A program made the translations under genes and the position numbers. The notes under the pieces were generated by a model, which was given only the letters and a program-made list of their open reading frames with translations, was not told where the DNA came from and did no database searches. From Candidatus Saccharimonadia bacterium (lineage in GTDB: Bacteria; Patescibacteriota; Saccharimonadia; UBA4664; JBBRNT01), in assembly GCA_038230095.1 (NCBI GenBank), contig JBBRNT010000007.1, positions 1 to 57,209 of the forward strand: a DNA stretch of 57,209 nt, in the 5' to 3' direction. Positions 1-57,209 of the stretch are shown here, in pieces (the stretch's first letter is position 1; each line of letters opens with the position of its first letter).

Positions 1-1741
1 GATTTGTACCGACAGAAGTGAAGTCGTCGTTATTCAGGTTACTAAACCAGCGATAGGCCGCCTGGTTGAGACTAGCTGAGGGTATAACGCGCCAGTAGGC
101 GAACGAAAAGTCGGAGTTAATATTGGCCGGCAGCCCGGTCTCGAGTGCCGCCGAGCTATCGGCGTTGGTCCAGGTAAAGGCTGGTGCGGCCGTCATGATA
201 AGGCGCTTGGCAAACAGGTCATTGTTGGCATCGGCAAATGTAAGCATGAGGCGGTCTTTGTTTAAAGGGTCATGCTCCAGCTGCATCCATCTGAAGGCCG
301 CTGGCGTGGGGGCTTCGGCAAAGTCGGTCTGGACAGTAAAGGTGCCCGCGTTGCCGGCGTAGTAACTAATACTGGTAGCAGTGGCACTAGCATCAGCATA
401 GGTCACAATGCTGCGGGTAGTCGCGCCGCTAGTGAGCCAGCTTGTAGACACGAGCTTGGTACCGGCAGCGGGGGTGCTACAGCTGGTATCTACATTGGCT
501 GTATTTGTCCAGGCCGTACCGCTCCAGTAGCCTATCTGGAGGTCCGAGCCAGCATTACCAATTGAGGCAAAGACCATCTCATCGGAATTGGGGTTGGCCG
601 ATAGGCTCAGATTGGTTGCATCGTCGGCGAAGGTTGGGGGCGTAGTAACTGCCGTCCAGGTGCAGGCTGCTATGCCCCCTGTGCAGGTACGGTAGCGTAC
701 CCCATTGGTACCATTATTGCCGGCGGAGTTGGCCCAGACCATCATGACGTCGCCAGATGTAGACTCATAAGCGACATCAAAGTCGTCAATGTCTTGAGCG
801 GCCGCAACTACCTCCAACGAGGTCTCGCTGGCGGCGGCTGGCTCATTGCTCCAGGCCGTGCCACTCCACTGCATAGCAGAGAGATCGCTATTGGCATCGG
901 CCCAGGCGGCGGTGATAAGGCTTTGGCCGGCCCGCCGGTCCCAGGCTAGCTTGACCCACTGCACTACTCCGGTGGTACGAACGGGATCTAGATTGGTGGC
1001 AGCTGCCCAGTTGGACGTACCGCAGGCGGTGCCGCCAGGCTTGGTACGGTAGGCCAGCTCATTGGTGGCACCGGCGTTTGTCGAGTACAAGACCATGGCG
1101 TCACCAGTACTCGTCTCATAGGCAATGTCGAAACGTCTCGTGGTACCCGTACCACCCACCGTAATGTTCCAGTCCTGCGACCAAGAAATACCGTCATAGC
1201 AGGAAACACGTAGTACGCCGCTGGCGTCGACGTAGCCGACTATGGCCTCGAGCTTAGTCGGCGAAGTGCGAGTCACAAATGTAGTACCAGTGCCACCGGC
1301 CACTGTGCCACTTGCGGCGCCAAAGGAGTTGGCTGCGCCATTGTAAGTACGGCTCTGGGGTGTAGTATTGGCGGTTTGGCCGTAGACAATCAGGCCATCG
1401 CCAGAGGCTACCGCACGGGTGCGAGGGATAAGTAACCACGTAACAAGCCCCAGAAAGGCAATGAAAATAAGTGCGGATGCCATGACCCGGACATACCACG
1501 GCCGGCCGGGTGTTTGATCGGAAAAGTCGGGCCGGAGTGGCTGTGCTGGCTGGGGCTGGTAAGCGGCCGGCGCTGGAGAAGCAGCTAGCTTGGGACGGGG
1601 CTTGGGCGCGGGATTATTCTTGGCCCGTTTGCGTTTCAGACCTGGTTTGACGGCGCGCAAATCCAGGCTGGCAGGCATAGGCTTACCAGACTCGGAAAGC
1701 GAGCGATATGGTCCATCAAATTTTCCCAAAGCGGGGGTCAC
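1..1741 (-). CDS. Large membrane-anchored surface protein, 3' end runs off the window (absent from the ORF track)
   Basis: Hand translation from GTG 1741 (GGAGAG upstream) or ATG 1678: basic/Pro-rich N-terminus, TM segment (ALIFIAFLGLVTWLLI), then Thr/Ser/Gly-rich beta-type sequence with a repeated motif FDIAYETSTGDAMVLY / FDVAYESTSGDVMMVW. The same frame reads LNQAAYRWFSN at the window edge. The middle was not translated codon by codon. Confidence 0.85.
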   Translation of the reverse strand, partial: MTPALGKFDGPYRSLSESGKPMPASLDLRAVKPGLKRKRAKNNPAPKPRPKLAASPAPAAYQPQPAQPLRPDFSDQTPGRPWYVRVMASALIFIAFLGLVTWLLIPRTRAVASGDGLIVYGQTANTTPQSRTYNGAANSFGAASGTVAGGTGTTFVTRTSPTKLEAIVGYVDASGVLRVSCYDGISWSQDWNITVGGTGTTRRFDIAYETSTGDAMVLYSTNAGATNELAYRTKPGGTACGTSNWAAATNLDPVRTTGVVQWVKLAWDRRAGQSLITAAWADANSDLSAMQWSGTAWSNEPAAASETSLEVVAAAQDIDDFDVAYESTSGDVMMVWANSAGNNGTNGVRYRTCTGGIAACTWTAVTTPPTFADDATNLSLSANPNSDEMVFASIGNAGSDLQIGYWSGTAWTNTANVDTSCSTPAAGTKLVSTSWLTSGATTRSIVTYADASATATSISYYAGNAGTFTVQTDFAEAPTPAAFRWMQLEHDPLNKDRLMLTFADANNDLFAKRLIMTAAPAFTWTNADSSAALETGLPANINSDFSFAYWRVIPSASLNQAAYRWFSNLNNDDFTSVGTN

Positions 1742-1818
1742 CTCTCCACAAAAGTGTGACCCAATTATAGCATTAGCGCTATCTGAAAAACAGATAGAAA
1801 AACATTACTCTGGCGCTC

Positions 1819-2083
1819 CTAAAAAACATTAAAAGAACCTGGCTGCCAGTCCTCGAGCAAGAGCGCAATGCTCCTCTCGTTCAGAGGCAGCCCGTAGAAC
1901 TGTGCGCCATACTCACTGACAAAGCCTTCGAGCCGCGCCAGTCGGCGTCATTGCTCAAAAATCTCAGCAAGTTGGCCAAGTGCCACCGGGGCGGTGAACA
2001 CACCAGCGCAGGCACGGTCGCACGCTTTGGCTACAACCGGGTAGGCGCGCTTCAGTCCCGAAGAAGAACCTGGGATTACCGCA
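1819..2083 (-). pseudogene. pyrC: Degraded C-terminal fragment of dihydroorotase (E. coli-type PyrC)
   Basis: Reads GNPRFFFGT(D)SAP(H)PVVAKACDRACAGVFTAPVALGQLAEIFEQ*RRLARLEGFVSEYGAQFYGLPLNE, matching the PyrC motifs FLGTDSAPH, CAGxFxAP and GxQFYGLP. Requires two 1-nt deletions and has an in-frame TGA at 1948-1950. Confidence 0.8.
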
Positions 2084-2087
2084 AGAC

Positions 2088-2125
2088 AAATAAAATGACC
2101 TACCCAACGGTAGGTCATTTTATTT
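2088..2125 (-). terminator. Intrinsic terminator after tRNA-Leu(GAG)
   Basis: Inverted repeat aaataaaatgacctac-ccaacg-gtaggtcattttattt. Confidence 0.8.
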
Positions 2126-2210
2126 GGTGCGCGAGAGAGGACTTGAACCTCCACACCCTTGCGGGCACCAGCCCCTCATGCTGGCGTGTATACCATTTCA
2201 CCACTCGCGC
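2125..2210 (-). tRNA. tRNA-Leu(GAG)
   Basis: 86-nt cloverleaf with long variable arm, anticodon stem CCAGC/GCTGG, loop ATGAGGG, GTTCAA T-loop and encoded CCA. Confidence 0.95.
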
Positions 2211-2230
2211 GCGTATGTCGCAGTAACGCT

Positions 2231-2265
2231 GCATACTCTCAACAACATTGTTGTTGAGAGTATGC
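2231..2265. repeat. Perfect 35-bp palindrome (17-bp arms) in the tRNA-Leu(GAG) leader
   Basis: gcatactctcaacaaca-t-tgttgttgagagtatgc. Confidence 0.9.
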
Positions 2266-2289
2266 CTGGGTAATAGTCGGGAAAGTACG

Positions 2290-2321
2290 GGTTAGAACTG
2301 TCAAATGATAGCTTATTTTGG
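2290..2321 (-). promoter_or_regulatory. 32-bp element upstream of tRNA-Leu(GAG), identical to 9200-9231 (inverted)
   Basis: ccaaaataagctatcatttgacagttctaacc occurs upstream of both tRNA-Leu genes. Confidence 0.8.
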
Positions 2322-2333
2322 TGAATTGATCAA

Positions 2334-2669
2334 TTAGCCAATGAGAAAGCCAAAGAAGATGGCGGCTAGGCCAGTGAGCAGAATCAGTGGGCAGAGGACG
2401 AAACGATTGAGGTTGTAGTAAGCCAGCTTGGGCTCGTTGAGGCGATTGAGCCAGGCAGACTTGCTCGGCTTGTACCGACCGGTGTAGTCCTCCCAGATGC
2501 CCGGGGCATTGGCCAGTACCAGCAGCGATCCAAGAACCATTACTGCACCAATCCCGGTCATGCCAATGGCTGGCTTGTAGACGAAAAGTACGGCGAAAAG
2601 GACAAACAGATCGAAAAACGCCCATTGGGCAAAGCGCGAGCTGTTTTTTGGGGTCTTTTTGGTGGGCAT
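2334..2669 (-). CDS. Small membrane protein (about 3 TM), hypothetical
   Basis: 111 aa with hydrophobic segments; AGGAGG SD overlaps the upstream stop codon. Confidence 0.75.
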   Translation of the reverse strand: MPTKKTPKNSSRFAQWAFFDLFVLFAVLFVYKPAIGMTGIGAVMVLGSLLVLANAPGIWEDYTGRYKPSKSAWLNRLNEPKLAYYNLNRFVLCPLILLTGLAAIFFGFLIG

Positions 2670-2677
2670 GAGTCCTC

Positions 2678-4306
2678 CTAGGTGTGTGGCATGTGGTCGT
2701 AGAGATGCTTCATGGAGTACTCCTTGCGGACCAGCGGCTTTATATCGGCTTGTGTCACGTCTATCTTCACCCGGCTATTCAGGAACCCGTAGGGGTCAAA
2801 GATTTTCTTGGTTTGCTGGAAGACTCGGTACATGTCCTTGCCGTACAGCTTGGGCAAGTAAGGGGCGCGCATGAGGCCATCATTGTGCTCACCGCAGGTG
2901 GTACCACCCAGCTTCATGACCATATTGTAGAACTCATCGGCCACGGTAAAGATCATGTCGCGATCGACCTTCTTGCTTAGATCAAACCACGGCTGCATAT
3001 GGAAATTAGCATTCCCGGCGTGCCCCCAGACGGCCATCTTGAGCTTGTGCTTACCAAGTATTTTGTAAACATTCTCAAAGAAGATCGGGAGCTTCTCCAC
3101 CGGAACACACCCGTCTTCAATGATAGGCAGCGCCTTTTCTTTGCCTTCGGTCATCCAGATAACAGCTGCGGCGGAACGACGGATCTTCCAGAGGCGGTCT
3201 TGTTCCAGCGGGTCCTGGGAAAGGCGCTGGGACGTGGCAAACTTCTTGTATATGCGCGCAGCCTTACGGGCCTTGCTGTTCTGACGGAAGCGCGAGCTAT
3301 CGTCAAACTCTGTAAGTACAACAATCTTGGGTAGCTTTTCGGGGATAAGCCCATCTAGGGTGCCGGGCTTATGCTCCATGACGAACTTCAGAAGGTTCTC
3401 GTCGACAATTTCCATGGCGCTAGGCTTCAGCGGCCCGAGCTTGAGCACCGCCTGCCCCACCTTCTTGAGATCGTCAAAGTAGCCTACCACTAAGGTGGTT
3501 TTGGGATTAAAGTCGGCGGTTTTAAGCGTTACCTCGGTGACCACCCCCAGAGTACCCTGGGAGCCGACGAATAGCTGGCCTAGGTCAAACGAGCCATCGT
3601 CGGGGTCTTTGACGTGCCAGAGCGCGTAGCCAGATGCGTTCTTGGTGGTATGCGGCGGCGCGTTGCGGATAAGGTCCCAGTTATCTGTGATCAGATTGTC
3701 CACGGCCCGGTACACCTCGCCCTCGAAATTAGCCTGACCTTTCTTGCGGTTAAGCTCCCGAGAGCTCAGTCGCTTGGTCTCAATGAGGCTGCCATCGGCG
3801 AGTACTACCTTGAGTGACTTTACGAAGTTGCGTGTGGCACCATACTTGATCGTCTTCTCACCACAGGCGTTATTGGCAACTGCGCCACCAATTGTAGAGA
3901 AATCTATGCTTGAGGGGTAAGGGGGGAGGAACTGCTTGTGGCTATGAAGCGTGTTTTGCAGATCGCGGTACAACATGCCCGGCTGGACTGTCACCTCATG
4001 CTTATCGAGGCTAATGAGCTTGTTCATGTAGGCCGGGAACACTACCATGACCCCATCCCCTAGCGCACCACCGGCCTGGTCTGTCCCCTTGCCGCGGGCC
4101 GTCAGACTTATTGGCTTACCGCTGGCAGCTCGACCCGCCAGGTACTCTACGGTCTTCTGTACATCTGTGGTGTGCTTCGGGTAGATAACGCCCTCGGGCA
4201 TAAGCTCGAAAATACTGCCATCGGTGGAGAAGTATTTCCGCACATCGGTGGCAGTAGTTATCTCACCGTCGAGCTGGCTGATTAGGTCTTGAACTAGCTT
4301 TTTCAT
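2678..4306 (-). CDS. FAD-binding oxidoreductase, VAO/PCMH (GlcD / D-lactate dehydrogenase-like) family
   Basis: RGKGTDQAGG, PPYPSS...STIGGAVANNACG, GSQGTLGVVTE, GHAGNANFH and GEHNDG motifs. Confidence 0.9.
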   Translation of the reverse strand: MKKLVQDLISQLDGEITTATDVRKYFSTDGSIFELMPEGVIYPKHTTDVQKTVEYLAGRAASGKPISLTARGKGTDQAGGALGDGVMVVFPAYMNKLISLDKHEVTVQPGMLYRDLQNTLHSHKQFLPPYPSSIDFSTIGGAVANNACGEKTIKYGATRNFVKSLKVVLADGSLIETKRLSSRELNRKKGQANFEGEVYRAVDNLITDNWDLIRNAPPHTTKNASGYALWHVKDPDDGSFDLGQLFVGSQGTLGVVTEVTLKTADFNPKTTLVVGYFDDLKKVGQAVLKLGPLKPSAMEIVDENLLKFVMEHKPGTLDGLIPEKLPKIVVLTEFDDSSRFRQNSKARKAARIYKKFATSQRLSQDPLEQDRLWKIRRSAAAVIWMTEGKEKALPIIEDGCVPVEKLPIFFENVYKILGKHKLKMAVWGHAGNANFHMQPWFDLSKKVDRDMIFTVADEFYNMVMKLGGTTCGEHNDGLMRAPYLPKLYGKDMYRVFQQTKKIFDPYGFLNSRVKIDVTQADIKPLVRKEYSMKHLYDHMPHT

Positions 4307-4380
4307 AGCGTAATCATAACAATTATATAGTGCTTATGCCACCGCTCGACCGTAGATCTGTAAATTGCTACAATAGAGCC

Positions 4381-5067
4381 ATGTCGCAGATAGCTGCGCC
4401 AATATTAGTGGAGAATTATGATATGAGTCGTGAAGCCAAAGTACTGAGCGGGATTGTTGCAGCGATAGTAGTGGGAATGGTGGGCTTGTTTCTAGCCACC
4501 AATAAGCCCGACGCTACCTTGAAGCCCACAGCCGACGCCGGTAAGCTTGTCCGTGATGACAGCTATAAGCAGGGAACGAGCAGCAAGGTCACAATTGTCG
4601 AGTTTGGTGACTACCAGTGTCCCGCTTGCGGCAACGCCTATCCGAACCTGAAGAAAGTAGTGGCCGAGAACAAGGACAGCGTCACCTTCGTGTTCCGCAA
4701 CTACCCCCTGCCTATGCATAAGAACGCTAAAGCAGCGGCTGAGGCCGCTGAGGCCGCGGGTGCTCAGGGAAAGTACTGGGAGATGCACGATATGCTCTAC
4801 GACAACCAAACGGCATGGCAGAGCTCCGGTACGCCAAGCATTATGTTTGCCGACTACGCCACCAAGATTGGTTTAGATGTGGATAAGTTCCGTGGCTATC
4901 TGAACGCGAACGATGGTGCGGCCCGCATCAAGGTGGATCAGGATGACGGCGATGCCCTCAAGGTGTCCTCTACCCCCACCATCTACGTCAATGGTAAGCA
5001 AGTGGCAGACTATAGCTATGATTCCCTAGCTGCTGCGGTAAGTGACGCGCTCAAGACTGCCCAATAG
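4381..5067 (+). CDS. DsbA/BdbD-family thiol-disulfide oxidoreductase (Thioredoxin_4)
   Basis: N-terminal TM, EFGDYQCPAC, FRNYPL, AAGAQGKYWEMHD, STPT. Start is ATG 4381 (leaderless) or 4423 (GGAG SD). Confidence 0.9.
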   Translation: MSQIAAPILVENYDMSREAKVLSGIVAAIVVGMVGLFLATNKPDATLKPTADAGKLVRDDSYKQGTSSKVTIVEFGDYQCPACGNAYPNLKKVVAENKDSVTFVFRNYPLPMHKNAKAAAEAAEAAGAQGKYWEMHDMLYDNQTAWQSSGTPSIMFADYATKIGLDVDKFRGYLNANDGAARIKVDQDDGDALKVSSTPTIYVNGKQVADYSYDSLAAAVSDALKTAQ

Positions 5068-5083
5068 TAGGCCTAGGACGGGT

Positions 5084-5112
5084 AAACGCCCTCTCATAGA
5101 GAGGGCGTTTTT
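5084..5112. terminator. Bidirectional intrinsic terminator
   Basis: aaacgccctctc-ata-gagagggcgttt between convergent genes. Confidence 0.8.
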
Positions 5113-5120
5113 GATGACTG

Positions 5121-5750
5121 CTAGCGCGGGCGGTGAATGCAGACGGCATGAGTGCCGGCAACCTGAGTTCGGACCTCTACCGCTGCACCGATCGTGATAA
5201 GGAGGGCAATCAGGTAGAGCAGGACTCGTCCTGGCCAGATCGAGTCAAAAACAATGAGGCTGGCACCGGCCCCAGCGATCCCCATCGAGACCCACATGTC
5301 GACCAGGAGATGAAACTTCCCCGAGGCCTCAACTGCGCCACTGCTATGCGCCAAGCGGTCATGAGCCAGACGGTTCATGATAACGCCAACCCAGGCAAGG
5401 CAGATTGTCCAGACTAGTTGCCGCCCTGACAGGCTGGCAAGATGGCCTGTTTCGAATATAGCGATAAGGGTAATCACTACGGATGGGGCAATTGTTCCGG
5501 TTATTCCTACTGCCAACGGCAGGCGGCAGACAAGGGCATGCGAGCGGCGGCGATGGACAATGTAGTCAATACCGGCGCCCAGCAACAAATGCAGGCTGTC
5601 CGCTAGGTTGTGAACCGCGTCTCCGAGGAGTAGCGGGTTGCGGGCTGGGTAGCCTATGACCAGCTCCAGCGCGCCGAATGCCACCATAATAAGCGCTGCC
5701 GACAACTGGCGTAGCGAAGAAGCATGCGCGTGGTCGTGGGAGTGCAACAT
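5121..5750 (-). CDS. Cation diffusion facilitator (CzcD-like), transmembrane domain only
   Basis: His-rich N-terminus, LLGDAVHNLAD and HLLVD metal-binding motifs, about 6 TM, no C-terminal domain. Confidence 0.75.
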   Translation of the reverse strand: MLHSHDHAHASSLRQLSAALIMVAFGALELVIGYPARNPLLLGDAVHNLADSLHLLLGAGIDYIVHRRRSHALVCRLPLAVGITGTIAPSVVITLIAIFETGHLASLSGRQLVWTICLAWVGVIMNRLAHDRLAHSSGAVEASGKFHLLVDMWVSMGIAGAGASLIVFDSIWPGRVLLYLIALLITIGAAVEVRTQVAGTHAVCIHRPR

Positions 5751-5828
5751 ATGGACCTTTCGAATGTACGAGGGATATCCCTAGATAGGCCGAATTGTAC
5801 CAGAAACTGGCGCTTTTGCGAGCGTAAG

Positions 5829-6557
5829 CTAGAAGGAAACCCGAGTGACCAGGAAGATGAATAGCGCGCCCAGTGCGGTGAGAAGTACCGTGAGCTTGGA
5901 AGGGTGCTTGGCATGGGCCTCGGGTAGGATGTCGCTGGCGCCAATGTAGAGCAAGAACCCAGCGAAGAAGCCTAGGTAGATAAGTAGTGAGCGTTCAGAA
6001 AGCGTGAACAGGAGCGTGGAGGCAGCGCCCAGGACTGGGGTAAGGGCGTCCAGGAGCAAGAAATAGACGGCTTTACGACGGCTATTCTTGTGAGAAAGCA
6101 TGAGGCTAACGGTATTAAGCCCGTCTGCAAAGTCGTGCGCAATCACGGCCAGTGCTACGGCAAGACCGACAGAGGTGTTAACCTGGAACGCCAGGCCAAT
6201 CCCTACGCCATCAAAGAAGCTGTGGCCGGCCAGGGCAAGCGCCGACACAACACCCACCTGCGGATGACGGTGGTCCTCGTACTCGGCCTCATGAGCATGG
6301 TGGATGATAGTCGTTTTCTCGATGGCATGGAAAGCCAGGAAGCCTAGTACCAGACCCGCCATGGCGAGCGTCGGATCCAGGCTATTCGTCTGGGCAATCT
6401 TAAATATTTCTGGCAGCAGGTCGAACGCAACGACGCCCAGAATAACACCTGCAGTGAATCCGAGAATGCGGTGCAGTCGGTCGGAGTTCTTTAGCGCAAA
6501 TATGCCGCCGGCCAGGGTGGAAACGAAGGTAGTGAGGGAAATAACTATAGGAACCAT
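5829..6557 (-). CDS. ZIP-family metal transporter
   Basis: LGFTAGVILG, DLLPE, His-rich loop, HSFFDG, AHDFADG, DILPEAH. Confidence 0.92.
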   Translation of the reverse strand: MVPIVISLTTFVSTLAGGIFALKNSDRLHRILGFTAGVILGVVAFDLLPEIFKIAQTNSLDPTLAMAGLVLGFLAFHAIEKTTIIHHAHEAEYEDHRHPQVGVVSALALAGHSFFDGVGIGLAFQVNTSVGLAVALAVIAHDFADGLNTVSLMLSHKNSRRKAVYFLLLDALTPVLGAASTLLFTLSERSLLIYLGFFAGFLLYIGASDILPEAHAKHPSKLTVLLTALGALFIFLVTRVSF

Positions 6558-6587
6558 ATGTTGCAAATATACGCCGATTTCTGTCTA

Positions 6588-6627
6588 ATGCAAATTACTT
6601 GCATATGCGTCTGTTTTTGCATATGAT
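6588..6627 (+). promoter_or_regulatory. Fur/Zur-gene promoter (TTGCAT-17-TATGAT) overlapped by the palindrome ATGCAA-ATTAC-TTGCAT
   Basis: Direct sequence inspection; lies between the divergent ZIP and Fur genes. Confidence 0.55.
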
Positions 6628-6633
6628 GGCGCC

Positions 6634-7056
6634 ATGGATAAAGAACTGCTATTTAAACAGGCTTTGGGCTTACAACGCGAGCGGGTGACCTCGCCTAGGC
6701 TGGGATTATTTCGAATCATGGTGCGAAAGAGCCCGCTGACAACTGCTACGCTCATTGCGGAAGCCGAAAAGCTGAGTATTGACCAGGCTACGTGCTACCG
6801 CAATCTAGCGTTGTTCCGCCGTATCGGACTCATTTCGGACATTGTAGTTGGCGGCCGGCGGATGGTCGAGCTTACCGATAGCTTTGGGGCGCACCACCAC
6901 CACTTCTCGTGCCGAAACTGTGGCAGGCTCATTGATTTCGACAGTCCAAGCCTAGAGACGGCAATCTCGGCTGCCGCAGCTGACCTTGGGGCCATCGTCT
7001 CAAGTCACCAGCTAGAGATTATTGGGGTATGCGCCCAATGCCGGGGTTTGACGTAG
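6634..7056 (+). CDS. Fur-family metalloregulator (Zur-like by context)
   Basis: RVTSPR, IDQATCYRNL HTH, HHHHFSCRNCG, GVCAQC. Confidence 0.92.
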   Translation: MDKELLFKQALGLQRERVTSPRLGLFRIMVRKSPLTTATLIAEAEKLSIDQATCYRNLALFRRIGLISDIVVGGRRMVELTDSFGAHHHHFSCRNCGRLIDFDSPSLETAISAAAADLGAIVSSHQLEIIGVCAQCRGLT

Positions 7057-7081
7057 CATTACCAGATTGCCGCCGTACATG

Positions 7082-7110
7082 TAGACATTTTCTGAATTAG
7101 CTGCTATAAT
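7082..7110 (+). promoter_or_regulatory. Sigma70-type promoter of the DEAD-box helicase
   Basis: TAGACA-17-TATAAT with extended TG. Confidence 0.7.
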
Positions 7111-7227
7111 GTAGCTAATCGTTTGGAATGAATACCCAGTCCCCTTGGATTAGATCTGGCCGTTCATTTTACCGATACCGGACACCCGAGTCCAAAATGA
7201 ACACCACCTAATAACGCAAAGGTATAC

Positions 7228-8433
7228 ATGCCACGCAAATCTTTTGGGTTGCCACAAAGCAACCGAAACCGCACCTTTTCAGGTCCGCGGTCTCACCACC
7301 CCGATCAAGTAAAAAACAAACGCGGGAGCTATATCCCCTCCGACCGCTTCATCCAGGCCGCTACACCAAAGGCTGAGGAAGTGGTATTCGTGCCCGAGCA
7401 CAGCTTTGCTGACTTCGGCCTAGACGCCCGCATTATGGCCAACCTGACGGCCCGCGGGTACACTCACCCCACTCCGATTCAGGACAAAACTATCGCTGCC
7501 GGACTAGCCGGACAGGACGTCCTGGGGCTAGCTAACACTGGTACTGGTAAAACAGCGGCCTTCCTGCTGCCTATCATCCACCGCATCCTGACAGGCGAGA
7601 CTAAGCGCGCGCTTATCCTGGCTCCGACCCGCGAGCTGGCCACCCAGATTGACGAAGAGTTCCGTGGCTTTGCCCGGGGCCTCGGTCTATATGACGCTAT
7701 CTGTGTCGGTGGTACCAATATTAACCCGCAGATTAACGCGCTGAAGCGCCGTCCGCAGATTATTATTGCCACACCCGGTCGCTTGAAAGACCTGATTAAC
7801 AACTACGGCCTGACTCTGAAGTCTAGCGATACGCTGGTACTGGATGAGTTTGACCGCATGCTGGACATGGGATTCATCCGCGATATTCAGTTTATTATGA
7901 GTGGCCTACCCGAAGTGCGCCAATCGCTGTTCTTCTCGGCTACGCTCAATGACGAAATTAAGCAGATGATCTCAACTATGCTCAAGGACCCAGTAACGGT
8001 GTCGGTTGTTCAGGGCCAAACTGCCTCGCAGATTGACCAAGACGTAGTCCGTGTGACTGGCCGTGATGAGAAATCCGCCGTGCTAGCCGATCTGTTGAAG
8101 AAGCCTGAATTTGAGAAGGTCATTATATTTGGCCAGACCAAGTACGGCGTCCAACGCCTAAGCGACAAGCTGGAGCAAGCTGGCTTCCGTGTAGCTGCCA
8201 TCCATGGTAATAAGAGCCAAGGCCAACGCCAGCGCGCTCTGCAAGACTTTAAGGCCGACCGCATCCAGGCGTTGATTGCTACAGACGTAGCCGCGCGTGG
8301 TCTGGACATTCCTAATGTCTCGCATGTGATCAACTACGACCAGCCTAACACCTACGATGACTACATCCACCGCATTGGCCGTACCGGCCGCGCTGGTAAG
8401 ACTGGTAAGGCATTGACCTTCGTCGAGCGTTAA
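7228..8433 (+). CDS. DEAD-box RNA helicase
   Basis: Q motif PTPIQ, ANTGTGKT, PTRELA, TPGR, DEFD, SAT, ARGLD, HRIGRTGR. Confidence 0.97.
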   Translation: MPRKSFGLPQSNRNRTFSGPRSHHPDQVKNKRGSYIPSDRFIQAATPKAEEVVFVPEHSFADFGLDARIMANLTARGYTHPTPIQDKTIAAGLAGQDVLGLANTGTGKTAAFLLPIIHRILTGETKRALILAPTRELATQIDEEFRGFARGLGLYDAICVGGTNINPQINALKRRPQIIIATPGRLKDLINNYGLTLKSSDTLVLDEFDRMLDMGFIRDIQFIMSGLPEVRQSLFFSATLNDEIKQMISTMLKDPVTVSVVQGQTASQIDQDVVRVTGRDEKSAVLADLLKKPEFEKVIIFGQTKYGVQRLSDKLEQAGFRVAAIHGNKSQGQRQRALQDFKADRIQALIATDVAARGLDIPNVSHVINYDQPNTYDDYIHRIGRTGRAGKTGKALTFVER

Positions 8434-8444
8434 GCCATCTGTAC

Positions 8445-8478
8445 CAAAGAAAAAGCCCCGTAAGGGGCTTTTTCTTTG
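8445..8478. terminator. Bidirectional intrinsic terminator
   Basis: caaagaaaaagcccc-gtaa-ggggctttttctttg. Confidence 0.85.
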
Positions 8479-8505
8479 CGAGAGGGCGAGTGAATATGGA
8501 CCGGA

Positions 8506-9015
8506 CTAGCTGGTGGCAGGCGTAGTACCCTCTGCTGGCGCCTCAACTGGAGGCATGCCGCCTTTCATGCCATGGCCACCGTGGCCGCGACGACCGAAGT
8601 CGTGCTCGAACTGAGCTGGAATACCGTTAGCTGTGGCCCAGGCCTTTTCGGCGGCACGATGCGTCTCCATAGCTGTCTTGCGCTCGGCATCGGTCTTGTC
8701 CCGGAGACTATCACGGAAGGTATGTTCCTCGGCCTCATGTGCGATAAGCTTATCTTCTTGCGTCTGGGTAAGCGTACCAGCCTTAACGGCCGCATCTAGC
8801 CGTGTTTTCTCTTCAGCTTCCCGAGCAGCCTGGTTCTGGGCCCGCTGCTGGTCGAAGACCGCCTGGACCTCTGTTTTACTAATGTGAAACTTGGCGACGA
8901 GCTTGTCGATGAGGCTGCCCTGGCTAGTGGAGCTGGCGGAGGCTAGACCAATGCCAGCCATAGAAGCCAGGCCGATGGTAGCTACGCTGCCGATTACTAA
9001 TAGCGACTTCTTCAT
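8506..9015 (-). CDS. Secreted helical hypothetical protein with Gly/His-rich tail
   Basis: Signal peptide, LDAAVKAGTLTQTQ motif, GAGG SD. Confidence 0.8.
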   Translation of the reverse strand: MKKSLLVIGSVATIGLASMAGIGLASASSTSQGSLIDKLVAKFHISKTEVQAVFDQQRAQNQAAREAEEKTRLDAAVKAGTLTQTQEDKLIAHEAEEHTFRDSLRDKTDAERKTAMETHRAAEKAWATANGIPAQFEHDFGRRGHGGHGMKGGMPPVEAPAEGTTPATS

Positions 9016-9199
9016 GTAGATTCCTCGTTACGTACTATGAGCGTTCATCTTAACCTTGGTCATATGCCGTTATGAGCACACTGTGCCTGGGCATTGCTTG
9101 TGACCGAGTTGATCGGAACTGTGGCTAGCATAGCGATGTCAGTTGAGTAAGGGCTGAAGCCGGTCTTCAGATTGCTCTCAGTATGGCTAGCCAAAGTAG

Positions 9200-9231
9200 C
9201 CAAAATAAGCTATCATTTGACAGTTCTAACC
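9200..9231 (+). promoter_or_regulatory. 32-bp element upstream of tRNA-Leu(CAG), identical to 2290-2321
   Basis: Exact match by alignment; followed by a TATTAT -10-like hexamer at 9245-9250. Confidence 0.8.
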
Positions 9232-9254
9232 GGTTCTTCGTGCGTATTATCTGG

Positions 9255-9381
9255 GCAGTTCCTTAGACAATAGTCGACACAAACCAAGCCTAGCTGTTTG
9301 TAGAGGCAAAGGAGTGGCCACGTAAGTCGCAGCAACAGTGTCTAAGCTGTTGTGAAGACTGAAACGTTGCTACGGATACGT
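9255..9381 (+). ncRNA. Candidate structured leader RNA with pseudoknot potential
   Basis: Hairpin gcaacag/ctgttgt whose 8-nt loop tgtctaag (9339-9346) is exactly complementary to cttagaca (9262-9269); extra stems acaaac/gtttgt and agtc/gact. Confidence 0.4.
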
Positions 9382-9467
9382 GCGCGAGTGGTGAAATGGT
9401 ATACACGCTAGATTCAGGTTCTAGTGGGGGCAACCCCGTGGAGGTTCAAGTCCTCTCTCGCGCACCA
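9382..9467 (+). tRNA. tRNA-Leu(CAG)
   Basis: 86 nt, anticodon stem CTAGA/TCTAG, loop TTCAGGT, long variable arm, CCA end. Confidence 0.96.
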
Positions 9468-9502
9468 TACAAAAAGACCTACGAGAGTAGGTCTTTTTGT
9501 AT
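9467..9502. terminator. Bidirectional intrinsic terminator
   Basis: atacaaaaagacctac-gaga-gtaggtctttttgtat. Confidence 0.85.
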
Positions 9503-9514
9503 GGTCAGATAAGA

Positions 9515-11278
9515 CTAGTCTATGGAACGCTGGGCGGTAGTAGAGAGGATGGTCCAGTGCTCTATGCCATAGAAGCGATCGGCGGGGACCACGGGGTGTA
9601 GATCCGTCTGCCCCGCAACGTGACTACTCTGGAGGTAGAAATAGTACGGGCTGTAGAGCACGACTGCGGGAGCGTCAGACTTCCAGGCCGCCTGAAAGCT
9701 GGCATACTTACCGGTACGCACGTCCTTATCGGTGTTGACTCGCCCAGCCTCTAGCGCAGCATCGGCGGCGGGCGATTTGTAGACCGATAGGTTCTGGCCT
9801 GGATCTGCCACCTGGGACGAGTGCCAGTAGCCATAGACGTCTGGGTCGGCGCCTATAGTGATGCCAAAGAGCAGAATGTCATAGTTGCGCGGGCGTATGT
9901 AGGTTTGCTGGAGGTCGTCCCGGCTAGCCAGGGTAATGTCTAGCGCTACTCCCACGGCAGCCCACTGGCGCTTGACCTCGGTGGCTACAGCAGGCATGGA
10001 GCCGCTATCTAGCGTGGCTAGCTTGAGTATAAGCGGCTTGCCGCCTTTCTGCCGAACACCGCCGTCCCCCACTATCCAGCCAGCGGCGTCCAAGGCCGCG
10101 GTAGCCTGGGCCGTATTGAAGGGAGCAGGCTGGGCCTTGGCGCTGTAACCAAGCTGGCCGGGCAGTATTGGGCCTGTTACCAGGCGCGCGCGACCGTCAA
10201 AGACCGTGTCGATGAGTGCGCGCCGGTTGATAGCCTGCGATAAGGCCAGCCGGACGGCTTTGTCGCCTAGTAACGGCGCTGTAGTTTTAAAGAACAAATC
10301 ATTCTCGATCGGCAGGTCTAGCTCGGTCAGGACGGCATCCTTGAGCTTGACGGCGCTATCTACGGCTGTAGGGTCAATGCGGCTCACGCCATCTACTTGC
10401 TGCTTGGCGTAGGCTGCCTTGGCATCATCAGTAGTCTGGTAGGTCTTAAGCTGTATCGCATCAAGACGCGGACGTCCACTATAGTAGCCTGGGTTGGCGT
10501 CGAGGAGTATATCGTGCTCCGCGGCGTTGAAGCTAGCAAGCTTGAATGGACCGGTGCCAATAGGGTGCTGGTTGAAGTCCGCTACACGAAGCTTGGAAGG
10601 ATCGGTCGACTCCAGAAGGTGACGGGGCAAAATGCCGACGGTGGCAGCATCTAGGAATGGTGGGTAAGAGTTAGGTAGATTAAACACTATTGTCAGATCA
10701 TCCAGAATATCGGCTGTAACGCCCTGCCAGCTGCTGGCCAGAGGTGACCGGGAGTCCGGGTTCTGGATAGCGGCGAGAGTAAAGGCCACGTCCTGCGCAC
10801 TAAATGCTAGGCCGTCGTGCCAGGTAACGCCTGGACGGAGATGGAAAGTGTAGTGTTTGCCATCGGCCGAAACGGACCAGCTCGAGGCTAGGTCAGCCTC
10901 TAGAACACGGCTAGGATTATACCGCACCAGGCCACTATAGATGAGACGATTCACATCCTGGCTTGCGGACGTATCCGGTAGAATCGGGTTCATAATACGT
11001 ACCTCACCTACCAGAGCCTCGCGGTACGTCCCACCCGACCGAGGCCGGGTGAGATCGGCTGTAGCCTGTAGGCTAGTGATGCTTCCCAGGAGTAACCACC
11101 CAGCAACCAGCAGAACACCCCACCAGGTAAGGATAAGCCGGCGAATAATGCCCAGCTGGTGCCACTTGCCAAGGATATGCCTCTGAACATAGTTGCCCAG
11201 CCAGAGTCGCCAGACCTTGGTATTGCGCTGAAACTTGCGCCAGTTCCGTGACCACCGAAATTTCAGATAAGCAAACAC
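9515..11278 (-). CDS. Peptide ABC transporter substrate-binding protein (SBP family 5, OppA-like)
   Basis: LIYSGLVR, LASSWSVSADGKHYTFHLR, WHDG, PIGTGPF, YWHSSQ; N-terminal TM anchor. Confidence 0.92.
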   Translation of the reverse strand: MFAYLKFRWSRNWRKFQRNTKVWRLWLGNYVQRHILGKWHQLGIIRRLILTWWGVLLVAGWLLLGSITSLQATADLTRPRSGGTYREALVGEVRIMNPILPDTSASQDVNRLIYSGLVRYNPSRVLEADLASSWSVSADGKHYTFHLRPGVTWHDGLAFSAQDVAFTLAAIQNPDSRSPLASSWQGVTADILDDLTIVFNLPNSYPPFLDAATVGILPRHLLESTDPSKLRVADFNQHPIGTGPFKLASFNAAEHDILLDANPGYYSGRPRLDAIQLKTYQTTDDAKAAYAKQQVDGVSRIDPTAVDSAVKLKDAVLTELDLPIENDLFFKTTAPLLGDKAVRLALSQAINRRALIDTVFDGRARLVTGPILPGQLGYSAKAQPAPFNTAQATAALDAAGWIVGDGGVRQKGGKPLILKLATLDSGSMPAVATEVKRQWAAVGVALDITLASRDDLQQTYIRPRNYDILLFGITIGADPDVYGYWHSSQVADPGQNLSVYKSPAADAALEAGRVNTDKDVRTGKYASFQAAWKSDAPAVVLYSPYYFYLQSSHVAGQTDLHPVVPADRFYGIEHWTILSTTAQRSID

Positions 11279-11335
11279 GCTAGTACAGCCCTATCCAGGA
11301 CCTGCCCCTCGGCTCTGACTGCGTTGGGTGTATCA

Positions 11336-11557
11336 TTATTTCTTTGCTAGGATGCCTAGAACAATCGAGAGAATGAAAACTACTGCCAGCACGATAGTAG
11401 CGTTATAGATGACTTTTTCGGCGCCGCGTTTCGAACGATAGAAATTGCTATCGCCACCAAAGGACATACCCAGACTCTGGCCACGAGACTGCAGCAACAC
11501 TGTGGCGATCATAAGCACGCCACTAATCATGGTCATAATGTTAAAAATTAGCTTCAT
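11336..11557 (-). CDS. secG: Preprotein translocase subunit SecG
   Basis: Two TMs around VLLQSRGQSLGMSFGG...RGAEK. Confidence 0.93.
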   Translation of the reverse strand: MKLIFNIMTMISGVLMIATVLLQSRGQSLGMSFGGDSNFYRSKRGAEKVIYNATIVLAVVFILSIVLGILAKK

Positions 11558-11913
11558 ACGGTCTTTTTCTCCACGAGCAGATCATTTAATAGGTAGTTTA
11601 CGAGCCAGACAATCATCACCGCCCCAATAGCAGACCAGAACGATGTTACGGTAAACTTATGGTAGATGAGCGTTACCAGATAGAGCATAAAACCATTCAC
11701 CACCAGCGTAAAGAGCCCAAGGGTGAGAATAATAGCTGGTAGGGCAAGTACTAAGACAATTGGGCGTATTAGTGCATTGACGAGTGAGAATACCAGTGCC
11801 GCAATGATGAGCACTGCTATGCGATCATCGTACTTAATGCCACTCAGCAAGGCCGCTGCGGCCCAGAGCCCAAGAAAGTTTACTAGCCAACGTAACAGAA
11901 AACGTCGAATCAT
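11554..11913 (-). CDS. Phage holin family 4 (YvlD-like) membrane protein
   Basis: VNALIRPIV...LPAIILTLGLFTLVVNG signature. Confidence 0.9.
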   Translation of the reverse strand: MIRRFLLRWLVNFLGLWAAAALLSGIKYDDRIAVLIIAALVFSLVNALIRPIVLVLALPAIILTLGLFTLVVNGFMLYLVTLIYHKFTVTSFWSAIGAVMIVWLVNYLLNDLLVEKKTV

Positions 11914-11944
11914 GGGACTATCCTAGCATAAATTGACCGAGGAG

Positions 11945-12898
11945 TCACTTGGTGTCGGGGTCTGGTGGCAGGTCTTCGGGTAGTATTAGCATGGCTGAGG
12001 GAGTCTGGGACTGGGGGGAAGTGGCCGGCGAACCAGAGACTAGCTGGCGGCGAAAGTGGGCTAACACGCGCTGGTGGAGGAGCCACCATGCGATGATAGC
12101 CACGAGGAGCACTAGGCCAATACCGCTGGCGTAGCCCAGAACCTGGACCGTGTTCCCTGCCACCGTGACCTTCTGGCCGGCGAAGCTGACCACCGCTGGT
12201 GTCGTAGACGTAGCGGGGATGGCGGTGAAGAACGGGGTGACAATACCGGGGTTGGCACCTTTACCTGGCAGTCCGGTGCCACCGGAAGATGAGCCTGAGC
12301 CGGCTGGAGTAGGACTCGCTGAACCGCTTCCAGAGCCTGCCCCCGGGGTGGGGCTGGGGCCAGCACCGGGGTTAGGACTTGGATTAGGGCTCGGCGATAC
12401 ACCCGTAGCAGCACAGGCGTCCCCGGTGCCCGTGGGTGGGGTGCAGGAAGAGCTGGTGGTGTCGGTGGTGAAAATTACCCGGTCCACTTGCACGCCGGTT
12501 TCGCGCCCAGTAAGTACTACCCTGTGGCTTGTTACTGAGAGCGCTATGTCCACCGGAGTGGTAGGCTGTCCGAGCTTATAGTTGACCCAGACCCATTGGC
12601 CGGGCGTAATACTGGCACTATCACCAATGACTATACCCGCGCCATTATCTACCTGGAGCCAAAAAGAGTTACTGGTTGTGTCCGGCACCTTAACGCGGCT
12701 CCATACGCGATAGGTACCCGCGGAGCTAATAGTAATATTGCCCGTCACCGTGCCGCAGGCGCTGTTGGGAGCCGTGGTGCAGTTTACTGCAGCACTTACC
12801 GGTGCGGCTAGGCCGATAGCCAGAATCACACCGGCAAATAGCGCCATGAACTGTTGCGCTCGACGGGGACGCAGAATTGGTACGGTGAATCTCTGCAT
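11945..12898 (-). CDS. Surface protein: signal peptide, carbohydrate-binding-like beta domain, Pro/Ser/Gly linker, C-terminal TM
   Basis: GTYRVWSR, NSFWLQVD, REtGVQVDRV, PSPNPSPNP linker; start trimmed to ATG 12898. Confidence 0.8.
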   Translation of the reverse strand: MQRFTVPILRPRRAQQFMALFAGVILAIGLAAPVSAAVNCTTAPNSACGTVTGNITISSAGTYRVWSRVKVPDTTSNSFWLQVDNGAGIVIGDSASITPGQWVWVNYKLGQPTTPVDIALSVTSHRVVLTGRETGVQVDRVIFTTDTTSSSCTPPTGTGDACAATGVSPSPNPSPNPGAGPSPTPGAGSGSGSASPTPAGSGSSSGGTGLPGKGANPGIVTPFFTAIPATSTTPAVVSFAGQKVTVAGNTVQVLGYASGIGLVLLVAIIAWWLLHQRVLAHFRRQLVSGSPATSPQSQTPSAMLILPEDLPPDPDTK

Positions 12899-12942
12899 AT
12901 TGCTTGTGTTTACTATACCAGATAAGCACCCGCTAGCAAGCA

Positions 12943-13110
12943 CTAGCTGTGGACGTAGCGGTAGGCCAGGTATATCCCCAGGATGCCGCCAATAGCGGTG
13001 AGTACGACACTCCAGCCGGAGAGTAAGCCGCTGCCCCAGAGTGTGGGGACAAAGCCGCCAATAGTGGAGCCCAAGCCAGCGCCAATCGTGATGACCAGCT
13101 TATCCGACAT
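12943..13110 (-). CDS. 55-aa Gly-rich membrane protein (below the ORF-track cutoff)
   Basis: MSDKLVITIGAGLGSTIGGFVPTLWGSGLLSGWSVVLTAIGGILGIYLAYRYVHS; TAATG coupling to the upstream ORF. Confidence 0.75.
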   Translation of the reverse strand: MSDKLVITIGAGLGSTIGGFVPTLWGSGLLSGWSVVLTAIGGILGIYLAYRYVHS

Positions 13111-13295
13111 TAGCGGTGGCCACTACGACGTTGCGGCGCGGCGCTGCGTGGCGAGTTGAGCATTTGGCCCAGCGTCTTAACGCCTGCGCCGCTGACGGGC
13201 ATGCCGGGATTGCGCTTCTTGTCGCGCTCGGCGGCGCGGCGCTCAGCGCGGTTCTGAGGGGTAGTCTCTTCGAGAGGCTCGGTAGTTTCGGTCAT
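13110..13295 (-). CDS. Small hypothetical protein
   Basis: ATGA overlap with the uvrC stop and TAATG overlap with the downstream gene; AGGAG SD. Confidence 0.6.
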   Translation of the reverse strand: MTETTEPLEETTPQNRAERRAAERDKKRNPGMPVSGAGVKTLGQMLNSPRSAAPQRRSGHR

Positions 13296-14767
13296 GTTAT
13301 GTGCTCCTTTATGATTTTGGCCTTCGCCGGCCCAATAATTTGTGCAATTTCTTCTTCGGAGGCCTGGGCTACACCGCGAACGCTACCAAAGGCTTTGACG
13401 AGCCTAGTCCTGGTGGATGGTCCTACGCCTGGAACCTCGTCTAGCTGAGACTTGGTCTGGCGCTTACCGCGCAGTAGGGTGTGGTAGGTGACTGCAAAAC
13501 GGTGGGCTTCATCCCGCACTCGCTGCAGCAATTGTAATACGTGCGAGGTAGGGGGCAAGAGGATAATCTCGAAATCGTAGTTCGCAACCACCCAGGCCTC
13601 GCCCTCGTAGTGCCCGCGCGACAGGGCGGTAGTGCCAGGGCGGCGGCGAATTATCTCCTCTTCCCGCTTGGCGAGACCAAAAGCCGGTATCTGGATACCT
13701 AGCTCATCCATGACAGCCAGGGCAGCGCCCAGCTGCCCCTTGCCGCCGTCGATAAGCAGCAAGTCTGGCTTGCCCCAGTCTACTAGATTCTTGCCGCTAA
13801 AACGGCGGCGGATGACTTCGGCCATATGGGCAAAGTCATTATTACCTGGCAGGCGCATTTTGAAGTGCCGGTACTGGTCGCGGTCCGAGACGCCGTCAGA
13901 GAAGACCACCATGCTAGCTACATTGTCTGAGCCCTGCATATGGCTAATGTCATAGGCCTCGATGCGGCGAGGCAGACCAGGCAGATTGAGCCGCTCGGCT
14001 AGCCCCACTAGGGCCTGGTCGCGCGATAGATCAAACAGTTCTTCATCGCCGAAGATCATCTGCTTGCCCAGCGCACCCAGATCGCGCAACTGGTCACGGT
14101 AACGGGCGGCGGCCTCATAATTCTTGGTCTTGGCGGCCTTGGCCATGTCTTTCTGGATCTCTGTCACCACCTTGCCCTCTTCGCCCTGCAGGTACATAAG
14201 CAGCTTGCGCACGGTCTTCTTGTAGTCGGCCGAGGGTGTGCCTGGGGCCGGCGTAAGGCCCAGCTGGTAGTTCAAGGGGCTCACATGCGGCCAGTTGGGA
14301 TCGCTAATGTAGGGGAATACTCGCCGTAGCAGCTTCATGGCGCGCTTCACAGTATCTGTTGCCGTAAATGGTCCGAAGTACGTGCTCTTATCGTCCATGG
14401 GCCGGCGGACGTAGCTAACCACCGGGTAGGCGTCCTCGGTGGTTATCTTAATGTAGATAAAGTGCTTATCATCCTTGAGATCAATATTGAACTTGGGCCG
14501 GTAGCGCTTAATAAGCTCAGACTCCAGAAATAGCGCCTCTACCTCGCTGCCCACGGTGACCCACTCGGTGTCGGCAATGTTCTCCACCAGAATGGCCGTC
14601 TTGGGATCGCGCAGCTTGGTGTTCTGGAAGTACGATTTGACCCGGTTTTTCAGGACGGCGGCCTTACCAATGTAGATAATCTTACCCTGCGCGTCTTTAT
14701 GAAAGTACACACCGGGTTCGGCGGGAAGGGTTTTGAGCTTGTCCTGGAGTGCTTGGGAGATGACCAT
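13292..14767 (-). CDS. uvrC: Excinuclease ABC subunit C
   Basis: GIY-YIG (PGVY...IYIGKA), UVR domain, RIEAYDISH, PDLLLIDGGKGQL, RDEAHRFA, HhH. Confidence 0.97.
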   Translation of the reverse strand: MVISQALQDKLKTLPAEPGVYFHKDAQGKIIYIGKAAVLKNRVKSYFQNTKLRDPKTAILVENIADTEWVTVGSEVEALFLESELIKRYRPKFNIDLKDDKHFIYIKITTEDAYPVVSYVRRPMDDKSTYFGPFTATDTVKRAMKLLRRVFPYISDPNWPHVSPLNYQLGLTPAPGTPSADYKKTVRKLLMYLQGEEGKVVTEIQKDMAKAAKTKNYEAAARYRDQLRDLGALGKQMIFGDEELFDLSRDQALVGLAERLNLPGLPRRIEAYDISHMQGSDNVASMVVFSDGVSDRDQYRHFKMRLPGNNDFAHMAEVIRRRFSGKNLVDWGKPDLLLIDGGKGQLGAALAVMDELGIQIPAFGLAKREEEIIRRRPGTTALSRGHYEGEAWVVANYDFEIILLPPTSHVLQLLQRVRDEAHRFAVTYHTLLRGKRQTKSQLDEVPGVGPSTRTRLVKAFGSVRGVAQASEEEIAQIIGPAKAKIIKEHIT

Positions 14768-14875
14768 ACTCCTATTATAGCGGATGGTGCCCCTTGACGA
14801 TAGCCACTATTTGGTATTTAATATGCCCACGCGTTCTCACCTGAACGAGCACCCTACACCATGCCTGGAGGCGTC

Positions 14876-15304
14876 ATGACCACCACCGAAGCATTTCTGG
14901 CCGAGGCTGGACCACTGCTAGACCAAGCCTTTGAAGTCTTATGGCCGCTCTGCCGGCCTGAGAACGAGGCCGATTTTTCGAACCCGCCGACACAGCCTGG
15001 CTGGTACTGGGACTCAATCAGCAAAGGACGGATTATATCGCTCATATTCGTGCACTCTGCGGCCCGGCGGCAGACGGTGACCAGGCACGTGCACGGTGCC
15101 AAGTGGAACGGCAACGCCGGCTACTTTCTGACCGATGGCATGACTGCCGAGTCTTTTGCGCTGGGCATTATGCCCGATGGTGACCAGTGGGTATCGACCA
15201 GGGGTAGCTCTCGTGTATCCGAGCTGGACACGGGCCTAGCCGAGACCTTTCTCTCCGCCATCCGGACCACTATTGCGCAAGCGAGCCCAGTCGCCACGTC
15301 GTGA
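14876..15304 (+). CDS. Hypothetical protein
   Basis: GGAGG SD before ATG 14876, TTGACG promoter-like element upstream, own terminator. Confidence 0.7.
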   Translation: MTTTEAFLAEAGPLLDQAFEVLWPLCRPENEADFSNPPTQPGWYWDSISKGRIISLIFVHSAARRQTVTRHVHGAKWNGNAGYFLTDGMTAESFALGIMPDGDQWVSTRGSSRVSELDTGLAETFLSAIRTTIAQASPVATS

Positions 15305-15325
15305 CACGCACACCCCCACAAACCC

Positions 15326-15356
15326 AAACCCCGCTAGATTGCTCTAGCGGGGTTTT
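15326..15356. terminator. Bidirectional intrinsic terminator
   Basis: aaaccccgctaga-ttgc-tctagcggggttt. Confidence 0.8.
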
Positions 15357-15378
15357 CCATATGGTCCTAAAACTGACG

Positions 15379-15834
15379 TTACTTAGAGTTGTAGATTGGG
15401 TAGTTACCATAAATGTAGACGGTGGCGGTGAAGCAAGACCGCCCTTTGGTATGCTGGCTGGGGTTGAAGTAGTCTAGACCGCTAGTGCTATACCGTGATT
15501 GCTTAGTAGGCAGCGTATTGGTCTTGAAAACAGCACAGAGCTGGTACTTGTGGTCCTGCGCGGTACTGCTCACGTGGGTAGTGCTAGGCAACAAATGGTA
15601 CTCATAGCCACGCTCAGCCATGCGTTTCTTATCCACTTTGGTCGCAATACCGTCCAGAGATAATGGCAAAACATGCCCGGAATTGGCCTGAGTTGAAATA
15701 TCCGTCTCGATCTGGGTGAGATCGGTGACAATCTGCTCGTCGTAGCGGACAGTCGCCCCCAGGCTGGCCTGAATGCCAACAACAACCACGCAAACAGCCA
15801 CAATGACTGCCGCACCTAGGTAATAGTTGCGCAT
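15379..15834 (-). CDS. Membrane-anchored hypothetical protein, usual partner of DUF5671
   Basis: N-terminal TM, DxQIVxDL, LPxSL, YEY, YQLCAVF, HxxGRSCF. Confidence 0.75.
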   Translation of the reverse strand: MRNYYLGAAVIVAVCVVVVGIQASLGATVRYDEQIVTDLTQIETDISTQANSGHVLPLSLDGIATKVDKKRMAERGYEYHLLPSTTHVSSTAQDHKYQLCAVFKTNTLPTKQSRYSTSGLDYFNPSQHTKGRSCFTATVYIYGNYPIYNSK

Positions 15835-15847
15835 AGTTCCGGCCACC

Positions 15848-16525
15848 CTATTGCTCCTCATGGCGGTGCTCGTCCCGCCAGTAATAGAAGAAAATGCCGC
15901 CGGCAATAGCTACCGTGATGATCATGTGAATGAGATTGCCAGCCGGTCTTACCTCCGCATCGGCACTATTCAGCAGGCTATAAATGTAGGACACAATGTG
16001 GCCCAGTCCAACCAGGAATGTTATGAGTAGCGTTAGCTGGGTCATGCGGCGGCGCGAGGCGTCTTGCCGGATGGTGCTGTCTTTCAACTCGGCTTTCTTG
16101 AGACGCAGGAAAAGCACCAAGAAGACTGGCAGCGTCACTAGTAAGGCGGCACTAGCAAAGGAGACGCCGGCCTCGTAGACTGTGCCGGACTGGCCCAAGG
16201 CGCTGTCAACGAAGTTATGGAGGATCCAGCCCAGTGAGGTGGCGGCAACGCCAAGGGCAATGAACATGATCACGTACTCCAGTCCCCGAGTAGTCCAGTT
16301 GGAGACCACGGCAATAGGCTGCCCAGGCTTCATGGGGCTTGGCAAACTGCCCATAGGCGCACTGGTGTGTGGGGAGGGTGCGGCGGGTAGGAACGGCTTG
16401 GCCAGGAGAGCACTGCGGGCCTCTGCCTCCGGCCAACCAGCGGCCACCAGCAGATCGCCAATTTCGCTATCGGCCACGCTCTCCGATCGTGCGAGCTTAA
16501 TATAGTCGTACAACTCCTGCTTCAT
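15848..16525 (-). CDS. DUF5671-type membrane protein
   Basis: N-terminal YIxxARxxx...LVAAGW domain, 4 TM, C-terminal GGIFFYYW. Confidence 0.75.
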   Translation of the reverse strand: MKQELYDYIKLARSESVADSEIGDLLVAAGWPEAEARSALLAKPFLPAAPSPHTSAPMGSLPSPMKPGQPIAVVSNWTTRGLEYVIMFIALGVAATSLGWILHNFVDSALGQSGTVYEAGVSFASAALLVTLPVFLVLFLRLKKAELKDSTIRQDASRRRMTQLTLLITFLVGLGHIVSYIYSLLNSADAEVRPAGNLIHMIITVAIAGGIFFYYWRDEHRHEEQ

Positions 16526-16591
16526 ACCCTGACCCTCTTATGGTTGTTATAGTACGCTGAGAGCAGGCTGAGGGCAACTGTGGCTAGCGTA

Positions 16592-16756
16592 TTAGATTGC
16601 CTGCAAAGCGAGTAGACGCAATATAGGTGGTACAACGACAAAAAGTAGGGCGATAACCAGAATAGCTCCAACCACTATCCAAATAATTAAGTTTTTGCGC
16701 GCACCTACGACGTCGTCTTTACTCCTAGCGGTATGGCCATTACGCTTTTGCTTCAT
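16592..16756 (-). CDS. Small single-TM hypothetical protein
   Basis: MKQKRNG... followed by one TM; AT-rich region. Confidence 0.45.
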   Translation of the reverse strand: MKQKRNGHTARSKDDVVGARKNLIIWIVVGAILVIALLFVVVPPILRLLALQAI

Positions 16757-16827
16757 GCAGTCACGATAACATTTTCGGAGAATAGATAGTAGGTAAGATG
16801 AATATTTATCCGATGACAGCACTTAGG

Positions 16828-17091
16828 TTATTTTGCACAGGTCGTGATACCCGACAGCACGCAGTTTGTACCGCCCAATCTGTATAGTAAACACGATAAA
16901 CCCAAAGCCAAAAGTACGAGAAGTGGTGCAAGTATATTGATTCTTGCTTTTGTTTTATGGTATTTGCTCAGACCAAACATAACGCCGAATGCTACAACAA
17001 AGATTGCTACGTAGCTTACCCAGTCGATGATGTCGAGAAGCCAAAATGAGTCTGAAGAGTTCACTATTTTTCCTTTGATTAATTCTACCAT
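16828..17091 (-). CDS. Small 2-TM hypothetical protein (AT-rich)
   Basis: 87-aa ORF with two hydrophobic helices. Confidence 0.55.
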   Translation of the reverse strand: MVELIKGKIVNSSDSFWLLDIIDWVSYVAIFVVAFGVMFGLSKYHKTKARINILAPLLVLLALGLSCLLYRLGGTNCVLSGITTCAK

Positions 17092-17096
17092 AGTAA

Positions 17097-17122
17097 AAGG
17101 GAGGGCCTTTCGGCCCTCCCTT
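17097..17122. terminator. Intrinsic terminator
   Basis: aagggagggcc-tttc-ggccctccctt directly after the 17127 stop. Confidence 0.8.
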
Positions 17123-17126
17123 GTGT

Positions 17127-19055
17127 TTATACGGAGGAAATAACTAGTTTCGCAATGGCATTTTGCCCGCTTGGTGTTGGGTGAAACGGCGAGTCATTGG
17201 AACGAAATTGGCGATTCACACGAATCGATGGGCCATACACCCATGGGTCGGCGGAACACAACTCATGGCCCTTCATAACATTGGTGATGTCGACAACCTT
17301 CACGTTCGCGTACGAGGCTGCAACCGTTTTGATACTGCCGTTCAGGGCCGTCAGCTCAGATTGGATCCAAGTAATTTCCCGGCGACTGAGGCTAACGATG
17401 TTACCGCCAGGCCGAATATCCACACAATTCCCGGGCTGTGTACTGAACGGATTGAAGTACGTTGTCAGAACCACCTCTGGCACTTTTCCATCTGCTCGAC
17501 CCCGCTGCTGGATTTCATCAAGGACGACCCTAAGACCAGCTGCTTGTAGGCCCATATCTTGGCTGATTTGTGTCGTATTTCTGCATAGTGCACCGGCGAT
17601 GAGCTGGGGCATATAGCAGTCTTGGAGCACGTCCGCGAAGTGAACGTCGTCGGCACCCAGAGTTAGTAGCACAACGTCCGGCTTGAATGCGTCATAGGCA
17701 AGATTTGCTGGCCCATACCGACCATCGGCTGACCCCAGCTGCGGTGGTACCGTCAAACCAGAGTCGAATACTCGACGGCTCATAACGCCGTCTGTAGCCG
17801 ACGAGCCTGTGCACGACAAGAAAAGCGTTTTTGCGGAAAGCGCCTTGGCGACTACCGGTTGGTAGGACTGGTCCGTTCGGTGGCACGCTGTGGCATTTGT
17901 ACTGCCATCATCGATCCATACGCCCATGGGATTCTGGATAGACCAGCTGCTCTGACCGCGCCTGGGGACTACCCAGGTAGGCGAGTACCCTATGCCCTCT
18001 CCGGCGCCCACTGAGTCACCCATCAGGGCAATATGTAGTGGTTCGGCTGGTGGAAGTACGATGGGTGTGCTGCTTGCCACCTGAAAGTTGATGTTGTCGC
18101 CGTTGAAGCCATAGACCTGGGTGAAGTCGGCGCGCGCACCGGTAGCCACATTGACCATGCAGATGTGCGTCCCGCCTTCGGGTACGCCACACTCCGTAGC
18201 CACAAACGCCCCATCGGCGGAAACAGTGACGTTCCAGTCGGTGAGGAGGGGCAGGCTGAACAAGGCCAGGCTACTGCCATCTACCGGGTTTACGGTGTAG
18301 GTGGCGCGGGAGTTGGTGTTGGCGCAGAGACTGTCAAAGATGACCCGCCCGCTGTCCAGGTAGCTGGGCCACCGGTCTAGGCACAGGCCGGTGTCATTGT
18401 TGGTCAGTTGCCGCACGCTGCTCCCATCGACAGCGGACATGATGGAGACGGTTTGCGGGTACTGACCGAACCGGTCGGTGGGGCCGCTGGTGGCGGCCGT
18501 AATGAACACGATCTGACTGTCGTCGGGAGACCAGGCCGGCATGAGGGCCACGCCAGGCTGCGAACCAAGGCTGCGAACGCTAACCGTGAGCACGCCCGTG
18601 GCATCCACGGTGGCTCGGTCGATGCTGCCGGAACCGGCGTCGCCCGTGGCAAACGCAATCTGGGTGCCGCTATGCGACCAAGCTGGCGCACTGGTGACCT
18701 GGTAGGCATAGATGCCGGTACCCAGCTGCTGGGTTACCAGATTGTACAGCGCGAGCTGTCCACTTTGGCTATAAGCCAACCAGGTACCATCTGGCGAGAG
18801 TGCGGGCTGGACGCCGCTACCCGGCACGCTGAGAAGCGTTTTGGGCAGCTGGCCATCATTGTCGTACTCGCGAATGTCTGTGTAGCCGATCTGGGTATCT
18901 GAGCCCGTAGTGAACACCAGCCGATTGATGGCTGGGGCTGCGCCCGCGGCGATGCTTCCCCATGCCGACAAGGCCACGAGCAATCCCAATACAACACAAA
19001 AGACGCCAAAACGGCGCCCTCTCCCAGTCTTTTGGCCTGTCTTTTGGCGCTGCAC
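17127..19055 (-). CDS. Secreted TolB-like (PD40) beta-propeller fused to an SGNH/GDSL hydrolase
   Basis: Signal peptide; PALSPDG, PAWSHSG, PAWSPDD repeats; ALMGDSVGAG, SCTGS, LTLGADD, FHPTPSGQ blocks. Confidence 0.85.
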   Translation of the reverse strand: MQRQKTGQKTGRGRRFGVFCVVLGLLVALSAWGSIAAGAAPAINRLVFTTGSDTQIGYTDIREYDNDGQLPKTLLSVPGSGVQPALSPDGTWLAYSQSGQLALYNLVTQQLGTGIYAYQVTSAPAWSHSGTQIAFATGDAGSGSIDRATVDATGVLTVSVRSLGSQPGVALMPAWSPDDSQIVFITAATSGPTDRFGQYPQTVSIMSAVDGSSVRQLTNNDTGLCLDRWPSYLDSGRVIFDSLCANTNSRATYTVNPVDGSSLALFSLPLLTDWNVTVSADGAFVATECGVPEGGTHICMVNVATGARADFTQVYGFNGDNINFQVASSTPIVLPPAEPLHIALMGDSVGAGEGIGYSPTWVVPRRGQSSWSIQNPMGVWIDDGSTNATACHRTDQSYQPVVAKALSAKTLFLSCTGSSATDGVMSRRVFDSGLTVPPQLGSADGRYGPANLAYDAFKPDVVLLTLGADDVHFADVLQDCYMPQLIAGALCRNTTQISQDMGLQAAGLRVVLDEIQQRGRADGKVPEVVLTTYFNPFSTQPGNCVDIRPGGNIVSLSRREITWIQSELTALNGSIKTVAASYANVKVVDITNVMKGHELCSADPWVYGPSIRVNRQFRSNDSPFHPTPSGQNAIAKLVISSV

Positions 19056-19101
19056 GGCGCCTCCCTTCGTGTACTAGTCCTACTTGGACTCGATGCGTAA
19101 T

Positions 19102-19130
19102 ATTAAAGCTTATTTTTGTGTTTATGTCAA
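19102..19130 (-). promoter_or_regulatory. Sigma70-type promoter for the 17127-19055 gene
   Basis: TTGACA-17-TTTAAT on the minus strand. Confidence 0.6.
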
Positions 19131-19149
19131 TATTATTGCATAGTGTAGC

Positions 19150-20155
19150 TATATTAAGCCCCAGTAGACCTAACACTTTTACTCACGTTAAATATGGGGC
19201 ATGTGCACTATTAATAAACATCTTTCAAAGCAACAACTCATTCAGTACCGCTTGCGGGTATTAAAGGATGTGGAACAGCACGGCGTAGCCGGTACGGCGA
19301 GACGGTTTGGCGTTAGCCGGTTCACTATCTACGCGTGGCAAAAGTCGGTGGAACCGCGTAAGCGGGGGCCTAGAGAAGTAGCCTGGCAGACCGACCCCGA
19401 AACAGAGCGGCGTATCATTCGACTCAAGCGTGCCACCAACTACGGCCCCAAGCGACTCCGGGCCGAGCTGGCACTGGCAGGCGTCATGGTCGGCGAGAAG
19501 GCCATTAGAGGCGTCTTGCAGCGGGCTGGGCTCGTAGTGCACCACACCAAGAAGCGCGTGAAGAAGCAGTACAAGTTCTACGCCCCCTACCCCGGCTACC
19601 GGTTGCAAGTCGACACCAAAGCCGTACCCAACGGGACCGACAAACGGCGCTCCCACAGGCAACAATTCACGGCGATTGATATCGTGAGCAAAATCCGCTT
19701 CTTGGCCATCTACGACTCGCTGTCCAACTACAACTCAATTCAGTTTGTCCGCGACGCCCTGGCCTTCTACACCGATATTGGGATTCATATTGAATGCGTC
19801 CAGACCGACAACCATGCTACCTTTACCAACCTGTACCTAGGGGGCAACAAGAAAGCTGAGCACGAGCTCCGCCGGGTTCATCCACTGACGCAGTTCCTGC
19901 TCGACCAAGGGATTGAGCACAAGCTGTCGCGACCTGGCACCCCGCAACACAACGGATTTGTGGAGCGCAGCCACCGCACGGACGAAGAGGAGTTCTACCG
20001 GAGAGTCGATGTAGTGCCTCTAGACAACGTCCAGCTGCAAGGCGCAATGAAGCGGTGGCAGGATGAATATAATTACATGAGGCTGCATTCTAGCCTAGGT
20101 TATGAGGCTCCCATGCAGCATTACTTGGGTGTATTGCAAACTGGGGCTTAATACA
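19150..20155 (+). mobile_element. IS481-family insertion sequence (1006 bp) with 16-bp terminal IRs and 15-bp flanking direct repeat
   Basis: IRL tatattaagccccagt (19150-19165) vs reverse complement of IRR tgtattaagccccagt (20140-20155); DR attgcatagtgtagc at 19135-19149 and 20156-20170. Confidence 0.9.
19201..20151 (+). CDS. IS481-family DDE transposase
   Basis: HTH (TARRFGVSRFTIYAW), YGPKR, QVDTK, QTDN, PQHNGFVERSHRT, YNxxRxHSSL; single ORF. Confidence 0.93.
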   Translation: MCTINKHLSKQQLIQYRLRVLKDVEQHGVAGTARRFGVSRFTIYAWQKSVEPRKRGPREVAWQTDPETERRIIRLKRATNYGPKRLRAELALAGVMVGEKAIRGVLQRAGLVVHHTKKRVKKQYKFYAPYPGYRLQVDTKAVPNGTDKRRSHRQQFTAIDIVSKIRFLAIYDSLSNYNSIQFVRDALAFYTDIGIHIECVQTDNHATFTNLYLGGNKKAEHELRRVHPLTQFLLDQGIEHKLSRPGTPQHNGFVERSHRTDEEEFYRRVDVVPLDNVQLQGAMKRWQDEYNYMRLHSSLGYEAPMQHYLGVLQTGA

Positions 20156-20172
20156 ATTGCATAGTGTAGCAT

Positions 20173-20979
20173 CTATACTGCTGAGGACTTTGGTCGGATA
20201 CTGTGCCTCGGGCTACGAGCGCGGGCGATTTGGACGAGGGTGTAGACACCCCCAGCTAGGCCAGTAAGTAGAGCAAGAGCCCACTTGCCACCCCAAAGCG
20301 GGAGTTGATAGCGCGTGCCATACACTAATATTGGTCGCAATATAATACTACTTTCTAGCGCTGGAGGGGCAATTGATGGCGGAGCGACTGGTGGAGGGGA
20401 CTCTAATGGCGCTGGTAATGGCGTACTTACTACCACCGGCTTGGCCAGTAGTGTAGGCCGTGCGGGCGGTGGTGCAGGTGCCGGGCTCGGTATGGTAAGT
20501 GGCGCGGTATTGCCTGCGACGGTCGAGCCATAGATGGCCACAGTAATCATCATCGGCTGCCCCAAACAGTCCCCCATCCCCTGTGCAAAACCGACATTAC
20601 GGTAGGCACCGGATAGCATATTGGCACGGTGGCCCGGGCTGGCCATCCAGGCATCTACTACAGACTGCGGCGCGGTATAACCACAGGCTAGATTCTCCGC
20701 TACTGCGCGCCAGGGGTAGGCGGCGGCGCTTGCTGCCTCCCCAAAGCTGGTGCCATCCGGCTGAGTGTGGCCAAAGTAGTGGTTTTGCTGCATATTGCTC
20801 AGCCGGGCCGCCGCGGCAGCAGTGAGGCGGGCGTCGAGCGAGAACGGGGCCACACGGCTGGCAGCGCGGGCGGCGTTGGTGGGGCCAAGGAAGTCGGCGG
20901 CCTGGGTGGCCTGGGATAGCAATAACCAGGCGGCGCTAACCGCAATTATTACTCCCCTACCTGTTGTGGGCCCCCTCAT
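20173..20979 (-). CDS. CAP (SCP-like) domain protein with Pro-rich linker and C-terminal TM
   Basis: YFGH, AENLAxG, WMASPGHRANML; start trimmed to ATG 20979. Confidence 0.88.
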   Translation of the reverse strand: MRGPTTGRGVIIAVSAAWLLLSQATQAADFLGPTNAARAASRVAPFSLDARLTAAAAARLSNMQQNHYFGHTQPDGTSFGEAASAAAYPWRAVAENLACGYTAPQSVVDAWMASPGHRANMLSGAYRNVGFAQGMGDCLGQPMMITVAIYGSTVAGNTAPLTIPSPAPAPPPARPTLLAKPVVVSTPLPAPLESPPPVAPPSIAPPALESSIILRPILVYGTRYQLPLWGGKWALALLTGLAGGVYTLVQIARARSPRHSIRPKSSAV

Positions 20980-21035
20980 CTTGTACCCGATTATAGCATA
21001 AGCTCTTGCGCGGTCCCGCTGGCCGGTAGGTACAC

Positions 21036-21093
21036 TTGCGCAATTGTAGGCATTATCGTACGGTAGCCGTACTTTCGATCCCGGGGAGGAACG
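21036..21093 (+). promoter_or_regulatory. Array unit 0 promoter/leader
   Basis: TTGCGC-17-TACGGT, then gatcccggggaggaacg ATG, resembling the leaders of units 1-3. Confidence 0.6.
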
Positions 21094-21426
21094 ATGCACC
21101 ATCTACCAGCTTATGTGGTTGCCATAGTAATACTCGGCGTACTACTAGCCGGTGGGCTGTACGCTCGCCATGGCCGACCGTTTCGCCGTAGTAACCGACT
21201 AGTTAGCAAGGCGCCAGCGGATAACCAGCTCCGTCAGAACGGCTTGGGTAACCGCGCAGCATGGGCCCAAGAAGCCCTGGATGCCAATGACCCAGATGCT
21301 GCACTCCTGGTGCTACTGGCAGAAACGCTAAACCCGTCGTCCAGCCAACCGCCGTTGGAACTGGACCTGCTGCGGCGGCTGCGGCAACTAGCGCTCTCCG
21401 CTCCGTCTGGCGAGAGTACGTCATAA
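21094..21426 (+). CDS. Short single-TM protein, truncated member of the tandem paralog family (unit 0)
   Basis: N-terminal TM; AQEALDANDPDAALLVLLA resembles AEALEREDVTGAVRLLA / AKALTDRDATASLMMLA of units 1 and 3. Confidence 0.65.
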   Translation: MHHLPAYVVAIVILGVLLAGGLYARHGRPFRRSNRLVSKAPADNQLRQNGLGNRAAWAQEALDANDPDAALLVLLAETLNPSSSQPPLELDLLRRLRQLALSAPSGESTS

Positions 21427-21455
21427 TTGCCGCTGCAGCTTGGCTGTGTTATGGT
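21427..21455 (+). promoter_or_regulatory. Promoter for the Cys-rich ORF
   Basis: TTGCCG-17-TATGGT with extended TG. Confidence 0.55.
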
Positions 21456-21508
21456 GGGCCTGCTGAGTAGCACTTCCGCCACTTGCCCATTGAAAAAAGG
21501 AGACTACT

Positions 21509-21919
21509 AACACCAACCAAACTGAACACCTGGCGCTTATACCGCGCCTGATTGCCGGCCTGGCTACGCCAGACCGCTGGAACCCAGCAACCGACGTCTG
21601 GGTGGTCCGCCTGTGGACCTCCCGCGGCGGTGTCGAAATTGGCATGATTGTCCACGATGTTGATGCCTGTGGCTGCTGCGGCGCACGCCGTTTTGTCACC
21701 ATTAGCCCGCGTGGCACCCAAGTCCAACCAGACAAGCGCTGTTGCTTCCAGACACCCGGAGCTGCTCTAGAGCAGCTTATCACCACGAGTGAATTCTACG
21801 CCTTTAACCAGGAATGGTTCCTGCGTAGTCCGCTCACCACCAAGGGGGTTACACCCTATGTCCACCACGGAATGCGCTGGGCTACCCTGCCCAGAGCCAG
21901 ACACGCCATCGCCGCATAG
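21509..21919 (+). pseudogene. Cys-rich hypothetical ORF lacking a start codon after its SD (or a shorter CDS from GTG 21602)
   Basis: AAGGAG at 21497-21502 is followed by actact-AAC-ACC with an open frame to 21919; CGCC and CC motifs; terminator 21931-21958. Confidence 0.5.
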
Positions 21920-21930
21920 CGCGGCACCCT

Positions 21931-21958
21931 AGCCCGGGATCTTCTGATCCCGGGCTTT
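21931..21958 (+). terminator. Intrinsic terminator
   Basis: agcccgggatc-ttct-gatcccgggct-tt. Confidence 0.75.
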
Positions 21959-21986
21959 GACGTTCTTGTGGGGCGTGCAAGGATTG

Positions 21987-22050
21987 TATGCTTGCGAAAT
22001 ATTGCTAACCATTGTAAGGTAACGCCACGATTGGACTCCGGGAAGGGAGC
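21987..22050 (+). repeat. 64-bp promoter+leader repeat, copy 1
   Basis: 63/64 identical to 23040-23103; contains TTGCGA-17-TAAGGT and an AAGGGAG SD. Confidence 0.95.
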
Positions 22051-22054
22051 GAAT

Positions 22055-22966
22055 ATGCATTTCTTGACAAGACACAACTACTTCTACGTCCTACCTGCCG
22101 CGGTAGTCGGCTTCATCGTCGTGCTTGCCCTCGTAATCTGGCTCATCGGCCGGGCCGAGGCGCGGGAGGCTGCCGAGCGGGTCGCGGCGGCGACTGCCAG
22201 GCAGGCCGAGGCAGAAGCTCAGCAGGCCCTGGCAGAGCGGTTTGTGGGTGGCGACCAAACCGCCTATGCAGAGCTAGCCAATCACAACTGGATGCTGGCC
22301 GAACCGAAGACCATTCTGGGCCATCTCGATAGGTTCATTACGGCCAAGTTGACAGTGCCTGGCGATGTCGAGAAATGGCGCGCGGCTGTGGCAGCGCTTG
22401 ACGATGAGACCGCAGGGACTATTCGATACAACCTGTTCGTGCTCTACTCCAATAACGAGGCCTACGGAGTAGCCGACTGCCTGGAAGCAATGGCCGGCAT
22501 CAGCAACGCCGAAATGCTCGCGCAGACCCAAGCCATGCTGGAGCTCAAGATCCAGCAGCTGACCGAGGCGGCTAGCCAGGGTTCGCCAGAGTCCTTTACC
22601 AGCCTCAGGGAGCTTCGTGATCGGTATCGCACCGGGCTCCGTAGCTTGCGCGCCCAGATGCTCCCGCCGTGGGACGACCTGGTGGTGAAGTTCATTGACG
22701 ATCCCGTCTACAACGACTTTGACCACCGCGGCCGCGAGTATGCCAGCGGCGAGCCCCGGCGGCGCACGGCGGAAGCCCTGGAGCGCGAAGACGTGACTGG
22801 GGCCGTGAGGCTGCTCGCTTACCACGATGCTCACCAGCACAAGACCGGCTCGCCCTTCCACATTCCCCAGTACATGGTGGCCCAGCTGGCGCAGATGGTG
22901 GCTCGCCTGAAGGGCCAGGAAACCACCGCCAACGCCCAGGCAGTGGAACTGGCCAAGCACGACTGA
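22055..22966 (+). CDS. Single-TM helical protein, tandem paralog family (unit 1)
   Basis: Start trimmed to ATG 22055; GDxxA...W and WxxLV...PVYxDFD motifs shared with units 2 and 3. Confidence 0.85.
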   Translation: MHFLTRHNYFYVLPAAVVGFIVVLALVIWLIGRAEAREAAERVAAATARQAEAEAQQALAERFVGGDQTAYAELANHNWMLAEPKTILGHLDRFITAKLTVPGDVEKWRAAVAALDDETAGTIRYNLFVLYSNNEAYGVADCLEAMAGISNAEMLAQTQAMLELKIQQLTEAASQGSPESFTSLRELRDRYRTGLRSLRAQMLPPWDDLVVKFIDDPVYNDFDHRGREYASGEPRRRTAEALEREDVTGAVRLLAYHDAHQHKTGSPFHIPQYMVAQLAQMVARLKGQETTANAQAVELAKHD

Positions 22967-22970
22967 GTCC

Positions 22971-23000
22971 TTGAGGCCCCACCATTTGGTGGGGCCTCAA
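22971..23000 (+). terminator. Hairpin closing unit 1
   Basis: ttgaggccccacca-tt-tggtggggcctcaa. Confidence 0.8.
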
Positions 23001-23039
23001 TCATTTTTAGGTACATGCCGACTCATTCACCATGTATGT

Positions 23040-23103
23040 TATGCTTGCGAAATATTGCTAACCATTGTAAGGTAACGCCACGATTGGACTCCGGAAAGGG
23101 AGC
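23040..23103 (+). repeat. 64-bp promoter+leader repeat, copy 2
   Basis: See copy 1; TTGCGA 23045-23050, TAAGGT 23068-23073. Confidence 0.95.
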
Positions 23104-23109
23104 AATAGC

Positions 23110-23934
23110 ATGAGAGACTACATGTGGTGGATAGCAGTGGGTGCAGTGCTTGGCTTCTTCGCAATTCGGGGCGGAGCACGCAGTCGCCGATTGCGTGGAC
23201 TGACACAACTGGCCATCAACGGTGACGCAGCGGCCATAGCCCGCATCAACGCTACGACATGGAAAGGTGGGGGTGCCTACGATGTGGAGAAACTGCAAGA
23301 GTACTTGCTGCTACGCCGCACGCTGGTTACCGACATTGGCACTTGGGCTGCGAGCCTGAGTGAAGCGGACCCGCAAGCGTTGTGGCTGGCATACTCTGCC
23401 GTCAAGGGCGCCTTGGGCAGATACGTCTACCTGCCACGAACGATCAAGCACGACCTGGCACATGAGGTGGGACTGACTATGGCTGATTGCCAGCATCGTA
23501 CGCAGTCTCGGCTGGATGAGCAGGTGCGTACTCTGGCTGACTCCGATCAGCTGACTGCGGCAGAGTTTGCCCAGCTGCGGGCGCTACGAGCTGAGTTGGG
23601 TGACAAATGGTCGACGCTGAAGTTCACTGATTTGGCGAACTGGAACCAGCTGGTGGCAAGCCACATTGCCACGCCGGTCTACGGCGACTTCGACTGGCCC
23701 GAGAGCCTGTTCGTGGAAGTCCACCCGCGGCAGATGGCTGTCATGGCCATCCGGACCGAAGACGTGGTGATCGCCAAGATGCTCCTGGCCTATCTCGACC
23801 ACCAGCGGGTGGTCTACGGCCGAGACCCCCGTATGGCTTTGGGGTCCCAGTTCATCTACGACCTCGCGTGGATGATCGACCGCGTAACCGAGCGACAAGC
23901 TCTGGGCGCCAACAACGAGACCGAGTCCGCCTAG
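23110..23934 (+). CDS. Single-TM helical protein, tandem paralog family (unit 2)
   Basis: GDAAAIARINATTW; WNQLVASHIATPVYGDFDW; ends TESA. Confidence 0.85.
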   Translation: MRDYMWWIAVGAVLGFFAIRGGARSRRLRGLTQLAINGDAAAIARINATTWKGGGAYDVEKLQEYLLLRRTLVTDIGTWAASLSEADPQALWLAYSAVKGALGRYVYLPRTIKHDLAHEVGLTMADCQHRTQSRLDEQVRTLADSDQLTAAEFAQLRALRAELGDKWSTLKFTDLANWNQLVASHIATPVYGDFDWPESLFVEVHPRQMAVMAIRTEDVVIAKMLLAYLDHQRVVYGRDPRMALGSQFIYDLAWMIDRVTERQALGANNETESA

Positions 23935-23945
23935 GCCTCCGTCAA

Positions 23946-23975
23946 GAAGCCCCCGCGAGAAATTGCGGGGGCTTC
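23946..23975 (+). terminator. Hairpin closing unit 2
   Basis: gaagcccccgc...gcgggggcttc followed by aatcatt, as in unit 1. Confidence 0.8.
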
Positions 23976-24018
23976 AATCATTCTGGTATTTAGACAGATC
24001 CGGTTTGTGAAGTTGTTG

Positions 24019-24083
24019 TGCTTGCGCTTAATTACGTATTATTGTACTGTAACCCCACATCGGACTCCGGAAAGGGAGCGAAT
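24019..24083 (+). repeat. Promoter+leader repeat, diverged copy 3
   Basis: TTGCGC-17-TACTGT, then ggactccggaaagggagcgaat ATG. Confidence 0.85.
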
Positions 24084-25046
24084 ATGCGCACATGGATAAT
24101 CATTGGGGTGATTACAGTGGTACTGATCGCCGGGATCAAGGCCTGGGAGGTACTGCGGAAGCGCCGAAAGCAGCGTGCCAAGGCCGAGAAATTGGCCACG
24201 CAGGCCGCCTCGCGGGCTGCCAAGAAAGCCGAGTTTGCTCGCCTGGAAATTCTGAAAGCCAAAGAAACCGAGGAGCAGCTGGCCCTGGCGCAGACGGCAC
24301 TGACCGGGGACCAAGCAGCCTGGGAGGCTCTGAAAACCACACAATGGTTCTACCACGCCAGCGACTTCATCGGCATCGTAGAGCACTACTACTGGTGGCG
24401 AGATAATGGTACGGCGCTGCTGGACGAGTGGCGTGGCGCGATTGCAGACGGTAATATCAACACAGCCATTGCAGTGGCCCGGAAGTACCAGTATGTGGCG
24501 CAGTCGAGCAGGCGGCGTGGTCTGGACGCACGAGAGATCATCATCTCGCTCATGGGGATTGCCCCTGCGGAAGTGCGTGAGCAGACGCTCCTGGCGCTGG
24601 ATGTCTGGATGGCTGCCCAGTGTACAGAGGCGGTGGCCGGATCGGCCGAGGCCTACAAGCGACTCAAGCTCTATCGGCATGAACACAGAACAAAGCCGGG
24701 TTATGCATCTGACGACTACCCGTTTGTCTTCCCCGAAGCTTGGAACAAGGCGGTGACACTGCACGAACCGGTCCCGACCTATGAGGACTTCGACTGGCAC
24801 CACCGCGAACTGCAGGCCGGTGAGCCGCGGATGGCGGCAGCCAAAGCTCTAACTGACCGTGACGCAACTGCATCCCTGATGATGCTGGCCTGGTACAACT
24901 GGCAAACAAAAGCTGGTGCGACGCTCAAAGCTTCGTTCTATATTGAGAGCGAGCTCCGAGCCCAGCTGGCACTGCTCATAGAAGAGCAGCGTGTGGCCAA
25001 TGCGCCACCGGCCTCATCCACTGTTGCGCAGACCGAGTCCGCCTAG
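24084..25046 (+). CDS. Single-TM helical protein, tandem paralog family (unit 3)
   Basis: Start trimmed to ATG 24084; GDQAAWEALKTTQW; WNKAV...PTYEDFDW; ends TESA. Confidence 0.85.
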   Translation: MRTWIIIGVITVVLIAGIKAWEVLRKRRKQRAKAEKLATQAASRAAKKAEFARLEILKAKETEEQLALAQTALTGDQAAWEALKTTQWFYHASDFIGIVEHYYWWRDNGTALLDEWRGAIADGNINTAIAVARKYQYVAQSSRRRGLDAREIIISLMGIAPAEVREQTLLALDVWMAAQCTEAVAGSAEAYKRLKLYRHEHRTKPGYASDDYPFVFPEAWNKAVTLHEPVPTYEDFDWHHRELQAGEPRMAAAKALTDRDATASLMMLAWYNWQTKAGATLKASFYIESELRAQLALLIEEQRVANAPPASSTVAQTESA

Positions 25047-25057
25047 CCGATCTACCA

Positions 25058-25084
25058 AAAAGCCCCACCGCAAGGTGGGGCTTT
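25058..25084. terminator. Bidirectional terminator between unit 3 and uvrA
   Basis: aaagccccacc-gcaa-ggtggggcttt. Confidence 0.85.
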
Positions 25085-25098
25085 CACATTGGTGCACG

Positions 25099-27972
25099 CT
25101 ACTTCTTGGATACTTTGGGCTTTTTCTCGGAAGTATTGGCGGTGGGGGTGTGCTCCCCAGCAAATATGCGGGCTAGATAGCGGCCAGTGTGGGACTCTGG
25201 CACCTCGGCCACCAGCTCCGGTATGCCAGTAGCAATGACTGTACCACCACCGGCTCCGCCTTCTGGACCCATGTCTATGAGCCAGTCGGAGCACTTAATG
25301 ACGTCTAGATTATGCTCAATAACAACCACAGTATTACCGGTATTAACCAATGCATCCAGAACGCCAAGCAGGCGTTTAACGTCTTCAAAATGTAGGCCAG
25401 TGGTAGGCTCATCCAGGATGTACATGGTGCGGCCGGTAGAGCGACGGGCTAGCTCGGTAGCCAGCTTAATGCGCTGAGCCTCACCACCAGAGAGAGTGGT
25501 AGCGGGCTGGCCCAGGCGAATGTAGCCCAGACCTACACTGTTCAGCGTCTCCAGCTTGCGGCGCACAGATGGGATGTTCTCGAAGAAGCCCACGCCCTCT
25601 TCGACTGTCATGTCTAGGATCTGGGAAATGTTCTTGCCCTTATAGGCAATCTCTAACGCCTCGCGGTTGTAGCGGCGGCCCTTGCACTCTTCGCAGGTGA
25701 CATAGACGTCTGGCAGGAAGTGCATTTCAATCTTAATAATACCGTCGCCCCGACAGACTTCACAGCGTCCGCCCTTCACATTGAAGCTAAAGCGGCCAGA
25801 CTTGTAGCCGCGGATCTTGGCCTCGGGAACCTGAGCGAACAGCTCTCGGACATCGCCAAAGATGCCAGTATAGGTGGCGGTATTAGAGCGAGGGGTGCGG
25901 CCGATAGGCGATTGGTCTACGGAAATAACCTTATCCAGGTTCTTCAGACCTTCAATGTCATCGTGCTTGCCTGGTAGCTCACCAGCGCGGTGGAACACCT
26001 GCGAGAGCTTCTTAGCGAGAATGTCGTTGATGAGACTGGATTTCCCGGAACCGGACACGCCGGTGATGGTCACGAGCTTGCCGAGCGGGATTGTAACGTC
26101 AATATTCTGGAGATTGTGCTCTCTGGCGCCGCGAATGACCAGGCTCTTGCCATTACCGGCTCGCCGCTTGGACGGCACAGAGATAGCTAGCTCGCCCGAG
26201 AGGTACTTGCCAGTGAGGCTCTCTGGGTGCTTGCTCAGATTGGCAGGCACGTCGGCTGCCACGACGCGACCGCCGTGCTCGCCGGCGTATGGGCCTATGT
26301 CTATGACGTAGTCGGCGGTTCGGATAGTGTCCTCGTCATGCTCAACGACAATGACGGTATTGCCCAGATCGCGCAGCCGCATGAGCGTCGCGATAAGGCG
26401 ATCGTTATCCCGCTGGTGGAGGCCTATTGACGGCTCATCTAGGATGTAGAGCACCCCCATGAGGCTAGAGCCAATCTGGGTAGCCAGGCGGATACGCTGA
26501 GCCTCGCCGCCGGCTAGGGTATTGGCGCTGCGGTCGAGCGTAAGATAGGACAGGCCCACATCTACCAGGAAGCGCAAGCGCTCTTTGATCTCCTTGAGAA
26601 TCTGGGCAGCAATGAACATTTCGCGGTCGGCCAGCTTAATCGTATCGAAGAACGCAATAGCCCCGCCGATAGATAGCGTGGTCAGGTCCACAATAGATTG
26701 CTTCTCGATGGTAACGGCGAGAATCTCTGGCTTGAGGCGCTTGCCACCACAGACGGGACAGAGGTGCTCCGCCATGTACTTCTCAATCTCGCGACGGACG
26801 AAGTCCGAGTCGGTCTCATGGTAGCGGCGCTCCATATTGGGAATAACGCCTTCGTAAGTGGTGTGGTAGGTGCGTCCACCGGGGCCCTTAATTGGGATAC
26901 TGGTCTCATCGGCACCGTAGAGGATGGTCTTCAGATCGGCTGGTTTCATCTCGGATACTGGGGTGTCCAGTGAGAAGCCGTAGTGGGCTGCCACCCCAGT
27001 AAGCAGCTTGGTGTACCAGGTGGCGCGGGCGGTAGTACGGCTCCATGGGCGAATAGCGCCCTCATTGATGGTAAGGCGACGGTTGGGGATGACAATCTCT
27101 GGGTCTACCTCCAGGCGGGTACCGAGCCCGGTGCAGTGAGGACAGGCACCGTGCGGCGAATTAAAGGAGAAGTTGCGTGGAGCTATTTCCGGAAGACTTA
27201 TTTCGCGGTGTACCGGGCAGGCAAAGTGCTCGGAAAAGACCTGTTCCTTGCCGGTGTCTGACTCTACCACCTTCACAATCCCCTCGCCCAGAGCCAGGGC
27301 GTGCTCCACTGACTCGGTAAGCCGTTGCTGGATTTCGGCATCTATCATAAGCCGGTCAACCACGGCCTCTATAGTGTGCTTTTTCTGCTTATCTAGGTCT
27401 GGGAACTCATCGAGCTCGTACATGGTGCCGTTAATTCGTACACGAGTGTAACCGGCCTTGCGGAGCTCTGTGGCAACGCCGCGATGCTCACCCTTTTTGT
27501 CGTCAACAACGGGCGCCAGAATAAGGACCTTGGTGTCGGCCGGCAGCTCTAGAATTTGGTCGACAATCTGGCCCGTGGTCTGGCGGGTGACCTCGCGGCC
27601 ACAGATAGGACAGTGCGGGATACCAACCCGGGCATAGAGCAAGCGCAAGTAGTCATAAACCTCCGTGACGGTACCCACCGTGGAGCGTGGGTTGCGCGAT
27701 GAGCTCTTCTGATCGATAGATATGGCGGGTGATAGCCCGTCTATCTGGTCTACGTCCGGCTTTTCCATGAGCCCCAGGAACTGACGGGCATAGGCAGACA
27801 GGCTCTCGACATAGCGGCGCTGGCCCTCTGCATAGATGGTATCGAACGCCAAGCTGGACTTCCCAGAACCAGATAGACCAGTGATAACCACAAGCTTGTC
27901 GCGCGGTATATCTACATCTATATTCTTTAGGTTGTGCTCTCTAGCACCCCGTACCCGAATACGATCTTGCAC
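25099..27972 (-). CDS. uvrA: Excinuclease ABC subunit A
   Basis: GAREHNLKN, two Walker A motifs ([16 protein letters not shown]), Zn fingers, LSGGEAQR; GTG start 27972 with GGAGA SD. Confidence 0.98.
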
Positions 27973-28113
27973 CCTATTTCTCCGATTCAACTAGGGATAA
28001 AGTATACGCGGCTGTCAAGACTTTGGCAATGCTCAGTAGTGGGACCGGCCAACGGGAGTGGCCACAGGATGGGCTGGTCTGATATACTTATGGTAATTTA
28101 CGAGGGATACTCC

Positions 28114-28608
28114 ATGTCAGACCCAGAAACAGGTGCCGCCGAACACGAATCAACTATGACTCCATCCGTAAGCCCAGATATGGCTGCGGCTGGTGCGGCT
28201 GTGCAGGCAGAGTCAGCAGCGCGGGCAGCTACGGCCGCAGAGCAAATGGCACGGCCACTGGCCGAAGGCGCTATTACAGGTGTGCCTGGTGCGGAGGCCC
28301 CAGCCGGAACGGTGGCAGTGGCCGAGAAGCCAGCCGACTGGGATGAGGCTACTGGCATGAGCATATCCGATCCACGCTTCCCTACGGCAAAATATGCCCA
28401 AAGTGGCCCACTACCGGCCCAAACCGGTGGCGACGGCTATAATATGAATAGTACTGGCGGCCAGGCACGATCTGAGGCCCCTAATCCGGTAGCGGCGGCC
28501 GCGACCGAGACAGCCTATCGCGAAACCAACGGTATGACGACAAATGCCGCGCCAGTCCCTCCCAAGAAGCGCAGCATTATGGACCGCCTACTCGGCCGTA
28601 ACAAGTAG
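28114..28608 (+). CDS. Ala/Pro-rich low-complexity protein with basic amphipathic C-terminal tail
   Basis: GAGG SD before ATG 28114; ends PPKKRSIMDRLLGRNK. Confidence 0.7.
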   Translation: MSDPETGAAEHESTMTPSVSPDMAAAGAAVQAESAARAATAAEQMARPLAEGAITGVPGAEAPAGTVAVAEKPADWDEATGMSISDPRFPTAKYAQSGPLPAQTGGDGYNMNSTGGQARSEAPNPVAAAATETAYRETNGMTTNAAPVPPKKRSIMDRLLGRNK

Positions 28609-28658
28609 CCTGCTGATCAATAAAAAACCGCCCACCGAGGCGGTATTTTTGCTCACTG

Positions 28659-29570
28659 CTAGGGGGTCAATTGCAAAATAGCTTCGATGTCGAGCCTAGT
28701 GTTGGGTTGCCCGTAGCCAAGATGGTTCAGGCTCACCTTACGCAGCTCGAGCTGCTGCAACAGGGCATTTGAGTTCCCCTCCCCTGCCGGAACAGCGGCA
28801 ACGGCTTCTAGCGCGGCTTCATAGCTCGGGTTCTGTCTTTGCTGCTTGAGTACCTGAGCCGCCTCCGGGATCTGATCAACAGTGATGTAGCCACTACGAA
28901 CTAGTTCATTCTCCAGTACGTAGTGCGCCAAGCCTTCGGCAAATCGTTCGGATGCTATGCGCGGCTCACTGACCGGGGATGCTGGAAGTCTGTATGCCTC
29001 AACTACACCGCTCTCGATAATTTTTTGATCAAACCGCTCATATGTAGGCGTCGGCCATAGTTCGGCTACCGAAGGATGCGGTGGGATACTTGGCATGACA
29101 TACTTGTAGGCGTTTTCAATACCGTGGCCCAACTCATGCGCCGTAATGTGGAGTAACGCTAGTCGGTGAGCCTCGGCTTGGGACAGATCGACGCCCAGGA
29201 CGGCGAGGAGCGCTATCGTCTCGCCCTGAAACTTCTCAACACCAGCCTGCGTGACTTCCATGACGAAACTCTCAGGCCGTATGGTCCTGTCCTCGGTGTG
29301 GGTTATCTCTCCATGCGTGATAGCATCGTGAACAAACCTAGCGTCATACTCGTGGGCGGCAAATATGCGTACAGCGTCTGGCCTAGTTTGTAGACTATCG
29401 ACAAATTGCTGAAATGCTTCACCAGTACGCTCACCAAGTGGGAGCTCAGCGATGGCTGCTGCCGCATCACTGATCATTTCCCGTGTATCCACAGCTAGCT
29501 CGCGGCCAGCCTCAATGTCTATTTCACGGCTCTGTGGGGCCGGCTCCGGCTCGAATATCTCTCCACTCAC
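28659..29570 (-). CDS. Putative zincin-type metallopeptidase (HExxH)
   Basis: ITAHELGHG plus downstream SERFAEG; GTGA overlap with the uvrB stop. Confidence 0.65.
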
Positions 29571-31588
29571 GCGCGCAAATTCCTTTTCCGCGTCGTGCCC
29601 TTCTTACGTGGCTGGGGGTCGATGATAGAGTTCTTGATCTCCTCAATTTGGTCGCGCAGCAGGGCCGCCTTCTCGAACTGTAGATTCTGGGCGGCAAGCT
29701 CCATTTGATCGTTCAGCTGTTTAACTAACTGGAGGCGGTCTTCCTTGGGGATCTCTTCGACTTTGAACTCCTTGGCGTCGGCCTTGGCAGCACGCTCGGC
29801 CTCATTGAGCCGCTCGGCTTGGGCCTTTTTGATGCCCTCAGGGGTAATGCCATGCTCCACATTGTAGGCCTCTTGGATGGCGCGGCGCTCGGTGGTGGTA
29901 TCTATAGCCGCCTGCATGGAGCGGGTGGTACGATCGGCGTACATAATGACACGGCCCTCCACGTGGCGGGCAGCGCGGCCAATAGTCTGCATAAGCGAGC
30001 TCTCATTGCGCAGGAAGCCCTCCTTATCGGCATCAAGAATGGCAACCAGTGAAACTTCGGGTAGGTCCAGGCCCTCACGCAGCAGATTGATGCCTACAAT
30101 GACGTCGTACACACCCAGCCGCAGATCGGCCAGAATGTCCGTGCGCTCCAGGGTCTGGATTTCCGAGTGTAGGTACTGGACCTTTATGCCCAGCTCCTTC
30201 AGGTACTCGGTAAGGTCCTCGGACATGCGCTTGGTGAGGGTAGTCACCAAGGCACGCTGGCCCTTGGCGGTGACGGCGCGGATTTCTGCCACTAGGTCGT
30301 CTACCTGGTTATTGATAGGCCGGACAGTAATTTGCGGGTCGAGCAGGCCGGTCGGGCGAATGATCAGGCGCACTACCTGCTGGCTGCGGCTGAGCTCATA
30401 CTCGGCAGGGGTGGCAGAAACGTAGATGACCTGATTAATGTGGTTGTCGAACTCGGCAAACTTCAGCGGCCGGTTGTCTAGCGCACTCGGCAGGCGGAAG
30501 CCGTAATCGACCAGGGTAGTTTTGCGGGCTCGGTCGCCATTGAACATGCCCCGTACTTGGGAGACAGAGATGTGGCTCTCGTCTATAAACATGAGTGAGT
30601 CATCGGGGAAGTAGTCGAGCAGGGTAGCTGGCTGCTCACCCGGCTCACGCTCACTGAGATAGCGCGAGTAGTTTTCTATGCCGGGGACAAAGCCGGTCTG
30701 TTCGAGCATTTCCAGATCATACTTGGTGCGCTGCTCTAGACGCTGGGCCTCTAGGAGCTTGCCCTCCTCGCGCAGTTGCGGCACGCGCGCGTACAGCTCA
30801 TCGCGAATCTTGGCGATAGCACCCTGCATTTTCTCCTGGGGCGTCACAAAGTGCTTACCGGGGAAGATCTTGATAGCCGTAGGCTCACTTAAGACCTCAC
30901 CGGTGAGCGGATCTACTTCACGGATGCGCTCAATGGTGTCGCCAAAGAACTCTAGCCTGTAGGCAGTCTCGGCTCCCACCGGGTAGATCTCTACCACATC
31001 GCCGCGAACCCGGAACTTGCCGCGGGAGAAATCGGTATCATTGCGCTCGTACTGAATGTCATTGAGCTGGCGCAGGAACTTGTCGCGCTTGCGCAGCTCG
31101 CCCTTGGCCAGATCAATGGTAAGCGCCGTATAGTCCTGGACATTGCCCAGACCATAGATGCAGCTGACCGAGGCAACAATTAGCACGTCTTTGCGGGTAA
31201 GCAGGCTCATGGTAGCAGCGTGCCGGAGGCGGTCGATCTCCTCATTGATAGAGGAGTCTTTCTCAATGTAGGTGTCGCTACGGGGTATATAGGCCTCAGG
31301 CTGGTAGTAGTCGTAGTAGCTCACAAAGTACTGCACCGCATTTTTCGGGAAGAAAGTCTTGAACTCTGTGTAGAGCTGGGCCGCTAGCGTCTTGTTGTGG
31401 GACAGAACCAGGGTGGGCTTTTGCTCCTGGGCCACAATGTTGGCCATGGTAAATGTCTTACCTGAGCCGGTCACACCGAGGAGGGTCTGCTCCCGGTCGC
31501 CAGCATGCAAACCCGCCAGGAGCTGCTCTATAGCCCGTGGCTGATCGCCCGTAGGCTGGTATTTGGATACAAGTTCAAATTGAGACAT
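29567..31588 (-). CDS. uvrB: Excinuclease ABC subunit B
   Basis: [43 protein letters not shown]-terminal UVR. Confidence 0.98.
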
Positions 31589-31663
31589 GAGCTAATTATA
31601 GCGCATTGCGCTTTTGTTCGCTATGTGTTCGGTACATGTGCTTATCGATCCAAAAGCAGGGCG

Positions 31664-31734
31664 GATTACTAGCCTTGTATTATTAGCCCTATTTTACCAG
31701 CCTTGTTTTCTAGCCTAGGTGCTCGGCGATAACG
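31664..31734. repeat. Degenerate 14-bp tandem repeats plus a copy of the response-regulator 3' end (direct repeat A)
   Basis: ttactagccttgta / ttattagccctatt / ttaccagccttgtt / ttctagcct, then aggtgctcggcgataacg. Confidence 0.8.
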
Positions 31735-31780
31735 CTAGGTAAGGCTAATATTTTGTGGTCATTTTAGACTGCGGGTCCAG

Positions 31781-32503
31781 CTAATATGCTAGACTGGCGA
31801 GAATTTCCTTGGCCTCGACGACTTCTGGCTTATTGAAGTATGCGTTGGCGTCTGCCTGGCTCAAGCTTGGGCCGCTGGCGTAGGTCGGGCTGGTAGCAAA
31901 GACCGCCGTGGTGTTATTACCATTATAGCCTGGTAAATTCTTGCTGTTATGACGGCCGGTAAACAAGTCGTATCCCATAGCAGGCCCAGTAGTTAGCATT
32001 GACGCGGTATCCTGGACTGCTATCCATGGTTGGTACTTTTGCCCGTCACTGGTTATAGTACCAGTTTCAACAACGAGGCCTGGCGCCTTACCGAGCGCAG
32101 TGGATGATAGCACATGTACTAATGGGCAGCCTCCCTTTCCCGGTGCAATGGTACTGTCGCAGCTTCCGCCAAGACCATCAAGGAGCGAGATCCAATACAC
32201 CTTAACACTGCCAGACGGGCTGACCAGTGTCAGTGAATCTGCTGTTTGTTCATTACTTATTTCACCAGTGGTCTGCTTCCAGGTTTTGGGGTATTTAAAT
32301 GTGGCTTTTTCGGTTTTTGATGAATACGTAGCCCAACTGGCGGTTGGGTCAATCTTCTTCGGCACATTGTCGTTAGTCACAACCTCACCCTTGGCGGCCT
32401 GCTGATAGTGCCAGTAGGCATAGCCGCCTACACCAAGAACGGCCACCATAAGTATTACTAGTAGGCGGTCAACCGCGCCGTGCTCACTGAGACGTGTCTT
32501 CAT
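31781..32503 (-). CDS. Membrane-anchored extracellular protein (PsbP-like WxTY...FxYPxxW motif)
   Basis: N-terminal TM; WATY...FKYPKTW; Cys pair. Confidence 0.75.
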   Translation of the reverse strand: MKTRLSEHGAVDRLLVILMVAVLGVGGYAYWHYQQAAKGEVVTNDNVPKKIDPTASWATYSSKTEKATFKYPKTWKQTTGEISNEQTADSLTLVSPSGSVKVYWISLLDGLGGSCDSTIAPGKGGCPLVHVLSSTALGKAPGLVVETGTITSDGQKYQPWIAVQDTASMLTTGPAMGYDLFTGRHNSKNLPGYNGNNTTAVFATSPTYASGPSLSQADANAYFNKPEVVEAKEILASLAY

Positions 32504-32551
32504 ATAAATTTCAGCTTTCTTATTACGCTTATGGTAATAAAAATTAGGGTA

Positions 32552-32609
32552 GATTACTAGCCTTGTTTTACTAGCCTTGTTTTACTAGCCTAGGTGCTCA
32601 GCGATAACG
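32552..32609. repeat. 14-bp tandem repeats plus the response-regulator 3' end (direct repeat B)
   Basis: (ttactagccttgtt)x2 + ttactagcct + aggtgctcagcgataacg. Confidence 0.85.
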
Positions 32610-32947
32610 TCGGCTAGCTGGTTGGGGTCCAGATTGACCTTGAGCAGGTACTCTTCGGCGCCAAGGGCCTTGGCCTGCTCGACAATGCTGGGAGTATCAA
32701 TATTGGACAGGCAGATGATAGCCGGATGGGTACGCTGGTGGATAGCGTCGTAGCTTTTCAGGAAGTCTAGGCCGCTGAAACCGGGCATGAGCATGTCTAG
32801 CACGATTACATTGTGGTCGGGCCGGACCTGGCGCAGGCCATCGGCCCCGTCGATCGCCACATTTACACGGTGCCCCGCGCGCTCCAGGACGATAGTGTAG
32901 GCGTTAGCGATTGCTGCGTCATCTTCAACTAGTAGAATATTTGCCAT
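32585..32947 (-). CDS. Stand-alone receiver-domain response regulator
   Basis: ILLVEDD, LDMLMPGFSG, LSN, YLLK. Confidence 0.92.
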   Translation of the reverse strand: MANILLVEDDAAIANAYTIVLERAGHRVNVAIDGADGLRQVRPDHNVIVLDMLMPGFSGLDFLKSYDAIHQRTHPAIICLSNIDTPSIVEQAKALGAEEYLLKVNLDPNQLADVIAEHLG

Positions 32948-32985
32948 TGGTTGGTTCCTCTTGGGCTTATTATACCCCCCTGGGG

Positions 32986-33729
32986 CTAGTATTTGCCAAC
33001 CCCTGGGCCCGGATCGCTGGTGGCGCAGGCAGAACTCTGACTAGTCTGGATGTCGAAGACAGTCGGCTTCTCGGTCCTGGCAAAGTAGACAATTTCGTAG
33101 GGCGAAGTAGGCCGAGGGGGTAGAACGCAGCCCTGGCCGGGTATGGTCTTTCTGGCCTGTATTACCACCTCCTTTGTCACTTCGTAAACGTCACTAATCT
33201 TAATGTGGAACCCGTCCGTCGGCTCACTACCCAGCTGGATAGCGGCCACCATGGACTTGGTGAAGTCGACCGCCAGAATGGGCGGCGTGGGTGTCAGATG
33301 GGCATGGGCCTTTGCCCAGTAGGCGACCCAATCGGCCTGAGTCTTAATGACCTTGGCTAGGTGGTCTGGCGCGCCATTGCTCGCATCGACCAGAATAGTA
33401 GTCTGGAGATTGAGCTTGGTCACACCGGCTGTAGCCGCCGCCTCATCCGCTTTATAGGTAGCGCCGCCTGGCACCGAGCACGTCTCGGGAAAGGTCTCGG
33501 TTACCGGATAGCCATAGTCCGCGCACTCGCGAAAGTTCCGAATCACAGCGGCTTTTTTGGGGCGCGTGATCAGGATGATAAATATAGCATATGTAATGGC
33601 TAGCAGCGCAAAGAACACGTGCCATCCACGCCGCTTCTTTCTTACCTCTGGAACTACCGCAGCCGACGAAACATGACTCTCTTCTGCAGGTGCGCTGCCG
33701 GGTATGCTGGGGCCCAGTCCAAACGCCAT
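32986..33729 (-). CDS. Membrane-anchored protein with PrcB C-terminal-like domain
   Basis: TM; NFxECxxxGYPVxExFPxxC motif; VDFTKSMV...GSEPTDGFHI...PGQGC...TSPY. Confidence 0.75.
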   Translation of the reverse strand: MAFGLGPSIPGSAPAEESHVSSAAVVPEVRKKRRGWHVFFALLAITYAIFIILITRPKKAAVIRNFRECADYGYPVTETFPETCSVPGGATYKADEAAATAGVTKLNLQTTILVDASNGAPDHLAKVIKTQADWVAYWAKAHAHLTPTPPILAVDFTKSMVAAIQLGSEPTDGFHIKISDVYEVTKEVVIQARKTIPGQGCVLPPRPTSPYEIVYFARTEKPTVFDIQTSQSSACATSDPGPGVGKY

Positions 33730-34136
33730 TACTCCACCGGTACGTCCGTACGTACGGGTAGCTGCTCACTGGCTAGCTCGGCCACCAGCCGGACTATGTC
33801 ACTGGGGTTCTGCTCGACTTTTATGAGGTAGCGGACGACCCCTAGACTGGCGGCGTCGGCCCGGACACGCTCGGAGTCAATGTTGCTGATAGCTACCACC
33901 TTAATGCGTGGGTAACGTACCTGCAGCTCGGCCTCTCGGAGGAAGTCTAGACCACTAAAGCCCGGCATGAGCATGTCTAAGAGAATAATGTCCGGCACAG
34001 CAGGTAGCTGGCGCAACGCCTCCACACCATCTTCGGCGACAAGTACCTCGTAGCCATACTTCTTCAGGATAAACTGATAAGCATTCTGAATACTGGGATC
34101 GTCTTCGACGATAAGGACTTTGATAACACGTGCCAT
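33729..34136 (-). CDS. Stand-alone receiver-domain response regulator
   Basis: VLIVEDD, PDIILLDMLMPGFSG, ISN, YLIK. Confidence 0.92.
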   Translation of the reverse strand: MARVIKVLIVEDDPSIQNAYQFILKKYGYEVLVAEDGVEALRQLPAVPDIILLDMLMPGFSGLDFLREAELQVRYPRIKVVAISNIDSERVRADAASLGVVRYLIKVEQNPSDIVRLVAELASEQLPVRTDVPVE

Positions 34137-34161
34137 ACTTCCCTCTTTCGTGATCAGTATA

Positions 34162-34737
34162 TCATGCTAATGCTGCTTCATCTGAGGCCAGCTTGCGGTA
34201 CTTCTGATTGGTCATGTGGATAATAGTATCGAGCAGACGGATAGGATTGTCATCAAAGGCAATGCGGGAGCGGGAGCGCTGGGCCACCTTGAGCACGCGC
34301 TCAATCTCGTCCGTCATGCCGCCAGAGCCCATGAGCACACCGAGCGGCTTGTGCTCTTCCAGGGCGATGGCAAACTCGTGCAGGGTACCAATGCGGCCAC
34401 CTACCATAATGACGGCGTCGCTGGACCGGACCAGGAGTAGGTCTCGGCCAGTGTAGCCAAACCCGGTGTAGAGAATGGAAGTGAAGCCATTGGTAGGTAG
34501 ACGATAGGTATTGAGGTGCTCGCGGCGGCTAGCAGCGGGAGAAAAGCCAATAGAGATGCCGCCGTGGTCATAGGCGGCAAGGGCAGCCGCGTGGGGCAGG
34601 CCGGAGGTAGCGCCAGTGAGTAGGATATGGCCCCGACGGGCCACTTCTAGAGCGGTTTGGGCAGCTAGGTCGTGGCCGGTGCGAGTACTAGCGCCCTTGG
34701 CCGCACCGGACACGCAGATCTGGTACCGTGCACTCAT
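34162..34737 (-). CDS. LOG/SLOG-family (nucleotide-binding) protein
   Basis: LTGATSGLP, IGFSP, YTGFGY, GGRIGTLHEF. Confidence 0.88.
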   Translation of the reverse strand: MSARYQICVSGAAKGASTRTGHDLAAQTALEVARRGHILLTGATSGLPHAAALAAYDHGGISIGFSPAASRREHLNTYRLPTNGFTSILYTGFGYTGRDLLLVRSSDAVIMVGGRIGTLHEFAIALEEHKPLGVLMGSGGMTDEIERVLKVAQRSRSRIAFDDNPIRLLDTIIHMTNQKYRKLASDEAALA

Positions 34738-35981
34738 GCGGCGTGCAAAGTCTCTGGCTTGATAACCGCATTATCCAGCAGTGTCAGGATCTGCTTCTCT
34801 AGAACCGCCTCGCCCATGTAGCGGGCAAATACCTCATTCCAGAGCGACTCGCGGAAGTGATAGAGGTAGCGGTCGGCAAAGGCCAGATTATTGGAATAGG
34901 ATAGCGATACATCCATAAGATTGAGTGTAATGGGCTCGCCGTCAACCATGGTAGCGACGTAGTCTAGACCACGCCAGAACTCTAGCTCCGGATCTACTTG
35001 GTACAGGTACTCCTCAGCCTTGCGCCAATGAAGGTCCTCTGGCTGCACATGGGGCTCAAATATTTCCGGGTGGCTCTCTGTCTTGAGCTTGCCAAAGTAG
35101 CGCTGGATCACCCGCCAGTGTATTTTGTGACCGGCCACGACATTGACGTGGGATGGATCAGCTATAAGGGTGCTGGCGACAATCTCGCCGAAGTTCTTCT
35201 TAGTCTGGACAAGCTTGAAGAAGGCACTGTAGAGCCGTAGTTCGTTAAAGTAGTGGAATAACAGCGGCATGACCTTGAGGGTGACACCGGTCATGCGCTT
35301 CATAGTCATAGGCATAACGCCAATAACACCGAGCTCTTTGTTGTTGGCAATATTGTGTAACTTTTTCTGGATGAAGTGCTCGGCTATATTGCCCCACTTC
35401 TCGGGATCGAAGATGACCACCTGGATGTCCCGGACCTCGAAATCTGAGGCCTTAAGATTGTGGTAAGTAGCATCGTAGGCATTGAGCCAGTCGGGCTCTT
35501 CGGCAAAGCGGAGGGCAAGAAATAGTTCGTGTACATCTTCTTTCCCCAGCAGATCGTCTACATTCTCATAACCAAGACGGGCCATGGTATTGGGCGGGGG
35601 CATATGGCGGAGCATTTCCCTGGCCTTATCGGTGTGGATAAAGAACCCAGACTTGGGCATGTCTACACTCTGGACAGTTTTGACGATAAGCGGAATCATC
35701 TCGGCTAGATCGCTGGGGTCTTTGCCACCAATAGCCGCTGCCAGGTGCTCGTCGTGCACCTTTACCTGAGCCAACAGCGCACCATACAGCTCGAGGCCGG
35801 TGTAGTCTGGCTCTAGTCGCATACGCTTGGCTCGGTCGGCTACCTTCTCGGCAATCTCGGCGGCCAGTGCTACGTCGACACCCTTACGGCCCGAACGCTC
35901 TTCAAGCTGGAAGAGAGCATGGTCGAATAATGGCTCTCTGGCGTTGAGGAAATTTGCGAGTGTACTCATTGCGTCCATCAT
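34734..35981 (-). CDS. Conserved hypothetical cytoplasmic protein (415 aa)
   Basis: Long ORF coupled (ATGA) to the LOG gene; motifs ALRFAE, HYFNE, FEPHVQPEDLHW, FRESLWNE. Confidence 0.85.
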   Translation of the reverse strand: MMDAMSTLANFLNAREPLFDHALFQLEERSGRKGVDVALAAEIAEKVADRAKRMRLEPDYTGLELYGALLAQVKVHDEHLAAAIGGKDPSDLAEMIPLIVKTVQSVDMPKSGFFIHTDKAREMLRHMPPPNTMARLGYENVDDLLGKEDVHELFLALRFAEEPDWLNAYDATYHNLKASDFEVRDIQVVIFDPEKWGNIAEHFIQKKLHNIANNKELGVIGVMPMTMKRMTGVTLKVMPLLFHYFNELRLYSAFFKLVQTKKNFGEIVASTLIADPSHVNVVAGHKIHWRVIQRYFGKLKTESHPEIFEPHVQPEDLHWRKAEEYLYQVDPELEFWRGLDYVATMVDGEPITLNLMDVSLSYSNNLAFADRYLYHFRESLWNEVFARYMGEAVLEKQILTLLDNAVIKPETLHAA

Positions 35982-36016
35982 ACCAGTTACGCTTACACCT
36001 CACAACGATTTTTACC

Positions 36017-36045
36017 TTGACATATGTAAGCATTACATGTATAAT
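36017..36045 (+). promoter_or_regulatory. Consensus sigma70 promoter with palindromic spacer
   Basis: TTGACA-17-TATAAT; spacer contains ATGTAA-gca-TTACAT (36024-36038). Confidence 0.8.
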
Positions 36046-36127
36046 CGCGTATTGCCATAAAACCAGGTATAAACTGGTTCGGTATGGGAGTCAATAGTAG
36101 CAACGGAGGGTACCCGTAGGATGTGTC

Positions 36128-37282
36128 GTGCAAGTGCCCCGTGTACGCAAAACTCACAGCAGCTCCACTGGATTCCAGACCACCCTGGGCCGGCTGGTCG
36201 GCCGTGTCTACCGCAAGCGCAAGCTGGCACTCATTATCCCTGCCCACAATGAAGAGTTGGTAATAGAGAGCACTATCCGCTCGGCGCTCGCAGCTGGCCT
36301 CGACTCACGCGACATATACGTGGTTAGCGATGCTTCCACGGACAACACTGTGGAGCTAGCCCGCGCCCTTATAATGAAAAGCCACGTACTCCCCGCGCCC
36401 CGCGGTGGCAAGGCTGGCGCTATCAAACGCGCGATTGACCACTACCGACTGGCCGAGCGCTACCTCTGGGTGCATATTGCCGACGCCGACGGGAACTTTA
36501 AGTCTGATTACTTCTCCATACTCCAGGGCAGCCTCGACGAATCGCGCTTTGTGGCGGCCACCGGCCACGTCCAAAGCCTGCCTGGTTGCTGGGTGTCGCA
36601 GTACCGGCTGTATGAGTACACAATTGGTCTAGAGATTGTGAAGCGCATCCAGGCCTGGCTCGGCACTATTACCGTCATTCCAGGTGCGACAGCCTGCATT
36701 AGTACAGCTATATTGAAGGACTTGGACTTCCTGACTCATAGCCTGACTGAGGACTTCGACATTACCTTGCAGATCCACCGCAAGAAGCTGGGTAAGATTG
36801 CCTACATCCCTAGCGCCAAGTGCTACACTCAAGACCCCGCCAACTACCATGACTACAAGAACCAGATCCGCCGCTGGTACCGAGGGTTCTGGCAAGGGGT
36901 AGTAAGGCACCGAGTGGGCCTGCGACCACGCCGGCTGGACGCGTATGTGAACTTTATTCTGGCAGAGACGTTTGTATTTGCAGCCGAGATCCTGGCGCTG
37001 CCGTTCATTATTGCCTTTGCCCCACACCCGGCCTTTACAGCGGCTAGCATATTTGTGGGCGATCTGCTGGTGTTCCTGAGCTTTGTGGTATTTGCTGCTG
37101 CCCTAAACAAGCGCTGGGATATCCTGGAACCCTTCCCACTATTCTATCTGCTACGGTTTACAAATCTGTACATTTTCATGGCCGCCTTCGTCGAAGTGGT
37201 CTTGCTCAAACGGTTTAAAAGCATCAAGCCTGGATGGGAAACGGCCAGTCGCCGCTATCGTATCCAGACCGGATCAATTTAA
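36128..37282 (+). CDS. Processive GT2 glycosyltransferase (IcaA/PgaC/cellulose-synthase-like)
   Basis: IPAHNE, DASTD, GKAGA, DAD, TED, QIRRW (D,D,D,QxxRW), C-terminal TMs. Confidence 0.92.
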   Translation: MQVPRVRKTHSSSTGFQTTLGRLVGRVYRKRKLALIIPAHNEELVIESTIRSALAAGLDSRDIYVVSDASTDNTVELARALIMKSHVLPAPRGGKAGAIKRAIDHYRLAERYLWVHIADADGNFKSDYFSILQGSLDESRFVAATGHVQSLPGCWVSQYRLYEYTIGLEIVKRIQAWLGTITVIPGATACISTAILKDLDFLTHSLTEDFDITLQIHRKKLGKIAYIPSAKCYTQDPANYHDYKNQIRRWYRGFWQGVVRHRVGLRPRRLDAYVNFILAETFVFAAEILALPFIIAFAPHPAFTAASIFVGDLLVFLSFVVFAAALNKRWDILEPFPLFYLLRFTNLYIFMAAFVEVVLLKRFKSIKPGWETASRRYRIQTGSI

Positions 37283-37295
37283 ACAAGGAGGCTGT

Positions 37296-37478
37296 ATGGC
37301 TTCTTATAATCCAATTGGTGTTGGTGGCGGCGTCATCGCGGTCGGTGGCGGTACAGTTCTCGCAACTGTGCTCCCCCAGACTGGAGTAACCGCTACTATA
37401 CAAATTGCTATCAGTGCAGCTGTCGCTCTGCTTATCTGGGCGGGTGTTTACACCTACCAGCAACGGAAGACGCGCTAG
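37296..37478 (+). CDS. 60-aa mini-protein with LPxTG-like sorting signal
   Basis: AGGAGG SD; LPQTG + hydrophobic helix + QQRKTR tail. Confidence 0.75.
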   Translation: MASYNPIGVGGGVIAVGGGTVLATVLPQTGVTATIQIAISAAVALLIWAGVYTYQQRKTR

Positions 37479-37479
37479 C

Positions 37480-37590
37480 ATGAAGCGGCCAACCCAAATC
37501 CTGATCGCCCTGGTGGCTATTGGGTTCGGAGTCTATCACCTGGTCATCTTTGGCCAAGTGGTAGGCTCTGTGCTGGGTTTGGTTCATTAA
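37480..37590 (+). CDS. 36-aa single-TM peptide
   Basis: MKRPTQILIALVAIGFGVYHLVIFGQVVGSVLGLVH fills the gap inside the operon. Confidence 0.5.
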   Translation: MKRPTQILIALVAIGFGVYHLVIFGQVVGSVLGLVH

Positions 37591-37609
37591 CCTAACCAAG
37601 GACTCATAC

Positions 37610-39769
37610 ATGAAACGTGTGTTGTTTTTCATAAGTCTTATCCTGTTCAGCATGCTTGCTGGCCTAGGCTTGCTGCGCCCAGCGAGTGCTGCAGCAGCTG
37701 GCGCCAACCTAGTAACCAACCCATCGGCCGAGACTACCCTAGCTGGTAGTACCGACCCCGTCGGTTGGTCGCGCTCGAGCTGGGGCGCCAACACACCAGT
37801 CTACAGCGTAAAGGCCACCGGCCAGAGCGGCACCAGGAGCCTATTTGTGAGTATGACGGGCTATACCAATGGTGACGCCAAGTGGGCTTTTGACCCAGTG
37901 CCAGTGACTGCCGGGACCACCTACGTCTTCAGCGACTACTACAAGGCTAGCATTACTACCGACGTGGTGGCCGACTACACGGACGCCGCTGGCAACGACA
38001 GCTATGAGTGGCTGGGTAGCCCTGCGGCCACCACGGCTTGGGCGCAGACCGGCTACACCCTGACCGCCCCAGTCGGTACGGTCAAGATGACGGTCCTTCA
38101 TGTTATATCTGGAGCTGGTACCCTACAAACCGATTCATTCTACCTTGGTACTCCAACCGCACCGGTGGTCACAAATGGCGTACCCAACGCCTCCATGGAG
38201 CAGGTATCTGACGCCAATGCCAAGCAGCCGCTAGCCTGGCAGAGCGGCAACTGGGGCACTAATACCGTGGCGTACAGCTACGCGACAACCGGCTATGACG
38301 GTACCCGTAGCCTCAAGACCACCGTGTCCAGGTATACCGATGGCGATGCTAAGTGGTACTTCAAGCCGGTGACCGTGTCACCTGGCACCCAGTATGTCTA
38401 CGCTGACTACTATAAGAGTGGTGTGGCGACTGCCATGGTGGCCCAGTACGAGCTAGCAGACGGTACCACCAGCTACGCCGATCTTGGTACTATTGCTGTG
38501 AGCACGGCCTGGAAGCGGGCAGCAGTACTGTTGACCGCTCCGGCCAACGCAAAGACTGTGACCATCCTACACCTGATAAAGGCAGTCGGATCATTGCAGA
38601 TAGACCAGGCTAGTCTGCTGCCTGAGACCCAGCTAGCCACCACCAATGGGGTGCCAAATAGCTCACTAGAACAGACCTCACTGGCCGATCAGACGAAGCC
38701 TTTGGCCTGGACGACGGGCAAGTGGGGTACCAACACTGTCAGCTATAGCTACAGCGCCGTGGCACATACTGGCGCTCACGCAGTGAAAACCCAGATTAGC
38801 AAGTACACCGATGGCGACGCAAAGTGGTACTACGCTGAGCAGCCAGTGGTTGCGGGCCAGAGCTACACCCTCAGTGATTGGTACCAATCGACTATTACCT
38901 CACAGGTAGTGGTACAGATTACTAATACCGATGGCACGCAGCAGTACCTACACCTGCCCACAGCCAATGCCGCTAGCAGCTGGACACAGTACAGCGCTAA
39001 GGTAACAATGCCCGCTACGGCCAAGTCGGCAACTATTCTGCATCTGATTGCGGGCGTAGGCTACCTGATAACCGATGACTACAGCCTAGTGCCAGTAGCT
39101 ACAGTCGGCTTCAACCGAGGTCTTGTCAGCCTGACCTTCGACGACGGCTGGGGCTCTATCTACACCAATGCTATCCCCCTCCTGGACGCTCACGGCTATA
39201 AGTCTACGCAGTACATTGTAAGCGGCTTTATTGATACCCCCAGCTATATGACCTCTGCCATGCTGAACAGCATGTTTAGTGATGGCCAGGAAATAGCCTC
39301 CCACACCGTGACCCATCCAGACTTGACCACGCTCACTGGCGCCCAGCTGGTGACCGAGCTGCATGACTCACAAGCCTTTCTCCTGAGTCACGGCCTCGGT
39401 AGCGTCAATGACTTTGCTACCCCCTACGGCGCCTACAACTCCACAGTCATAGCGGCGATCAAGCAGTACTACGCTAGCCACCGGTCAACCGACGTAGGCT
39501 ATAACTCTAAGGATAGCTTTGACCCATATAATCTGAAGGTCCAAGACCTGAGTGTAACTACTACTGAGACGGAGCTGCAGAGCTGGCTGGACAAGGCCAA
39601 AGCGGACAAAACCTGGCTCATCCTGGTCTTCCACCAGATTGATACCTCTGGTGAGCAATACTCCTCCACCCCAGCTCAGCTTGCTCGCTACCTGGACGAC
39701 ATTGCCGCTCGTAACCTGCCCGTGGTCACGGTGAGCGGTGGTATAGGCGAAGTAAGCCCACAACTGTAG
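37610..39769 (+). CDS. Secreted polysaccharide deacetylase (CE4/NodB) with three N-terminal CBM-like repeats
   Basis: Signal peptide; 3x NxSxE...WGxNT...GDAKW repeats; TFDDG, HTVTH, PYG, LVFH. Confidence 0.9.
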   Translation: MKRVLFFISLILFSMLAGLGLLRPASAAAAGANLVTNPSAETTLAGSTDPVGWSRSSWGANTPVYSVKATGQSGTRSLFVSMTGYTNGDAKWAFDPVPVTAGTTYVFSDYYKASITTDVVADYTDAAGNDSYEWLGSPAATTAWAQTGYTLTAPVGTVKMTVLHVISGAGTLQTDSFYLGTPTAPVVTNGVPNASMEQVSDANAKQPLAWQSGNWGTNTVAYSYATTGYDGTRSLKTTVSRYTDGDAKWYFKPVTVSPGTQYVYADYYKSGVATAMVAQYELADGTTSYADLGTIAVSTAWKRAAVLLTAPANAKTVTILHLIKAVGSLQIDQASLLPETQLATTNGVPNSSLEQTSLADQTKPLAWTTGKWGTNTVSYSYSAVAHTGAHAVKTQISKYTDGDAKWYYAEQPVVAGQSYTLSDWYQSTITSQVVVQITNTDGTQQYLHLPTANAASSWTQYSAKVTMPATAKSATILHLIAGVGYLITDDYSLVPVATVGFNRGLVSLTFDDGWGSIYTNAIPLLDAHGYKSTQYIVSGFIDTPSYMTSAMLNSMFSDGQEIASHTVTHPDLTTLTGAQLVTELHDSQAFLLSHGLGSVNDFATPYGAYNSTVIAAIKQYYASHRSTDVGYNSKDSFDPYNLKVQDLSVTTTETELQSWLDKAKADKTWLILVFHQIDTSGEQYSSTPAQLARYLDDIAARNLPVVTVSGGIGEVSPQL

Positions 39770-39782
39770 CCTTGTCAGAATG

Positions 39783-39815
39783 AAAAACCCGCTCCAAGAA
39801 CTGGAGCGGGTTTTT
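39783..39815. terminator. Bidirectional terminator
   Basis: aaaaacccgctcca-agaac-tggagcgggttttt. Confidence 0.85.
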
Positions 39816-40893
39816 AGTTACCAGAGCGCAGACGGAGCACCGCGGTGCGTAAGGCGACAAGCTGGCTAGGGCTGCTGGACACATCGAAGTAGGAGTAGAA
39901 CAGTAGACTGCGAGCCCCGCCCGATAGGGCAGCCCGACCCATGGCCACCATCTCGTCGGCACTGGGGTAGCGAGCGGCAGCAGGGCTGTGGCCCAAGCCC
40001 GTCGCGGTAGCGGGATAGCTGGCCCAGCTAAAGGCCTGCTCAATAAACCAGCTATCAGTGTCACCAGCAACTGTAGCGTCTTGTGCGATCTGGCCTATGT
40101 GGCTCTGGTCCTCAAACGGCACGGGGTAGTAGTCGAGAGCAAAGTGGTCACTACTGCTGCGCAATGCCATAAGGAAGCTCTGTCGGTCGGCGGCAGAGCT
40201 AGACGTCCATCCAACGAGCACGGAGATGACCGGCTTGCTGGTAAGCAGCTTAATCTGGGCGTAGCGGGTAGCCAGGATGGGCTGCCAGGTAGCTAGGTCA
40301 CTCGGCTGCTCGGGCTGCTCGTCTGTCAGCGCAAAACCGTAGGTGGCAGGGTGGCCGGCGACGGCTTTGACAACGCTCTGGGCAATTTGCTCGTTACTAC
40401 TGCCCCAGGCCGAGAACGTGGCCGCAGTACTAGCGCCTTCCGGCAAAGCGTCGTAGAGGTCTTTGAGGCTGAAGATAATGTGAATGTGCCGGACGGCGGC
40501 CGCGTCTAGATAGGCCTGAACTTGGTCCGGCGTGCCGTCGAATGAGGCGTAGTTATACAGCACATCGAAACCAGTGGCGGCGGCCCAGTCTAGGGTGGCC
40601 GTGGCTTTGGCCGGATCGGACGGCGAGTCGCTGACGAATAGGCCCAGGTGGTCCGGTGTAGGCCTACTCGTAGTCGGGAGCGTGCTACGAGCCTGGGCGG
40701 CGGCAGCCGGGCTGGTAGCGGTAGCAGCTTGCTGTGAGATGCTTGCCACTACTTGATTCGTCGAGGAGGCCGCCCGCTGGCTTTTGGGCGCGCTCACAGC
40801 GCCAGCCCAGACCACAGCTGCGACCAACCCGATAATACTAAGACTGGCCGCAGCCAGGTGCCACTGTCGAACATGCTTCAGAATTCCCCTCAT
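39814..40893 (-). CDS. Membrane-anchored putative glycoside hydrolase-like TIM-barrel protein
   Basis: N-terminal TM; HPATYGFALTDE, DYYP, EQAFSW, LFYSY motifs reminiscent of clan-A GH-like proteins. Confidence 0.6.
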   Translation of the reverse strand: MRGILKHVRQWHLAAASLSIIGLVAAVVWAGAVSAPKSQRAASSTNQVVASISQQAATATSPAAAAQARSTLPTTSRPTPDHLGLFVSDSPSDPAKATATLDWAAATGFDVLYNYASFDGTPDQVQAYLDAAAVRHIHIIFSLKDLYDALPEGASTAATFSAWGSSNEQIAQSVVKAVAGHPATYGFALTDEQPEQPSDLATWQPILATRYAQIKLLTSKPVISVLVGWTSSSAADRQSFLMALRSSSDHFALDYYPVPFEDQSHIGQIAQDATVAGDTDSWFIEQAFSWASYPATATGLGHSPAAARYPSADEMVAMGRAALSGGARSLLFYSYFDVSSSPSQLVALRTAVLRLRSGN

Positions 40894-40924
40894 GCGCCCA
40901 GGATAGGCGACGCGCCCGGTCCGG

Positions 40925-41908
40925 TCAAGTCGCCCAGAGATGGGTGGTCTTCATTTTCATACGCTTGATACGGCTGGTTTTGAGTATGCCGGGCTTGGCG
41001 CCAATCTTCTGCACCACGCCAGTGGAGTTGGCGCTGGCCAGGGTAATAGCGTCTTCCATGGGCAGGCCCTTGGCTAAGCCTGCCACGAAGCCAGAGCCAA
41101 AAGCATCACCGGCCCCGGTACGGTCAACGACCTTTACTTTTTGGTACTGGCCGGCTCGGTACAGCAGCTTACCATCGGTGGCAAGGCAGCCTTTGGCGCC
41201 GTCAGTCACTATAACGTAGGTGCAGTACTTGGCTAGCTCCCGGACAATGCCCTCAGGTGTGGTAGCCATGGCCAGCTGGCCCAGCTCATCTAGATTGGCC
41301 TTAAGCACGGATATAAGTGGTAGTAGTCGGCGCAGCTTCTTGGCCTGAGCCAGCTCGGCAGCCCCTGGGTCTAGCGCCACCCGAATGCCACGAGCATTGG
41401 CATGCTTGAGGAGCCTGGTAAGCAGATCCATATTGCCAGAAAGTGAGCTAATGTAGAGCCAGTCGGCCTCAATATTGCGGATAGCAAAGTCGGTGGCTTT
41501 CATGTCGTGGGAGGCGCCGCGATACACCAGAATGGTGCGCTCGCCCGTGGGTGAGAGCAGGATGGTAGAGTACTGCGTGCCCAGCTTGGTGTCATAGGCT
41601 ACACCATCTGTGCCCACGCTCTCACGCTTAAGCGAGCGGATAACCTCGGCGCCGGCTGGGTCATGGCCAATCTTACCGATGAAGCTAGCCGACAGGCCTT
41701 GGCGCGCAAAGGTAACTGCGGCATTGGTAGCACCGCCCCCGGTGTCATAGACCACGCCAGCCACATCTATCTTTGCCCCGAGTGGGAACTGCTCGACGTA
41801 GTCCCGCGAGCGTACGTCGCGCCGAGCGGATAATGCCTTGCCAGTAAGAAACACGTCCTGTGAGGCCGCCCCTACGGTGACAATGTGCGGATTCTTGTTC
41901 TCAGTCAT
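40925..41908 (-). CDS. PfkB-family carbohydrate kinase
   Basis: GGGATNAA, GERTIL, DRTGAGDAFGSG; start trimmed to ATG 41908. Confidence 0.93.
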   Translation of the reverse strand: MTENKNPHIVTVGAASQDVFLTGKALSARRDVRSRDYVEQFPLGAKIDVAGVVYDTGGGATNAAVTFARQGLSASFIGKIGHDPAGAEVIRSLKRESVGTDGVAYDTKLGTQYSTILLSPTGERTILVYRGASHDMKATDFAIRNIEADWLYISSLSGNMDLLTRLLKHANARGIRVALDPGAAELAQAKKLRRLLPLISVLKANLDELGQLAMATTPEGIVRELAKYCTYVIVTDGAKGCLATDGKLLYRAGQYQKVKVVDRTGAGDAFGSGFVAGLAKGLPMEDAITLASANSTGVVQKIGAKPGILKTSRIKRMKMKTTHLWAT

Positions 41909-41954
41909 GTCCCTATAATACCAGTTATGCTGATCAGTAGTATATAATATGTCC

Positions 41955-43031
41955 ATGACAAATCTTGAACAATTATTTGCCCAAGGACAGAGTCCATGGC
42001 TAGACAACCTAAGCCGCGGCATGATCAGTAATGGTACGCTCGCCATCTACCTGTCGCAGGGCATACGTGGCGTCACCAGCAACCCGACCATTTTCCAGAA
42101 GTCTATAGAGACTGATACGGCCTATGATACAGAGCTGGCCCAGCTCAAGGCCGCTGGCACGACTGCCGATGATGCCTACTGGAAGCTAGTGAAGGCCGAC
42201 ATTGCTAGCGCCCTGACCGTCTTGCGACCAGTCTACGATGCCAATCCCCGCCTGGGAGACGGCTGTGTGTCCCTGGAAGTGTCTCCGCGCCTCGCTGCCG
42301 ATACGGCAGGGACGGTGGAGATGGGTACGCAGCTGTGGACCGAGCTGGCTCAGCCCAATCTGATGGTCAAGGTGCCAGCCACCCCAGCTGGTGTTCCGGC
42401 TATCCGGACCCTCATAGCAGCAGGCGTTAATGTAAATGTTACACTCATATTTAGCTTAGGCCGTTACGCCGAAGTAGTGGAGGCGTACATGGCTGGCCTT
42501 GAAGCTCGCGAGGGTGACTTGTCGAGCATTGTGAGCGTGGCATCATTCTTTATTAGCCGGACGGACACCGAGATAGATAAGCGCCTCGACGCTGTGGCAG
42601 CACCGGCGGAACTACACGGCAAGGCAGCGGTTGCGCAGGCCCAACTAGCCTACGAGCTATTTACCCAAGCCTTTAGCGGGCCACGGTGGGAGGCACTGGT
42701 GGCACGCGGCGCCAATGCACAACGCCCACTATGGGCCTCTACCTCCACCAAGAACCCCGCCTATGACGACCTACTCTACGTGGAGCCGCTGGTACTACCT
42801 CAGACAGTCAATACTATGCCCGATGCGACTATTACGGCCGTGCTTGACCATGCCGAAATTGCCTCCCCAGACCTAGAGACCGTGTTTACCGCGGCCCATG
42901 AGACGTTTAGCGCTGTGGGCGCCGTTGGCATTGACTACGTGGATGTAGCCGCCACGCTTGAGCGCGAGGGCGTCGAGAAGTTTGGCGTCTCATTTGACGA
43001 TGTTCTGAAGGCAATTGCGGCCAAGCTCTAG
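41955..43031 (+). CDS. tal: Transaldolase (actinobacterial/plant-type)
   Basis: WLDNLSR, GVTSNPTIF, VSLEVSP, MVKVPAT, NVTLIFS, QRPLWAST. Confidence 0.95.
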   Translation: MTNLEQLFAQGQSPWLDNLSRGMISNGTLAIYLSQGIRGVTSNPTIFQKSIETDTAYDTELAQLKAAGTTADDAYWKLVKADIASALTVLRPVYDANPRLGDGCVSLEVSPRLAADTAGTVEMGTQLWTELAQPNLMVKVPATPAGVPAIRTLIAAGVNVNVTLIFSLGRYAEVVEAYMAGLEAREGDLSSIVSVASFFISRTDTEIDKRLDAVAAPAELHGKAAVAQAQLAYELFTQAFSGPRWEALVARGANAQRPLWASTSTKNPAYDDLLYVEPLVLPQTVNTMPDATITAVLDHAEIASPDLETVFTAAHETFSAVGAVGIDYVDVAATLEREGVEKFGVSFDDVLKAIAAKL

Positions 43032-43705
43032 GGCGCTACAATGAGCTGCTGCAAGGCTAGGAAGTCCACCGCATGAGCAGGCCAGTTGCTGTTATTCCCA
43101 AATAGAATGGTTTGCCCAAACCCGGCTACTTCGGGGCTTTTTAGGTTGTCTGCCAGGTTGTCTACCATCCAGTTCTGGACGGCCGCCTGACCAGAGTGCT
43201 GGACCGCTAGCTCGTAGATAGCAGCCTCGGGCTTTTCTAGACCGACTTCGCTGGACAGAATAATGTCGTCAAAGTCGAACTCTACGTCTAGCTCGGGCAA
43301 CTCCACCTGGCGGCGCGTTGGGTAGGCATTGGATAAGAGGCCCAAATAGGCCACGCCCTTCATAGCCTCGGCAAAATTGCGCCAGCCGGGCATAATCTCG
43401 AACCGATTGGTCATAACAAAGTCTTCTGTAAGCTGGGATATAGCGGCTGGCGCCACGGAACGGCCCTGGCCATGGACCAGACTGGTAAACACATCGAGGT
43501 AGAGCTGTTTCTCTTCGGCCACGGTGCGTACTGCTAGGCTACGCTGCTTCCAGTGGGGGTCCAACTGCATTTGACCCAGATAGGCCTGCCGACAGATCTC
43601 AGCTGGGATGCCCAGGGCAGTACTGACGAGCTGGCTGCGGCTGGCGGTGCGGCGGGCGACCACCCCATCGAAATCAAGCCAGATCCAGAGCGGCAACTGA
43701 GACAC
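43028..43705 (-). CDS. HAD-superfamily hydrolase
   Basis: DFDGV, LSN, SSEVGLEKP, VDN. Confidence 0.85.
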   Translation of the reverse strand: MSQLPLWIWLDFDGVVARRTASRSQLVSTALGIPAEICRQAYLGQMQLDPHWKQRSLAVRTVAEEKQLYLDVFTSLVHGQGRSVAPAAISQLTEDFVMTNRFEIMPGWRNFAEAMKGVAYLGLLSNAYPTRRQVELPELDVEFDFDDIILSSEVGLEKPEAAIYELAVQHSGQAAVQNWMVDNLADNLKSPEVAGFGQTILFGNNSNWPAHAVDFLALQQLIVAP

Positions 43706-44616
43706 TAGACTACGGCCTTGCCCGAAGAGCTATATATGTCCATGTGGTCTTCCACTACCTTCTGCACAGCCGCCAGAACTTCTGGGGTTATCTTGGTCCA
43801 GTCGTAGACGTCTGGGTGAGCGGCGTACTCCTGTTCTAGCGTGTGACGGAAGGCATAACGCAGATCGGAATTCAGATTCACCTTGGAAACGCCAATCTGG
43901 GCGGCTTCTTGGAAGAAGTGCGAGGGAGTGTCTGAACCGCCATGAAGGCTAATATTGCAGGTGATAGCGTCGCGAATCTGCTGGAGAAGGGCCAGGTCCA
44001 GCTGCTTGGGCACAGGATACTTGCCATGCAAGTTGCCCACGGCCGCGGCAAAGGTGTCTACGCCAGTGGCGTCGACAAAGGCCTTGGCACCTTCGGGCGT
44101 CGAGAACGTCTTGCGCAGCTCGGTGTAGTCGATCTCCTCAGTGTGCAGATTCGAGCTGCCGCCAAAATAGTGTGGCTCGCTCTCTACAAGTGCCCCAGTG
44201 GTTTTGGCGTACTCCACAATCTCCCTGGTAGCAGCAATAATCTCCTCGTCCGTCGCATCGTGGTTGGCCTGGGACACATCAATATGAATGAACTCGAAAC
44301 CGGCGTCGATGCCAGCCTTGGCAGCCTCAACGGACGGCGAGTGGTCCAGATTAATGTAGATCTCAATACCTAGATCGCGCTTGTAGTTGTCCACCATGTC
44401 GCGAAGGTTATCTAGGCCAATGGCCTGCACCTCGCCGTGGCTCACCTCGGCCAGCAGCGGCGACTGCTTATTGGCGGCCGCCTGGCAGACTGCCCGGAGC
44501 GTTTCCTGGTTGTCTATATTAAAGGCGCCGACGGCAAATTTCTCGGCTCGGCTCCGCGCCATGAGCGCCCGGGCGGCGGCGGTATTCTTCTTGATCTCAT
44601 CCATGGATAACGGCAT
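43705..44616 (-). CDS. fba: Class II fructose-bisphosphate aldolase
   Basis: AVGAFN, NLDH, GNLHGKY, SLHGGS, KVNLNS. Confidence 0.92.
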   Translation of the reverse strand: MPLSMDEIKKNTAAARALMARSRAEKFAVGAFNIDNQETLRAVCQAAANKQSPLLAEVSHGEVQAIGLDNLRDMVDNYKRDLGIEIYINLDHSPSVEAAKAGIDAGFEFIHIDVSQANHDATDEEIIAATREIVEYAKTTGALVESEPHYFGGSSNLHTEEIDYTELRKTFSTPEGAKAFVDATGVDTFAAAVGNLHGKYPVPKQLDLALLQQIRDAITCNISLHGGSDTPSHFFQEAAQIGVSKVNLNSDLRYAFRHTLEQEYAAHPDVYDWTKITPEVLAAVQKVVEDHMDIYSSSGKAVV

Positions 44617-44702
44617 GCACCCTCCAAATATTGTATTTATACCTAGTTTACACTATCCTGTCCCCTATCTGCAGCCGCAGTGTACCGATCCGAGGAGAAG
44701 TC

Positions 44703-44987
44703 ATGGCCCGTACTAACCGTGAACGCACAGCCCGATCCAGGGCCTACGAAGAGGCTGCCGTGCACGGCGCCTACATTCAGAAGCTGGTGAGGGACCTGCA
44801 GTCAATGATCTTCCACAAGGATGCGCCGAGCGTATTCAAGCGCAAGCTGAAGCTTCACTACACCTTGACTCCGGCCGAGTGTGTGGCGCTTCAGAACGGC
44901 ATTACTGCCATACTGCGCGGACAGGCGTTCCGGCAGATTACGTTGGACGTCAGCAGCCGCCGGCTCCATCTGGCCCTGGTCCGCTAA
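44703..44987 (+). CDS. Small basic hypothetical protein
   Basis: GAGGAG SD before ATG 44703; TAATG coupling to the next gene. Confidence 0.65.
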   Translation: MARTNRERTARSRAYEEAAVHGAYIQKLVRDLQSMIFHKDAPSVFKRKLKLHYTLTPAECVALQNGITAILRGQAFRQITLDVSSRRLHLALVR

Positions 44988-45322
44988 TGCCTACCTCTGC
45001 TAAGAAGCGTGCAGCTGGGACCCGGCCGAGCGACCAGGCACGCCAGTCCGCCCTGGCCCAATCAGACCTCCAGGACTATCTAGATGGGGTGACCAAGCGG
45101 ATCCGAGACCAGATCCGGCTCCAGCGGCCCGAGCGGCTTGTCTTCGAGGAACTGGTACCGAAACGCCTGCAGGTACCACTAGAACGCAACCTCCAGCGTC
45201 AGATTGGGGATATGGCTGGCGTCCAGCGCTACGCCGTAGCGAGCTGCCATATCCAGAATGCTGGTCTCATGAGGCAGCGAAAGCGAATCCGTATCTTGCT
45301 GCTCCGTACCACCGTCTGGTAA
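44987..45322 (+). CDS. Small basic hypothetical protein
   Basis: Starts in the TAATG overlap; followed by hairpin 45332-45353. Confidence 0.65.
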   Translation: MPTSAKKRAAGTRPSDQARQSALAQSDLQDYLDGVTKRIRDQIRLQRPERLVFEELVPKRLQVPLERNLQRQIGDMAGVQRYAVASCHIQNAGLMRQRKRIRILLLRTTVW

Positions 45323-45331
45323 GGACCCCTT

Positions 45332-45353
45332 GCCCACCTCTTCGGAGGTGGGC
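45332..45353. terminator. Hairpin between convergent genes
   Basis: gcccacctc-ttcg-gaggtgggc. Confidence 0.7.
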
Positions 45354-46339
45354 TATTTCGTGCGCTTCAAGACCTCGCGGACTCGGGCAGCAATGTGCTT
45401 TCCGGTAAGGCCGAATGCCTCCAGAAGCTCGGCTGGCTGGCCAGTCTCTCCGTAACGGTCTACGACGCCCATGCGTGACATAGGCAGCGGCTCGTTCTCC
45501 ACCAGCAGCTCTGCTACTGCGCTACCGAGACCGCCGTTAATCTGAGCTTCTTCCACTGTCACCACGCAGCCCGTTTTGCGAGCGCTTTTCAGGATGGTGG
45601 TGGTATCGAGCGGCTTAATAGTGGCACAGTTAATAACCTCGGCTGAAATACCCTTCTTCGCCAAAGCTGCGGCGGCAAGGAGCGATTGATAAACCATTGT
45701 GCCACAGGCTACCAGGGTAATGTCTGAGCCAATCATCAGCACCTGCGCCTTCGCCATGCTAAACGGCGTGTCGGCAGTCGTAATAATCGGTGACTTATCA
45801 CGGGCCAGGCGTAAGTAGCTCGGAGCCGGATGAGCGGCTAGCGCCAGCGTGGCTTTCTCAGCCTCTGGGCCGTCACAAGGAACGATCACACGCATATTGG
45901 GCATGGTGCGCATAAGCGCAATGTCTTCTAGCATTTGGTGGGTGGCGCCGTCTAGCCCAGTATAGAGCCCAGCGTGCGAGCCCACGGTAATAACGGCGCG
46001 GTCATTGAGCGCCTGGGTAGTTTTAATCTGTTCCCAGTTACGACCCGGGGAAAAGGCGGCATAGCTGGAGGTAAAGGGAATATTGCCAAAGGCAGCCAGG
46101 CCAGCGGCTACGGTAGCCAGGTTCTGCTCGGCAATGCCGACTTCGAAGTAGCGCTCGGGGAAGGCCTCGGCAAAGTGGCTTATCTGGGTAGACTCAGTCA
46201 GATCGGCGCACAGTGCCACTACATGCTTGTTCTGACGGCCGGCTGCCACCAGGCCGCGGCCAAAACCAGCCCGGATGGGCTCTTGCTCGACTTCTGGGCT
46301 GAGGAGCTGGGGGTTCAAGTATAAATCGGTATTAATCAT
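45353..46339 (-). CDS. Transketolase C-terminal subunit
   Basis: ADLTES, GIAEQN, DGATHQ, YLRLAR, IKPLD. Confidence 0.93.
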   Translation of the reverse strand: MINTDLYLNPQLLSPEVEQEPIRAGFGRGLVAAGRQNKHVVALCADLTESTQISHFAEAFPERYFEVGIAEQNLATVAAGLAAFGNIPFTSSYAAFSPGRNWEQIKTTQALNDRAVITVGSHAGLYTGLDGATHQMLEDIALMRTMPNMRVIVPCDGPEAEKATLALAAHPAPSYLRLARDKSPIITTADTPFSMAKAQVLMIGSDITLVACGTMVYQSLLAAAALAKKGISAEVINCATIKPLDTTTILKSARKTGCVVTVEEAQINGGLGSAVAELLVENEPLPMSRMGVVDRYGETGQPAELLEAFGLTGKHIAARVREVLKRTK

Positions 46340-47196
46340 TGGTGTTCACTCCTAATGCGGCCGGCCAGGGTGCGGAGCTCATGGAGAGCCACTTTTTCCT
46401 GCTCTGGGTTGGGCACGCCCTTACCCGGCGCACCACCGTGCCAATGGTAGTCATACTGCATGAAGTCCACGCCCTTACCCGGAATGGTATAGGCCAGGAT
46501 GACGGTAGGCTTCTCGGTAACTACCTTGGCCCGGTCCATGGCAGCAATGATCTCGTCAAAATTATGCCCATCTATGCTCACAACGTTCCAACCAAAGGCC
46601 TCCCACTTGGCGGCGAGGTCTTCTAGTGGCATCACCGTCTCAGTCGGGCCGTCGATCTGGATATTATTGCGGTCTACAATGGCGGTAAGATTGGTGAGAT
46701 TGTACTTGTGGGCCAGCATGGCGGCTTCCCAGATATTGCCTTCCTGAAGCTCGCCGTCCCCCATGAGACAGTAAATGCGGCGATTCTTATTGCCCTCGAG
46801 GCGGCTGGCTAGAGCCATGCCACACGCTTGGGACAGGCCAGAGCCCAGTGGGCCGCTCGTAGTTTCTAGGCCTGGCAAACGCAGACGCTCGGGGTGGCCC
46901 TGCAGGCGCGAGCCGAACTTGCGGAGCGTCATGAGCTCCCCGACTGGGAAGTACCCAGAGCGGGCCATAGTAGCGTAGAGCACCGGTACAATGTGCCCGT
47001 TGGACAGCACTACGCGGTCGCGCTCGGGCCAGTCCGGCTGCTTGGGCCGGTGATTAAGCACCTGGAAGTAGAGGGCGGTAAACACGTCCGCCATGCCCAG
47101 AGGGCCGGCCGAGTGGCCGCTCCCGGCCCTGGTGAGCATTTCAATAATATCTTTGCGGATCTGATTGGCCTGTAGTTCGAGCTGCTTGGTGGTCAT
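46336..47196 (-). CDS. Transketolase N-terminal subunit
   Basis: AGSGH, RDRVVLSNGH, LQGHP, GDGELQEG ThDP motif. Confidence 0.95.
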   Translation of the reverse strand: MTTKQLELQANQIRKDIIEMLTRAGSGHSAGPLGMADVFTALYFQVLNHRPKQPDWPERDRVVLSNGHIVPVLYATMARSGYFPVGELMTLRKFGSRLQGHPERLRLPGLETTSGPLGSGLSQACGMALASRLEGNKNRRIYCLMGDGELQEGNIWEAAMLAHKYNLTNLTAIVDRNNIQIDGPTETVMPLEDLAAKWEAFGWNVVSIDGHNFDEIIAAMDRAKVVTEKPTVILAYTIPGKGVDFMQYDYHWHGGAPGKGVPNPEQEKVALHELRTLAGRIRSEHQ

Positions 47197-47846
47197 ACTT
47201 CTCCTTCTGCGATTGCACGAATCGCTTCATAAGCCATTTCAGGATCGGGTGAGTTATGGATAAAGCTGCCCACATTGAGTACGTCTGCCCCAGCGTCCAC
47301 CACCAGGCGCGCGGTGCTCTGGTTGATGCCGCCGTCCACCCCTATCTCTAAGCCTGGATTAATAGCGCGCGCCTGGCCAATCTTATCTAGACGCCCCAAA
47401 TCGAAGTCCTCGATAGCGCCGGTGCTGTTGTGTCCCAGGTGGGCGCCGGTGTAGATGAGCAGATGGTCGATACGAGGCAGCCACTCAGCTACTTGTTCTA
47501 TAGTGGTCTCGGGGCGCAAGGCCAGCCCAAACCGAATGTCGATAGCAGTCAGCTGCTTGTGGATGACCTCCAGATCATCACCAGACTCGAAGTGGCAGAC
47601 TACAAGCTCTGGCTCCAAGGCAATGATAGTCTCCAAATTGGCCAGAGGGTGCTCTACCATGAGGTGTACGTCGAGCGGGACGCCGTCTATACCATAGACC
47701 TGCGCCGGGCTAATAGTCTTCTGGTCAGTAAATACACCATCGCTTACATCTATATGTAGACGCTTTACGAACGGCTTTACCCGCTCGATGCGGGCCATGA
47801 AATCGTCGGCCGTAAAGGCGTCATTGGTAATAGCAACCTTAGCCAT
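47193..47846 (-). CDS. rpe: Ribulose-phosphate 3-epimerase
   Basis: HIDVSDG, DVHLMV, VDGGIN, GADVLNVGS; start trimmed to 47846. Confidence 0.9.
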   Translation of the reverse strand: MAKVAITNDAFTADDFMARIERVKPFVKRLHIDVSDGVFTDQKTISPAQVYGIDGVPLDVHLMVEHPLANLETIIALEPELVVCHFESGDDLEVIHKQLTAIDIRFGLALRPETTIEQVAEWLPRIDHLLIYTGAHLGHNSTGAIEDFDLGRLDKIGQARAINPGLEIGVDGGINQSTARLVVDAGADVLNVGSFIHNSPDPEMAYEAIRAIAEGEV

Positions 47847-48282
47847 AGATCTCCTCAACTTCATCAATCCGGCGATGGTATTTGGGATTACTCGAGAACT
47901 CTGTGGATAGCCAGGCCTCGGTAATGTGCTTGGCCTCGGCGGTGGTAATAAAGCGGGCTGGTAGGCACAGAACATTGCTGTCATTATCCTCCCGGGTCTC
48001 GTGTGCCACTTCCGCGCTCCAGACTACACTGGCCCGGATGCCACGTACTCGGTTGGCAGCCATAGCCATACCCTGGCCCGAACCACAGATGAGTACGCCG
48101 CGGGACTCATCCTCACCCAGTACCTTGGTGGCCACTACAAAGGCATACTGAGGGAAGTCGTCTTCCTTATCTAGATGGTCGGCGCCCAGGTCCTCCACTT
48201 CGTGGCCGAGGCCGCGCAGCCAAGCGACAAGCAGCTCTTTCTGATCAAATCCACCGTGGTCTGCCCCCACAAACAGCTTCAT
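47839..48282 (-). CDS. rpiB: Ribose-5-phosphate isomerase B
   Basis: GADHGG, ICGSGQG, AANRVRGIRA, NVLCL. Confidence 0.93.
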   Translation of the reverse strand: MKLFVGADHGGFDQKELLVAWLRGLGHEVEDLGADHLDKEDDFPQYAFVVATKVLGEDESRGVLICGSGQGMAMAANRVRGIRASVVWSAEVAHETREDNDSNVLCLPARFITTAEAKHITEAWLSTEFSSNPKYHRRIDEVEEIYG

Positions 48283-49295
48283 TAGGCTTGAATAGTCTTT
48301 CCGACTAGCTCAACCTGCTCAACCAGGCGGTTGCTGTAGCCCCACTCGTTGTCGTACCAGGCAATAACCTTGACCATATTGCCGCCCACCACGTTGGTGA
48401 GCTTCAGGTCCACAATGGCCGAGTGGCTGTCGCCAATAAAGTCGCTCGAGACGAGCTCTTCCTCGGTCACTGCGAGTAGGCCTTGCCACTGAGGCATGGC
48501 GGCGGCGTCCTTAAACATTTGGTTTACTTCCTCGATGGTCGTGTCCTTGCCGGTCAGGAAGGTAAAGTCACTGAGGCTGACAACTGGGGTGGGGACGCGG
48601 ATGGACAGGCCTTGGAAAATGCCCTGGAGCTCTGGGACCACCAGCGCTGCAGCAATAGTCGCGCCGGTGGTGGTGGGCACAATGTTCTCAGCGGCGTTGC
48701 GACCCTCGCGAAGATCCTTGGACGGAGCGTCTTGTAGGGCCTGGCTAGCAGTATAGGAGTGCACGGTGGTCATCATGGCCTTCTGGACACCGAACTTGGC
48801 CGTCATGAGGGCGGCAACTGGCGAGATAGCGTTGGTGGTACAGGAAGCGTTCGAGACAATAGTATCGGCAGCAGTGAGCTTATCGGAGTTAACGCCGACT
48901 ACAAAAGTACCGGCGCCGTCACCCTTAGCTGGAGCAGATATGACTACTCGCTTAGCGCCGGCGTCGAGGTGCATTTTGGCATCCTCGGCTTTGGTAAAGC
49001 GGCCAGTGGACTCAATAACCACATCTATGGCCATGTCTTTCCAGGGCAGCATCTTGGGGTCTTTTTCAGCCACTACCTTGATAGACTTGCCGGCGACGAT
49101 AATATTGGTCTCGTCGTAGCTCACTTCTTGGTGATACAAGCCGTAGTTGGAGTCGTGCTTCAGTAGGTTCGCAAGGGTCTTAGTATCTGTCAGGTCATTG
49201 ATAGCGACAATTTCTAGGTCTGGCCGGCCGAAGGCAATTTTGAAGGCGTTACGGCCAATGCGTCCAAAACCATTAATAGCTACTTTAAGTGCCAC
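48282..49295 (-). CDS. gap: Glyceraldehyde-3-phosphate dehydrogenase (type I)
   Basis: [25 protein letters not shown]; GTG start 49295. Confidence 0.97.
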
Positions 49296-49362
49296 GGGTT
49301 GTACCTTTTTTATTACCCTTATGCTACAGGGTAGCGCCAAGACATGCAAGGAGGTAGAAGTA

Positions 49363-49391
49363 TTGACAATATATGGTACTTGTGATATAGT
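49363..49391 (+). promoter_or_regulatory. Strong sigma70-type promoter
   Basis: TTGACA-17-TATAGT with extended TG. Confidence 0.75.
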
Positions 49392-49397
49392 GCTTAC

Positions 49398-49545
49398 AGT
49401 TCATTTTACAACCTGTGTTTTCAGCAATGACGCATCATCTGTATTTGGTCGCTTGGATGATGCCGAGCCAATAGCGAAACCGGCAAACAAATGTACTATG
49501 TGTTGTCGCCGGTCGCTATGTTGTGATCGGCGTTTTGTGTTACCC
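49398..49545 (+). ncRNA. Candidate structured 5' leader / small RNA
   Basis: Stems 49432-49440/49455-49463, 49471-49476/49514-49519, 49479-49484/49508-49513 and 49462-49466/49527-49531. Confidence 0.4.
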
Positions 49546-49582
49546 CACCCGGGCCCCGGCCCTCTCCCCGTAAGGAACTACT

Positions 49583-49933
49583 ATGAACACCGTCACTGCA
49601 CGTCCCACCACCAACCCAGCGCTGATCGAACTCTGGCAGCGCTACAGCCCCGACTCGCGGATGGATCCGCTCATTGGCATCATCTTCGACGGTATCTACC
49701 ACAACCAGCCGGCCAAGAACCTGGCCTGGGCAGCACAATGCGAAGCAATAAGCGCTGGCAAGAGCTTCGAAGAGGCCGGCCGGATCTACGACGAAACGCT
49801 CCCTGCTCAGCAGTACCTCTTCCTCACTGGTGAGCTGCGTAAGCTGGCTCGACGCTGCGGCGGATCGGACTACCTGGTCGATGCGATCATCAAGCTCGCC
49901 ACCAGGCGCGGGCAGGTCCGTGAAGACGGCTGA
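49583..49933 (+). CDS. Hypothetical helical protein
   Basis: AAGGA SD, 116 aa, own terminator. Confidence 0.7.
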   Translation: MNTVTARPTTNPALIELWQRYSPDSRMDPLIGIIFDGIYHNQPAKNLAWAAQCEAISAGKSFEEAGRIYDETLPAQQYLFLTGELRKLARRCGGSDYLVDAIIKLATRRGQVREDG

Positions 49934-49946
49934 CTCACCGCCTTAT

Positions 49947-50020
49947 GGCCCCGCTACCTATTTCAGGTAGCGGGGCCTTTTCTTTGTACTAAAAAACACC
50001 CCAGGTCGGGGTGTTTTTTA
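49947..50020. terminator. Two adjacent terminators for convergent genes
   Basis: ggccccgctacct...aggtagcggggcc + T-run; taaaaaacacccc...ggggtgtttttta. Confidence 0.8.
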
Positions 50021-50034
50021 GCGATTACTGAGGT

Positions 50035-50562
50035 CTACTTACCAGCCTGGTAGCGCTTAATGCAGTCGGCGATGACAGCGGCAGCGTCCTCAGCAGTCCC
50101 GAAGCCGAGTACCTTGGTACCACCTTTTTTCAGATCCTTGTAGTGGGTGAAGTGGTGGTCAATCTGGCGCTGCCAGCTCTCGCCTAAGTCGTCCAGCGTT
50201 AGGATAGCGTCGCCACCATTGCGGTCATCAGCGGGAACACAAATGATCTTATGATCCATCTCGCCGTCGTCCTCAAAATTGAGCACGCCAATAACGCGAG
50301 CCTTGACGACCAGTCCCATGGGCAGCTTCTCGCCGCAAACAACCAAGGTGTCTAGCTCATCACCATCTTCATCGAGCGTCTGGGGGATGAAGCCATAGTT
50401 CACCGGCTTGGCAAAGATAACTGGCTCTACCCGGTCTAGTTCGAAAATACCGAGGTCCTTGCGGTACTCGATCTTCAGGGTTGAGCCAGCGCTAATTTCT
50501 ATAACCGTGTTTATTTCCGGTAATTCACCGGGGGTCAAAAGGGCATTGTAGTCGATTCCCAT
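50035..50562 (-). CDS. ppa: Inorganic pyrophosphatase (family I)
   Basis: NYGFIPQT, DGDELD, DDGEMDHK, FTHYKDL; AGGAG SD before ATG 50562. Confidence 0.95.
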   Translation of the reverse strand: MGIDYNALLTPGELPEINTVIEISAGSTLKIEYRKDLGIFELDRVEPVIFAKPVNYGFIPQTLDEDGDELDTLVVCGEKLPMGLVVKARVIGVLNFEDDGEMDHKIICVPADDRNGGDAILTLDDLGESWQRQIDHHFTHYKDLKKGGTKVLGFGTAEDAAAVIADCIKRYQAGK

Positions 50563-50611
50563 GAGTACTCCTGTAGTATGCCTGTATTGTACCGCGCTGC
50601 TCACTTCTGGG

Positions 50612-51103
50612 CTAGCCCCGGGGCTTTGGCTGGGTGTCCTTTACGAAGATCCAGAACGTCTGTCCCCACCAGTGATCCGGCAGCTCCGCTGTCTGGCGCC
50701 AACCCAGCTTGCGGTAGTAGGGCGCGGCTACCTCGGTCCAGAGCATAATTTTGGAAATATAGTCCGGCACCACCTTGGTTTCAAAGTAGCCAAGTAGCTG
50801 GCCCCCGACACCAGTCCCCCGCTCGTCCTTGTCCACATAGAGCGAGTAGACAAGCGCCACGCCGTCGTTGGCTGGGGTGCCCACCAGATAGCCCACTACC
50901 GACTCCCCACGGGCCGCCACAAGGATAATACGGAGCCGCCGCAGAATAGTGTTTAGCAAGCGAGGAGCGCTCTGGCGCTTGAGGAGGATACGCTGAATAT
51001 CACGGTCGTAGAAATTATAGGTGGTGGCGACAGACTGCCTGGATAATGCGGCTATCTGGCGGATATCGCTGAGCCGAGCTGGTCGAATAGTAGTATGTGT
51101 CAT
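50612..51103 (-). CDS. GNAT-family acetyltransferase
   Basis: IRPA, LYVDKDERGTGVG, YYRKLGW. Confidence 0.88.
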   Translation of the reverse strand: MTHTTIRPARLSDIRQIAALSRQSVATTYNFYDRDIQRILLKRQSAPRLLNTILRRLRIILVAARGESVVGYLVGTPANDGVALVYSLYVDKDERGTGVGGQLLGYFETKVVPDYISKIMLWTEVAAPYYRKLGWRQTAELPDHWWGQTFWIFVKDTQPKPRG

Positions 51104-52434
51104 TGGTACTTCCCGCAATTATTGGCTCGTGTGCCACCGTTTACTATGGTCTGCATCCAGGTAATGACGGTTTTGTGGCCCTCGGCCATGGCGGTGTAGT
51201 GGGTACCTGCGGCCGACTGCTGTAGCTCCAGATTGGCCAGGGGCGAAGCACAGATGCGACGGGCCAGCTCCGCCTGGGCGGCCGGGAGGATAACTACATC
51301 TTTATCGCCCGCTACCAGTAGGACCGGGGTATGGTCGCTGCTGGAGCCGGCGAGGTTGGCATAGAGGTGCGCGTATAGCCTAGGGAAGCTTACGGCTAGG
51401 GTACCGTCTTTGGCGGCCTGGAGGAACTCGGGAGTGTAGACACTACCGGCATTGCTGGGCGGGCCATAGTGGCCCGTGCGCAGCTCAAGCTGGTCAATAC
51501 AGAAGTGGCGGGCGTCCTGCGCGACCGTACTAGCGAACGGCTCTTTGAAGATGGTATTGGCCGGCTCCAGATCCCCGTAGTAGTCGCTGTAAGCGGCGTA
51601 GACGTACGATGGCAGCCAGATAGTTGTTGAGCCCTTGGCAATGTCTGCAACCGAGCGTACTACGTCGGTGGCGGCAGCAAAGCCAATAATGCCGGCAATG
51701 TGGATGCCGGGCGCGTAGGTGGCACCTAGCTGCTCGGCCCAGAGCGCGGCGTGTGCGCCCTGTGAGTACCCAGCAAAGAAGGTGGGCTCGGCCACCGTGG
51801 CTAGCCCGGGGCGGGTGTCGTCGCGGAAGTCGTGCAGAGCAATGGCGGCGTCCAGCATGACCCGCCCCTCTAGATCGCCGACAAAGTAGGGATGGATGGC
51901 GCTGTCACCAGCTCCACGGTAGTAGTCCACCATGGCTACGGCATAGCCCTGGCCGGCATAGTACTCCATGTGGTCATCATAATGCCCCCAGTTCTTACCC
52001 CGGATTTGCTCAAGCGTGGGAGCGCAATCTGGCCCCGGACCGGTGGTGCCGGGTCCAAACACAAAGGCCGGTGCGGCAATGGAGCCCGAGGGCAAGTACA
52101 GCCGGGCGTGCACCTCGATGGGCCTACTGGTAGCTGGTAGCCGTGAAATATAGCTAATGTCGTAGGTCTCCACGGCGTACCGAGCGCTTACCGGGTCTAT
52201 GACGCCGTAATCAGCTCGAGAGCCGGTGTCTACCTGGGCCATAGACAGGCTCGTGATGTGCCGGGTGGTCTTGAGCGAGCCGGCGGCGACCGGACGCTCC
52301 GTGCGGACGGGTTCGGGGGCTAGCGAGGACAGTACCACCGACTCATTTTGGCGGATAATAAGCGCCATCATAATGACGCCACAGCTAACGCCGAGATAGT
52401 ACCGGAGGCGTCGGCGCGAGCCTCTAGCCGACAT
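51100..52434 (-). CDS. Secretory lipase-family alpha/beta hydrolase
   Basis: GTTGPGPDCAP, GYSQG nucleophile elbow, GDKDVV, TH; N-terminal TM. Confidence 0.85.
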   Translation of the reverse strand: MSARGSRRRLRYYLGVSCGVIMMALIIRQNESVVLSSLAPEPVRTERPVAAGSLKTTRHITSLSMAQVDTGSRADYGVIDPVSARYAVETYDISYISRLPATSRPIEVHARLYLPSGSIAAPAFVFGPGTTGPGPDCAPTLEQIRGKNWGHYDDHMEYYAGQGYAVAMVDYYRGAGDSAIHPYFVGDLEGRVMLDAAIALHDFRDDTRPGLATVAEPTFFAGYSQGAHAALWAEQLGATYAPGIHIAGIIGFAAATDVVRSVADIAKGSTTIWLPSYVYAAYSDYYGDLEPANTIFKEPFASTVAQDARHFCIDQLELRTGHYGPPSNAGSVYTPEFLQAAKDGTLAVSFPRLYAHLYANLAGSSSDHTPVLLVAGDKDVVILPAAQAELARRICASPLANLELQQSAAGTHYTAMAEGHKTVITWMQTIVNGGTRANNCGKYQ

Positions 52435-53611
52435 CTTTCAGGTACTCGCGCAGCATAAGCGCAGCCGTGACACCCTCCCCTACAGCCGAGGCAATCTGCC
52501 AGGTGGCGCCGCTGCGGACATCGCCGGCCGAGTAGACGCCGGGTAGGTTGGTAGCAAAGGTCTTATCAGTAAGAACGAAGCCATGGTCATCCAGATCTAT
52601 GTGGCCTTTGGCCCAGCCGGTATTGGGATCGAGTCCAATGAATACGAATACGCCGTCGGTATCAAAGCTGACCGTCTTGCCGCTAGACTTACTAATACCT
52701 TCTACAGCAGTCACCTTGCCTTCATGGCCGACAATCTCGGTAGTCTGGACACCATAGTGGACGGTGATCTTAGCCGTAGTCTTAATCTTCTCAATGAGAA
52801 TTTCTGTACCTTTGAGCTGGTCGCCGCGGACTAGGAGGACTATTTCCGAGGCAAACTTGGTAAGGAATAGACTCTCCTGCATGGCAGAATTGCCCCCGCC
52901 AATGATGACAAGCTTCTTGTCGCGGTAGAATGGGCCATCGCAGGTAGCACAATAATGCACGCCGCGGCCGGTCAGCTCTTGCTCGCCCGGTACGCCCAGC
53001 TTGCGGTAGCTCGAGCCGGTGGCAATAAGCACACTCTTGGCGTAGCGTACGCCATTCGTGGTTTCCAGGCGCTTATAGATGCCTTCGTCATGGATAGACT
53101 CTACCGCCACGCCGGTCTCAAACTGGGCGCCAAAACGCCGAGCCTGGGCCTCCATCTGGTCGGCCAGCTGCAGCCCGCCTATGCCATCTGGGAAACCAGG
53201 ATAGTTATCTATCTGGTCGGTAATGCCCGCCAGGCCACCGATAGCGGCTTTTTCCAGTAGTAGCGTGGATATGTCCTCGCGGGTGGTATAGATGGCGGCC
53301 GAGAGGCCAGTGGGGCCAGCACCAATAATTACCAGATCATGATAGTTGGTGACAGCCTTCTCGGTAACGTCTAGAGCTGTTGCTAGGTCGTGGTTACTTG
53401 GGTTCACCATGACAGCGCCGTCGGCTAGCTTCACTGTGGGGATCACTCGGTTACCACCATTAATATCCATGACAAAATCAGCCGCTTTGGGATCGCGGTC
53501 AACGTCTACCCAGGTGTAGCTAATATTGTGCTCGCCAAGCCAGTGCTTGACGCGGGAGCAGTCGGGGCACCAGGTGGCGCCATAGAGGGTGAGGCTGTCT
53601 GTCATAGGCAT
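52424..53611 (-). CDS. trxB: Thioredoxin reductase with N-terminal glutaredoxin-like domain
   Basis: WCPDC redoxin domain, then IIGAGPTG, NYPGF, YCATCDG, GGGNSA, AGDV. Confidence 0.92.
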   Translation of the reverse strand: MPMTDSLTLYGATWCPDCSRVKHWLGEHNISYTWVDVDRDPKAADFVMDINGGNRVIPTVKLADGAVMVNPSNHDLATALDVTEKAVTNYHDLVIIGAGPTGLSAAIYTTREDISTLLLEKAAIGGLAGITDQIDNYPGFPDGIGGLQLADQMEAQARRFGAQFETGVAVESIHDEGIYKRLETTNGVRYAKSVLIATGSSYRKLGVPGEQELTGRGVHYCATCDGPFYRDKKLVIIGGGNSAMQESLFLTKFASEIVLLVRGDQLKGTEILIEKIKTTAKITVHYGVQTTEIVGHEGKVTAVEGISKSSGKTVSFDTDGVFVFIGLDPNTGWAKGHIDLDDHGFVLTDKTFATNLPGVYSAGDVRSGATWQIASAVGEGVTAALMLREYLKDVG

Positions 53612-53612
53612 A

Positions 53613-53861
53613 TTATAGTCCTAATGCTTGTTCGAGACGAGGCCGATCAAACCCGAGAATACCAGTCTTGGTACCATCATCGGCGGTAATGACGGTAAAT
53701 GGCACGCCCATCTGACCGCTCAGTTGGATCATTTCCTCGGCGGCTTTCTGATCGAGATCCACACCTACCTCTTCAAACTCAATATTTTTCTCTTTGAAAA
53801 ACTGTTTTTCGGCACGGCAGTAAACACAGGTGGCGGTGGTGTACATTTTGACTTGTGGCAT
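53613..53861 (-). CDS. Glutaredoxin-like protein (NrdH/YruB type)
   Basis: CVYC, SGQMGVP, GFD. Confidence 0.9.
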   Translation of the reverse strand: MPQVKMYTTATCVYCRAEKQFFKEKNIEFEEVGVDLDQKAAEEMIQLSGQMGVPFTVITADDGTKTGILGFDRPRLEQALGL

Positions 53862-53931
53862 GTCTATCTCCTCTTTATATCTATCATAGCAAAAGCGTCA
53901 ACCCCTAGCGTAGGTAATGATGCATACGACA

Positions 53932-55215
53932 CTACAGATCGTGTGCGTTATCGGACCGGTCCACGGTGCCATTGTGCCGGATTATCTCGGCATAGGCGTG
54001 GGCGCTGGGGCGGATGGTCCGCTTCATAGTAGTGCGGTCGACGGCAATAAGCCCAAACTTGGGCCAGAAGCCCTTGTCCCACTCGAAATTGTCTAAAAGC
54101 GACCAGTGCGAGTAGCCGCGGACGTCTATCCCCTGCTCAACCGCCCGCTCAAGTACATGCACCACTTGGCGAATATAGTCCGCCCGGTAGGTGTCGGTAG
54201 CATCGGCCAGACCGTTCTCGGTAATGTAGATGGGTAGCCGGTAGCCGGAAAGGCCCTTCAGTACCTGCATGAGCCCCTGGGGGTAGAGCTCCCAGCCTAG
54301 GTCGGAGTAGTGGGCCCGGTGCCCAGCCTTAATCGAAAACGGGGTCCGGCTATGCATGTAGTAATTTAGGCCAATATAGTCCTGATAGCCTCGGATGAGA
54401 CGCAGGAAGTAGTAGTTCCAGAAATAATCCAAGCTAAATTTGAGCAAGCGATTGATCATATTGCGGTCGACCGCGAGCGATATATTGTGCTTGGACACGC
54501 CAATGCGGGCGGCCCCATTTGTCAGCTTAATGAGCCGGTAGGCACGACGGTGGCCGCGGGCCAGATTGCGCATGACGGTGCGGGCCAGAGCCGTGTTGTG
54601 CTTCTGAGGTGGCCACTCGCCGATGCGGAAGGAGAAGTCCGCATAGACCTCCGGCTCGTTGAGGGTAAGCCAGAAAGATACGTCACTGCCCATGTACTCT
54701 ACCACCTTGGATACGTAACGAACAAAGTAGTCACAGGCCTTTACCGTCTCCCAGCCGCCTTGGTCGCGCAGCCAGGTAGGGTTGGTCCAGTGCCAGAGTG
54801 TAACGAATGGCTCTATGCCCAACTGGCGGCAGGTACGTATAACATCGCGGTAGTGCGCCAGGGCTGCCTCATCAAACTCGCCGGGGCTGGGCTCAATGCG
54901 CGACCACTCCAGTGAAAAACGGAAGCTTGTCATGCCCAGCGACTTGGCCATGGCCAGATCTTCCTTATAGAGATGGTAGTGGTCGACGGCCTTACCGGAA
55001 ATGTAGTTGGCGGGACTGGTTGCCTCAGTCTTGACCGTGTCCCAGCGTGGCAGTAGGTGCGCGAAGTGGCGGGTGGCCCGGGCAGCCAAGTCCTCGGCAT
55101 GGGCCTGCTCCCACTCGCTCCAGTCATTGCGGTTCCCCCCCTCTACCTGGTGAGCGGCCACGCTGGCACCCCAGAGGAACCCGGTGGGCAGGGATGAGTC
55201 ACGTGTACGTTTCAT
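53932..55215 (-). CDS. Glycoside hydrolase family 1 (beta-glucosidase-like)
   Basis: FLWG...AHQVEG, FSLEWSRI, TLNEP, ITENG, WSLLDNFEW; start trimmed to 55215. Confidence 0.95.
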   Translation of the reverse strand: MKRTRDSSLPTGFLWGASVAAHQVEGGNRNDWSEWEQAHAEDLAARATRHFAHLLPRWDTVKTEATSPANYISGKAVDHYHLYKEDLAMAKSLGMTSFRFSLEWSRIEPSPGEFDEAALAHYRDVIRTCRQLGIEPFVTLWHWTNPTWLRDQGGWETVKACDYFVRYVSKVVEYMGSDVSFWLTLNEPEVYADFSFRIGEWPPQKHNTALARTVMRNLARGHRRAYRLIKLTNGAARIGVSKHNISLAVDRNMINRLLKFSLDYFWNYYFLRLIRGYQDYIGLNYYMHSRTPFSIKAGHRAHYSDLGWELYPQGLMQVLKGLSGYRLPIYITENGLADATDTYRADYIRQVVHVLERAVEQGIDVRGYSHWSLLDNFEWDKGFWPKFGLIAVDRTTMKRTIRPSAHAYAEIIRHNGTVDRSDNAHDL

Positions 55216-55254
55216 GGCTCTTATTATGCCTGGCATCATAGTGCTTATGCAACA

Positions 55255-55285
55255 AAACAACCGGCTCCATGGGAGCCAGTTGTTT
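55255..55285. terminator. Intrinsic terminator
   Basis: aaacaaccggctcc-atg-ggagccagttgttt. Confidence 0.7.
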
Positions 55286-55301
55286 GCTGTAAGCAGACCA
55301 A

Positions 55302-56138
55302 CTACGGGGTAGTTGTCTCGCCTAGCGCAGTCTTAAGCGTAGCTGCTGCTGTCGCGGCAGTGGCCTTGAAGGCGTTAATGGCGGCCTGCACGGCAGCTTT
55401 GCGGGTAGCATTGAGTGCCTTAATCTGTGGGCCTACATTGTCTATGCTCTGCATAGCTGCTTTGAAGCTAGCTTGGGCCGTCGTGATAGCCGCCTTATAG
55501 GCGTCACGGACGGTTTTGGAATCTGTACCAGCGGTACAGCTAGCCTGGGCGGCCGTACCGGCCGAGGCCACACTAGCCTTGAAGCTAGTAATGGCTGCGT
55601 CGACTTGGGTCTTGTGACTAGCCAGGAGGGCGTCAACCGCGTCGCGGTAGGTCTTATCGGCTGCGTCTACTGCAGCACGGCGCTGCACTACGGCTGCGTC
55701 AATGGTAGCTTCGAAAGCCTGGACGGCTGCCTTTTGGGCGTCGGTCGTAGCCTTGGCCTCCAGCTTGGCATAGTGCTCATTACGATTGGCATCGGCCTTG
55801 GCGCGAGCGGTGGCTAGGTCCGATTCGCGCTTAGAGCGAGTAGTGGCTAGCTTAGTGGTCTCCTGGCCGCGTCTTGAGTTCAGCTTGCCAACACGCTCCT
55901 CTTCATTGGTTTTGACACTACTATTGATGCTACCAAACTTATTACAAAAAGAAGTGCTCTCTACCTTGGGGGTTTCGGCAGGCTTGACGGTGTGGCCATT
56001 AATACTGTCATGCCCTGAGGTGCTAGGCTTTTCAGAAGTGCTCCCGCCGTCGGTGGCTATCGCGCTTATTGGGGCTAGCTGGGCCACGAGCAGACCCGCT
56101 ACTAGGAACTGGGTGATGAGTTTACGATTAGAATGCAT
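55302..56138 (-). CDS. Secreted Ala/Lys-rich coiled-coil protein
   Basis: Signal peptide, long helical Ala-rich region; GGGAG SD before ATG 56138. Confidence 0.82.
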   Translation of the reverse strand: MHSNRKLITQFLVAGLLVAQLAPISAIATDGGSTSEKPSTSGHDSINGHTVKPAETPKVESTSFCNKFGSINSSVKTNEEERVGKLNSRRGQETTKLATTRSKRESDLATARAKADANRNEHYAKLEAKATTDAQKAAVQAFEATIDAAVVQRRAAVDAADKTYRDAVDALLASHKTQVDAAITSFKASVASAGTAAQASCTAGTDSKTVRDAYKAAITTAQASFKAAMQSIDNVGPQIKALNATRKAAVQAAINAFKATAATAAATLKTALGETTTP

Positions 56139-56463
56139 CTTTGTTGATACTCCCCTGGACTTGCGCCGCGTCATCGGACGTAGCGTTAACCTCGCCAGTA
56201 TCGCCTTCCATAGAGTCACTACTAGCTCTGTCTATGTCGGCATCGGCCGAGACAGCGGTGACGGCTGTCTCTACCTTGCCATCGGCCTTGGGAAGATCGG
56301 TCTTATTCTGGGTGGCCACGGAACTGGGCTTAGTTGCGGCCTGCTTGGCGGCGTAGTAGCGCCAACCCACAAATCCCAGTAGTGCAATAATGGCCGCTAC
56401 GAGAGCTATCTCGAGCACCATGCTACCGCGCTGGGCATTAGTTTGGTGTGATGTTTTGTCCAT
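56128..56463 (-). CDS. Type IV prepilin-like protein
   Basis: QRG|SMVLEIALVAAIIALLGFVGW: Gly at -1, Glu at +5, hydrophobic helix; start trimmed to ATG 56463. Confidence 0.65.
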   Translation of the reverse strand: MDKTSHQTNAQRGSMVLEIALVAAIIALLGFVGWRYYAAKQAATKPSSVATQNKTDLPKADGKVETAVTAVSADADIDRASSDSMEGDTGEVNATSDDAAQVQGSINKDAF

Positions 56464-56620
56464 AGAGGATGTCCATTCAATTATGCTCATGATACCCCTA
56501 AGCCACAGGCTAGTCAAGAGCATGAGCACAATGCCCAATCCTGTCAATATGAAACGCACCGCTGTTTCCGGCCGGCTGTGAGGCTGGCTGGGCAGGCGGT
56601 GCGGTGTCGGCTGAGGCCGA

Positions 56621-56989
56621 CTAGTGGGGCGTGTAGTCCGACTGGGAGTCGGCACGGGGGGTGCTGTAGCGGTCGCTCAGCTGGTGGCGGGTGCAGCTGC
56701 CCAGGTTCCGGGGGTTTGGCGCCGGCTTGCGATGGCTGATGGCCTGAACCCGTGGGCGGGAGCCCGGGGCGAGTCCGGCGGCGTGCCTGGCCCGAACGTA
56801 CTTGACGCGGCGCTCGAAGCGCAGCGACGTGGTGATGGCACCGAAGGTGATGAGGGCCGTGAGGAGGCTCCAGCCCGGGAAGCCTTTCTCAAACAGCTCG
56901 CCGGTGAGGGCCAGGAACGCCAGGGCGATGAGGGCCCAGAGGCCAACACGGTCTTCTAGGACTTGAACACTTTTCTTGGCAGTTGACAT
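56621..56989 (-). CDS. Hypothetical 2-TM protein
   Basis: Two hydrophobic helices; upstream TTGACA-17-TACAAT promoter on the minus strand (57064-57036). Confidence 0.55.
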   Translation of the reverse strand: MSTAKKSVQVLEDRVGLWALIALAFLALTGELFEKGFPGWSLLTALITFGAITTSLRFERRVKYVRARHAAGLAPGSRPRVQAISHRKPAPNPRNLGSCTRHQLSDRYSTPRADSQSDYTPH

Positions 56990-57084
56990 GGCGTCAATCC
57001 TTCCATGGGTAGGGGCAAAGAGCAATTACCGAACCATTGTATACTATTTATGCTTGTTTGTCAACTAGTTGCCCCCATTAACAC

Positions 57085-57113
57085 TTGAAATAACCGTGAA
57101 TAGTACGTACAAT
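57085..57113 (+). promoter_or_regulatory. tRNA-Gln promoter
   Basis: TTGAAA-17-TACAAT. Confidence 0.7.
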
Positions 57114-57134
57114 AATCAGGTTCAAATGGCACAC

Positions 57135-57209
57135 TGGCGAGTGGCCAAGCGGTAAGGCTTCTGATTCTGGATCAGATAATCGTAGGTTCGAATCCTACCT
57201 CGCCAGCCA
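57135..57209 (+). tRNA. tRNA-Gln(CTG)
   Basis: 75 nt, anticodon stem TCTGA/TCAGA, loop TTCTGGA, GTTCGAA T-loop, CCA end. Confidence 0.96.

Follow-up and report, generated by a model that had tools for sequence, protein, structure and literature searches.

The window analysed here, a stretch of 57,209 nucleotides from Candidatus Saccharimonadia bacterium, contains four co-oriented open reading frames that begin, as the earlier note had described, at positions 21094, 22055, 23110 and 24084, and that are designated U0, U1, U2 and U3. The genome that carries this array is of the Saccharibacteria type and is streamlined, at 963 kb. The features of the locus are as follows.

21036..21064, + strand: promoter-like motif of U0, TTGCGC-N17-TACGGT, aligned with the other three motifs
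21094..21426, + strand: U0, 110 aa; a membrane helix at the N-terminus, then a basic stretch and a short helical tail
21503..21919, + strand: open frame that intervenes between U0 and U1; five Cys, first GTG at 21602
21931-21956: hairpin after the intervening frame, -25.1 kcal/mol, z -3.9
21992..22020, + strand: promoter-like motif of U1, TTGCGA-N17-TAAGGT
22021..22054, + strand: U1 leader, containing GGACTCCGGGAAGGGAGC; ribosome-binding site GGGAG
22055..22966, + strand: U1, 303 aa; membrane helix at about 13-31, 35-residue helical linker, all-helical signature domain
22971..23000, + strand: U1 terminator hairpin followed by a T-run, -28.3 kcal/mol
23045..23073, + strand: promoter-like motif of U2, identical to that of U1
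23074..23109, + strand: U2 leader, containing GGACTCCGGAAAGGGAGC
23110..23934, + strand: U2, 274 aa; membrane helix weak or short, linker of 15 residues, same helical domain
23946..23975, + strand: U2 hairpin without a T-run, -28.6 kcal/mol, z -5.1
24022..24050, + strand: promoter-like motif of U3, TTGCGC-N17-TACTGT
24051..24083, + strand: U3 leader, containing GGACTCCGGAAAGGGAGC
24084..25046, + strand: U3, 320 aa; membrane helix, 52-residue charged linker, same helical domain
25059..25084, no strand assigned: hairpin between the convergent U3 and uvrA, -26.6 kcal/mol, z -5.4; T-run on the uvrA strand

The intervening frame, which has its own hairpin and separates U0 from U1, does not appear in the earlier description. 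A transposase and a secreted GDSL lipase are encoded upstream of the array, and a CAP protein that adjoins the array is secreted. The transposase, of the DDE (rve) type, is the sole recombinase nearby; it is single-copy and lies outside the array, and the inter-unit hairpins, examined by eye, are plain GC stems with no attC core sites.

Paralogy of the copies and their regulatory DNA

Pairwise BLASTP alignments of the three larger proteins are significant, with 27% identity between U1 and U3 (E 9e-23), 26% between U1 and U2 (E 2e-13) and 35% over 55 aa between U2 and U3 (E 3e-8), identity among them being 24-29% overall. The motifs reported as common to the three are indeed present, as is the strong divergence between copies, and on these alignments U1, U2 and U3 are true paralogues. 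U3 has an orthologue, P0009, which is 59% identical over 320 aa without a single gap and is known only from contigs of at most 1226 bases; a profile of the pair (A6) found nothing in a search of genome and metagenome contigs. Judged by their intact frames and by the gap-free conservation between U3 and P0009, these are genes under selection, and their GC3 (0.69-0.77) is comparable to that of the rest of the genome's genes. In quick trees U1, U2, U3, P0009 and P0051 form one clade (SH-aLRT 84-91, not starred). This clade lacks the Cys of the LAYCN motif, present in 63% of members of the wider family described below, and has lost other polar positions too, so that it may function differently from the other members.

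The status of U0 is different. It had been proposed to keep both the membrane helix and the C-terminal module of its neighbours, yet BLASTP against U1, U3 and P0002 returned E values of 0.12 to 12, hhalign against the family gave a probability of 6%, and the 6.8 bits scored by the family HMM come from HMM positions 16-62, so that it is the N-terminal part (membrane helix, basic stretch and an AE-GD-like helix) that is aligned and not the C-terminus. None of 500 shuffles reached this score, which is a weak control as shuffling destroys the membrane helix. What U0 has in common with U1-U3 is only the promoter motif and the N-terminal membrane helix; it is possibly the N-terminal remnant of a family copy. 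The intervening frame does not match the family HMM, and a word-based search of 5.8 billion proteins returned no homologue of U0 but itself, none of the intervening frame, and for U1 itself or nothing.

The motif TTGCG[AC]-N17-TAn[GT]GT occurs at five sites in the whole genome, both strands considered, and four of these precede U0-U3, in agreement with the earlier note. It should be emphasized that these are promoters at the level of a motif only, as a consensus sigma-70 scan of the region returned none. The leader GGACTCCGGRAAGGGAGC is found in this genome at three sites, those upstream of U1, U2 and U3. With up to two mismatches allowed, no leader in a comparable position was found in 53 genomes of the order, the four other leader-like matches being two terminator hairpins (G006 and G016) and two sites (G001 and G035) that are not followed by a start codon in the next 15 bases. 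Each of U1-U3 ends in a hairpin, as first described (-28.3, -28.6 and -26.6 kcal/mol; z about -5, with 0 of 200 shuffles equally stable), although only that of U1 is followed by a T-run on the + strand; no hairpin was found for U0. Each of the three therefore has a promoter-like motif, a leader and a hairpin of its own. A weak CUCC/GGAG stem could cover the ribosome-binding site of U1, its stability (-9.6 kcal/mol) not exceeding that of shuffles, and an Rfam scan of 20900-25200 gave two sub-threshold chance matches only.

Conservation of this regulatory DNA stands against that of the genes it precedes. The 75 bases upstream are 87% identical between U1 and U2, 72% between U1 and U3 and 71% between U2 and U3, and the upstream repeat of U1 and U2 (D1) is 93% identical over 73 nt, whereas coding nucleotide identity among the three copies is 0.39-0.43 and falls to 0.32-0.38 at third positions, which are saturated. 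The spacer of the promoter motif is 100% identical between U1 and U2, a pattern that looks more like recent gene conversion than selection. The near-identical promoter and leader elements on three copies suggest that U1-U3 are co-regulated. A search of sequencing runs located the array DNA in its probable source sample only, and listed no RNA run.

Architecture, topology and distribution of the family

A profile search of 1,835,955,588 proteins retrieved 304 cluster representatives at E <= 1e-3 (224 at E <= 1e-10 and 36 at E <= 1e-30), mostly full-length at 270-335 aa, whose named sources are Candidatus Saccharimonadales, Saccharibacteria and 'Parcubacteria' MAGs. Thus the array copies belong to a real family, and one that is unassigned, as the earlier note had held. 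Members are defined by a full-length match to profile A5 in which the residues W206, P217, F222, A241 and A255 are kept, and by a basic stretch that comes after a membrane helix at the N-terminus. All the signature residues are present in U1-U3, which match A5 with E values of 1.3e-48 (U1), 3.3e-38 (U2) and 5.3e-46 (U3) and belong to the family by this definition; U0 does not match. No curated family in Pfam, NCBIfam, PHROGs or PADLOC matched U1-U3 above threshold, the best matches in Pfam and NCBIfam being short and over the membrane helix (OAD_gamma, 15.8 bits against a cut-off of 27; TIGR01195, 19.9 against 36.05). Across 113 members no curated family is held in common and none is matched by more than one; cluster look-up provided no source that names any member. 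A literature search on tandem paralogues in Saccharibacteria, covering titles and abstract openings, showed no such family, which has no name to search by.

Sequence and confident models describe a consistent architecture, in which a membrane helix at the extreme N-terminus is followed by a charged helical linker of variable length and an all-helical domain of about 235 residues with the signature P..W(N).LV....P...(D)F....G..R..A..A....LA(YCN). The full U1 model is all helices (pLDDT 85), and that of residues 150-303, built from 129 sequences, has a pLDDT of 92.3 and a pTM of 0.83. Eight columns are at least 90% conserved (P203, W206, P217, F222, G232, A238, A241 and A255); as conserved positions of this kind (W, P, F, G, A) are structural and not catalytic, the protein is probably not an enzyme. 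The linker varies from 15 to 54 residues in the family (median 34, n = 71). The array spans nearly all of this range with 15 residues in U2, the family minimum, 35 in U1 and 52 in U3, the remaining architecture being constant.

No convincing fold match was obtained. Foldseek searches of the PDB with the full and C-terminal models gave no match at E <= 0.001, a wide VIA-align comparison gave best Z values of 7.1 and 7.5, inside the noise for helical proteins, no viral structure in BFVD matched, and the best score in the ESM Atlas, 0.78, is below lead level. In a sequence profile search of the PDB the lowest E was 0.004, and the proteins matched were de novo designs and ion-channel membrane helices. 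Prediction of a U1 homodimer (two copies, alignment A5) scored 0.00 and gave no answer, which weighs neither for nor against a dimer.

An N-terminal hydrophobic helix is present in 107 of the 150 representatives listed, with a median start at residue 3. In all 107, the 15 residues after the helix contain more K/R than those before it (mean 5.45 versus 0.21). Of the 34 full-length members that lack the helix, at least 17 begin directly with basic residues (MF[GF]KRRR-like) and carry no signal peptide, and the copy in G001, a genome of the same family as the present one, also lacks the helix. From this charge distribution and the helix-less subclade, the most likely topology places the N-terminus outside and the helical domain in the cytoplasm.

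As far as searched, the family is by its sequences confined to Saccharibacteria-type Patescibacteria. It occurs in 21 of 401 genomes of the class, comprising this genome, 13 of the 52 others of its order and 7 of 348 in the rest of the sample, and in 7 of 401 genomes of a phylum sample, two of the six others there being full-length. Three copies exist only in this genome; the 20 other carriers have one each, among varying housekeeping genes that are not conserved as neighbours. The notion of an expandable repertoire finds no support in these 20 single-copy carriers. A second open frame of 292 aa that adjoins the family gene in G035 is unrelated to the family. Between G000 and G001, UvrC is 71% identical and the CAP protein 46%, while the family member is 31% identical over only 85 aa; on this comparison the family is fast-evolving. 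Its patchy distribution would be equally in keeping with a scaffold and with an accessory gene, possibly one related to conflict.

A possible role for the array

The reading we favour, at a probability of roughly 0.5, is that the array is an old, lineage-specific tandem triplication that provides co-regulated, membrane-tethered, non-enzymatic adaptors or scaffolds in the cytoplasm. A single family gene would have given rise to U1-U3 in an ancient event. The first helix would anchor each protein and hold its domain at the inner face of the membrane, where the conserved C-terminal helical module may hold a partner while having no enzymatic activity. The three copies would be expressed together from their near-identical promoter and leader elements. 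As surface residues and the length of the linker account for most of the differences between them, each probably has a partner of its own or acts at its own distance from the membrane. No fold relative lends support to the adaptor role. An elaborated form, in which linkers of 15, 35 and 52 residues place different partners at defined depths beneath the membrane and the set organises, in a manner specific to Saccharibacteria, the envelope or a zone of host attachment, with pairing of the ribosome-binding site to an upstream CUCC in the leader switching on all three, is improbable.

It could be argued that the family, tethered to the membrane, regulates division or the synthesis of the envelope in the manner of EzrA or LapB. 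This would be a special case of the adaptor reading, with a cytoskeletal or cell-wall enzyme partner. The topology class is that of EzrA (helical bundles in the cytoplasm, a single membrane helix and hardly any N-terminal residues outside), spectrin/plakin repeats and TPR-like proteins are among the weak fold matches (Z 5-7), no EzrA match was found in this genome, and cell-wall genes adjoin the family gene in several genomes, encoding a D-Ala-D-Ala carboxypeptidase (G010), a class A PBP (G021), CAP/YkwD-like proteins (G000 and G001) and a glycosyltransferase (G023). The gene neighbours are not conserved, however, there is no sequence match to EzrA or any TPR family, the family evolves fast, and its presence in just 21 of 401 class genomes is odd for a core division factor. 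Such a role seems rather unlikely.

We also consider doubtful the proposal that the array is a conflict system, consisting of immunity proteins against interbacterial toxins or of membrane-anchored anti-phage proteins diversified in an arms race. Diverged tandem paralogues, fast evolution, patchy distribution and the transposase and secreted lipase upstream would all be in keeping with it. In contrast with this proposal, the transposase is single-copy and outside the array, no partner genes of defence systems lie near, and in relatives the gene is single-copy, surrounded by housekeeping genes and not accompanied by a toxin or nuclease. PADLOC gave no significant match (at best U3 to PDC-M11A, E 0.009, 12.9 bits over 44 residues; none for U0-U2), PHROGs gave only weak ones (E >= 0.014) that cover the membrane helix or low-complexity sequence, and searches of 50,697 records of phages, of 72,556 plasmids and of viral contigs found no homologue. 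The immunity or anti-phage role that the earlier note had raised is thus not borne out.

Its other suggestion, host contact, requires the N-terminal helix to be a signal anchor with the helical domain outside. Saccharibacteria are epibionts, the adjoining CAP protein is secreted, and at least one predicted membrane helix is reported for 76 of 106 CPR-enriched families (PMC6744442). The predicted cytoplasmic domain argues against such a role. The positive-inside rule is satisfied in the opposite sense by 107 of 107 anchored members, some members, including the G001 copy, have neither membrane helix nor signal peptide, and Cys pairs, repeats and domains of the adhesin kind are absent; surface exposure is therefore very unlikely. 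That the array is decaying duplicate DNA without function, as the remnant-like U0 and the conserved polar residues lost in the window clade might hint, is scarcely credible given three intact frames of 274-320 codons that keep the structural signature, ordinary GC3, the gap-free orthologue of U3, conserved regulatory DNA and a streamlined 963-kb genome.

In the tiny genomes of Patescibacteria, many genes, a large share of the total, are without assigned function. For one such family this study provides a profile, a confident model, a topology and a taxonomic range, and reveals it to be rare, fast-evolving and normally single-copy. The idea of a surface or defence repertoire, attractive as it is, is unsupported and can be set aside. 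Conserved regulatory DNA against saturated coding DNA, together with the graded linkers, provides testable hypotheses for cultivable Saccharibacteria that carry a member.

Comparison with known systems

EzrA (PF06160), an FtsZ regulator of Firmicutes, has one N-terminal membrane helix, scarcely any outside part and about 560 residues with cytoplasmic helical bundles arranged as five spectrin-like repeats. U1-U3 resemble it in joining an N-terminal helix to an all-helical cytoplasmic domain, but are 274-320 aa long; PF06160 matches none of them and none of 113 members, and fold matches to spectrin-like repeats reach only Z 5-6. LapB/YciM are membrane-tethered TPR-like adaptors with an N-terminal anchor and cytoplasmic helical-hairpin modules that bind proteins. 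TPR-like proteins (NrfG, PlcR, NprR, 14-3-3) recur among the weak matches of the family, which, however, is matched by TPR/Sel1 Pfam models in 0 of 113 members (E <= 0.01) and has no rubredoxin or other second domain.

The best superposition, of the CarD C-terminal domain (4kmc) on the most conserved part of the protein, U1 residues 230-303, has Z 7.5 and an rmsd of 1.7 Å over 68 of 79 residues, a Z within 1 of unrelated entries (the next at 6.8) and below the tool's noise level for helical proteins. It is the only geometrically tight Foldseek match (TM 0.59 on the target), with E 2.6, probability 0.72 and 12-18% identity. CarD itself is soluble, binds RNA polymerase and has at its N-terminus a Tudor-like domain that the family lacks; judged from the models, the likeness is probably a common three-helix arrangement and not evidence of kinship.

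Immunity gene arrays such as EsaG/DUF600 occur in tandem beside polymorphic toxins, and like U1-U3 consist of diverged paralogues of small helical proteins. No toxin gene lies beside U1-U3, however, which have no match in defence or phage libraries and whose family is single-copy in 20 of 20 other carriers. The families enriched in CPR that Meheust et al. 2019 (PMC6744442) present share with U1-U3 a lineage-restricted distribution, one predicted membrane helix and a lack of annotation; those families are widespread in CPR, whereas the one to which the array belongs is rare (7 of 401 genomes in the phylum sample).

A lineage-restricted, fast-evolving family

The open frames U1, U2 and U3, listed here with the frames beside them and the uvr genes of the locus, encode members of a protein family that is real, undescribed, lineage-restricted and fast-evolving.

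13295-14767, - strand: uvrC
21094-21426, + strand: U0, open frame of 110 aa, co-oriented with U1-U3
21503-21919 (stop to stop), + strand: intervening open frame between U0 and U1, with five Cys including CGCC and CC, GC3 0.64
22055-22966, + strand: U1, open frame of 303 aa
23110-23934, + strand: U2, open frame of 274 aa
24084-25046, + strand: U3, open frame of 320 aa
25099-27990, - strand: uvrA
29570-31588, - strand: uvrB

Pairwise BLASTP indicates that U1-U3 are paralogues of a genuine family (U1/U3, 27% identity, E 9e-23; U1/U2, 26%, E 2e-13; U2/U3, 35% over 55 aa, E 3e-8), and these three are the only copies in the whole genome. They matched no Pfam, NCBIfam, PHROG or PADLOC model at threshold. 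A profile built from nine sequences (U1-U3 and six relatives of the same order) and searched against 1.84 billion cluster representatives matched 304 proteins at E <= 1e-3, 224 at E <= 1e-10 and 36 at E <= 1e-30, mostly 270-335 aa long and matched end to end. Among 113 members scanned for Pfam no family was common to any two, the profile found no relative in the PDB sequences, and the cluster sources give a name to no member. The family occurs in three named genome records, all metagenome-assembled genomes, labelled Candidatus Saccharimonadales, Candidatus Saccharibacteria and Candidatus Parcubacteria. A literature search found nothing on such a family; as the family has no name, however, its absence from print is not established.

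The family was found in 15 of 53 genomes of the order (E <= 1e-5), in 21 of 401 in an even sample of the class (E <= 1e-10) and in 7 of 401 in an even sample of the phylum (E <= 1e-5), the window's own genome being included each time. Within the class sample it occurs in 13 of 52 other genomes of the same order versus 7 of 348 from other orders. Among the six other carriers in the phylum sample, just two matched most of the profile. The earlier note proposed an expandable repertoire, a view that the copy numbers do not support: every other carrier in the class sample has one full copy compared with three here, and multiple copies were seen in none of the 20 other carrier genomes. A second match in the carrier G047, found in the order at the looser cut-off, covers profile positions 4-79 only.

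In relatives the neighbours of the family gene are housekeeping genes that differ in each genome: a D-Ala-D-Ala carboxypeptidase with ScpB and Der in one, L3/L4 with CutA and RarA in another, and elsewhere cytidylate kinase, a class A PBP, GAPDH with RpiB, a glycosyltransferase and others. No family homologue was found in phage records, plasmids or viral contigs. Thus the suggestion of an immunity or anti-phage role gained no positive support, although the patchy, fast-evolving pattern is compatible with it.

The locus and its neighbours

The array lies between a CAP/YkwD-like secreted protein gene and uvrA. A CAP-domain neighbour is retained only in G001, a genome of the same taxonomic family, whose single family copy, lacking the membrane helix, sits between CAP and uvrC; the CAP orthologue there likewise adjoins the family gene. 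Between the two genomes UvrC is 71% identical and the CAP protein 46%, whereas the family member is 31% identical over only 85 alignable residues: the family evolves fast.

The product of the CAP gene (20173-21102, - strand) has a linker rich in proline and a membrane helix at its C-terminus; the annotated start of the gene overlaps that of U0. The signal peptide begins at Met42, which places the true start probably near 20979 and would leave a divergent intergenic region of ~115 bases containing the U0 promoter motif. CAP is adjoined by an rve-type (DDE) transposase with HTH domains (19201-20148, + strand), single-copy in the 963-kb genome, which may be linked to the difference in gene order relative to G001. 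On the far side of the transposase is the gene for a 642-aa secreted protein (17127-19055, - strand) with PD40 beta-propeller repeats and a GDSL lipase/acylhydrolase domain. The three uvr genes all lie on the - strand within 18 kb, with unrelated genes, including the array, between them. A Phage_holin_4_2 family membrane protein is encoded at 11557-11913 (- strand; E 3e-28), in surroundings that are otherwise non-phage.

Old tandem copies that share conserved regulatory DNA

Quick maximum-likelihood trees group U1-U3 in a single clade with two further family members, P0009 and P0051 (SH-aLRT 84 in a 113-row tree and 91 in a 42-row tree, neither starred). The protein P0009, from another organism, is a U3 orthologue with 59% identity and a gap-free alignment, so that the triplication predates the split between the two organisms and U3 is under purifying selection. 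The coding DNA of U1-U3 is saturated, with nucleotide identity of 0.39-0.43 and third-position identity of 0.32-0.38, where base frequencies alone would give ~0.3. In contrast, the 75 bases upstream retain 87% (U1/U2), 72% (U1/U3) and 71% (U2/U3) identity. A 73-base block upstream of U1 recurs before U2 with 93% identity, and the promoter spacer, identical in the two, suggests recent gene conversion. An exact 17-base repeat (23918-23934 and 25030-25046) closes the coding sequences of U2 and U3, stop codon included; both proteins end in TESA, while their remaining coding DNA is saturated.

The motif TTGCG[AC]-N17-TAn[GT]GT precedes each of U0-U3, and these account for four of its five sites on both strands of the genome (963,013 bases). 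As a consensus sigma-70 scan of the region returned no promoters, those of the array are putative, at the level of the motif. The regions upstream of the family gene in relatives carry -10 elements resembling TG-TAnnnT, similar in general look. A leader, GGACTCCGGRAAGGGAGC, is common to U1, U2 and U3 and occurs nowhere else in the genome; its retention in all three suggests a common cis-regulatory function. Allowing up to two mismatches, no leader was found elsewhere in a comparable position in the 53 genomes of the order: of the four other matches, two are terminator hairpins and the remaining two lack a start codon in the 15 bases that follow. A CUCC/GGAG stem of four pairs could cover the ribosome-binding site, its stability not exceeding that of shuffles and covariation being absent; Rfam found no RNA family in the region of the array. 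Strong hairpins lie 3' of U1, U2 and U3 (-28.3, -28.6 and -26.6 kcal/mol; z ~ -5), of which only that of U1 has a T-run on the + strand; the T-run of the U3 hairpin is on the uvrA strand. A 20-base repeat (85% identity) lies 3' of the U1 and U2 hairpins (22986-23005 and 23963-23982). Two genomes of one genus, G016 (locus L033) and G006 (locus L034), have the same 150 bases around a terminator hairpin with a GNRA loop (GGACTCCC-GAAA-GGGAGT, then a T-run), which resembles the leader motif and is unrelated to the family.

The upstream motif of U0 aligns with those of U1-U3, and its protein has a membrane helix at the N-terminus and a basic stretch after it. Its homology to the family, however, found little support: BLASTP against U1, U3 and one canonical member gave E 0.12 to 12, hhalign against the family a probability of 6%, and a homologue search nothing besides U0 itself. 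A local family HMM scored 6.8 bits, a value reached by none of 500 shuffles, which is a weak control, and the alignment falls on N-terminal profile positions 16-62 rather than on the C-terminal module that U0 had been said to retain. U0 has no hairpin 3' of it and is separated from U1 by the intervening frame, in which the first GTG is at 21602 and which has its own strong hairpin (21931-21956), no homologue and no match to the family HMM. At ~21496 there is an AAGGAG that resembles a ribosome-binding site; no canonical start codon lies at the spacing usual for one. The array proper thus comprises U1-U3, and U0 is at most an N-terminal remnant that kept its promoter.

Topology, structure and possible role

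A hydrophobic N-terminal helix is present in 107 of the 150 representatives listed (median start residue 3), the segment in U2 being short and scoring below the threshold used. Within 15 residues K/R are more frequent after the helix than before it in all 107 (mean 5.45 versus 0.21), and at least 17 of the 34 helix-less full-length members listed carry a basic stretch at their very start and lack a signal peptide. Together these features argue strongly that the helical domain lies in the cytoplasm, an orientation that conflicts with the earlier proposal of host-contact factors. One well-supported subclade (SH-aLRT 97-99; P0015, P0021, P0024, P0026, P0034, P0040 and others) has lost the helix and has MF[GF]KRRR-like starts. 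The linker between the end of the membrane helix and the conserved Gly of the AE-GD motif measures 15 residues in U2, 35 in U1 and 52 in U3. Across the family it varies over 15-54 residues (median 34, n=71), and thus the three putatively co-regulated copies cover almost all of this range. The other spacing is constant, with 140-145 residues from Gly to Trp and 96-100 from Trp to the C-terminus.

AlphaFold2 predicts U1 to be all-helical (pLDDT 85, pTM 0.66), residues 8-64 forming one helix, comprising the membrane helix and a charged linker, followed by a helix bundle; the conserved C-terminal half (residues 150-303, 129-row alignment) was modelled at pLDDT 92.3 and pTM 0.83. Foldseek against the PDB gave no match at E <= 0.001 for either model, and searches of viral structures and the ESM Atlas gave none. 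VIA-align against 48,161 chains reached a top Z of 7.1 (full model) and 7.5 (C-terminal model), the latter for the CarD C-terminal domain (4kmc; rmsd 1.7 A, 68 of 79 residues), which ties with unrelated rows and falls below the noise level that the tool gives for helical proteins. The fold is confidently modelled as all-helical and has no known relative.

Columns conserved in at least 90% of members are P203, W206, P217, F222, G232, A238, A241 and A255 (U1 numbering), followed by V210, R235, L254 and a Cys-Asn pair (63% and 62% of members). The Cys is absent from the window clade and from the G001 copy; it belongs to an LAYCN motif conserved in most of the family. The conserved positions look non-catalytic, and the family most probably has a non-enzymatic role. 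Tentatively, U1-U3 might be membrane-tethered adaptors for putative partners. Meheust et al. 2019 (PMC6744442) report poor annotation for most families enriched in the CPR and a membrane helix in 76 of 106.
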